A stretch of DNA of 54,341 bases from Callorhinchus milii (taxonomy: Eukaryota): contig NW_024705325.1 of NCBI RefSeq assembly GCF_018977255.1, positions 1-54,341 on the forward strand, in the 5' to 3' direction. Made by a program: the position numbers and the translations under genes. Position 1 is the first letter of the stretch. Each line of letters begins with the position of its first letter. The notes below the pieces were generated by a model. The model was given only the letters and a program-made list of their open reading frames with translations, did no database searches and was not told the DNA's origin. Positions 1 to 54,341 of this stretch are shown one piece after another.

Positions 1-1837
1 CTCCCAGCAGAGGTAACGATGTAGAGAGTACAATTTATATTTTTCAAGGTAGGTTATTGCATAATATGCTGAGTTTTGTTGTTTTATTTAACGGTAGAGT
101 AGGTAAGCATTGTCGGGCCAATTCACCGAAATCGCCAAATTGTTACGGTCGAAGATAAAACAAATGATAAGAATGTTGACCACCTTTATATACATATGAG
201 CTGCATATCACGAGCTTTCAAATTTCACTTTAAATTTGCGGCGGAGCTGTCGAGGTGGAGTTCTCTGGACAAACACGCGTACAGAGTCACCGCTCATTAT
301 GCAGATGTGAATGCGTTGACGTTAACGATGCAAGGAGGTTAACGTGCGAGGGAGCTCTCTGTAGCATCTGAGTGAACGTCACGATGATATGGTCGAACAC
401 TGAACACCTGTGAATGTGCCAAAGTTCCCCGTGCGGCAGACCGTGTGGGGGACTTTGGCTCTCTCGCGCATGCATTGCCCTGCAGTGGCGGCGTGTCACC
501 TGCGTCGCTTTAACAGCGACATAAAAAAAATGTTAAGCTCCAACACAAGCCCACTACGGAGCACAAATTGCAGCGAAGAAAATCCGGAGGAGAGGGGAGG
601 GGCGGGTGGGGCAACATATACCAAACAGAGCGATAGATTTAACATTTTAATTCACTTACACGGCTACCCCAGAGCTCCCCCGTCGGCCTGATTGATTGCG
701 AAATAGCTTTAGTGATTATATTCGTTTATTCCGTCATAAAAATTAAGCGTTGGGGAACTCCCCCCCCCCCCCACTCCTTCATCAATCTCTTTAGCTGCAG
801 CATCATTTGTTTGGCGTTCGAACGGGGATTAAAACGATGGCCGAGCAGACAAAGGGGGAAGGATTTGTTATTTTACTGTGACGTTCGACTGCCGTAAGGC
901 ACGTGGAAATTACTCACATTGCTAATGATGAAATGCACACCTTGTGTGTCAGTCCACTGCTGGATGCAGGCCTCCATTCGCGCGCCGCCTTGAAGTGTTA
1001 ACCCCGTCACTGACGTTGATTCCCTCCTGCGCTCTGCGGTTTCCTCGCACACGAAGCCAAACACTTTGTGAATGAAACTGGCCAAACATCCCAATGCAAG
1101 CAGGACCCTCCAGAGAGTCTCAAGACCCAGACTTTTTCTGGATGCATAAAGGACATCGGTGTCAGTGTAGCACCCACAATGTTCAGCACCGGGGCTGACG
1201 GACGAGAGGCCTGGGCGCCAGCCTATGAAGTGGGGGGGGGGGGGAATTGTATGGGGGGGTGGGGGGGGAGCCCATTTAACTCCTTACACCAGGACCCATG
1301 CCAAGCATCCTACCCACTGGGTCACCATAGCATTGGGCTCGTGATCAAAGGATCCCGAGTAGAAATCCTGGCCAGGGTTGACTTAGTCCCATCCCCCCAG
1401 CAGCACTGCGTCATCATAACTGTAACTGGGATTGGTGGATCAGCGATGGAGTAAAGTTTGGTTTTGCGGAGGTTATATTAGCGGCGGCCGCCGGCTTATT
1501 AAATTGAAATATTCTCCCCAACTTTGCGCTTTCACGGCATTTATCATTTACATCACAAAGCCGTCCCCAGCGGGAGTGCGATGAGTAACTAAATAATTAA
1601 ATTACCAGCTGAGCGGCACACATTTTGTAAAAAAAGACTCGCAGGAAATCTTTCTAAATCCCGCTCGCTCGCTCGGCGCTGCGGCAGCTTCGGGGTTCAG
1701 TTACTGGGGACCCTTGTGTGGAAGCGGTGCTGGCTCAGTGAACACAAAGGGATTTTCGATTGATTCCCTTTGATCAGTCGCCAGTAACCGGATAAGTACT
1801 TGTTAAAGCATTACACACTTACTCGACGACAGTCTGT

Positions 1838-2006
1838 TCACGCATACGCACGCGCGTGTACTCGCACGCGCACGTGTACGCGCGAACACACGCAGCGACC
1901 GCCATCTGCCCAAAGACTCTCATCCTCTCCGTGCGTGCCGGCGTTGTCCGTGTGTCTGTGTGTATGTCCGTCCGTCCGTGCGTGCGTGCGTTCGTGTGTT
2001 CGTGTG
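1838..2006. repeat. (CA/CG)n and (CGTG/TCCG)n simple repeats
   Basis: Alternating purine-pyrimidine tracts. Confidence 0.8.
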
Positions 2007-2462
2007 CCACCGATTATCAAAGCCAATGGCGCGTGGCTTGCCGCATTAGCGGGAGCGTTTGGTGCCCGTTGTGTGACGAACAAACGAGAGGGAAAGTTTG
2101 ATCCGGCCTAGTCCGAGGCGATGGCAGGATTTTATATCCGGAGTATCGCTCACCGGCCAGGCTCTGTGGGGTGAATGATGTGATTAATGTTTTGTATAAA
2201 TTAGATGCGCGTTGGTCGCTGCAGCTTAACGGCTTTCATTTCTGAGATTTATATTTTACGAGGAAATACGTCTCAATAAAGCAAGGGAGGCCTGGAGTAA
2301 ATACGCGTTTAAAATAACCATTTAGAATATTGTTCTTTATGCACATTTGCGGCTATCTCGAATACAAGAAAATTATAAATAAATAAAAACCCAGCATGAC
2401 TCCGACTTGGGAGACTGTTCCACGCATTGCTTGTCAACAAATTAAAAAAACAATCGAAGGTT

Positions 2463-2615
2463 CGTTTAATACGTTGGCTTTCGCGACCAATATCATCTAT
2501 AATACAGGGTTTTTTGGGTTAGATCGCAATTTCTAATTGGCTGTGTTGGGTGGTGGCGGGTTTAACGAGACATTTATATTTACGCGATCTAACCCAAAAA
2601 GTACCTGTGTTATGG
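2463..2615 (-). mobile_element. Palindromic short element, family 2, internally shortened
   Basis: Extension gtttaatacgttggctttcgcgaccaatat, then arms tttttgggttagatcgc / gcgatctaacccaaaaa. Flanking repeats acaatcgaaggtt (2450-2462) / acaatcggaggtt (2616-2628). Confidence 0.8.
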
Positions 2616-2959
2616 ACAATCGGAGGTTACCAGGTCAGAGGTCAGAGCATTGTGCTGCCAACCGCTGAGATGCTCGGTTTGATTAGACCGTGTACCCAAG
2701 TGTAGCAAGTTAATGGTCTCAGCCCGGTCAGTAATGCCCACAGAAAGAAAAAAAGCACGAACAAATCATTTTGTCTCGGTTTGGTTTTTATTTAGCTGAA
2801 TTACACCTCTGGAGAATTACAAATTGGAGGCTCTCTCCAAATCAGGAGCACACGGGAAATCGCAGCGCCCCTCAGAGATCGCTCGTAGAGGTCTCGGGAG
2901 TAGTTCCGCGATGACGCCTTCCGCGGACCGTCGCTCTATAACACGAAGGCCGAACAATG

Positions 2960-3055
2960 CGGCCGTCACCACCGCCGTCACCGCCATCACCACAACAACA
3001 ACCACTACCACCGCCGTCACCGCCATCACAACAACAACAACAACAACCACCACCG
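2960..3055. repeat. (ACC/ACA)n trinucleotide repeat with internal duplication
   Basis: caccgccgtcaccgccatcac occurs twice, plus (aac)n. Confidence 0.9.
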
Positions 3056-3552
3056 CGCGAGAGTTCCCAACAGACGCTTATCTCGGCGCGCGACGCTGAT
3101 CGCGCAATTGGAATAAAATTGAGCAAGAGATGCAATTTTTTCTCTCTGGAAAAACGAGCCCTATTTTATCTCCTTTAAAAGTTTACATTCTCCCCCCCCG
3201 TCTCTGTGTCCGTCTCTCTTACACCCGTCGCCAAGCGCAGAGATGCCCCCCCCCCATTTCTCATGCCGAGAGGACGACCATTATCCCCCAATTCCCCCCC
3301 CCCCCCGTTTTTGTTCTTCTCACAGCGTGATTGAATGCAGAATGCGGAGGAAATTGGGAAGCAAATTGCGACAGATTGTGCTTTGTGGGGCCCGCGAGGC
3401 AAATTGTGGGTTTGTGGCGGTTGCCGGGTGAAGGGCGTTCACGCGTCCCCGGGGCTCACACGCCGCGTTGGCCCTTAATAGGCGCTCGCTAACAGCGCTT
3501 GCCGTGATAGTCTGTGTGGACTAAGCTCGGAGGGGGGAGGGGTGGGCTATGG

Positions 3553-3830
3553 GTGTGTGTGTGTAGCGGTTAGCGCACTGCGGACCCACTGACCCGAGTT
3601 CAATTCCCGCACGTGGCCATCACCAGTGTCGATTATCTGAACCGGTCCTGGGCCTCCCCTAAGTCGACTCGGCCTCAAATGAGTACTTAGTACGGTGTGT
3701 AAACATCAACACGAGAGAGACTAAGGCAGCCGGGAGTGGTGTGCCGTGCTGGCCTTCATAGGTGCTCGCTAGCAGCACTTGCCCCAACAATATGTTAAGG
3801 CTATACGGTGGATCTTTGTCTTTGTGTGTA
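3553..3830 (+). mobile_element. tRNA-derived SINE, family A
   Basis: Box B gagttcaattcc, body gaaccggtcctgggcctcccct-gtcgactcggcctcaaatgagtac, 3' part ggtgctcgct..cagcacttgcccc, tail gatctttgtcttt. A 3' fragment of another copy lies at about 3462-3523. Confidence 0.85.
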
Positions 3831-3833
3831 ATA

Positions 3834-4085
3834 GGGGAGCGGTAGTGTAGTGGTTAACGTGCTGCGCTACGAACCTGGCGACCCGAGTTCGATTTCCGCT
3901 CACGACCAATAACCGTGGGGAAAATCTAAACTGGTCATGGGCCTCCCCTAGGTCGACTCAGCCTTAAATTACCAACTGGTGTGGTGTTTAATATCAGCAC
4001 CAGGGGGACAAATGCAGCTAAGCGTGGTGTTGGCCCCCCTGCCCCCCTCCTTGTGTGCTGTCCCGGTGCTCGCTAATGCCAGACA
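3834..4085 (+). mobile_element. tRNA-derived SINE, family A (tandem with the previous copy)
   Basis: Head ggggagcggtagtgtagtggttaa (box A), gagttcgattt (box B), then ggcctcccctaggtcgactcagcct. Confidence 0.85.
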
Positions 4086-4544
4086 CATTTTACTTGGGCA
4101 TGTTGCGGGATTCCCTTGTTATTCACTGCATGCTTTGTTGAATTGTCATAGGCAGGACTCCTAATCCCAGCGGGGTTTCTGTCGAGGGGGTAACAATTTG
4201 CCTTCCTGTGTGTGATCTGTCCCGTTTGTACCGTCTCGTTTGTGTTGCGTCGCGTATGTTCAGTTTGTCTATTGTAACGCAAGCATGAATATGGAAGAGG
4301 CTTGTGGCGATTAACGATTCACCCCCTCGTTTAGTTTTTCCCGTCTCCCTCGTATTGTTCCTCTTTTGCTTTGTGCCATCCGAACGCTTTCACTTTTATC
4401 CAATGTGTGACGTGAGCATGTCATCATGATTATTACCGTATAAATAAGTCGCACGAGTTTTTCTAGGAATCAGTCTTTGCGCGCACATTTCGCGGGAGCG
4501 TATCGTCACGAGCGTCGGCACCCGACGCACCTCACGCAGCCCAA

Positions 4545-4720
4545 CCGGCCCGGCAGTCGGAAAGGTTGCGAGTTCAAATCCTGGTTCGGAGGTTCGATTC
4601 GGCTCCTCATCCCTCGCATCGATCCACGCTGGGCCAGCGTGGTAACGTATGCTCAAACAACTCCCCGCCCCCACTCCAACGACCTGCACTGCGTTTGGGG
4701 GCCTTCGTCTGTACCGTGGC
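4545..4720 (+). mobile_element. Diverged SINE with RTE-type tail
   Basis: Box B gagttcaaatcc, then ccagcgtggt...aaacaa...gggggccttcgtct. Related tails at about 7790-7863 and 25216-25240. Confidence 0.5.
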
Positions 4721-6425
4721 TGTGGTGTGGCCGTTGTGCCGAACAGGACCCGCCGTGTCAGCCCTTTACCGTGACCTTGTATAAAGTGGGAGGTCATACA
4801 CCGTACAAAACCCTCGGGATGGGGCGAGGGGTACGACACGATGTGAAATAAAGTGTAAACAAAAGTGAAACTCTCGTTTGGGAATGCTACCGCATGGCGC
4901 TCTAACCCTGGTGTGTTAAACATCGCATCAATGTTGTTGCCTCGATGATAAGAAATCATAAGCGGGGGTGGGGGGGAGAGGGGGGCGGGTGCTCAGCATT
5001 CAGCCCAGGAGTGAGGTTGCGGGAGGTGCGAGTTCAGGTCGCCCGACGCTTCGGTCCTGAGCAGTGCGTGTGTGCGTGTAGCCTGCGGTACCATCGCCAC
5101 CGTCGCTACCCCACGACCGTCGTCGCCGCTGCTTGCCTCGAGCGCGGGCGCGCATGCGCAGGCGGTTCACTCGATTGGAGACGGCGCCTGCGCCTCCACC
5201 TCCCGCATAAGCTCGCCGAAGATGAGGTGTCATTGCGGCGGCCAGGTTTAAATTTACGGCTGAGATCGATATCGCGGCGGCGATCGGATCTACATTTGTA
5301 AGTACTTTACACGGCGCGCGCTGACACGGGGCGGGTGCCGCGCTTCGCCGGGACCCCTGCGCCCGTGCCGCTAAACGGCCGAGATTCATGGCCGAAGCCA
5401 AAGGTTACGCCGCTTTGAGAAATTACTTGGCCCCCCGTGTCTGTTCCGCTGTCGCCGCCGCCGCCGTGCGCACGTGGAATTACGTCCGCACGGCAGCCCC
5501 CGCCGCACCTGCGGCAGCCGCGAGCTTCGCCCGTTTAAGGTTAAGCCCCAATGGCCATTTGAATCGCGTCGCTCTCGCTGATGGCCGCCCACGGAATTTA
5601 TTCGTGTTTCGTTTGCCCGTCGGCTTGGCGACGGAGCGGACAACTTTGCGGCGCTTCTCCGCCAGCACGCACGCGCTGGCTGCTGCAGGGTGACTCGGCG
5701 TCGTTGGGTTACTAAGTTTGAGTTTGAATACCGCCCGGAGAGAGGTTATGTGTTGAGTTGTGGATCCCTCCTGCGTAGATGCGGTTCTTTTGGGAAGCCT
5801 GCATATTGAAAAATGGTTTATTAAAGCATCGGCTATTTGTCATGATGTTCTGGTCAAACCCAACCCACGGTAGAGACAAGCGACAGGGTGGCTTCGGAGA
5901 GAGGGGGTCCGCTGCGGAGATTGAGCAATGAAATCGGCTTGTGCGTCGCAAGTGCTCGGTGGTTTGTTGCAGTGTGGGACCGTGTGAGATGGTGAGGAAT
6001 TGGCGTGGTGGTTCGGGGGGGGGTCGGAGGGCGCGCCTAATCCAGCAGCGGATTGATCACGGCTGATGATGATGATGAAGTCTCCTCTAACAGCAGAGCC
6101 TGCAAACGCTCTCAACTGTCTCCCTAATCCCCTCCACTCTGCCACCAGAGCCTTAGGGTGGAAGTGGGTCCTTAAGCTGCTCGGGGCTCCTTCCCTCCCT
6201 TCTCGCCCCCCGCCCATCCGCCTCCCAGCACATGCCCCTTGTTGGCGGTTGTTGCGGTGCTCGTGCTTGATAGGGGTTTTGTGGGTAATTATTGTGATTG
6301 TCACGAGAGTGGGCGCGTGCGGGCGGAGGGGGGGGGTGCCTTGGGCTGTTTGTATTTTTTGTGCTCTGGTGGAAAAGTGGTGGCTTGTCTCGTAGGCCTT
6401 GGGGAATGTGTGATGGTGGTGCTGG

Positions 6426-6493
6426 TGGAGTTGTGGTGCAGTGGTTAACGTGCTGATCCGAACCCGCGCTTCCCACCGTGGCGAACATCAGTG
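6426..6493 (+). mobile_element. SINE family A head fragment
   Basis: gtggtgcagtggttaacgtgctg...ttcccaccgtggcgaacatcagtg. Confidence 0.5.
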
Positions 6494-6499
6494 CCGGTG

Positions 6500-7150
6500 A
6501 TGCCCTTATGATGATAATTACGACACTGATAATGACGTCCGTATATAGGTATTGATGGTCGTCGTAACAGTTGGGACGATAATGATAATAATCATAATGA
6601 CAATTATAACGTCAATGATGACTATGCTCATGTGGATGATGGTGGTCACGAATGTAATGCCCGTGATAATGATGACAATTTTGATGATGCTGGTGCCGGT
6701 TGTGACGAGTGGAGGCTGCTATTGACATTTGACACCATGTCATTTTGTTCCCTGCCCCATCACCACCGCCGCTTCCACTACTACTCCTACTTCTGCTGCT
6801 TTTGCGCCTACTGCTGCTTTTCATGTTCCCGCTGCTGCTACTTAATTCACTGCACTTGTTGCTGTTGCTACTACTCCTGCTGCTTTTGCTACCTTTTGCT
6901 CCTCCTGGTTCACTTCCTGCTTCTGCTGTTATTACATCTGTTGCTGCTTCTGCTGTTGCTAATGTTGTTGCTGATGCTGCACCACTTGCTACTATTGTTG
7001 CTTTTGCTCTTTTGCCGCTTCGGCTACGGATGCTACTGCTTCTGCTGCACCCCCCAACCCCCGTTGCACCCCCTGCTGCACACGCTGATGCACGCGCCGC
7101 TGTAACCCCTGCTGCAACTCCCTGTTGCACTTCCTGCCGCTTCTTCTGTC
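6500..7150. repeat. Degenerate trinucleotide tract, (GAT)n then (CTG/CTT/GTT)n
   Basis: Visible 3-bp periodicity; produces the poly-L/A/S/C ORFs in the track. Confidence 0.9.
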
Positions 7151-7195
7151 CCCCTCTTGTACCTACTGCTGCACGCGCCGCCGCGGGCCGCGCAG

Positions 7196-7371
7196 GGGCG
7201 TTTGACGACGACGACATTGTGCACGTGGAGGGCTCGGTGGACCCCGTGCGTGACATCGAGATCATCCACGACGAGCTGCGGCTCAAGGACGAGGAGCTCA
7301 TCGCGCCCATCCTCGACAAGCTGGAGAAGATGGCCGTGCGGGGCAACGACAAGAAGCTGAAGCCCGAATAC
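7196..7371 (+). CDS. OLA1: OLA1 internal coding exon (equivalent to human exon 5)
   Basis: Translates as (R)[58 protein letters not shown], a close match to vertebrate OLA1/YchF as I recall it. Acceptor cgcag at 7191-7195, donor gtgagt at 7372. 176 bp, phase 1 start, phase 0 end. Confidence 0.97.
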
Positions 7372-7445
7372 GTGAGTCTCGCACCGCGGGGAGAGCGAGA
7401 GAGAGAAGAGCCTCTTTTGTTCAATCGAAAGTAAGCCACTGTTGA

Positions 7446-7546
7446 ACTTTATTTTTATTTTACCAAGGCTAGGACGACCACTGAGCTATATAGGTCTTTT
7501 TCATAAGCGACCTGGCTTAAGATTATTAGCTCAACGAAGTGGCTTA
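7446..7546 (-). repeat. Short interspersed repeat with LINE-like 3' tail; second copy at 19221-19297 (+)
   Basis: Minus strand aagccacttcgttgagc...agccaggtcgc...tggtaaaata matches aagccacttggtcgagc...agccgggtcgc...cctggtaaaata at about 19223-19297. Confidence 0.5.
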
Positions 7547-7613
7547 TCGCGTGAAGGTTTGTAGCAGCCAAATACGCTAAAACGCACATTGATTCTCAAT
7601 GCGGAGGGAAAAA

Positions 7614-7720
7614 CCGGAGGACCCGTTGTGGCCGAAACGTTGTGAGAATTATTTTATTATGTTTTATTTTTATTATTGTATTACTTCCCTTCTACGTGAC
7701 TTTACCGAAAGAACCAAGAA
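7614..7720 (+). mobile_element. Degenerate Penelope-like family 1 fragment
   Basis: ccgaaacgttgtga, a T-rich spacer and ctacgtgactttaccgaaagaaccaaga match the other two copies. The CTGANGA core has decayed to ccggagga. Confidence 0.65.
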
Positions 7721-8624
7721 GGCGAAATACATTGTTTTACTCTACTATGCTGCGACGTCCGTGCTGCCCCGCCTTCATCAATCCGCACGAACCAGCACGG
7801 TGAAATATGGTAAATGAACTTCCGTGACCGAGCATGGCATAGGGAGGGCTTCGTCCAGCGGTGAATGGACACAAGGGGGTGTTGCAGGTGGGTGTGGGGG
7901 GCGTGCGACGATGATCGTGGCGAATTGAGCGAAGCTGTTGGCTCTCCGCAAGATAAACCACGCACGTCCTAATCTAGTCTAAACTAATCTGCCGCTGTGT
8001 TTCCGAACGGCAACGGGGCTCGCATTCGTTTTGAGGTGACAGAAAAATAATGTTTACCAACATGTTGGGGGAAGGGGGGAGAGCGGCGAGGAGAATTTGC
8101 ATTTAATGTTTACGCGTTTATGCCACTGCCGTTATGTGTGACAAATCCAAACACAATCAGCCCCGCACGGCAACAAAGGACGTTGATGGGTCTGCGTGCG
8201 GAAGCTACCTCGGCCACTCTTTATTTTTACGTTCATCATTTTTTTTCTTTCCTCCCCCCCCAGTCGCTTCGGCGTTGCTTTTAAATTGCCGTATATTTTG
8301 GTTTTAATTACGCTTTTGATTTGAGTGTAACCGCAAAATTGGCGGCGATCTGCACGCGCCGTCAATTTGTGTGCACGCGCGGCGGCGCGCCACGTAATTA
8401 GGGCCTTGCGGTCGTCCCGGCAGCTGCACCATTATTTACCCGGATCGGACGCCCCCCGTTGCACCTCCCCACCCCATCCCCCGCTCGCTCCACCAAAACA
8501 CGGCAGTCTCAGCCGCCGTTGTCATCACCGCTGCCATCGCCGGTTTCGCCGCCGCCACCACCACCACCTCCACCACAAATCACTGCGGTCTCCGCCACCG
8601 CAACCATTGCCCCCACCACCGCAC

Positions 8625-8836
8625 AGTAGAGAGAGTTTTGGCGAGCGCGCCTTCTCGTACGCTGGGCCCAAGGCTTGAAAAACTCACTTGCCAGAAAACT
8701 GCGTGCCGAGAAAAAAAATCTATTATCTTTAGGAAACTTTGGAAATCTTTTCGAACTAGCTTTTAATTATAAAAGCACAGAAATTAATTACGTGATGTAC
8801 TTCTAGTCAATATTGTAAGCGGCTCAATATAAGTAA
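8625..8836 (+). mobile_element. L2/CR1-group LINE 3' remnant
   Basis: FGERAFSYAGPKA* (TGG mutated to TGA) followed by a decayed NSLP-like segment and a tgtaagcg 3' motif. Confidence 0.65.
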
Positions 8837-9187
8837 CGTTTGTTTTTAGTATTTAACCCACCTGTCACTGCCAACATCACCTCTACCACCATCATCACCA
8901 ACCACGGCCATCACCACCCCCCACCACGTCAAAATACTGCAGTCTCCACTGCCACCACCATCACTGGACCCACCACCACCACCATATCCCACGATGCCCC
9001 CCAATGCCTGGGCCGATCGTCCAATTCCAGAGAGCTTGGCTGAACTTTGAACCGATGTGAAATAACAGCAAGGAAATAGGAAGGCAGAGAAATCAAAAGT
9101 GCAGCGTATTTCGGGAGCATTCCCAGGGGCAGTGTGGCGGGCACTTACACGCGCTCGTGTTTACACGTTCTAGCAAATACTGGCTCA

Positions 9188-9298
9188 CTCGGCCTAGGGG
9201 AGGCCCAGGACCAGTTCGGATATTAATTGCCGCTGAGAATTGAACTGAGGTTACACGGTTCGTAGTGCAGTAGACTTGCCAGTGCGTCACCGCTTCCC
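9188..9298 (-). mobile_element. SINE family A, 5' half
   Basis: Reverse complement of the head (gggaagcggtgacgcactgg...ctacgaacc) and cctaggggaggcccaggacc. Confidence 0.7.
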
Positions 9299-10385
9299 AA
9301 CACTCACTGTGATCACCTGGTGTAGTACTTATTTTAGTTCGAGTCAACCTAGGGGATGCCCAGTTTAGAATACCCTTCCATTTGTTACTGGGGTGGGTTT
9401 TGCGTCTTGGCCGGCAAGTAACCTCGCGATTTTGTGGTCGTAGTGCAATGCGTGAACCATCACAACAACATACAAACCCACGGCGAAACTTAGTTTGGCT
9501 TGAAAAGCGAGCTAAAGAGACTAATTCCTAGCGCTCGCAAACCCTCCGAATAAACAACAATGAGCCAAGTCAGTCGCTCAAAGAACACCTCGAGGAAAAA
9601 GCCTTTGGAAGGTTTTCGCTTTTTGACGTAAATTCTGCAAAGAAAAGTGCAGCTGCGAATGGTGTGTGTGGCTGTCTTGAGGGCATGTGTGAGCTGGAAG
9701 GTTGTGTGTGTGTGTGCGCACTGGGGGGAGGGGGAGTGGATTTGTGTCCGGGTTGGCGCATTAGTACGCATCATTACCTCCTTTTCCACGGCAGGAGTTA
9801 GGGCAAGGGTTCCTAACTGCGCGTAAAGCATCGCACAAAGGGAATAGGTTATTTTTTTTCCACCACCGTTTTTTGTGTCTCTTTTTTTTTGTGTGTGTCA
9901 TCTGTCCGAAAAGTGGCAGATCAGCCAAAAACACCAGCTGTTCGGTAAAGGGCGCAGAAAAAATAATTTGCATCATAATGAGCGATTCCCACCCTGCACG
10001 TTACATCGTTATGCGTTCTGCTAATTAATATAAATCGCGCAGTATCAAAGCGTGTGTCGGCCCTTATCAGAAGCTCGGGATAAACACAATTGTCCATGAG
10101 CAAGTCCGCATCGCCTACATGCCGTGCCGCATCAAAAGCACAACATCACACTGTTGTAAACACGTTTTTTTCTCCCTATACGTAAAAACGGAGTTACAGC
10201 TATTTAGAAAATGTTGACGGTCATACTCAAGCCACGGCGCTTTAATTATCGAGCCGTTTTTTACTTGCAGAAGTGAGACGGAAACGTGCCATGCATTGAC
10301 GTTTATTTACGTCGCTTGTCTGGAAGAAAAGAAAGGGGTGTAAGAAAAAATTACTAAAAGTAATAATAGAAATAAAATAATAAAT

Positions 10386-10426
10386 CACGACGTTTCAGAG
10401 GCAACACAAGTCTCCGTCATCAGGTG
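10386..10426 (-). ncRNA. Minimal type I hammerhead ribozyme motif, core intact
   Basis: Minus strand reads cac-CTGATGA-c-GGAG-acttgtgttgc-CTCT-GAAA-cg-TC-gtg: 3-bp stem I, 4-bp stem II opening with a G-U pair, palindromic ACGT in place of stem III, GUC cleavage triplet. Confidence 0.75.
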
Positions 10427-10484
10427 GGACCGTATCTTGGAATCTTTGCCTCACTTGATACAGCAAATCTAGCTGTGACGGTCC

Positions 10485-10525
10485 CACCTGATTACGGAGA
10501 CTTGTGTTGCCTCCGAAACGTCGTG
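10485..10525 (+). ncRNA. Minimal hammerhead motif, probably inactive (G8 to U)
   Basis: cac-CTGATTA-c-GGAG...CTCC-GAAA-cg-TC-gtg. T at 10493 replaces the conserved G8. Confidence 0.65.
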
Positions 10526-10969
10526 ATTTATTATTTTATTTTATTTCTATTATACTTTTAGTAATTTTTTCTTTTCTTTTTTACCTACGTGACTTTACCG
10601 AAAAAACCTAAGAGTATGAATCCTTGCAGTCACGAAAGCTTCAAATCTAGAATTAAAGGGGTGTAAAACCGAGTGACGAGTCGCCGACTGATTTGCTTGG
10701 CGTTGCGTGTAGTGGTGGTGCTCACGGGAGCGCCACATCCTGGACGTGCCCCGAGCGGTGCTGGGACGCCACAGTCGTCATTCCAGTTATGAGAACCCCA
10801 AAAAAAACCTCGCCTAAGTATGTACGTATGTTGAACCTCTTTCACACCGTACGTCGCCAACCGTGGTCATCGGAGGTGCGGGGGAAAGACAAACCTCTCA
10901 ACGAAGTCGCCTATGTGCTCATTCCGCTCGACATATTTGCATCGCTGTGCCTCTCCGCGGCACCGTCAT

Positions 10970-11720
10970 GCTCTTGAAAAATAAAACAAACTTAATTTCA
11001 CGCAATGAACACAAACCGGAGAGAGAGAGACTGTCGCATGTGACCTGAGGCAGTGAAGCCCCTCTGTTGAGTTGTAATTAGTGGCTGCCGCATGCAAGGG
11101 GAGTTGCGAGCAATTTTTTTTTATTCTTTGTTTAACCCCTTTCCGTTTTTTTGGCGTTGGCCTCGCGGTCCCTGCGGTGCCTTGTGCTGCCCGACAGAAC
11201 TCCCTTCCCGGCGAGACATTAATTCAAAGGCAGAAGCGCCGTGCCGCGTTTGATTAAAATGTATTTTTTTCAGCGGGCATATTCCGAGCTGCGAGCGTGG
11301 ATTACGCACTCTCCAGCTAATTAAAAACTTTCCAGGGACCTGTCTTGTCCGAGGCAGTCCCGTCTGCGTTAACCCGTGGCTGATAATCTGCGTGAAGTGT
11401 GCGCGTTTATATTTTCTGTTCATGTTGTTTAATTTCGAGCCCAAGTCTACTACTTGGCATGTCCAGCGCCAAGCGAACATGTGGTGGCGGACGGCAGCGT
11501 TTGTACGTTCTTGGAACAAAAGTCCCGGCGCCGGCCTTGTGAACGTTCGATAAATGTAACCCCATTAGCCGCACTTGGTTAATTCATGGCTGGATTATTC
11601 TCCGGGCAAGGATTGGAACGCCGTGTTGTCGACGGTTAGAATTCTCCGTGCGTCTGTCAGGGGCATGAAGATCACCCCTCCCCGGTGATTGGATTCAATT
11701 CATTAATCGATTAGTTATTT
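10970..11720. promoter_or_regulatory. Candidate conserved non-coding element/enhancer in the OLA1 intron
   Basis: Repeat-free, high-complexity block with TAATTA homeodomain sites (11075-11080, 11318-11323) and TTCAAAG (11223-11229). Gnathostome OLA1 introns are known to hold highly conserved elements. Conservation cannot be verified here. Confidence 0.45.
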
Positions 11721-11859
11721 TTTGTGTCGAGGACTGTACTGTATGTTTTTACCATTTGCCGCATTCTCTCTCGCTTGCTTTGCTGTATTAGTTATGCGCT
11801 ATTTGCTTTAGGTTACATTCCATAGTAACAAGAATAATAATTATATACGGCCCTTTGTC

Positions 11860-12058
11860 AAACTACTGCTGGGTGAAGGCCTCCCCACTCCGTGTTGTTT
11901 CATGACCACGCTGGTCGGTGTAGGTTGGTGATGGTGGGTGGGTGGGTAGGGATGTCCAAGACCGGTTCGTCTCTCCACTCATGTCACAGTAGCCGGGAAT
12001 CAAACTCGGATCGCCGGGTTCATAGTAGGATACATGAATCACTGCTCCGCCGTTCTCC
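11860..12058 (-). mobile_element. SINE with family-A-like head and RTE-type 3' tail
   Basis: Minus strand: tRNA-like head (gagtttgattccc, gaaccggtcttgg), then ccagcgtggt...ggggaggccttcacccagcagtag. Confidence 0.65.
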
Positions 12059-12376
12059 TTGGTACAGCGGTTGGCGGGCCACTCCAAGAACTTAGTTCAA
12101 ATCCCGTCAAGTTTTAAGTAATTTCCTGCAGCAAAGATGGTAGACTTTGACAGGTTCTGGACCGTTAAGATAAATGTTCAGACCTGCGGTTACTTGCTCA
12201 CGGCACCACTGCTGGCATCTTGACATGAGACTGCTCAGTGACACAACCCCCAACGGTCATTGCAAAGGGAAGTTTTCATTTAAATACAGAACCTGCAGAT
12301 TTCACTCCTTCACGATGATGGTGAAACTTTCACAGAGCTGTACCTGAGAAGCGCAGGCTCTGGGCCTACGCCAGGC

Positions 12377-12610
12377 CAGAGGTCGCAAACGGGTTTTGAT
12401 TCCTTACCCGTACCCGTACCCGGCCGCACCAGGGTCGCAAACGGCTACCCGTACCCGGCCGGGTACGGGTACCCGTTCCCTACTCGTACCCGTACCCTAC
12501 CCGAAATGAGTGACAAACGGTTACTCACCAGTGACTCACGGCCTACCCGTACCCGGCCGCACCGGGTATCGGGTAGGGTACGGTTATCGGGTACCCAGTT
12601 ACGACCTCTG
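12377..12610. mobile_element. Non-autonomous hAT-type DNA transposon (MITE), 234 bp
   Basis: TIRs cagaggtcgcaa / ttacgacctctg (11 of 12 match). Perfect 8-bp TSD cgccaggc at 12369-12376 and 12611-12618. Many internal TACCCG/CGGGTA subterminal repeats. Confidence 0.9.
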
Positions 12611-12952
12611 CGCCAGGCTGATCACCGCTGGGGACGTTGCCCTCCCTTTGTCCACTCACACGAGTTTCCGCACCGATTCCGTGTGGCCGTCGCCAGTGAG
12701 GCTCGGTGTGCCGCCGTCAAACCCCTCCCCCGGACCCTCGCCGTAACCTCGGGGGCGCGGCGCATGTGAAGTGGGGTGGCTCGCCACGCCGGCGCTCCGA
12801 CCACGCCTCCGCTTGTGCGCTATCGCAGTGCCCCTACTCACTGGATCGTGGCGCGCGGCGGATGCCGCTGCCGAGACGCCGCAGCAACCTCTTGCCCCTT
12901 GCTGTGCTGATTTACCCCCCCCCCAACAGCCGTCCCGCCCCAGTATCACAAA

Positions 12953-13649
12953 TTAAAATTCGATTTGAGAATCGGCTTTATTTGTTATATCGTTGTAGAT
13001 GTAGCCAGTAGGCATCACATACGCTAGTTGTACATAATGTATAAAAAAAACGTTGATTATGAATAATGTATAAATATAACATACGAGTTCACAGAGTCTG
13101 TCTTCGCCAGGCACAATGATTCAATAAATATAATTATTAACCTGATGTGAATTTTTTACAATTTTTATCTACGATCAGACACTAACAACTACTCCAAAAA
13201 AATGTATTTTTCCGACAAAAAACTCAGTTGGCAAGTTGATTCAACTTATATTTAAAGACATATCCATCGAAAACTGCTCAATTTGAAGATACCGTTCTTT
13301 TTTTTATTCGAAAGAACAAAAATGTATCAACTTAATACTCTCTGAGGGGAAGCTCTTATCTTTTACCGTTTTATAATTATTCAGATTGAACATCATAAAA
13401 TGCATATTTTTTTCAATGCAAAACTGCTTGAATCTGAAATATCTGAGAAACAATAAAAGATAGAACAATGGTTCTCGCTTTAATTTTATTTCATGTTTAG
13501 AGCTCTCAATCTTATCATTTGAACAGTTTCTGAATGACACCACGCACACACGTATTCATGGGGCACTTAGAAGCGAACCATGTGCTGCCACCACTCCGCC
13601 CACGCGACATACGAATCAACAAATAACCGATTTCTCATTGGCCCTTTGA
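12953..13649. mobile_element. Candidate old AT-rich non-autonomous DNA transposon
   Basis: Abrupt AT-rich block bounded by an imperfect inverted repeat, tgagaatcggctttatttgtt (12966-12986) / aacaaataaccgatttctca (13618-13637). Confidence 0.4.
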
Positions 13650-14704
13650 CGCAGGGCGTGGTAAGCAAAATAATCCGTGTCCGTTAATATTTACTTATTC
13701 AGGAAAATCCACACTGAGTCGTAGAACTCCAGCGGTGAGTTTTTTTATTGAAAAAAAAATTCAGCCAATTAGTGACGCGTATAAGGTGCCAGCAACTCTC
13801 TCCCGTCCACACACATGGAAACAGGTGGAGATGAGTCCACTTGCTCTACTGCCTTCTGGCGAGCCGGAGTTATGGCACCTCGACGTCCCAAGGAAGGGAG
13901 GTTCACAACACGTGTATGTGTGATCATTGTTTTTTTACCCTTTTTTCTGGCAACAAAACTGACACCTTTTTTACAAGGAGTCATGTTTGCATAGACCACA
14001 ATACCTGCAGTCGTAATGCAAACAAAAAACATAACTCTGATAATGTATGCACTGTCCTTGAAGTTGATTGGTCCACACCCGAGAGACAGCTTTCCTTAGA
14101 GCCTAGTCTCACATGGTGTTGGACCAGATGACGACCAGATGATGCCAAAAAGGTGTGTATGTGTGTGATCAGCAAATCCTTGCCTCCACAGTGCTGGATC
14201 GCAGACAACCACGTGCGTGGCCCCTGCAGCTCGCTTATTTAAATGCCTTTCAAGGCGGTGGTAGCGAATGTGGCCGCGTAGCTGTGTTGGGGAGACGGAG
14301 CGCGTGGATGTGTAGGGATGTGCTCTCGCGTGCGGCAAACTCCCCCGATTTTTGGCAGGAGCTCATCTTACAAACTTTTTTTGTCATGAACTAAAATCCT
14401 TCTGTGTTCGCTGTGAGGGCCGCGCTGCCGAGAGTGATGGGGGAAGCGATCATTTTACCCTTCTTCTTTAGCAATATAGGAGAACAACTCTCAAGTGGTT
14501 TCTGTCTTTCTGCTCGATCACAATTGTCTCTTCTTTTGGATTTCTGAGTGTTAAGGTCCGTTCCTAAATGAAGTACATTTCTTCAGGTATTTTGACGTGG
14601 GCCTGGCTGCAGTGTCATGTTTCAAACATTTTTAGTTTTTCCTTTTTGTTCTTTTTATCTGCGAAGCCTCCCTTGCGTCTCAAGACTCGTGTTCACGAAT
14701 GTTT

Positions 14705-14937
14705 AACACGGAGGCTTTCGCAACCAATATTAACCCTAATAGAGGTTATTGGGTTTAGATCGCGGAAATATAAATGTGTCGTTAAACCCGCCACCACCTA
14801 GTAACGAATTAAACTAGTAACGAATTGGCACGTTTTGTTTACGTGGAAAACCTTACTAATTGGCTGTTGTGGGGTGGTGACGGATTTAACGACACACGTC
14901 TATAATTACGCGATCTAACCCAAAAACCTCGACTATA
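14705..14937 (-). mobile_element. Palindromic short element, family 2
   Basis: Same arms and same one-sided extension (aacacggaggctttcgcaaccaatat). Flanking repeats cgtgttcacgaatgttt (14688-14704) / cgtgttcaggaatgttt (14938-14954). Internal 13-bp duplication ctagtaacgaatt. Confidence 0.8.
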
Positions 14938-15309
14938 CGTGTTCAGGAATGTTTTGCGGAGTGTTTGCCAAAATTCCGTCTGTGCGTATGCCTCCGCGTG
15001 GGAGGACACCAGATTGCCCGGAGAACAGCCCACGCGCATTTGTTGAGCCAGGTTCAACAACTGTTTAGCTTCAGAGATCTCGACGAGATCGGGCATGTTT
15101 AGGTTGCTTTTATCTTTGCGCGAATAGAAACCAAAGTGGCGAGAGAAAACCCACGCTTATCTGGGGATAACGTTTCAAAAATCCGTACAGATGGGTCCGC
15201 AACCGACTCCGCTGTACTGCCATCTGCCGTCCACCTGCGATTTGTGAGTTTCACACGTGCGATGCACCTTCCATCTGCTGGCATAAAGGCGCATGCCCAT
15301 CACACGGAC

Positions 15310-15410
15310 GACAATGACTGTGACAATAATGGTGATGAATACGAGGATAATGATGACGGTGGTGGTGGTAGTGATTATGATGATGACAACGATGATGATG
15401 ATAACGGTAA
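15310..15410. repeat. (GAT/GGT)n degenerate trinucleotide repeat
   Basis: Visible periodicity. Confidence 0.85.
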
Positions 15411-15635
15411 TGTACCACAGCCTTGGTCTAGAGCAGCGATGATGACAGACGTGCACCGCTTCGAGGTGACAGGCAGCTGGTGTCGGAAGCCGCCACAGTG
15501 CCGTGAGTGCGGCGCGCGGCGCAGAGTTAAAAGTGACACGGCAGACGGGAGTTTCTCCAAGCAAGTAACGCGCAGAATTACTGTGTCGCTCGCATGCCTT
15601 GTTAGACGTGTGTGTGCGTGTGCCTGCGTTTGTGT

Positions 15636-15909
15636 GGGGAGCGGTGGTGCACTGGTTATTGTGTTGCGCTACGAACCCGGCGACTCGAGTTCAATTCCCG
15701 CTCATGGCCAACACCAGTGACGATTGTCTGAACCGGTCCTGGGCCTACCCTAGATCGACTCGGCCTCAAATGAGTACCTGGTGCCATGAGTAAACATCGC
15801 CACTGGGAGTCAAAGGTGGCCGGGCGTGGTGTTGCCGCCACCCACAACACCTCATCGTGCGCCGTGTCGGCTTTCGTCGGTCCTCGTAAACGGCACTTGC
15901 CCCAGCAGC
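15636..15909 (+). mobile_element. tRNA-derived SINE, family A, near full length
   Basis: ggggagcggtggtgcactggtta, gagttcaattcccgctc, gaaccggtcctgggcct, tcgactcggcctcaaatgagtacc, gcacttgcccc. Confidence 0.88.
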
Positions 15910-16254
15910 GCGTGTCGACTGCTCAGGGGATTGTTGGCTGTCTGTCAGGGGGGCGGTTTGGTTTGGATCTGCGGTCCCCACGTTTATTTTCCTGCTCGTG
16001 CCGCCCTTTTTTCGGGGTGAGGGGGAACGGAAGGGGGAAACCAGCAGCCTGCCAGGAGGACTCGGACTCGCTTGCCCTCGTTATACCGTTTCATCTACAT
16101 TTATTTATTTACTTTACCCCCTGCTCTACTCATCCCCCCCTCCCCAACACAGCCAACTAGAATCCCCCCCCCCCCCTCTTATTTTGTCGCCGAGCGCACT
16201 GCGCTTTTGAAAGGACTCTGCGGTGAAGCCCTAACGCCTTATCTCTGCCCACAG

Positions 16255-16335
16255 GACATCATGTGCAAGATAAAGAGCTGGGTGGTGGATGAAAAGAAGC
16301 ACATCCGATTCCACCCCGATTGGAATGATAAGGAG
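16255..16335 (+). CDS. OLA1: OLA1 internal coding exon (equivalent to human exon 6)
   Basis: Translates as [27 protein letters not shown], in frame with the previous exon. Branch-point-like ctaac at 16231-16235, pyrimidine tract, acceptor cacag, donor gtgaga at 16336. 81 bp. Confidence 0.96.
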
Positions 16336-16519
16336 GTGAGACCGCTCTGATATCCCCCCGGTTTTTCTCATTAGCGGCCGACACCGCTGCTACTCGCCGA
16401 CCTCCCCCTCGGCCCCTGCCGCGCCACAACCACCGTGGCCCCCACCACTCCGCACCCCCCCCTCCCCCCTGCTGCTGCTGATGGTGGGAGGGCAGCAGGC
16501 AGCGTTCGAGGAGGAAAAC

Positions 16520-16812
16520 CAGCAGGCGCTTGTGGTTGTGGTGGTTGTGACTGCGGTTCTGGCAGCAGCGTCGGTGATCGTAACCGCAGTGGTGGTAATG
16601 ACGGTGTGGTGGCGGTTAATGGTGGTGGAGGCGGAGGTGGTGGTGGTGGAAGTGGTATTAATGACGGTGTTTGGTGGAGTGGTGTTAATGAACGGTGGTG
16701 ATAGTGAGAATGATGGCGTTTGTGGTTGATGGTGGCATTCGTGGTAATGACCAGTGGTGGTGGTGATGGTGGTAATCATGTTGGTGGTGGTGGCTGTGGT
16801 GGCGGTGGTGCT
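16520..16812. repeat. (GGT)n degenerate trinucleotide repeat
   Basis: Visible periodicity; similar (CAC)n tracts at about 8510-8620 and 8870-8990. Confidence 0.9.
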
Positions 16813-17140
16813 GGAAGAGGGAGCGAGAGAGAGAGCGGTGCGCACGGTTGTTTAATCTTCTTCCACATCCACCGCCTTGATACGCAGCCTGTAATGCAAA
16901 TGAGGACAACAGTGGGATGCGTTTGATACGCGCGTGGGAGTTCATGAGAGTGCGCGTATGTTTGAGCGAGCGTGCGTGCGTGCGTGCGTGCGACATGCAC
17001 ACACGGACTTTAATCCGCCTTTAAACTGTCGCTGCACTCGTGTTCCAATCAGTCCGGATCTTATTTTTATCCGTTTTCTCCTCCCGATATTTTTTCACAC
17101 GTGTTACACTGTACATACAGTATATGAGCGTGTGCGCGTA

Positions 17141-17400
17141 GCTGCAGCGTAAAGCGGTTGGAGCACCGCGCTACGAACTTGACTACCCAAGTTTGATTCC
17201 CGCTCACGGCCCACTTCAGGAACGATCCCTCGGCCTCCTCTGGCTCAACCCGACCTTAAATGAGTACCTGGCGCCATGTGTGTATACATCAGTACGGGGG
17301 GAGACAAAGGCGGCCCTACCTCCTACTTGTGCACCGTGCTGGCCTTAATAGGTGCTCGCTAATCAACACTTGCCCCAACAGCCTGTGTAGGCTACAAGGG
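17141..17400 (+). mobile_element. tRNA-derived SINE, family A
   Basis: gcgctacgaac, gtttgattcccgctcacggcc, aaatgagtacctgg, ggtgctcgctaa, cacttgccccaaca. Confidence 0.8.
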
Positions 17401-17449
17401 AAGACGGTGGGGGGGAGATATCTTCCATCTACTTATTTGATTCTAGATG

Positions 17450-18270
17450 TACAACGCTCTGCAAGACATGGCGCCTCCAGCCGAGCGCGAGCGAGTCAGT
17501 CTCCAGCGTGTTCCTCGAGTGACAGTGCCGGCTCGGGAGCTGAACACCGATGTGAGCGGTCCAAGGCCCAGGCACGAAGCGCAACCCGTCCGCTTGGGCG
17601 CGACCACGCTAGGCCGGCGCCGAGCCTTCGGGAACATCCGAATAAAACGCCGGCAAAGGTCAAGACACGCAGCGACGCCCTTCACAAGGTGGCTGCTTCG
17701 CCACGGACGGTGCAGGTGACACAGCTGGTAGGACGTCGGCTCCCGCTATCTCCTACTCGGCGGCAGAGGTACTGCGCGCCAGGCTGGAGTCGGCTCTTCA
17801 CACGCCGAGTTCGACGATGCGCACCATCGTCGCGGGAACTCTTCGACCGGCCTCTCTAGCGGCCGTCCTGAGCAAACATTGCTCCCCCTTCACATCCGAC
17901 GGAAAGTTGCAAGAGCTAACAAGCGACTGGGGAAGATCGACGCCGGGCCGGGCTAACCCTGCCGCTGCACAGAAGATATCCGGCGTCCACCTGCGCCGCA
18001 CGTCTTCCGTCACCACGACGCGCGCCTCGGTCCAAACGCAGCTGGCGGGAGGGATGGAGGTCAACATCGCCACCAAACCGGTTCGTTACCGCGGATCCTG
18101 CAGTCTGTCCACCTGGCTCCAACCTACCCACGCATCAATGTTCCGGACAGGGCAAGGTCTCTGTGCAGCCAACCTCCACCGCTGGGGTCTCCGTGACAAC
18201 GAGGACTACACGTGGCCACCGAGGACGCTGTCGCATGGCTCGGCGATTGTGCACACACCGAATGAACGAA
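17450..18270 (+). mobile_element. Decayed non-LTR retrotransposon, probably Vingi/Ingi-group, 3' half of the ORF
   Basis: Frameshifted peptides WRLQPSAS, KTPAKVKTR, YCAPGWSR, DPAVCPPGSNLP, FRTGQGLCAANLHRWGLRD and LHVATEDAVAWL. The clade assignment is from memory of family motifs. Confidence 0.7.
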
Positions 18271-18388
18271 TGCACACACTGTAAAGTTTACATCGAGGTA
18301 TTGGTACCGATTGGTTCACTTTTCCCCACGAGTAGCACGTTTGGCCTGCCGGACAAACGAGGTTGACGGTGCTCGACTAGAATTCGGT

Positions 18389-18520
18389 CCAATATTAATA
18401 ACAACAATGACAAATCCCTACGATTTATTGTTTTTTGGGTTAGACCGTGAAGGTATATAATGCCATTGTCTATTACCCGCCACCACCCCACAGAGCTGAT
18501 CAAACCACGTTGCCACGTGG
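18389..18520 (-). mobile_element. Old single-arm relic related to family 2
   Basis: ttttttgggttagaccg...tatataa...acccgccaccacccca resembles the left arm of the three intact copies. Confidence 0.5.
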
Positions 18521-19620
18521 TCAAATGTGCCCAACTGATTTGGTTTTTCAGCGAAGCGGAATTTTAAGGCAAGCGAAATGTTGACAGTTTCGCGCGGCGT
18601 TTTGCCGGAGGAGATTATTGCGGCGTGTCACGGCGGAGCCATTACACGGGCGCTGACGTCCGACCCCAGCGTCCGCCCCCAAGGCGTTAAGAGGCGAACG
18701 AATTCCTGTGAAATAAAACAACCGCGTGATTGTTCCAGCGGGAGCGTGCGTGCGTGCGTCTCATCCCACTCACTGTTAATGCTCATAACATTTTTATCCT
18801 CTGACGGTCGGCGCTCTCAATTATCCGGGGGTAACGGGATCGGGGAGGGTGGGGGGATGGTGGCTCGGATAAAACAAACATGGAGTACTTGATGAATAGT
18901 GTATATATTATAACGAGCACAAATCCACATTTTTCCTTTTAATCCTGAAGAGAATTCGACATCTCGCACGCTGCGCTTGTATTTTCACGCGCTCGCCGAT
19001 TTTGCGAACGTTCCACGGACTTTTGGGAACCCTTGCCACCTACGTTGACGCATCGCAGTGGGGTCAGTCTTCCTCGTGTAATAAAGAACGTACACCCCTC
19101 TCGCACACTTTGCGTGCAACTTGTCGTCGTTGTCGACGTGAATGTGCCTGTTGGCATTGTGTTTCTGTTGTTGTGATTGCCGTTGCAGAGTATTTGGCTA
19201 CTGTCGTAAAATCTTAACGCAACAAGCCACTTGGTCGAGCGATCAATTGTAATAGCCGGGTCGCTGTATGGCCCAGTGGGCCTTACCTGGTAAAATAGTC
19301 ATAGTGAAATTTTATTTGAAAAATAAAATGAAAATTGTTAGAATAGAATTCGTCCTTCAAATTGACTTGGATGAAGCCACAGCGGCAGGCCTGGGTCACT
19401 CGTAGAGGCGTGACGGCACGCGGAGTTGTCGGGATGAGGGCTCGCGCTCCAACTGGAACGCCGACGACTCTCCGCCTCTCGTGTTTGACGTCCCGGTTGT
19501 ATCGCTCATCCTTTGTTCCGTCTCCCTTGTGGAGTTTTGTTCGCTCCATTAGCCCACGTGTAACCTACCGTGTGATTTATTGTGCATGTAATAAGCATGC
19601 ATTTGTGTTAATGCATTGCA

Positions 19621-19699
19621 TTGCTGAAGCAGTAATTCTGCTCCAGCAGAATTACTGCTTCAGCAAAATTAACTGCTTCAGCAATGTTGCTGGAGCAGT
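19621..19699. repeat. Double palindrome built from a 13-bp unit TTGCTGAAGCAGT
   Basis: Perfect 22-bp arms at 19621-19642 / 19645-19666, plus 13-bp arms at 19672-19684 / 19687-19699 with one G-T pair. Confidence 0.9.
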
Positions 19700-19702
19700 C
19701 AA

Positions 19703-19743
19703 CGCCTGATGACGGTTGCTTGTGTGGCTTCCGAAACGTCGTG
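19703..19743 (+). ncRNA. Minimal type I hammerhead motif, core intact, on the OLA1 sense strand
   Basis: cgc-CTGATGA-c-GG-ttgcttgtgtggctt-CC-GAAA-cg-TC-gtg. All core nucleotides are present but stems I and II are weak. Confidence 0.65.
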
Positions 19744-19836
19744 ATTTAATTTATTTGTTTTCTTTTTTACCTACGTGACTTTACCGAAAAAACCAAAGAG
19801 TATGGATCATTGCAGTCACGATAACTTCAAATCTAG
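19703..19836 (+). mobile_element. Penelope-like family 1 solo pseudo-LTR
   Basis: Aligns with 10485-10650, sharing ccgaaacgtcgtgattta, ttacctacgtgactttaccgaaaaaacc, gagtatg and tgcagtcacga..cttcaaatctag. Confidence 0.8.
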
Positions 19837-19996
19837 GATTCCTGACTTACCAAAGCGGTTATCGGTTTCGGAGAAAGATTACCGATTTACCCATCATCTT
19901 TTAGCAAGCCCATGAGAGTGCTGGCCCCGAGGGTTGCGACGTTGTCAGGGCGGAGGAGGCTTCACCGTGGCCGCCGTCTCGCCCGTGTGCCCGCAG

Positions 19997-20094
19997 ATCG
20001 AGGTTCTGAACAAACACCTGCTCCTCACCTCCAAGCCCATGGTCTACCTGGTGAACCTGTCCGAGAAAGACTACATCCGCAAGAAGAACAAGTG
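19997..20094 (+). CDS. OLA1: OLA1 internal coding exon (equivalent to human exon 7), contains the NLSE G4 variant motif
   Basis: Translates as [32 protein letters not shown](W, split codon). Acceptor ccgcag at 19991-19996, donor gtgagc at 20095. 98 bp. This frame is not listed in the supplied ORF track. Confidence 0.96.
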
Positions 20095-20534
20095 GTGAGC
20101 CTCGGCGGAGACATCGGCTTGAAATTCAGTGTTAATTACAATTAAAGTAATTATCGTGCTCGGGCCCACGTGTGAGAGAGAGGGAGAAGGGCCATTGCCT
20201 ATGGCCACTTGGCAACCGGTGCCGAGTATGCCCGTGTCGAAACAATGTTGCTGAATTTAGCCTCTCCCGGAAGGCCGTGTTGCTGATGAGGTGTGCATGA
20301 TTTTATTTTACTTTTGATGTGGAGGTGACAGATGTGGGAAGTGGGGAGGGGGGGCGACGTAATGTCTGCTTCTTTGTTTTGTTACGCTCAAGTTGAAATC
20401 GGTGCTGTCCCGCTTACGTGAACGCAGGGCGGCGAACCCCTCTTGTGTTTGCAGCTACGAGCCATTGGTGGGAATGCCACATTCCGATGGCAGGCGGCGA
20501 GTCTATCCGTAGGACAACCACTGCCGACTGCCCT

Positions 20535-20646
20535 CAAATTGGTACTCATTTTGTCGATGCTTGAACTGTGAAGGGCCGAGCCAATCCCTGACCGGGGTGC
20601 GAACCCGCGGCCCCACGGTTTTGAAGGGGAGCATTCTCCAACTCGG
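20535..20646 (-). mobile_element. Diverged tRNA-derived SINE, different subfamily
   Basis: Minus strand: gggttcgcaccccgg (box B-like), ggctcggccctt, tcgacaaaatgagtacc. Confidence 0.55.
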
Positions 20647-21184
20647 CAGAAAAGCCGCCTCTTGAGTCTCAGGGCTCCTTGGCAGGAGGGGTCCTCCTGC
20701 CTGGGAGTCATCAATGAGTGTTGTTGACTTGTGAGGTTTCTCCGGGATCCTTTGGTTTTCTGCTAGCACCTGTCAAATATCACGTTACACGCTCTCACGA
20801 AATTCAGACTCACCGAAGCTTTCATGGATAATGTATTATGAATTTGAATGAAGTGTAAACGTGTCCTCTTTGGCCTTATGGACTCCGGGGGCCGCAAGTG
20901 CCTCTCGCGAATGTCTATTCAGGCGAACAGCGCACGGAGGGATGGCGTGGCTGGTATACACTCACGAGTCATGAGTACACACCCATGCGTGGAAGACCTT
21001 GATTTGATTGAACACGGCACTTGGACTGTCACATGTCGAGCAATTAGAATAACGATGTGACTTTACCACATACGGTGTTAGCCTACTTCTGTAAGCCATG
21101 CTTTGTATCCTTAGTGCTGATGTTTGCACACCACACGGCCTGCTGCACCTGCCATGCACACACTACCGCATGCACCCTGACACA

Positions 21185-21486
21185 AAAAAGACAAAGATCC
21201 CCCTTATAGCTTTAACAGACTGTAGGGGCAAGTACTGTTAGCGAGCACCTATGAAGGTTGGAAAGGTACACGAGGGGGTGGGTGGCCAGAACCACGCCCG
21301 GCCGCCTTTGTCTCCCCATTGGCGATGCTAACACATCGCACCAGTTACTCATTTGAGGCTGAGTCGACCTAGGGGAGGCCCAGGACCGGTTCATATAATC
21401 GTCACTGGTGTTGGCCGTGAGCGGGAATCGAACCCGGGTCGTTGGGTTAAATGCGCAGCGCGCTAACCGCTCCCCTACCGCTCCCC
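21185..21486 (-). mobile_element. tRNA-derived SINE, family A, full length with TSD
   Basis: Complete head-to-tail copy on the minus strand (box B gggttcgattcc). Direct repeat accctgacaca at 21174-21184 and 21487-21497. Confidence 0.9.
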
Positions 21487-21860
21487 ACCCTGACACACGC
21501 ACACTACCACACGCACCCTGCCACAGGCACTCTGCCACCACACTCCACCCTGTGATAGGCACGGCGAGACCGCGTCGGCGCCTCTGTCCCCTGTGGCGTT
21601 GTCTCGCCGCCGCCGCCGCCACACTCCTCGCCCCGTCGTGAGTCCCCTCTCAGTGCCCAGGCGGCGAAGGGGGTGCGTGGAGGTGGGGGGGGGCGACGAC
21701 GGGGGGGGGGTGATGAGAGTGGGGGGTGAAGTTGGGGCGGAGGGGCGGGCAGTGGCAGACAAAATTACATCTGTGCTCTCCCCCTCCTGCCGTCACTCTC
21801 ACCTTTCTCATTTCTCCCCCTACACTCAGCAATTACCTGGGCGATTCACACTCTTTGTTT

Positions 21861-21960
21861 GTGGGGCCACACCACCCCTCGTGCGCCGTGCTCGCCTTAA
21901 CAGGTCCTTGCTAACAGCACTTGGCCCAACAATTTCTTCAAGGCCACACTGCCTTTGTGT
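21861..21960 (+). mobile_element. SINE family A 3' fragment
   Basis: cccctcgtgcgccgtgctcgccttaa...gctaacagcacttggcccaaca. Confidence 0.65.
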
Positions 21961-22589
21961 TTAGTTCGTTGTCCTTCCCCCGAACCTCCGATTAGCACGG
22001 TTGGCTCAGTACGGTGCGAAAGAAGTTGAACGTACGTACGCACGTACATTGCGTTATGTTACAGTGCACGAGTGCACAAAAAACACTCTGTCGTAATTCT
22101 AACGATGATCGTCATCGTCGTCTTAATCGTCAGCGTCGGTGAAGTTCATACCACGTGTGTGACGGCTGCACGACTTTGCGAACGGAAGCCGAACGCAGTG
22201 GCCCCTTGTGTGTTGGGCCCCCGGGGCAGCTTGACCTTAAGCACCGTCTGGCGTGGGGAGGCGGGCATGGAGCGATGCGGCCGCCCTTTGGCGCTCGCCG
22301 CCCCGTGATTGTAGTCGTGGAGGCGCTTCCGAGACCAGAATTCATCATTGTTCCCGCTACGAGTGCGGTCGGAGTAGCCGCAGTTGTGCTTCCTGCCTTT
22401 AATCAGATGAGTGTGTCCCCCCCCCCTCCTTCGATTTGCCGACATGGCGAGCTGACATTTTGATGATGAGCCGAGGAAAGGCCCATGTAGTGTACTCCGC
22501 AACCACTACCACTCGTGCCCTGCCACGCACACACTGCCACACGCGCCCTGCCACAACAACAACAACCGCCATATGCCACGAAGTGGCGG

Positions 22590-23340
22590 TGACATAACCA
22601 CGATGCTTGTGCCCGGCAATGTGCACCTTGAGGCCACGTGAAGTGTCGAACGCCCGCTGGCAGAAGGTCACGGGGCAGACCCAGATGCTACAGGTCGACT
22701 GACTGAGACGACTGGCTGATGCACCACCTGTGCCCCCTACTGTGCCAACTTTTGCTGTGCTTTAGCCACCCGTCGCTCCGCTCGTTGTTGTGAGCGTCGC
22801 TCCTCCGTTGTTGTTGGAGGGCGACTGCCTCCAACTGCCCAGTAGCGTCCTTCACGAGCCTCCTCCACTGAGGCCGATCTTGACACCGCTGGTACCAGTC
22901 ATCGGCAAGTCCACTCAGCTCCACGTCCTCCTGTACCACATCACTCCATCTCTTCTCTAGCCCGTACCACACCCGTCTAGCCCCCTCGATCCGGCTGAAC
23001 TGTTTAGGCATGCGGTGGCTGGGGATGCGGGCTACATGGCCCAGCCGACCCATCCTTGCCTGCTAGAGGAGCTTACCGATGGGACTTTGTTCAGATTTTT
23101 CAAGGATTTGTGAGCTCCTCACACAATCCAGCCTGGTTAAACCCAGGACTGATCGTAGGCAGGACAGCCTAAATGTTTCTAACTGGCGAAGATGTTCCAT
23201 TAGGGGGGGTCCACGTTTCGCAAGCGTAGAGAAGGGAGGGAATGACTGGCCGAGAAAACCTGAAGCTTCATGCCGAGTGACAGACCACACAGCGTTACGC
23301 AACAAGAATGTTTTTGGCGCCTTCGTGGATTCCTCCGACA
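22590..23340 (-). mobile_element. Decayed RTE-clade LINE, ORF C-terminal region
   Basis: Frameshifted minus-strand peptides VIPSLLYACETWT, LETFRLSCLRSVLG, LGHVARIPSHRMPKQ, KRWSDVV, DRPQWRRLV and a zinc-finger-like CQRAFDTSRGLKVHIAGH. Stops and frameshifts are present. Confidence 0.85.
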
Positions 23341-23914
23341 ATATAATGGCAGGTCATCTCATGCCCCAAGAACGGCGTTGCCGATGTAAGCGAGATTTCC
23401 GCGTCTTGGCTGCGTGTGTCGAGGGAGCGCTCGGGAATAAATCCGAGAACCGACGGGGCCAGTCGACAGGCAGGCGTGCCGCCACGAGGCGGACACGTTT
23501 GCCCTCTTGGCCGCGTTTCACCGCAAACAGTCACCACCAAATCATCGCCTTCCATTGCCGCCGCTTCCTCGTAAACGTTTTTGCTCGCGCGCGTGCCCTG
23601 GGTCCCGGGTCCTGGCTGCTTTGCGTTGGAGCCATGTCTGTCGCAGGAACGGCCCTTTATGAGCGCTTGTCAAAAAAAAAACATTTCGAATTCCACTGCA
23701 AGATTATGATGTTTTTAATCTGTATCCGGGCATAATGGCCACGGTCTCAACACACCCCACGTTTCAGCTGTACATAAAAAAAATAACAAAACAAAAACAA
23801 ACTTGTTGATTTGACAAGTTGTCCTTTTCCGTGTTAGCTTTCATACGATTGGATGTTTGAAAATCCACATTGTCAAATATTGAGGTTGCCACCACCATCA
23901 TGATTTGCCCGGAT

Positions 23915-24110
23915 CAATCGATCCACTGCTGGATGAAGTCCTTCCCAAACCGCGACCATCCCTCACGGTCTCGCTATGTGAAATACACCGATTGCCTTGG
24001 CACGAGCGGATTTTAATCGCTCCATCGCTTGCGCGGTGGACGTCCCCTCGGGCGTGTCCCCCTCCTGGCCGTCACTGCGTCGTCGTGTCGGACCCACGAG
24101 CTGCTCGTCC
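23915..24110 (-). mobile_element. 3' end of a second RTE-type LINE
   Basis: Minus strand gives RPRGRPPRKRWSD and then DREGWSRFGKDFIQQW, typical of the extreme C-terminus of RTE ORFs. Confidence 0.65.
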
Positions 24111-24570
24111 TGCCCGAGCGCGGCCGACGCCACTCTCGTGTAAACGACCTGCGCGCTACAAGGTGGACACTTTTCGTGTTCGTGTCAATCCGGTTGCGTG
24201 TTTTAAACATCACAAGTGTCAAGAAGTAAGGCCCGCCACCCCCCACCCCCCGCGCCTCTCCCCCATTTAACAAAAGAACAGGATGAACATTGGGAAATTT
24301 AAAAAGTAAGGTTTTATTTTAATCAGCTTTTGTTCGTTGACGTTCAAGCGCTCACTCTGAAGAGCACGCTGCTGCCCCCCATCCTCCCCCTCCTGGCACT
24401 CGCAATTAGTTTGCCGTTGTTGACGACAAAAGACGCGCGTTTGGTCCCCGTCATTCAGACGGCCAAATTGCTGCCAATAATCGTCGTTAATTCCATTGCC
24501 CCTCGGGCAGAGCCCACGGTTCGGCCAAGTTGCACAATCTCCACAAAGAGCAGCCCTCGCCGCTATACCC

Positions 24571-24700
24571 CGCTCCTCCCCGCTCCACCCCACTTTACCC
24601 CATTCCACCCCGCTCCACCCCGCTCCACCCCGCTCTACTCCGCTCCACTCCGCTCCACCCCGCTCCACCCTACTCCTCCCTACTCCACCCCGCTCCACCT
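24571..24700. repeat. 10-bp minisatellite (CGCTCCACCC), about 13 units
   Basis: Units line up with the 10-base blocks of the listing. Confidence 0.92.
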
Positions 24701-26394
24701 TAGCTCACTCCTCCTCCCCCCCCCTTCCATCACGGCAGCTTACGGGCGTTATGAGTGCCCCGCATGATTACTGTTTTCGCCCGGGCGGCGACAGGATTTG
24801 GCGCCGTACGCAGTGAGGGGGCGGAGGGGAGGATAGCGAGTGGAGGAAGAGGGGGGGTCTGGAGGAATGTTGCTGTGGCGAGGCGGCTCGCTGGACGCAT
24901 AGCTGCGTGTCTGCGCGGCGGCGGCGGTGGCTGTGGCGCCACCGTAAAGTCGCGGTCGGCACTCCTCACGTAAATTACGCGCCGGGCTGCGGTTTCTAGA
25001 GGCCTCTGTTGCGAGCGACCGAGCTTGGCGCTTTGACGTTGACAAATCAATTGCGCCGAGTTTGTGTGAGCCGAGGTTGCGAGTGCGTGCGTGCATGCGT
25101 GCGTGCGGAAGTTGTATCGGAGTGTTTAGGGCGCTGTGCTGTACCACCACTAATCTGGGTTAGATTCCTGGCTGTGATGCTTTACTGCCTGCATATATCA
25201 GGTCTCCGCTAATATGGGAGAGGCTTTGGTCCAGCAGTAGATAGACCATGGGTGATACCGATGGTCAATGAGCAGTGTGGCAAAACTCGGCCGCAAACTT
25301 CCAAGCTGTTGACAAATGTATTGATAATTACAATGTCCACGTGACTGAAGCCTGATCCTGATATTGGCACTGTCGTTTGCAGATGTGTAAAATCAATAAA
25401 TTATCAATTAAAGGAATAATAAAAAATTAAAAAATACGAATAGCAAAGAAAGGATTTTATAATATACAGTAACTTTAATAATATTCATTTGCATGTATTA
25501 TTGATTAAGTTCTTGGTGCACATAATCGAACAGTCTTAAGATAACAGGGTAATGTTCGTATTCTGAAGCTATTACCAAATATTACGGAAGTTTTACAGCG
25601 TAACAGATAACAGCAGTAATCGTAAAATGCAGGTCAATCGAAATCACATTCAGCGTTGGGAATAATTACCAAGGTTGCCTGTGAATCACCCTCTGAAACA
25701 ATTACCATCGCGCGAGAATCGATCGACAAGATACACACTTATATTCCCACACTTGTCTCGCTCATAAAAGACAAACTGCGAAATCGATGATGCGGCGACG
25801 ATGCGGCGATAGCACGCGCAAGAAAAAACCCCGACGCCCTCACCGCGTCTCGGGGCGCAACTTAAACAAATTATATCGAAAAAAATATAACAACATGGAT
25901 GGGGGGGGCGGGGATATAAAAGGATTCTCTTTAACTCGGGGTCACGGGACATGAATCCACAGCCTGGCAGGTTCATCTCTTAAAGGACCCATCGGGGTTT
26001 CGCGCGAAGTGTAAACGTAATTCGCTAATATAAATTCTCCCACCGCGCGCTCGCCGTAAAACGGCTCACGTGCTGGCTAACAGCCGTGTAATCACCGTGC
26101 TGTTCCGACGCTTCCCGCTCCCCCATCGGTCGCTCCCCACTCTCTCCCCACGCTGACGGCCGCGCTCGCTCGCTCGCTCGCTCTCGGAGCACCGGGGCCC
26201 CCGTGACGACGGGCGCCGGAACGAGACTCCGTCCTCCGCGCGCTGCGGTCGTGTTCCGTTCCGCCCGAGCCGTTGCGTGTTGGGATTGATTTGATTTTGT
26301 TTTGTAATTGCTCGTGGGGCTTCGGTCCTTCGCTCCTTCGCTCCTTGGGGTTGTTGGATCGCGTTTATATGGAGCCATCGTTCCGTGTTCGTGC

Positions 26395-26678
26395 GAGGCA
26401 CAGGTGGAACAGTGGTTAGCATACAAGGCTGTGAGCCCGGTGATCTTTGTTCAATTCCCGCTCGCGGCCAATATCAGTGGCAAACGGAACCGGTCCTGCG
26501 ACTCGTGTAGGTCAACTCACCATGAAATTAGTACAGGGTACGATGTGGAAACTGGCCAGATGTGGTGTTGGCCACCCACCCCCTCGTGTGCCGTGCCAGC
26601 CGTCATAGCTACTCAATAAGAGCATTTGCCCAACAGTCCTTTGTAGCCATACGGGGGTGGGGGGGGCCCTTTGTCTTT
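26395..26678 (+). mobile_element. tRNA-derived SINE, family A, diverged
   Basis: cagtggttagc, gttcaattcccgctcgcggcca, gaaccggtcctg, ggccacccaccccctcgtgtgccgtgc, tail ctttgtcttt. Confidence 0.8.
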
Positions 26679-27557
26679 GAGACGCCTATAAACGGGGGCA
26701 TATTAAATGGTGTGTGCATGAGGCAGCACAGCAAATAGGTGATCTTGTATTTAAAGGTTACCTCTGTGGAATTTGAACATTCCCCTTCGTTTATGGGGTT
26801 TTCTCCCAAGCGCTCTAGTTTTTCGTCCACACACAAGAATACTGAAGTAGCGATCGACCGAACATCTTCAAGGCAGGGCCCTCGCTAAAACAGACCCCCG
26901 GCAGTGTGTGTGGTGAAGCTGTTGCTCTGCAAGAGTAGATCCGCTGCTGTTGTCATTACAGGGATCGCCGTCGCGATGACGCGCTCGCCCCTCCGTGCGC
27001 GCGCCCCTTGATGGCGGCTTTTGTGACGGCCCCCCCGGATCTCTTTGTCAATTTCTTTCCCAAAAGAATCTTGCTCTTGGCGAGGGCTGTGTTGTAAAAT
27101 ACACGTGGTGTTTTTTTGCCGTGGAAATAAACCTTTTTTGAGCCGCTATTAAGGGACGGGCCCAGGTGTCTAAGCCGTGGATTGACAGCGAGTTAGGGCT
27201 GTGCTTCAAACAAAAACAGTATTAGCCAGCTGCCGTATCAACAAGGTTTTTTTTAAAAGTAAAAATACTCGCGAGCAGGGACGGGACGAGGCGGCGGCTG
27301 GAGAAACTCACGTCCGTCCACTTTGCGGGTAATAACCCTCGTAATATTTTGTGCGTTAATGCCAAACAACTGACATCTTTTGGGCTAGAATGTAAGGTGC
27401 GTGTGCGCAGTGCACGGTCAGTGTTATTTACACGTCACATTGAAAGTTAAATAGAAGCGTTTTAATGTGAGGTGCGTACGTTTACAAACGTCCGACATTT
27501 TATGAATGCAGTCGATGCAACCCACGTCCTTCAGCGGTGGAATATAACTCTTGCTCA

Positions 27558-27871
27558 GTTTAACACGTAGGCTTTCGCGACCAATATCTTCCATAGTCCA
27601 GGTTTTTTTTAGTTGGATCGCGTAAATATAAATGTGTCGTTAAACCCGCCACCACCCGACACAGCCAATTGGTAAGGTTTGTCACGTAAACAGAACATGC
27701 CCATTCGTTACTTGAACAGCACACCAGTATGTTGGAGAGCAAATCTATTGTAAATGTTGTGGATTTGCTCTCTAACACGTGACAAACCTTACTAATTGGC
27801 TGTGTCGGGTGGTGGCGGGTTTAGCGACACATTTATATTTACGCGATCTAACCCAAAAATCCTCGATTATG
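27558..27871 (-). mobile_element. Palindromic short element, family 2 (Penelope-like derivative), longest copy
   Basis: About 96-bp inverted arms at 27592-27687 and 27777-27871, an unpaired 34-bp extension at 27558-27591, and flanking direct repeats aactcttgctca (27546-27557) / aacttttgctca (27872-27883). Confidence 0.8.
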
Positions 27872-28010
27872 AACTTTTGCTCAAGGAAGATGAATTTCAA
27901 GCTCTTATCTTGTCGCTACACAACCGAGGCTGCGAGTCCCAGGTTCGGCGATTTTATTCGTAAGATTTATTGATATCGAGCGTGGTTTTAACTTTACTTT
28001 TAGGACATCA

Positions 28011-28040
28011 NNNNNNNNNNNNNNNNNNNNNNNNNNNNNN
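28011..28040. other. 30-N gap/spacer
   Basis: Run of 30 n. Confidence 1.
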
Positions 28041-31000
28041 CTTGTTCATCATCGGATAAACTGATTCGAGACAATTCGAGTCAGGCCGTATTAATTTTGA
28101 TGATGGGACTGTCAGACGCCCAGGTATCGGCGTTTAAGACCAGGGTTTGCTTTGGCGGTTAGATTCGGGTTTGGGGCTGATCAAGTGGTTGCCTTTCAGC
28201 ACTATGACTGCCCGCCAGCCGGTTGCAACGAGTGGAAGAGCGTACAGATGTTCCACTCCTGTTGGAAACGTATTGCTGTATCATCTTTTATGGCGTCGGT
28301 AAAGGCAAGCCCAGCAGGAGCCGTTAATGCTCTTCGCGACAACAAATCAATTGGGGGTGTCGAGGGGGCTATAGGTAAGAAAGGTCGTTATATTGAGATC
28401 ATGAAGCTCATCCGAGCTGGTTATCAGTCCGCGCAAATCCCTATGAAATGAACCAAAGAGCCTTAATCATCAGGCATGAACAATGAACCATGCGCCAGCT
28501 ATACGGTACGGGTAGTCCAGAGCTCGCAAAAGGACGGAGACACCCGTGGCTCGCTATAGCCTTTCGACAAATAGCTCGGGAAAAACGTCATCTCTCCTCA
28601 CCGGACGGCGATCTTACGGCGATGTTTCTCGGTAGTAGGCTTAATCGATTGCGCTTTTTTTATTTTCTTATAATTCCCCCAACTCACCTTAATTAATCAG
28701 CCGCTACTTATCATAACCCTCCATCAGAGGACCGGATTGGTGATATGATAGCTAGAAGGGCTTCGAGTTTCCCGCATCAGATAAAGAGCACTTAACTTAG
28801 ACGCAACTACGTGTTTCCAGTACGCAAGCTTCACGTTGAGACGACTGCGTGGCGCCAACCTTTACGAGCCTCATCCCTCGATTCCGTGCAGCGAGCACTC
28901 GTGACAGCATACACGAAGGACTTTTTGAATGCAGTGAAGGTTGCATTCACTTTACAATACGTTGCCAACATCGCGCCCTAAGATCCATTCAGGGGTCACT
29001 CAATCTGATGCTGTTTTTAGTATTAACTGCATGAGCATTTCACAGTCTATGGTCCAGCTACCAATACTCTGCTAACCTGGCTAAGACGGTACTCCTCGGC
29101 AGCCTGACAGCACGCGGCTCCTAGTCGAAGGTTTCGTCAGATAATTAGTCAGATGCTCTTATCGGCGGCTCCGCTGTATCTCCAGGGGCCTACTGGTTAC
29201 CAATTACGCCATCGGAGAGGGATCTCAATACCTATCTAGTAGGCTCATTAAATCCTGAGCTCCTCTGAGTACCCATAGTGGCCCTGGATGAAAGGTGCAA
29301 ACTGGGAATCCCCATCATACCCTAAACAAAATGCCGCATAACAACCCTCCCAGATCCTAATACGGTGCCTGGCTGCTACTCGACGTGGGATGATTAGTCC
29401 ATGCATCCCAGGCAATGATCGGCAATTACATGCTCATTCCTTCAGAACGTTGCAAGCCCAAAGTCGGATTTCGGCGTGTTAATTATCGATAGAAAACACT
29501 TAGGCAGCACTACACTACCTGTTCCCGACCGGCAAATGATAAGGAACTCGCACTCTGTTAAATATTATAGTATTTATTTACATTAGTGGGGTGGGTTGTT
29601 AAACATGACATTCATTCGAATTACAAAGTCTTCTCGGATAGCTGGGGCCTGGTAAGTAGAACTCAATACATGTTTTAAAGCCCCGGCAAATCCGGGGATT
29701 ATCCAGTGTTCCGCTCTACCACAAGGATACCAAAGGAACGTCCTCATGGTATGCCAGGGCCCTGCTAGACGTTTCTGACGCTAATTATCCTGTGTACTAC
29801 AGATTCTTTCCTGAATACTGTCAGACGCTTTATTATAACATACTGAGTTTGCGGCCGGATTGTTATTCACTTTTGAGTAGGACGCTTAAATATGCCTCAA
29901 AGACATCTCCAGTGGTGATGCAATTTTGCTTCCGGAAATATCATAATTATGCCCTTTGATCGAAGAACCTTATGGTCCCCAATAGTGCACCCTTGGTTTG
30001 AGGTAGGTACCATCGTACCGTCGTTTAATGGAAGTAGATTGGGATTTCTTTGCGCAGGGGTTATAAGGCTTAGAGAAATGCGTGTCCGTGTTGGAGTCAG
30101 TACCATCCCCGATAAGCCGTTATTCTCTGGCGCCATCACCCGACTCGACAATAATCCCGGAATTAGTCTGCACAAAAGAGCTGTCTAATGAGCTATTCGC
30201 ATTACTGTTACGTATTTGCGGTGCTAAACTCGTAGCGGGTCTCCGAGGTGATGCCGACATTTAGTCGAAGTTATACGGCGGGCCTTCCACTGGTTTAGTA
30301 TATATCCATTCAATGAATGTACTGTGATGAATTGTGCAGACATGCTGAAAGGTGTAGATGCCAGACTTAATGACTGTAAAAGTGCCTAGTAGAGTATTGG
30401 GCCTGTACCCAGCCGGGAGCTCGAACCTACAATGCCACATAAGCGTCAACCACACGAACAGGAAGCATTGAATCCCTTTTTACTTCAATGAGACGAAGGA
30501 ACTGTGTCGAATTAAATAGTGGAGAACGGGAGCCCACAAATCCGAAAGTATAACTACAAACGACCCTACTAGCGAGCTGAGCGGGTCTGATCGGCCAAAC
30601 AAACCATATTGTGATTTAAGATAAGCGCCGTCCTGTACCAAGATTGTCTGTATTTCGTGGGAGAAGCATGGTTCAGGATTGCCGTATTGCACACAGAACA
30701 ACAGTTATGTCCCACTCGTATTGGGATAACGACGCTACACGGCTTGCGACGGTTCGACAAGTGCGATGGACAGGTGTTGACATTGTCCCCCCTGCTGTCG
30801 GACATTTGCAGGGTAACGACTAGGCCTGAATAGGAACACAAATGTAGTTGCAGGTACCTTGTGACTTAGTAAACTGGGAGAGATGTCTGGTACAACCAAA
30901 GCGGCAAACTGTGACGTGACGGATTACTTTTCGGAATACGCTGATAGAAGCTTGCGCGTACCCACAGGGAGCGTGTTCATACGGGTCAATTTCCCGTATA

Positions 31001-34000
31001 AGGTAGGACGGTATGCTACGGTGTGTGAGCTGCCACTAACTATGCTCTATTACTTGCACAGGGCTGTGCCACTGCGGAGGTAAGACCATCCGAGCTGGGA
31101 CCCGCGGCAGTCAAGGTGAGGGTCCCAAGGCACGCATGTCAGAAACAATCTGCGACAATTTCCAACGTACACTCAACAGTTCTCTAAGATTGTTGGCCAA
31201 TGTACTCCTTTTAAACTCGGTGTGGTTTAGCCGTGCGCAAGAGAGGCTGGGGACGCTAGATGACACCCCTTATATGTCGTCACTGTTTGCGACATTGTTA
31301 TGAGCCGCAGCAGAAACCGTTGGACTCACTTGCAACTCAGGTGCGTACTGCCAAACTTGCATGGACACTCACATTGAGCCGCCACTTATTACAGTGTGCT
31401 TCTGCGATATCGCATCACTCGAGCCTATGCTTCTGATAAAGGCGAAGAGTCCGTATGATGGGTAGGGAGGTACTATGATGTGAATTTGTCTGCAACCCTT
31501 CATCCCACAAGTTTCTACGGAAAACTTGTGGCGCCGTTTTACTAGAACCTTCTGTATGCTATCTTATACATGAAAGAAGCTTGTGCATTTAGCCGAGACC
31601 AATGATCCCCTTTCCTCCAACTCTTTACCGCCGTCAGATGCCCAGCCCTCTTAAACTTCTCCCCATATCACCGCTATAATACGCACTACAGGCAGTAAGA
31701 TCGTTGTTCAGATGCGAGTGTCGCAGATCAATCTGAGTTTCTCTTTAGTGTCACGACTTCCGCCCGACATGTATCGGAGGCCGGGACAGGGGGTCATATC
31801 ATGGTTTTTCCATAAGGGGCTTCCATCTGTTTACTCGCGTTAGGGCTGTCGGGCCCATAATACGGAGGCCATAACAAGTCTTCTGGCATCCTCATGCACA
31901 ATCTCAACGGATTACAAACCTTGGTAGGAAGATGGATCGGTGTAAGCACCTTACTAGCTTCCCGCAAAGAAACAAATGTGCCCGACCTGCTATAGCCTTG
32001 AATTAGGTACCCTTATGCGTTGTTCCCCGTTCAATGCAGCAGGCCCCTTATACTCCAGCCACGAAGAACGGCACATAGCGGAGCTACTCCGTGACCGATT
32101 GCGAAAACTGTTTTGCTATTTCGAATGTTTGCTCGTACTGTAGCATTACTGTGTCTTTCGAACGTAACCTCGGCGCATTAAAGGCTTCCACGCATGAAGA
32201 GAACCGAATACACGATTATAAAAATTCCTACATTCATATGATGACGCTTAACGGCGGGCCTAATATGGACTACAACCTATTCAAGCAATCAAGCGCTCGG
32301 TCGGTGGGAAGTGCTATATGAGGGATATGCTTCGTATTGTTACCTCCAATCTGGCGCCGGTCCGTTCGTATCAGTCTCAAAGCATAACCTTTAGCTACGT
32401 ACTGGTCTACTCCAATAAAGTGGTGGGGAGTTGATCTTTACCTTAACCCAACGCTATCTACCGTTTTAAGCGAGAATCGCGTCCTGGAATGCTGTTACAA
32501 CAAAATGCAGCATTTCCCTCCGAACTAGCCAGCGTGAGTTGGTTCAACTTTGTCGGTTCACTTGACGTGCGGATTGACCTGTTTAATTTATTGTACTAGC
32601 GCTACAATTCTAGATGAGTGAGAGACCCGACTAAAAGACGAAACCCTTCCTAGTCGCCATAGAGGGTCAAAGACAGCTGGTTTATACGGTCCCGACACTG
32701 GTTTAACAAGGACCCAGCGCTGAAGGCCCTTGCGCTCGGGTAATGTCGAGTTCACCTCGCGTCTTTCGACCTCTTATTGAACATCCCAGTGTGTAAAACG
32801 GCCGAAATTCATATCAGGTGGCCAACAGACAATAGATTGCAAGCGATATTCACGAAAAAATTATTAGGACAAATACGCGCAGGACCTCTCTCCCGGAGCT
32901 TTCATGGGGACTACTACGCGCGAAAGCGCGGAGAACTCTAAAGACTAGCTATTTCATAGCCGCATAACTGCGCATTTCTCCATACTTCGTTTGGTACCAC
33001 AGTTACCCAGAACCGGTTAGTCCATAAGATTGACACACTATGGTAATAAACGAATTTTTATTCTACGATACCTGAACATCTATGGCGTAAGCGGCGGGAG
33101 CTGAGCCAGGACCTTCTTTAGACCGCATCGGACCCCCTTGTAACCGTGGTGTGGTAAACGGCGAGTTGTTCTACCCCCGAATTCCCACATACGTAGGTGC
33201 CCGTACACGGTGCTCCTGGGTGTGTATCGCTCACAACGAAACTCGCCAGTTAAAGTGGAAGCTAACGGCCAAATTGCAGGCCCCTCGTACGACTCTAAGT
33301 GAGGTCGTTACGTGGCAGCGTTCGGGTTCATATTTCCGTTCAGAGTACACTTGGAACCGGTCCAGCGATTAGTGAGTCGGAACATCCGGTGAATCCATAG
33401 TCAAGCTTACAACATTCCTTGCCACCTAAGCCAACAGATGAGCCAATCTTGGAGCTTACGCCGGATGCACTGATACGCAGGACTTTGTGGTGGAAGTAGA
33501 TGAGGCTGACTAAGCGTGAAATAGATCGTGCACCGGAACCGTTCCGATTATCAACGACGTCCGAGGTCGGCATGGTCGGCCACCTACATCAACGTACATG
33601 ATGCTACACGAACGTTGAAGCAGTAGGCTAATCGATTGTCTAGGTATGTCTCGTATGCTCGGACTAAACCAGCATTAGCACTAATCTTATACGATTAATG
33701 CAACACCAATATAATTAGTCTTCTTCGGTTTACACACCGACCGGACATCGCTAGTCTCGGGTTAAGCCATTAAAATGAACGCCATTCAAAAATAGAAGCA
33801 CGTTCTGCACCACGAATGACGTAATACATCATAGGTGTTTGGCCTCACAGAGGGCTATCAATCCAAGGCGGGCGGGTTAGAAGCAGTGGATAAACCACTG
33901 GGACGGTAACGATGGCCAACAGCCGTAATACAAAGAGCTGAAATAATGTAATAGCCTCTACATAGATAATGCCCAAACTTTCGGACTGGTAGGCCGCTCA

Positions 34001-37000
34001 TAAGAGATGGGCCTGGAGCTCGGGAATTGACTCCTGCTGCAGACAACATATTTGGAATGAGAGCGGGTATACAAGGTCGGCTACCCAGAGCATCCCCAAT
34101 GCCCGGGAATGTAGGTAAGAAGTACTTGAGAGGTAATGACTCAAGGGAATATGTTGGATGTGAGCAGAGTTACGCTCAAGCGGCGTACTAAAGAATCGGT
34201 TTCTTCTAAGAGTCATAAGAGCGTTACCCTGCGGCGTGCGTTGAAAGGGAAGATAGAATTGATCGGGTTTAGACTTGCCAATAGCTTATGAATATAACTC
34301 CTCCTGACAGCGGCGTATGTATGGATCCCTTGTACTTGCGTACTCACGTACTCGAGCTCGCGCAGGCCAAAAAAGAATGGCCTAAAGACAATTTCCTCCG
34401 ATAGAGGTTACAGACGCATGGCAACTCGCGAGATTCGACTTGTAAGCTATTCTAGTGTCAGGAAAGTTAAGAGGCCATCGCCGAGCTTCCGTTGAGAAAA
34501 CATATCACAAGTTAATTTAACGGTGTCGAACTTTGATGGGTTATCCATCAGGGGTGATAGGTACTGCCAGTCGTTTTGATATAGCCGTTTCCTAACGACT
34601 CCATCACTATAAATCCTTGGTTGTAATGATTGTGATTTCCTACACTTCCTCGAATTTTACAGAGGAATTTTGGCAGGAGTAGCGGACGAGTATTTGCATC
34701 GACTTAAAAAGTAGCGACGTTTGGTCATATCTCTCAAGACCCTGGCGGCCCGCTTCAAGTTAATGGTAAGCCGAGCATAACCAATATCTCCATATAAGAA
34801 CGTTTACAATACACCAACGTCCGCCCTTAGGTCACCGACGGACAAGTTTACGGCTCTTTCGCAATCGTCAGGCCCGCCTTTAAGCCAAATCAAGGTGACA
34901 AGTACCCCCAGGGATTCCGCAGGCCTTATACAGATGGACGTACTCTTAAGGCGCTTCTATCCTATAAAAAGAGTAATTGGGTGCTGTCGATCTTTCGTGT
35001 CTCTTGAAAGCCAACATGCAGCGTGTACCCGGGATGACCTTAACCGTTATTATTTCGGAAAGCAGCGGTCGAGGACTAACAAAACGGGTAGACCGCGCGG
35101 CAAGGAAGTACATGCCTAAAGGACGCATGCGCTGATGCTCGAGCATTTACCGGCGATGTCACCGGAACTGGAAACTCTGATTTTACGGTCATTAATCTAT
35201 GTGAGATGGTTTGACTTAATATGCGCAAAATTAGGAGGCCTTCAGAACTTCACGGCTATTAAAACGCGACATATGAGATTGTCGACATCGCAGGAAATTT
35301 AAAGTCCCAATCCGGTCGACTTACTTGTAACAGGTAGGGACACAATTGCCCTGGATTTGCCCAGATGATTACTAGAGTCCGTGACGGGAAGGTAGCTAAA
35401 CTTACCGCTGCATAGTGGCACTAGCTGTTGTTGATTTGGGAGATCTGTCGCTCCGTGGAGTTATAGAACACCGATGCACCTTTCTGATTCATTTGCAGGC
35501 CTAGACCAAACCCATAATAGCTGGCTTTCTCGATAAAGGATCTATGTCTTGTATGCGAGAGCTGCATATTGCTATCAGAGAGAACTGATGCCAGCGAAAA
35601 GATGAAGTTCTCTAAGGTATATCCGTTGGTCTGAAATAGCTACCTTTCTGGTAACTGTCGAAGTGAACGTTTGAACCGGAAGTAGCTATGAAAAAAAATT
35701 TGCGTGCCTGTTCGGCACGTCGCGTGCTAAAAAGAGGCGCCGGGCCGCAGCTACTAATCACGTTGGCGGCCTACACATTACCTGCGCGGCGACTATAGTC
35801 ATTGCGTGCCTAGACCGCGATAAGGAGGGTAGACGCGGCATTAGTACCATAGTGATCGGTCACCGGTACCCTTAGTTGGCGGCACACAGTAATGACCCTA
35901 ACTTTAAATAGTATGAAATTCAGACCATACAAAATTGGAGTGGACCCCGCGCTGCGGAATGAGGCTGCGCACGGGAGGGCCATGGAGGTACCATCCCCCC
36001 CATTTTTAGTAGGCGAAGGCCAACACGGGTCCCAGCGGCACAGTAGGCAAATTGTGAAGCAACGTGGCGGAGTTTTGCAAGTATCGAGTGGCCTATCCAC
36101 TCCATGTCGCGAGGATGGCAGCAACGTCGGCAGTATCTCATGCATAACCCGACACTTGATAGTCCAGAGAATTAAAAGAAGTGGACAAACATGTCTGTAG
36201 CATTCACATTGATGCAGATGTTTGGGTCTTTCATCGAGGAAGTCCCGCATACACTAAGAGTACAGTTGAGTAACTACATCCTCAACCACATACGACAACA
36301 CACGAGGAACTTTCCACAATATTGTGAGCGCACATGAAGACCGCCTAATCTTGCGCATTGAAGCTACAACCTACGACACTCATAGTTCATATCGTCGCCA
36401 GTATTATCAGTGTCAAGGTGGCTCCACTGGTACACGATTACACCTAAAGGCTAGGGCCTGTCTTGTTGGGAAATACCCCCACACCGTGTAATGCTACGAC
36501 AAGGGCCTTTCACTTCAGGTATTTACAAATCAGCCGCATTGTAGGAGATGCCCGCGGCTTCCGTTTACAGTCGTATGCTCGGGTAACGAGCAATTCTGTA
36601 GGATGTGTGTGGCGCCGCCATCCTCCATTAATAACCCCCCGATTAACGGGTCTTTGGAGGATAAAATGATTGTTCGTTAAGGCAACTTTGGAATAACACT
36701 CGTATTCTAGGCGTTTACTATTAAGCTAGACCACACAAGGTAAGAGTGTCGTGATGCATACCAGTAACCACAACGGCTACTTAATGTTCTACTCTGCAAC
36801 TTACCCGGGCACAGGACTAGTGGAGAGACGCCACAGTGAGATACAAGATAACACAATTACCCAGCAATGTCTTACCTATAGCCGCAACTGCGCATAACCA
36901 CCTATGCCAATGCTGCCCTGTCTGAATCCCATAAGGTGCGTGTAGCAGCTATCTAGCGGGAACCGCCCGCTCACATTAGAAATCTCACGGCGAGCTCCGG

Positions 37001-40000
37001 TAAGCACTCAAGGCACTACATAGACCAAATCCGATCCTCCAGTCACGTGAGCCCGGCTCCACAGAGAGCGCACAACGCGCGAAGAGGGGTCCACGTCTCA
37101 CAAATGGGACCAAATAGGGTAGCGCTGTCCATGGGAGGAGCCAGACGCGCAGGCTGCCATTACCTAGTGTCCGACCTGCCCAACGACTACCAGTCTTAAG
37201 GAACCTTAATTATTGTAAAGGCGAGTCGTCTATCATCTGAGGCGGGACTTCTCCTGGGACGCGAGGCCAGTACCCCTTATTTTTTGTTCAGCTGACGCAC
37301 AGAGCGGGATGTGGCTTTAATAGGGTCGACACAGTACCATTACTCCACAATTTATTGATGATTGATGACGGAAGCATTCCATTTTGGTCAACTAAGACGT
37401 ACACCATACGTGCAAGAGAATTATTACGCGTGTAGGGAGTGACACCGCTCGTCTGACGGCTGTCTTCTGCCCGGTGCGCTCGATACATCTCGCCTTACTA
37501 GTTTCCCTTCATTGCCATGGATAGAGTAGGTTGTTTTAACTGGCTAGTAACAAGAAATCGGCGTGGATGCCTTTTAAGAAAATGGCACAATGGCAATAGG
37601 GACCTGCCATATGGCTTCCCGAAAGGCCAACAATTATAAACCTTTACGCCCCCCGCTTTCTTTGCGCATACGTGTAACAATGTCTAAGTAGATCTATTTC
37701 AAAGATCCCGCGCTGCCCACAAGCATTGTCGCAGCCATTCAGATGATGTCGACTTACTAGAGGAGCCGGGCAGGTATAAGCCGTTTTACAATCATACGAC
37801 CTACCAACCTGGCTGCGTTGGGAAAGCTAGTAACGCGCGGAGCACAACTGATCTTATATACGCGTATGTAGGACTTTCTCTTGTCAATACTTGTTAGATA
37901 ACCTTTTTCGTGCTGTATATGTCTCATTATTCATCAATATACGTACGAACTAGTTAGGCCCAATTTAACTCGCGACGCCAATCGCGCACGAATTATTCTG
38001 ATACACCCTGACCTAAAAACACGGAGGGGGGCAATGGTAATGGAGGAACCAGCACAGGCCGTGCCGTTGAGTAGAAGTACTTTGCGACTGGATGGTTTGA
38101 GAACAGGCCGCCAGCGGCGATTTGATCGTAAGGGGTAGACAAAGGTGAGCGAGCGCAGAGTGCTGTTGCGATGTCACACTCATCGTGTCACTGTTCGAGA
38201 ACGGACTACATTCATTAGCTACCCGCTAGCCGGATAGCACGCACCCGTAGGTCTTTACGAGCTACTAAGGACGAGAGTATGGTCTTCTAGACAGACAATA
38301 CACCGTCCTCTGTTGAGGACGAAGACTACGATCAACCCCCCCTCTCAACGCCGCTGCGATAATGATGTAAGTCCGCTGCAACCGACTCCATAGAAATAAA
38401 CTTCAGAAGGAGCAATCGTGGACGCCCAAAACAATCCGCTACGATTAGTCCATGGAATTCAACGCTCATACTGGAAACGTCTTCGATCATTAAGGTACCT
38501 CGGTCTACTATGGAAGTGATATTCTCGCAATTAGTGTATGGGGCCAATCAAAGGACTCTGATACCCGCAAAATTCCCATCCCGAATTACCTCGGGCAATT
38601 AGCACGACATAGAGTGACACTTTGGCCGCAGTTAAGCGAGGTGTTGTCGTGGTATGTGCCTAGCGGGGTGGGTGCGGGTAAGTAGATTGTCCAGCTCGAC
38701 GGGTGGTACGAAGCGTCGCGTGAGATGTGATTATTTGGCATGCCTCTAAAACCTGACCTCCATACACGATCCTTATTCTCCGGATTTTACGATGCGCTTG
38801 CACCTGAGCAGCGAATAAGTTCAATGCCATAAAAACGGACAACGGTAATTCGATACCAAACAAAACAGTGCGTAGTAGCGTGCTGATCCGACCCCCATAT
38901 CGCAGGACTGAGGGTGGTCAGATGATCGTGGTGCCTTGACGGTCACCCCAACACTACCCTGACGTCTACCACGAGTTTAGCTGCGAGCGTTTTTCGGAGG
39001 TCTACCATTTCGGACTCCATTAGGAAATTTCGCAGTAGTATTTTGCCACGTTTTGCTACCATACCGCAGGAAACTCCTTATGTATCTGTTCATCCAGCTG
39101 TCTCTGGAAAGAGGTATTGCCTAAACACGGGGCCTAGCTAACTTTCCTTGTTCAGAGGTGCGGTGCTAACTCAAAGGACAACCTATCACGCTTTCACATG
39201 CAGATAGCGCGGCATTGTCTTAGCTCCAATCATATGACGGCTATAGGACGTAGTTTTAATAAGTTTTAAGTCCCATACTATTTTAATAGGGATAAGACCG
39301 GCATAACGTCATAACTACGCCAGCCAAGGCGCGAGGGAATTCGCGCACTCGTAACAGCGAAAACGACAAAATAGGTCCCTCCTAAGTTTCTATAATACTC
39401 GACAGCCCCGTCTGAGTGTATCACCAGAGGGTGGATTGGGAGAGGAGATTTGTTACGTATCACAGATGACGTCCTGAAACTTGTTATTGCCATATCACAT
39501 TGGGGTTTACGCTGCCGCGTAAATAAGGATAGGATGCGATCTGCTAAACTAGGGTCACAAAGCATGCCGCTCGCCCACCCCTGCCCCCGCTGGGTTTTCT
39601 ATGATCCGTGTTATCTTCTTAGAGCAAGTAGCCGGTTGCTCAAGTCTGCGGTAAGACCCGTCAAATCGACCGGAGAGACGGGTTTGATACACCTGACATA
39701 TCGACCAAGAGATCTCAATATTGGTCAATGCCTCTTTGAGTATGGGTAGTATACAGCGCGACTAGGTTATTAAGAATTTACACGTGCGACCTCCAGTATC
39801 TACATTGGGGGCTAATTAATAATCGAAAGGGCTTGGGTGGAACCGCAGCATGATCTATCTGTTCTAGGGGTAGCGCAACAGACGAACGTCGACTAGATAT
39901 TGTGCATACACCGCCGACACCTACTTGGACATATGTGCCTGTCCTGGTGTCTCTAGTGGTTTAAATTAGAGAGCGTTGGTTTCAGGAATGAACGTAGAGT

Positions 40001-43000
40001 AACCCCGAACAGTCGGACAAGGATGTATCACGGCATCCGCTAACTACTCTCGCCGCGTAGACAGATAGATTGGATGCAGGGGCTCCACACCGAAAAGCGC
40101 GTACAGTGGTAGAGTAAGTTCCGTCCAGTTATTCGGTTTGGTGAGGTCGTCTTAGATAGTAAAGGCTCTGGAGCAAGCGAACAAGCATTGTCAACCCTTG
40201 GACTAATGTAGACGTTTATAAACTATGGCTCTCATGCCTGCGGTTTTTCGGCAATTGTGGTCCACTAGCCTAGGGAAGTAATTCGGCGGAGCCGTAAGTA
40301 AGACGGTACCTCCAAATCTACCCGGCGCTTACCCACTGTAACTGAAGTAATAATTTGCGCGCCTCGGACGGTCGGGCTTGACTCCCAGTTGATGAGACGA
40401 AAACTTAGGATGGGGCCATTTTGTATCATATAACGATACCCTTGGCTGAACAACAGGATCGGGGTAATGGTTACATATGGGTATACAAATGAGCGTACCG
40501 CTGTCAATGATTTTTTATTTCGGTTGGTGCGGCTGGGGTATATATTGACCGGTCAGATAACGATGCGGGGCGGCATACGGGATCATGTTAAAAATGTCTA
40601 TAATAGGTAGATATGGAATAAGGACCAAACTGTAGTCGCAATCCATAGTTATTATGCGTGGCAAAGCACGCTCGCGGTATGAGGCTTGACTTAAAGTTCC
40701 GAAGTCGATGTAGATGTGAGATGTTCGTTGCGTCGAGAGTCTGGATCCACTATGGGTCTAGTGATAGTAAAGGTGTCGTTATCCCTTTCGAGTAAGCAGA
40801 TGGCGTCAGCGTGGGTATAGAGCGGGTTGGCTGATGATGCTGTACATCAACCGGGAATAATTGCTGCTGTATGGAATATAGTAGTCGTAGTGGTAATGGT
40901 TACATTCTCGCTGGAGTAATCGCAAGCAATGCGCCGCCTTGACCCCGCGACCAGTCAAGAGGACCTAATGGAAACCATATCCGGCGACTCACGTACGACA
41001 GCGCGCCCACTTTCACGTGTCGCACCCTACCCCTCTCAGCCCCAGGGTCGAGCGCCTGGCAGTTCCGACAGCGGCGTACTAATAATGGACTGTTATTGAA
41101 CGGGCGTGTAGATTCTTGATGGGTTTTGTGTGCGGACTCTTATGCGTGATGATCCGGCTCCTATCTATAAGGCGCAACTCGGATGGACCAGCAGGCCGGC
41201 CGCATGTGTTCGACAACCGGACTAGCATTTAAGAACGCCCTTATACCAGCGAACAGTAGGTGCTACTAATTATCAAGGAGACGAGGGCAGGACAGACTAA
41301 AACCCTAGGTTATTTGAACGCCGACCTCAACAGTCGCGGAATATCAACCATCGTCAAAGCTGGGCATATCCAAGCTCATGTCCGAAGCCAAGGTCACACC
41401 GGGAAGGGAGCCTTCCAAAGACGACTGGCTTGCGTACGGTGTGTGCAGTGCCTGGTGATTTAAGTTGTGCTACCTAGACTCGCACATATAGGGGATTGGT
41501 TCCATTTACTGCTCGGGGCACTAGTTCTGAGGCCCGCACGATTCGAATACATGGCACTTGTAAGAGAAGCTGCCTGTGCGTTCTTCTTGTTCGGGAATAG
41601 ATTATGGGAAGTAATCCGGGGCACCACGTCCCCATATTGCAAGCCCAGGTTAGTACTGGTGACCAACATATACCATTCGATACTCGGAGCCTCCATAGGC
41701 ATCCATCGAGCCATAGCAGAGGTTGGGGATTAATTGGGCTGTTATAGCCAGTGACGTGGTCATTCCACGGTTTGTGTTACAGGGTTCAGCGAGCAGCGTT
41801 TATATGAAGTACGGCATGACTTAATCTGGTTCAGTAGAGTGACCTGGAGAAAGGTTCTCCGCATATTACAGACCGACTGCGTTGCCCGCGAGGACTCCGA
41901 GTATTGGAACCACTCCCCTCAGTTGTATGTTCTCGCTTACTAAGGGTAAATATTACAAAGATCACAAGGTTAGACACACGAAATTAGTCCAGAACCACAG
42001 CTTAAGGCGATGAAATTCAAAGGGAGATGTGGGTGACTGGGGCAGGAGGGAGCTCCGGAATTTACTGTGACGGCGCCCTAGTATACCCCCAAGATGTGAA
42101 TAACAAGTCATCAAGATATAGCCCTGCATCCAATCGAGCCAGCCCCGCCAAAAGCCATTGGTGCTATAATCCGCGCTACAAGGAGTATTTAGTGAACCAA
42201 TCCAACGGGAGTCGTAGGGAGAATTGCATCTCCTCTTAAAGCGGGGCGGTCGGCTTCCATCTCCCCAAAGTAGTCCGGACGGCCAAAGGTCAAATGGTAC
42301 CGCGGGTACCGTAGCGCACTATGGAGCTTCTCTAGTACACAGGGCAAGTAGGCTGAGAATTGTGTGCCCGTCATTCCATTTCTGTAAGCGGCTAATGCGT
42401 ATATACCACGACCACCATGTAGGGCATCTTACTTGATTTGTGTCAGGTAGACGCGGAAAATACTCGTTCGATAGAGCACTCGTAGCTTGGTGAGAAAAGT
42501 TACCTACAGCCGTTGGCGTTAATCCTCACCGGAGGGTCCTTCGCGGAAGTTCGGGAATACTATGGGGGCGGGGAATGAAGAATACCTTCCGGCTATTAAG
42601 TTGCTAACAGGTAATGAAGAGACCGCGGCCCCCCTTATACGTATGAATTGCCTTCGCTGGGATAATGTGCGTCGACGGTCGATTGCATTGAGGAAGGGGC
42701 AGCCCTCAAAGTTCGGTATTTCTTGTGGAGTACTACACCTCGAGGGATCTCTCTCCCATTGGAGTCTCGCGGGATACCGCTAGGAGACCTATATTGTGTC
42801 TCGTACACAAGATTCGTCGCACTGAAGAGGTTACGAACTTCGGAGATTCCCCCCGTATTCAGTGTGTCTCACAACGACGCTCACCGTAAACAGATGGTTT
42901 ATGGGTTCTTCACTTACTATGTACCCAGACGGCAGACGCCGTGCACAAAGCGCTCCCACGGGATCATGAGAGATTTATTCTAGGATTCCTGAATGCGCCG

Positions 43001-46000
43001 AATATGTTCATGCGGGTCATGTGGGTGGTTGTAATTCCGGAGATTCAGTGCGTATGTACGGGGTACAAGAATTACATCGACGGGAGGGACAGCCAAGCAA
43101 CTAGACTGTAGGTAATGTAGGGAGGGCAAGGTTATCCTCGCGTCTAAGGACATAAACTTGAAAGTTAAAAGTGTCCCCCTCCGAACGGACCGGCATTGAC
43201 TTGAACCCAGGCACTGTCATCGTTGCGACTTGGCATAAGGAGCCAGTACCAGCTGAGGTCACGCCCTCATACATAGTAATGATTAAATCCTTACGATCGT
43301 TCTCAGTGTGATACGCTGTAGACGTCACGCGGTCACCTGTGATGGGAATTCACATATAGTGCCAAGACCGTGGCACCCCGCTCAGAGTAGCCTAGGTATA
43401 GCTCCGCCGGGCGGATGCTGAGCCGTAATTCCTCGTATATTACCAGAACCGGGTTCCTGCTACATAGCGGGGTCTAGAAGTCGTAAGGGGCGAATTCCCG
43501 GGAGTTACTTCCATGCTTAAGACGCACTAAAGCGGAGTCATACAGAAGGGCGCAGTGGTTGATGTTCCAAAGCGGTAGTTGAACTAAATAGGTGTTTAAT
43601 TGAAAGACGTGCAGGTAGCTCCTTGTGCTATAAGATTGTCGTTTCAATTTTGATATGGTCGTCATAATCCGTCCCAAGCTCGAAGACATACCGAGTTATC
43701 TACATGGAGCATTCGACCCACTAGGGTTCGAACACCGGGTTTACCACGCTACAGATGGTAAGTTATTGGCCATCTGTTTTTACCAGAGGTGGTTACGTGG
43801 TGCTATGCACACCGCACTTGCTCTAATCTACAAGGGAGTTGCATTTGTTTCTTTCCCACACATGTTTAAGAACTTTATTTTTGCCTCGTATATTAAACCC
43901 TTCCATTCGAACACTCGCTAACACTCGCAGATTAACGAACGATCAATAAATCTTAGTACTGCTTAGATCGCAGACACTTAGTCGCTCATCCTCAGCTCCA
44001 TCGATTTGGAGGATTTTACACTCCCGGGAGTATCCCTTGTTGACATTATTTACAACCACTCCGAGGACACCCTCATATCTCGGCGATGCTCCTCCCCCAA
44101 GCACGGACGATCCAGAAACATGTACATAGCTTGCACACAATCAACAGCTGAGTCGGATGCCTACACACCAGGATGCTCGTTACACCTCGAGGGTCTTTAG
44201 GACAAAGGTACTTAAGTGTGCGTGATTATTAATCCGACGGTTTCACCGATGGGCATCAGATGCAAGCTTGTCAGCAATTTGCCAATCTTAAAATGTCTAT
44301 CTTCGCCGGTGTTTGGCCCCGTCGTCCCTTCTATTCGCTGGAGGTCAACGCCTGGGAACCGACTCCCGCGGGGCTGGCTACAATGTTTCACATAGGATGA
44401 CTGTAGCGTTGGCAAGGGTGGGTCGAGAGTGCAATTATAACCGGAACGTCCCGTCTACCAATCATTCTGGGTCGGAGGAAGCGGTGTGTGTCCGTCTTCC
44501 CGATAGCGAAACCGTCGCGCCTTTTGTGCGACTAGGAGTAGATTTATGCCATAGAGCGCAAGCACCGCCAGGTGCGCGGGCCAGAGACGTAGTATTAGCC
44601 ACGCCTTCTATCCAAACTTTCTGGATTCTGTGCTCCTGATCCGCAGGTCAATGTCCCCCTAAATCCAAGCTGATATTATGTGCGAACCAATGCACTAGTG
44701 GCTGTTGCCCGACGCTGAACATTGATCCCCCAGAGGTCTGGGCGAGCTCCCCCAGGCGTTCCAACGGAAAACACACCCTGTTACGCACCCAGTCCTTCAC
44801 CGGGAGGTCACGATTTCAAAGCTCAGATAGACTTGAACATCATACATTCGCATTTACTGGCAGCTAATCGATTTGGATGTACCCGCAACTTGCGGAATGT
44901 AGCATAACTATTGTGATGCCATCACAATCTAAGAGTGGTGTATTAACGGTCAGCCATCGAGGGCACGGAAAGTGACTAGTGGTACAGTCGTTTTAGACTA
45001 CCTGCTAATTAATCTGTATGTGGGCTGTTCGGATTTCTTGCCCTATACAATCGCCGAGTTTACGTGGTTAAGCCGGGACGTCTTTTTGTCTTATACGATA
45101 ATCACTATAGTGGCTCACAAGCCGCATTGCAAGACAGCAATTAAACTATGCGGGAGTGAGGGCTATGGGGCATTGGTCACTGAATAAATGGTACGAGCTT
45201 CTACAAAGACGGTAAGCGAGCTACAATCCAAACGAGCCAAAACTGAGGACGGGCCATCCTTTTTACCTCAGTAGTTCAAAAGACGATTGAGAATTTAATT
45301 CCACACAGGGGTTTCCTCGATACTAAATAGGTGCGCCATCCCATTCTGGAATCGGGTGTGGGGTTGGGGCGGGGGCAGATAAAAACGTTTTGAATGATCA
45401 AAGCATCGGATCGTCACTAAGCACAGGTTGTCACAATACTCGACTACCGCGGCGGAGCATAGCGCAGGGGAAACAACAGATATGTGAATGGGAATGGTGC
45501 CTTGTGGCCTTATTGTAAATTTCTGGGCCTAGCTCACACATCCTTGCCAAGAGCTTTACGCCCACCGCTAACAAAGCGATCTCCATCCACCAGGTAAACT
45601 CGGAACCAATTAACTACCCACCGGTACTCAACAAATTACGCCCTAAAGGCGAATCGGTAGGTCCTCGGCACGCCCACCGGGCAGCTAAGTTCACCGACAG
45701 TGCCGCGTGGGTGATCTGGTATCGGGTGGGCGTCGACTGATTTTGCGAAAGTATATGGATCGAGAGATACCTAGCCATTGGCACGCTACCGTATACATCA
45801 AGGACATAATCACTATAGAAAATTACTGGACTATTGCACAATCGGAGCACCCTTTAAGTAAGTGAGTAGGCGTAGAACAACCAAATTCACTGAGCGATCT
45901 AGTTAATGCCTTTCGAGTTGTGCTCCTCAACTCTTATAGGCATTACGGATAAACGGCGGTCCAGCTGGGCTCTTTGAATGCTTCTCTGACGAGACAGGAA

Positions 46001-49000
46001 TCAGTGTCAATTATCGACTGTACAAGCACAGGAAGAAGTGTATTTGCGTGCTATTGCACTCGCCTTAGTGCGAGATGGGAAGTGGGGAAACGGCCAACAG
46101 TAGAAACGGTAAACGTGGTTGCGTGTCGTAGTAACCCAGTCGCTCATTGCGCCCTCAAAATGGTTTGCATTGAAGCACGTAAGCCAATCTGAAAGGGGAC
46201 GCCAACAGTGTCTTGTTCCATTTTGACGTCTTCTGCAATGTATGTTGCGTCATCGAGTGTTCGGATACAACCCCCCCGTCCCTCCGTGTTGGGTAGCCTG
46301 ACGTCCCCGGAATCTCTTGTGCCTACTAGTACTTTCCATGTAAGTGTGAAAGCCAGGGTATTGACCCATCTGCCAGGCTAGTTAAACTCGCCCTACCTTT
46401 AATCACAGTTGTGCGTCAACTCCGTCTCGAGGCGCCCGAGGTCATGACCACCAGGTCCTTATCAAAAGTTGGAAAGACGAAACTCAAAGGCATGAGTTGA
46501 TACATACATTTAGGTACCATTATGTATTTCCCCATACCGAAGTCCAACGCCAGACCCGCGCGGACTGAAGCACTCTTTGGGCCACACGTCGAATTTACCT
46601 AATAATACTTAGTTTACACGCTTGAGGTTGGTTACCACTACATGTCTAGGAGTACAGAACCCATGGACTTACGATAGGGGGTCCATACCGAACCTCCCCG
46701 CCATTACGTCTTGCCCCGTTGAGGTGCCAGTCTAACAGGTCATGTACCTTAGGACCGATTCTTCGAGGGCAAAACGAAACAGGATATCTGCGAACGGGGT
46801 ACAGGAGTAGTGACATTATTTACCATGGACCCATAACCGGCCTACGCACTCAGGGGCGCTAGTCTTTTCAGCTAGCAAATGTCCATTGTTTGACCCTATC
46901 TAATCATACTGCAACGTAACCATCACGAAGCCTGTAACGGTAACCACTGTAATCGGCGCGAAGGGTTTTTCGGGTGAGCCCCTCTAAATTCAGTCTTTTG
47001 CATCTGGATGGGACAAAACTTGAAGGTATCCCGGAAGACGGATGCGGATCCATTTCAAGGGCAGCCATGAAAAAGGTTTCGTACTGCTTCGGCGTTCAGT
47101 TAGTAGTCCACATCGCGTCTCACTGTTAATATGGGCGGCGCAATCCTAATAAACCCAATCGGGTAAAAGTATAAAGACTAAAGTCGTTCCCGCCCTCGTC
47201 CGTCCAATAGATTGTGCCGAGGCACCTTTGGGGTACGGCGCAGCTAATTAGAAGCACTTACCTCCGGGAGGGCATCCCTTGGTCTGACAAATCTCCAAGA
47301 CATGAGGCATCATTGAAGAGACAAATCAATTCAATTCCACCTAACTCTAACTGTCCTTCGTACAATAAGCCATCTTCAATTCTCGCTATACTGGAGGCAA
47401 AATCAGTCTATCAACATGACAGTACGTGCTTGGGTGTTTATCCGTCTAGCTAAATTGGTTGTAACCGGCGGCACCAAGTCCCCGTTCAGAAGTACATCAA
47501 GCCTACACTACTCCATAGTAACCCGCGACGTGCCATTTGGAGAGGGTGCTGCTCTCGAAGGCCCCGGCTAGTGAGATATCACTAGCATATGCCTCATCTG
47601 ATGGAGCGCAGGCGACGGAATAGTCAGCATTCAGTGCATATGGAGCATATTACAGATTAAGCATGTATAGGTCTTTCATCGCGACAGAAATAGGCGGAGA
47701 ACGCAGCTCCCCAGTTAGGCCATTCACAAAATATACGGGTTAGAGCTTAAGTCGTTCGTCAAAAAATCGCGTCCACAACCCAGCACGGACAGTTGGAATA
47801 CTTTGTGTCAAACAGACAGAGTTGCCCCACGATCTCTTAACAGCATCAAATTGTATTGAGGTGCAAGATAACGTTACAGTCCTAAACACATTTGGCTTAT
47901 GTGATATCTTGGCGACGGGTTTGTCGGTCTTCTGAGACCGAGCAGGCCATGGATGTAAGACTTCACGTTAGGCCGGATTGGACAAATTTTGGAGTGAGCC
48001 TTTAAAACACTGTTTCATGCGATAGGCGCAATACGCGTGAGCGGGCCTTCTTCGATATCTAAAGAGTAAGACAAGTTGCGTAGCGATTATGGGCAATCGT
48101 CTAGGTCTAAAGCGAGCCTCAGGTCGAAGCCGGGTAATGGATTCGAATTGGTAGCCAGTTGGCATGTAAAGCTAACAAGCGCCTCGGTATGGTAACACCG
48201 AGACCCTGCGCCCTCGTCGTCCGCTTTATGCTACCCCTCAGAGGTGCAGATGATGGGCTGGTTTTGAAATATCGCTTGTGCTATTCTAGTTTGCTCGTAA
48301 GAGACTTGACGATTGTCGAGCCGGCGTGATGGAATTAGGAGAGGGAAGCCCGAATAGTATAAAACCTACATTTACGTCTGTGCGGACGGAACGCCCTTAT
48401 ACACACAGATATGTCCTACTCGGATATGGAGGGTAGACGCATTCACTAGGATCAGCAGCAGTAACCTTACTGCTACACACGAGCTTGGACTTGCGGTTGC
48501 GTGGGCTGTCATATCCATTGAAGTCCACACATGCGCGGATAAAAGTCATTCTCGTGCTTAAGATTAAAAATGATAGAAAGATGGTATAAACACGCGCAGA
48601 GTTCTAAAATGTACCTGAGCAATAGGTCGATTCAGTATCGTCATAGTTTTATGAAGATCGTATCTAGACCATGATGCGTGACCTTAGATACGTAGATCTG
48701 TAATGGCAATTAATACCGTCTAGCGACTACCAATTCGTCGGTCACACCAAGGTTGTGTATCAATTGTCTGAGCAGCAGTGTCGGTAGTGAGGTGTCTCAT
48801 CATACGGTGGGAGTCGGAATAGTTAGGTTTAATACGGCGTGGTTGGTGGTGCCTCCCTTCGTATGTGATTCTCAAATGCTTCGGTATGAACGCCAAACGC
48901 AATCCCACCTAATGCATACTAATCCATCAAAACTGTAAACCGGTCCGCTGGTGGACCACAGTCGCAATCAGGTCGCCATTAAGGTGTCCCTTCTAAGATG

Positions 49001-52000
49001 CAGTGGACGAGATTCGAGTAAGTGAATTTTTATGGTGAAATAAGACGTCTTTCCGCCCATTCATGCTTAATGCTTAAAGGTCAGACATTCAGCATCGTTT
49101 TGATGAATTATCGCTAAGGACTCGGAGCGGAAAATCACACGGTGCATGCTCTGCTTTTAGGCCCCATAGACACTAGGATACCATTGTTATTAACGATGTC
49201 TCAACTCATGACAGCCAGTGACGGAGGTAAATATATTTTTTCCGATAGGCCTGTACAAAAATCTACGACCAATTCTTCTTCAGCTAAGTTACCTGTACTG
49301 TACCGTGCAGCCACTCATCCGGCTTAAGACTAGAGGACTGCGGATACTATCTAACCTAACTGGAATGCGCACCAGCGGAACTAACATTATACCCTGCTGA
49401 AACATATTATTGTCACTCGCGATGGAGAGCTTTGGCCACACAGGACACTACGGTAAACGGTCGTGCAAAGGTAAAGCGACCTGGGTCATCAGGAACAAAC
49501 TTCGTCCACGAATGTCGTAACCATGTTTAACCCTATCGTTACTGTGTTCTGAATTGGTGCGGAGGCGTTTATACTGCTCACAATGGGCGTCCCGTGTTTG
49601 AGCGTCTAGGCTTGTAAGCTTCCGCATCTTTCTTGACCTTCGCAGTATGCGCCACAAAAGTGATTCCCCACTAACTATAACCATACACACTTGTCATAGT
49701 CGGTTAGAGATTTTAAACCCCATAGTGAACACTGATAGAAGAATTGCCGAGGCCCCACACCCGGTTGAGTCTGCTCTGTTAATCTTAAGGACCCCACGTT
49801 CCTGACGCTGGGTGAACCCTTTTACAAAGCAGCAAAAACCACCCTACGGTTAACTGTTCTTGAATCACAAGGTCGATTCAAAATGAGTGAGGACCAGAGC
49901 AGGTGGAGTGCGTTGACCCTGTTTTGTGGGGACGTCAAGTATGAAACTGGTCACCCGCTGTAAAAGAGCAGCGAAGGCGTAATAGACTCATAGACATAAT
50001 GGTCCCTTGGACATTGAAAACTCTTTATGGTCTACATTGGACGCTGCGTTACGTATATATAGGGGAGCAGGTGTACGTACCACATAGACCATACGAGGAG
50101 GACCTTTATTGCTGCTTTCGTTTTGCTAGTTTAACCACTTGTACCCAAGTTTTTGCCCGACTGCTTCGCTTTCATTTTGTGTCTCCAACCTGCCTAGTTG
50201 CTCTGAGGTGCGAATGTTCGTCTCTCGTTTCGTGACATCTGTTATCCCTGCTCCAATTCACCACTCTCATACCATGTTTAGTCTCCACGGCAAAAGGGCG
50301 TTGACTTGACTATGCAAAGCCTTCTCTATATTTGACCCTAGTGAAGATTGAATAGCCCACTAGGAAGTTCCAGGACTTACAGTAAGCTAAAGCTTCTAGG
50401 CACCAGAGATCCTGAGAAATGGAAAAGATCGCGTAAATCACAGGTGTAGTCGCTGCCACCGACCCTGACGAAATCGTACATACGCGGTCACCTTCGCGTA
50501 GCCATTGTTGGCACCGCCTCCGACATGTCCGCGACGGCACAGTATATATAATAGCTTATAAGCACGAACAGAGGTGAGGGTATGATTGAGACCTCAGCCG
50601 GTGACCGTAATACGTTTTACGATCCGACACCACCGGAAGAAGGGATATTACTGCGTTTTGTATGAGCGCCCAGCTAAAAATAGACAACGTCTTTGTCCAT
50701 AATAAAAAACGCGTACGGTTATCCTTGTAGGATTCATAGGTGCCCTGCTGACCAGATACGATTAGGCGAGGGTGGGCTGGTTAGCGCGTTGTTACCCATT
50801 AAGGAAGACCCAGAGCTAAAGATACCAGTTTACTGCATATCTTATCCTCGTTGGCACACTTGAAGACCCACCACTAGATTGACTGTTCGCTGGCCCATAG
50901 ACGTGACCCACTCCAGTAGGCGAACTGGTAAGTGGCCCATTTTAGGGAAATGCGGCGATGAGAATTGCACCGCGGATGAGGCGTATTCTATGATCACCCT
51001 TGGTTCTCCTTGGACACTCAGCCAATGCCATAACGCCCCCAGAACACGAGTGTTTAATTATCTAATCGCTACGGACAGTTGTTCCAGTTGCACCTATCTC
51101 GGACTCAGAAGATTATATTGTTTGCTGTGACTATGCGCGCCCTAGGTCCGGAGTTACACAGTTGACCAAGCTACCTGGCATCAGTGGGCGTGTCATCCGA
51201 TATGGGTATCGATAACCGAAACCCAAATCGGCTCACGGTAAACCCTAAATGCATAAATCGACGAACACTGGAGGGTGTTAACGCTCGCCAATCGGGCACT
51301 GCGTGAAAAACCTGCATGAGAGTTGAATGCTGATATGCCTTGCCGATCTTTAAAGGACACGCGAATGTAACATCTTCATGAGACGTTTTGTGACGTGTTT
51401 CTAAGGAGAATCTTCCCAGAGCCTTTAACTTGAATTGTCAATGCGCGAAGTAGAGAAGTTGATAGGGAATCATGTGGCCTCTCGCAAAAATAAAAGCAAC
51501 CCCTGAGACGGCGCCGGATTGCAGCATACTCAACAAGTAATACAGTTGGAGCAATGGCAAATCCTGGAATGGCGTCCAGATCGTTGGCGATTGATCTGAC
51601 GGTTGGAGTCTGGAAGAGGCCAAATTGTAGCAAGCCTAGTCGGTCACGTCCATCACGGATTTATACTATCGTATGGCGTGTTGTTTGAAGCAAGCTCCCT
51701 GGGGAGGGATGACCATTCCATTCTCTGCGCGACCATTCGCCGGACAATGCGAAGTGTTAGCGAGCAGAGGTCAAACGAAGATTGGGTCGTGCCCTAAACT
51801 CAAGTTATATAATAGTTGGCTATAGCTAGAGTATAGCGAGGCTTATTTAGCTAGGTATTACAACTCTTACTGTGATACGGTCCACTTGTCGAATAGCAGG
51901 TTAGCTAAGCACTTTAATTAGTATGAACAACGGTGTGACGACTGGTAAGTATAAAATCCTAGTTGGCCGGATGATAGACATATCGCAGACGCTAGCGGGA

Positions 52001-54341
52001 CTTACCTAACTCCGTTGCGTATAGGAGATGGTTGTATGCACGAAATATCTTGTAGGGTTCGCAGAGACAGCCTACTTTCTACCAACCTCATTCTGCGGAC
52101 GTAGGGACGCGAGCTGCTCATCACTTCAAGGCAGTCCTGCGGTGCGATACTCCGGGATACCCTGCCTTTACAATTCTATCTGCAGCCGTACCGCGACGCG
52201 ATTGGAGACGCTTAGAGCGAACTCTAGTGACTGGCCCACGCAATGTCGCCCAATAACCTCTTGTTCCCGAACCGAGGCTTCTATCGGCACTACTTGTCTC
52301 TGAGCGCGCATGGCGGAGTATTACTAGAGGACACAGGTTCAAGGTTAGACGTGTGGCAACCGACAACCATGGATTTCCAGTGAACCTCCCAGCCTGACGT
52401 CTTCGAGACACTTCACCCATCTCACACTTCGAATAAAGGTGACAACCTCCGTCCACTAATATGATTTCGCCTCTAATAATCGGACCCCATAAAGCTTCCA
52501 CGGTCCCCTCGTACTCCCTCTGGCGTTGCAACTCACATTCTTGGTCGAGGCTCTAATGGTATGCACTATGAGATCACATTAACATTCCAACATTCGGTTA
52601 AGCAAATCGAATTCAGAATGCGGGATTGAAATAATTAGATTCCCCTGCTGACTGTGAACGGAGAAACGCAGCGTCCTCCGGAAATCATAATCGATAAGAT
52701 TAACGGCGAAACACACTACAGGAGAACGGACCTCCCAATAGATGAGTCCCGCCCATGGTCAGAATCGCTCACGACGCGAGGATGATCTCGTTTTGAGTCA
52801 ATCCGCACGTGGCAGCCAGGGCGGGACGTTTCCTGACGCCATGAAGCTAGAGTTATTAGGGTTAGCTCGAACACCGACATCCAGTTCGTAGCACAGACAA
52901 ATTATGGTTCGTGAAGGATTGGTCTCACATTATAGGTAAGCAAACTAAACCCAACGTCGAACTCGCGCCGGTACGTGGTGAAGAATGTATGTCTACGTGC
53001 TTCGCAGAAATCAAGTTGGCCTTCCTGTATTTAATCTTTTAGGTGGCTACGCCGATTTTGCAATTGAAAGGACTATAATTCCTGCTCACAGGTCAAGCCG
53101 AAATGCCGATTAGAAACAATCCCCCTTGGTTTCGCTTTGAGGTTTATCGAGAGACTTGTCTCCTCAGTACGCATGTATCCTATGGTTGTAGTCCTCTTGC
53201 GTATCTCCGCTCGGGCTGAATAAGACACGTGACGCGGCATCACTTTCTACAACGAGTACGAGACCTTGTCAGCTAGCATAGAAGTGCGCGGTGAATTCAT
53301 TGGGGCGCGACGTCTTTATCTCCGGAACCTTTAGAACCGTACGAGGGGGCGGGACTAAACGGAAAGCCAGAGTTATTCGATTTGCATAAACAGGCAATGA
53401 CCGGTTTAGCGCAGTCTCAGTCGTTTTGTACTGCATAGAGAGCATAGGACTGAGGTTTATTTGTGTCAGGCTCTTAGCCTTTTCGGCCATTCATCGAATG
53501 AACCTACAGGGCCCCGTGCGGTGAGCATCCACCGGCCACTAACCGCTCTTCAACAGTAAAGAACCATCGAGGCACGTAATTTAATAAACACAACGACTGG
53601 GCTATTGTTCTCTTCAACGGGTGTAACGCGGCGAGAGTGATCGGCGACGCGATACGAGTCAAATAATTTCCCTTCACATTTTAGCACGTGTAGCGACATT
53701 TGGCGCCGATTAATAAACTCGGAATGGTCTCTATCTTGCGGACAGTTGAATCAGGATAGGTTACCGCGTGAAATAGCGCTCAGTTCGATACGCCAGAAGA
53801 ATCCTCCGATTCATTAGGTCTTTTGTGGCAGTTCGCGGAGTCTGGCCGTTGTGGCAAAGTAACGGACGAGACTATGTGTTGGTTGTAAAAGTCTTGCCAC
53901 GAAGGTACTATTGGATGGCTCGATTGAACCCCTCCCGGCGAGGAAAAAGTTAACATGGTGTTGACAAATCGCCCGTTGCGAGACGGTAACTCACAGCCAC
54001 AGAAGGGTGTACTGGTAAGTTAGCTGGGATTCGCCTAAGTTTGCCTAGGGTTCGACTTCGCATGTTAAACTGGTAATGGGAGTTGTAAGATGACGGGACG
54101 ACCTTGTTCTTGAATGCAAAATGTAGGCTCTAAAGATGTCTGTCTTGCCGGGCTTGGTCCCCCTAAGTGCAAACAGTCCGGTACAGTCAGAACTCTGTGT
54201 AAAGCTATCCATACTAAATCGGCATGATAAAGACAACCCGTCGTAGTTATCAGATAATCCGTAACGCGATCAACGCAGGAGCTCCTCAAGACGCAAAGGT
54301 TGTACCGCTGTCCAAAAATCGTCACGAATTTAGACGCGCTC
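28041..54341. other. Featureless sequence consistent with random or shuffled DNA
   Basis: Roughly even base usage by eye, frequent TA, CTAG and CG, and no microsatellites, SINEs, further OLA1 exons or recognisable protein. Longest ORF is 146 aa. Confidence 0.85.

Follow-up and report, generated by a model that had tools for sequence, protein, structure and literature searches.

What are the three structures with long facing arms in the window (the whole stretch of 54,341 nt analysed here, contig NW_024705325.1 of the Callorhinchus milii assembly GCF_018977255.1), among them the one at positions 27546..27883, and how were they made? Hairpins of this type are easily taken for MITEs or small-RNA precursors, and here they belong to a Penelope-like element (PLE). 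There is very little doubt that the window copies are PLE insertion stumps. We further consider it probable that all three are 5'-truncated, head-to-head pLTR insertions of an autonomous Penelope/Poseidon-type retrotransposon, built at landing by priming on two strands.

Structure of the window copies

The three inverted-arm copies lie where the first-pass annotation of this DNA had placed them (2463-2615, 14705-14937 and 27558-27871). Inverted arms, flanking duplications and a one-sided extension of 32-35 nt are confirmed for each. This extension, hereafter the tail, had been given as ~30-34 bp on one side only, which is borne out, the tailless arms ending 32, 35 and 34 nt before the tail end. 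Copy 3 is bounded by a left target-site duplication of 12 bp (27546..27557, plus strand), with one mismatch to the right one (27872..27883, plus strand). Its tail-bearing arm (27558..27745, minus strand) corresponds to the final ~188 nt of the pLTR, is 90% identical to the RT-GIY-YIG-linked locus L063 described below and ends ~25 nt before a predicted hammerhead cut. The 34-nt tail (27558..27591, minus strand), together with an ATG at 27594-27592, reads MEDIGRESLRVK, which is the start of a PLE ORF. The tailless arm (27747..27871, plus strand; 95% identity to L063) begins ~205 nt from the element end and stops at the ATG. It lacks ~40 nt internally, with the jump near 27777 at a short common motif. 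The predicted fold of copy 3 has an energy of -171 kcal/mol (z = -19.7; equalled by 0/100 shuffles), and in an Rfam scan of the window this copy gave only a sub-threshold miRNA match.

Copy 1 with its 13-bp duplications occupies 2450..2628 (duplications 2450-2462 and 2616-2628, one mismatch), with the tail arm at 2464-2527 on the minus strand and the tailless arm at 2530-2616 on the plus strand. Copy 2 with its 13-bp duplications occupies 14688..14950 (duplications 14688-14700 and 14938-14950); its tail arm (14701-14800, minus strand) is followed by a 14-nt junction and then by the tailless arm (~14815-14936, plus strand). Direct repeats of 13, 17 and 12 bp, each with one mismatch, had been described for the three copies. 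They are found, but the 17 bp of copy 2 (14688-14704/14938-14954, one mismatch) are composed of 13 bp plus the terminal GTTT of the element. Since the element starts at 14701, the last 4 nt of the left 17-mer are its invariant terminus, which the target happens to have too, and the unambiguous duplication is thus 13 bp. A decayed tailless fragment of the same pLTR is the fourth in the window (18432..18496, minus strand, 76% identity). No PLE protein was found by tblastn in the window itself.

An autonomous parent and its relatives in the assembly

The assembly was searched with the end of copy 3, which gave 1175 candidates, of which 40 were scored. The 30 loci retrieved all agree at the tail end to within a few bases, and their other ends vary; many are not inverted. 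At locus L017 an inverted tailed arm abuts a GIY-YIG-like reading frame that runs into the tailless arm. By following this frame, RT, endonuclease, 3' UTR and arm were found contiguous in L061, L062, L063, L064 and L069, and in L063 the tail is contiguous with them as well. The RT of such copies matches Pfam RVT_1 (E = 2e-12). Identity of the six arms in the window is 87-95% to L063 and 84-89% to L083, an element of a sister subfamily. As the arm is contiguous with RT-GIY-YIG coding sequence, the copies in the window do not constitute a separate family but are the truncated ends of an autonomous element. Truncation is graded, forming a ladder up to the RT-containing copies, and the inversion point differs in every inverted copy. 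The proposal of a Penelope-type RT/GIY-YIG machinery has therefore held, the arm being the 3' end (pLTR) of RT-GIY-YIG elements of the assembly, and copies contiguous with a PLE RT-GIY-YIG ORF, suggested as a check, exist in L061-L064 and L069. That of a separate non-autonomous family has to be given up, given that the arm is the end of same-family elements and the copies share no common junction. A full-length copy of the window's own subfamily was not found in the assembly, and the ORF start with its continuation was taken from the sister subfamily.

This younger sister subfamily has 77-80% DNA identity to that of the window. Its element L083, on contig C745, holds an intact ORF of 783 aa (L083:5207-2859, minus strand) between two tailed pLTRs; the ORF starts MNNIGRESLRVK inside the tail, and the tail amounts to the first 12 codons of the PLE ORF. 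Near-identical L083 sequence is also present in sequencing runs of three organisms, with no RNA run among those listed. The L083 protein shows 46% identity over 99% of its length to Anolis P0010, which matches the PAc RNA of PMC11167929 Fig. S1 (translated by eye, one residue differs). In the protein alignment, the tail end falls at about nt 118 of the PAc ORF, i.e. within the RT start mapped in vitro at 111-118. RT proteins of insects, lizards, echinoderms and lamprey make up the homologs (120 listed); among those listed, two are labelled GIY-YIG at source (P0075 and P0078) and one carries PF01541. Pfam scans of the element ORFs did not match GIY-YIG, and a Gag_p24 match below cut-off was ignored; the GIY-YIG assignment is based here on aligned motifs and on the labelled homologs P0075 and P0078. 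Two cysteines lie between GIY and YIG in the alignment (CCHH motif, columns 701-800), and no cysteine cluster of the linker type CX2-5CxxC is seen between RT thumb and GIY. A CCHH motif without linker zinc finger is the Penelope/Poseidon pattern as defined in the accessible part of PMC8557442, and by its predicted protein the element shows this pattern. The traits of EN+ PLEs are present: a single ORF with RT followed by GIY-YIG and linked to the repeat, a tail of 30-40 nt on one end that overlaps the ORF start, pLTRs that are direct in L083 and inverted in L017, L061 and L086, and variable 5' truncation.

The pLTR carries a candidate minimal type I hammerhead, located by pattern search. In 15/20 long copies its core (CTGATGA...GAAAC-GTC) is found 248 nt away from the tail end, and the same number has the core together with a predicted helix II and an ACGT helix-III stub. 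A helix II is predicted for either subfamily, and a compensatory pair change was noted on inspection by eye. No hammerhead was matched when the window and 8 loci were scanned with Rfam. Minimal hammerhead motifs in PLE pLTRs are known from PMC4209133, in the part of it that was accessible. The L083 core has C for U at its second position. The predicted cut leaves 213 nt and the window arms reach at most ~205 nt, so the window copies lack the motif. The description of the family as hammerhead-less thus applies to the truncated window copies but not to the family. Without promoter, ribozyme and ORF, the stumps were most likely dead on arrival.

The other hammerhead-bearing family of the window, family 1, was thought to share its end with the present one (family 2). 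A family 1 fold-back copy lies at 10344-10654 (10332..10666 with its duplications); it has hammerhead-like cores and a perfect 12-bp duplication, and its tail reads MNPCSHESFKSRI. The likeness of the two ends is real: the alignment score is 47 against a shuffle mean of 29.9, and 2/2000 dinucleotide shuffles reach 47. The ends align beyond chance because both encode a conserved ORF start. Mobilisation of one family by the other does not follow from this likeness, and we find instead two separate autonomous PLEs. In L151, L154 and L176 an RT-GIY-YIG belonging to family 1 lies upstream of its end, and the family 1 protein is 52% identical to that of L083. Pieces from L151 and L156 are 81-95% identical to Petromyzon P0052, versus 52% for L083. 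The tail end of family 1 is ragged, and the ORF continuation is present in two copies only. Beside the second family 1 copy of the window, a short nested hairpin repeat (19617-19698) gave only sub-threshold Rfam miRNA matches. Contig C1063 contains family-1-like ORF pieces every ~3 kb, and contig C544 six matches to the family 2 22-mer used below at regular spacing; each could be a tandem array or a segmental duplication.

Proposed priming on two strands and its alternatives

An exact 22-mer from inside the arm served to select arms across the assembly; of its 139 matches 100 were listed, and collapsing duplicated junctions left 86 distinct arms. Among the matches listed, the 3' ends are bimodal, with 20/86 arms at the tail end (0-1 nt), 40 at 24-36 nt before it and 26 elsewhere. 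Of the sister arms, 20/36 end at 0-2 nt and 14/36 at 27-35 nt. The 126 distinct tail-bearing insertions comprise 54 inverted, 56 single-arm, 14 complex, 1 open-ended and 1 double-tailed, the last being the only one with a tail on both arms. An adjacent duplication, counted at a score of 8 or more, was found beside 37/54 inverted insertions versus 4/56 single-arm ones (Fisher P = 8e-12), with a permutation null of 1.3% and 0.6%, respectively, and in 0/14 complex and 0/1 double-tailed insertions. This association favours priming from both nicked strands. Nine single-arm insertions have a distant flank match, of which 2 are misclassed inverted copies. In the other 7/56 the match lies at a distance of 570-1060 nt and has no inverted arm next to it (a perfect 12-mer in L302); this exceeds the 1.3% null, and duplications are therefore not exclusive to inverted copies.

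Variable target-site duplications had been put forward as a PLE trait of this family, and their length proves to be rather narrow. It ranges from 8 to 16 bp in inverted copies, with 28/37 at 10-13 bp. In the young subfamily 8/13 rows are true inverted pairs, the other 5 being mispaired or without duplication; the eight pairs have perfect duplications of 13, 13, 12, 12, 12, 13, 12 and 10 bp (12-13 bp in 7/8), lengths that include 1-5 nt common to the tailless end and the target. The flank at the tail end begins with TGA, the next bases of the ORF in L083, in 18/69 cases where 1.3 are expected, and TGA is present in both duplication copies in 6/24. The TGA bias could reflect a preference of the endonuclease instead of primer pairing. 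Junctions within inverted copies show an overlap of 1-7 nt, are blunt or contain filler.

Read together, these ends, which fall either at the tail end or about 27-36 nt before it, suggest how a stump might be made. The element's own RT and GIY-YIG protein would build each copy afresh at the landing site, its endonuclease nicking both strands ~12-13 nt apart. One 3' end would prime at the tail end, aided by pairing of 2-4 nt with the RNA just downstream, and the other would start ~34 nt farther upstream, using either that RNA or a sister molecule. The two cDNAs would run toward the 5' end of the RNA and stop early; these short products, joined head-to-head through microhomology or a short filler, would form a palindrome tailed on one side only. 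The accessible part of PMC11167929 reports that PAc nicks and extends both strands in vitro, that its two RT starts bound the tail and that a dimer is predicted; it also reports initiation as non-homologous. We regard the two-strand priming step, taken by itself, as slightly on the probable side. More tentatively, and with a little less confidence than would make it probable, the stumps may record double target priming by a dimeric PLE protein, with a staggered cut of 12-13 nt and microhomology at the tail end. If double priming is true, then tail, inversion and duplication are explained in one step, and the 'internal initiation' of PLEs uses microhomology in vivo.

The main rival keeps the same element but has it prime on a single strand, the cDNA then folding back to prime itself or to switch template at short pLTR palindromes, an idea present in the accessible part of PMC3846280. 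Junction overlaps of 6-7 nt at short palindromes or inverted repeats in L026, L091 and L110 agree with it, as does the clustering of sister-subfamily junctions at a palindrome 241-251 nt from the end. Arms of one insertion are also alike: in young insertions divergence is 1.6 per 100 nt within versus 5.5 between insertions (n = 7), the corresponding difference being small in the old subfamily (11.8 versus 13.3). Such likeness could also come from gene conversion or from one source element. Fold-back alone, however, does not account for a second arm whose end lies ~34 nt before the tail end, where the second RT start was mapped, and which often has 1-5 nt in common with the target at this end; moreover, many junctions show gaps or filler and not overlap. 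We consider fold-back unlikely. Still less likely is a dedicated, hammerhead-less, non-autonomous family with its own transcription, mobilised in trans. Non-autonomous pLTR derivatives exist in other systems, and short copies do far outnumber long ones here (1175 candidates with the end, 188 with the GIY-YIG region and 9 with the N-terminal region). In addition, 5' ends of the young subfamily are 3.8-fold commoner before the predicted start site than after it (P = 5e-4, post hoc), so that short pLTR-derived RNA ends may feed the stumps. Against a dedicated family, there is no common 5' end or junction but a continuous ladder to RT-containing copies, which largely refutes this reading; most long copies (15/20) have the hammerhead core, and the TATA box at ~296 nt is missing from the copies in the window. 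A non-autonomous PLE derivative or retrozyme would show common unit ends and no linked ORF, and neither is what is found. As for a MITE moved by a DDE transposase, it would fit the long inverted arms and the fairly narrow length of the flanking duplication, but the ends are asymmetric, the inversion points vary, 56/126 tail-bearing insertions are not inverted and the linkage to RT-GIY-YIG is direct. This possibility is practically negligible, and the warning that the family is easily mis-annotated as a MITE was justified.

One candidate explanation of the stump ends was not supported. The prediction, written beforehand, that stumps end at the ribozyme cut or at the transcription start did not hold in the young subfamily (5/18 in the windows, P = 0.13). 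The 5' ends of the old subfamily are in excess at 200-213 nt (16 versus 7.5 expected) and 261-273 nt (12 versus 4.0), in windows picked after looking at the data. Both peaks coincide with a short inverted repeat, and a cut/start reading is therefore not claimed. Only 3/86 arms end exactly at the predicted ribozyme cut. Raw polyA reads from two runs weigh neither way: when aligned to L083, 91% and 67% of them, with the strands alike, run on into unlike sequence, and read ends do not accumulate at its predicted cut or start. In L009 (C778:6907-10075), both arms appear by eye to end at the predicted cut, joined via a 4-nt palindrome. In L302 (C410:38407-41427), a young arm ends exactly at this cut and is followed by ~730 nt of other sequence, beyond which lies a perfect 12-bp flank copy; the intervening stretch is possibly captured or nested sequence.

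Host, known relatives and neighbouring elements

Among the first 100 matches listed for the family 2 22-mer, 2 fall on C5, a large scaffold, and 98 on C106 and smaller contigs, and none of the 47 sister-subfamily matches is on C1-C74. Contigs from C36 on (C36-C1762) make up ~9% of the assembly (interpolated). The CpG observed/expected ratio is 1.01 in the window, 0.22-0.68 in 14 large-scaffold samples and 0.89 in the C5 stretch near the matches; this stretch, near C5:68.0 Mb, has the same character as the small contigs. The lamprey origin assumed by the first-pass annotation fits the protein similarity, but the assembly is possibly mixed: a second organism, lamprey-like, may be the source of the small contigs. 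In CpG content and PLE proteins these contigs look lamprey-like, unlike the large-scaffold samples, and since the family is nearly confined to them, its host is not established. A Petromyzon Penelope/Poseidon entry is cited in the accessible part of PMC11167929.

The following comparisons are limited to the accessible parts of the cited papers. The closest system is Poseidon PAc of Anolis carolinensis (PMC11167929), which has RT followed by a C-terminal GIY-YIG (46% protein identity to the sister element), a tail inside the ORF start whose end is at the codon homologous to the mapped RT start, and a minimal hammerhead in the pLTR. Two differences are seen: the long ORF starts here at the tail (783 aa) and in PAc at an ATG inside the ribozyme, and target ends here often have 2-4 nt in common with the template, unlike the non-homologous initiation of PAc. 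The EN+ Penelope of Adineta vaga (PMC3846280) and Penelope of Drosophila virilis (PMC2377424) likewise have inverted pLTRs, an optional one-arm tail of 31-37 nt overlapping the ORF start and duplications around inverted units, of 8-10 bp there and mostly 10-13 bp here. Unlike in these two, hundreds of copies consist here of two facing pLTR stumps of 150-450 nt, in a lamprey-like host. With the general PLE architecture (PMC8557442, PMC8969392) the element shares 5' truncation, an inverted 5'-truncated copy and a 30-40 bp tail at either end, and we see no difference in kind. Non-LTR retrozymes (PMC7761336; bioRxiv 10.64898/2026.07.22.740005) are also short pLTR-related sequences in PLE-bearing animals, but they are head-to-tail ribozyme repeats, whereas the stumps are head-to-head, without ribozyme and of no common unit length.

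Inverted pLTRs, an optional ORF-start tail and short duplications are thus already in print, and the element is ordinary in kind. The gain is incremental for this reason, the kind of element and its architecture being known. The literature treats the origin of inverted pLTRs and tails in PLEs as an open question, and the accessible parts of PMC8557442 and PMC8969392 leave the mechanism of inversion open. Concrete predictions for the existing PAc in vitro system follow from three observations: inversion goes with duplication, duplication lengths fall in a narrow range, and target ends show microhomology to the template. In the literature searched, which lies outside subscription journals and Repbase reports, we found no paper on this PLE family and no double-priming reading of PLE inversion.

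Several neighbouring elements were noted. A SINE-like dispersed family with a tRNA-like head (by eye) is present in the window at 3575-4037, 15610-15907, 17153-17362, 21187-21512 and 26411-26636; ARAGORN called no tRNA, these heads included. In L061, a helicase-like insertion (L061:3175-5895), presumably of Helitron type by its motifs, interrupts the inverted arm, and an N-terminal piece of the family 1 PLE interrupts the other end. In L086 (C613) two nearly full ORFs are arranged head-to-head as a long pair, with a 13-bp duplication, and L087 (C75) was noted alongside it. The ORF pair is adjoined in L086/L087 by a transposase-like open frame, which we take to be of hAT type.
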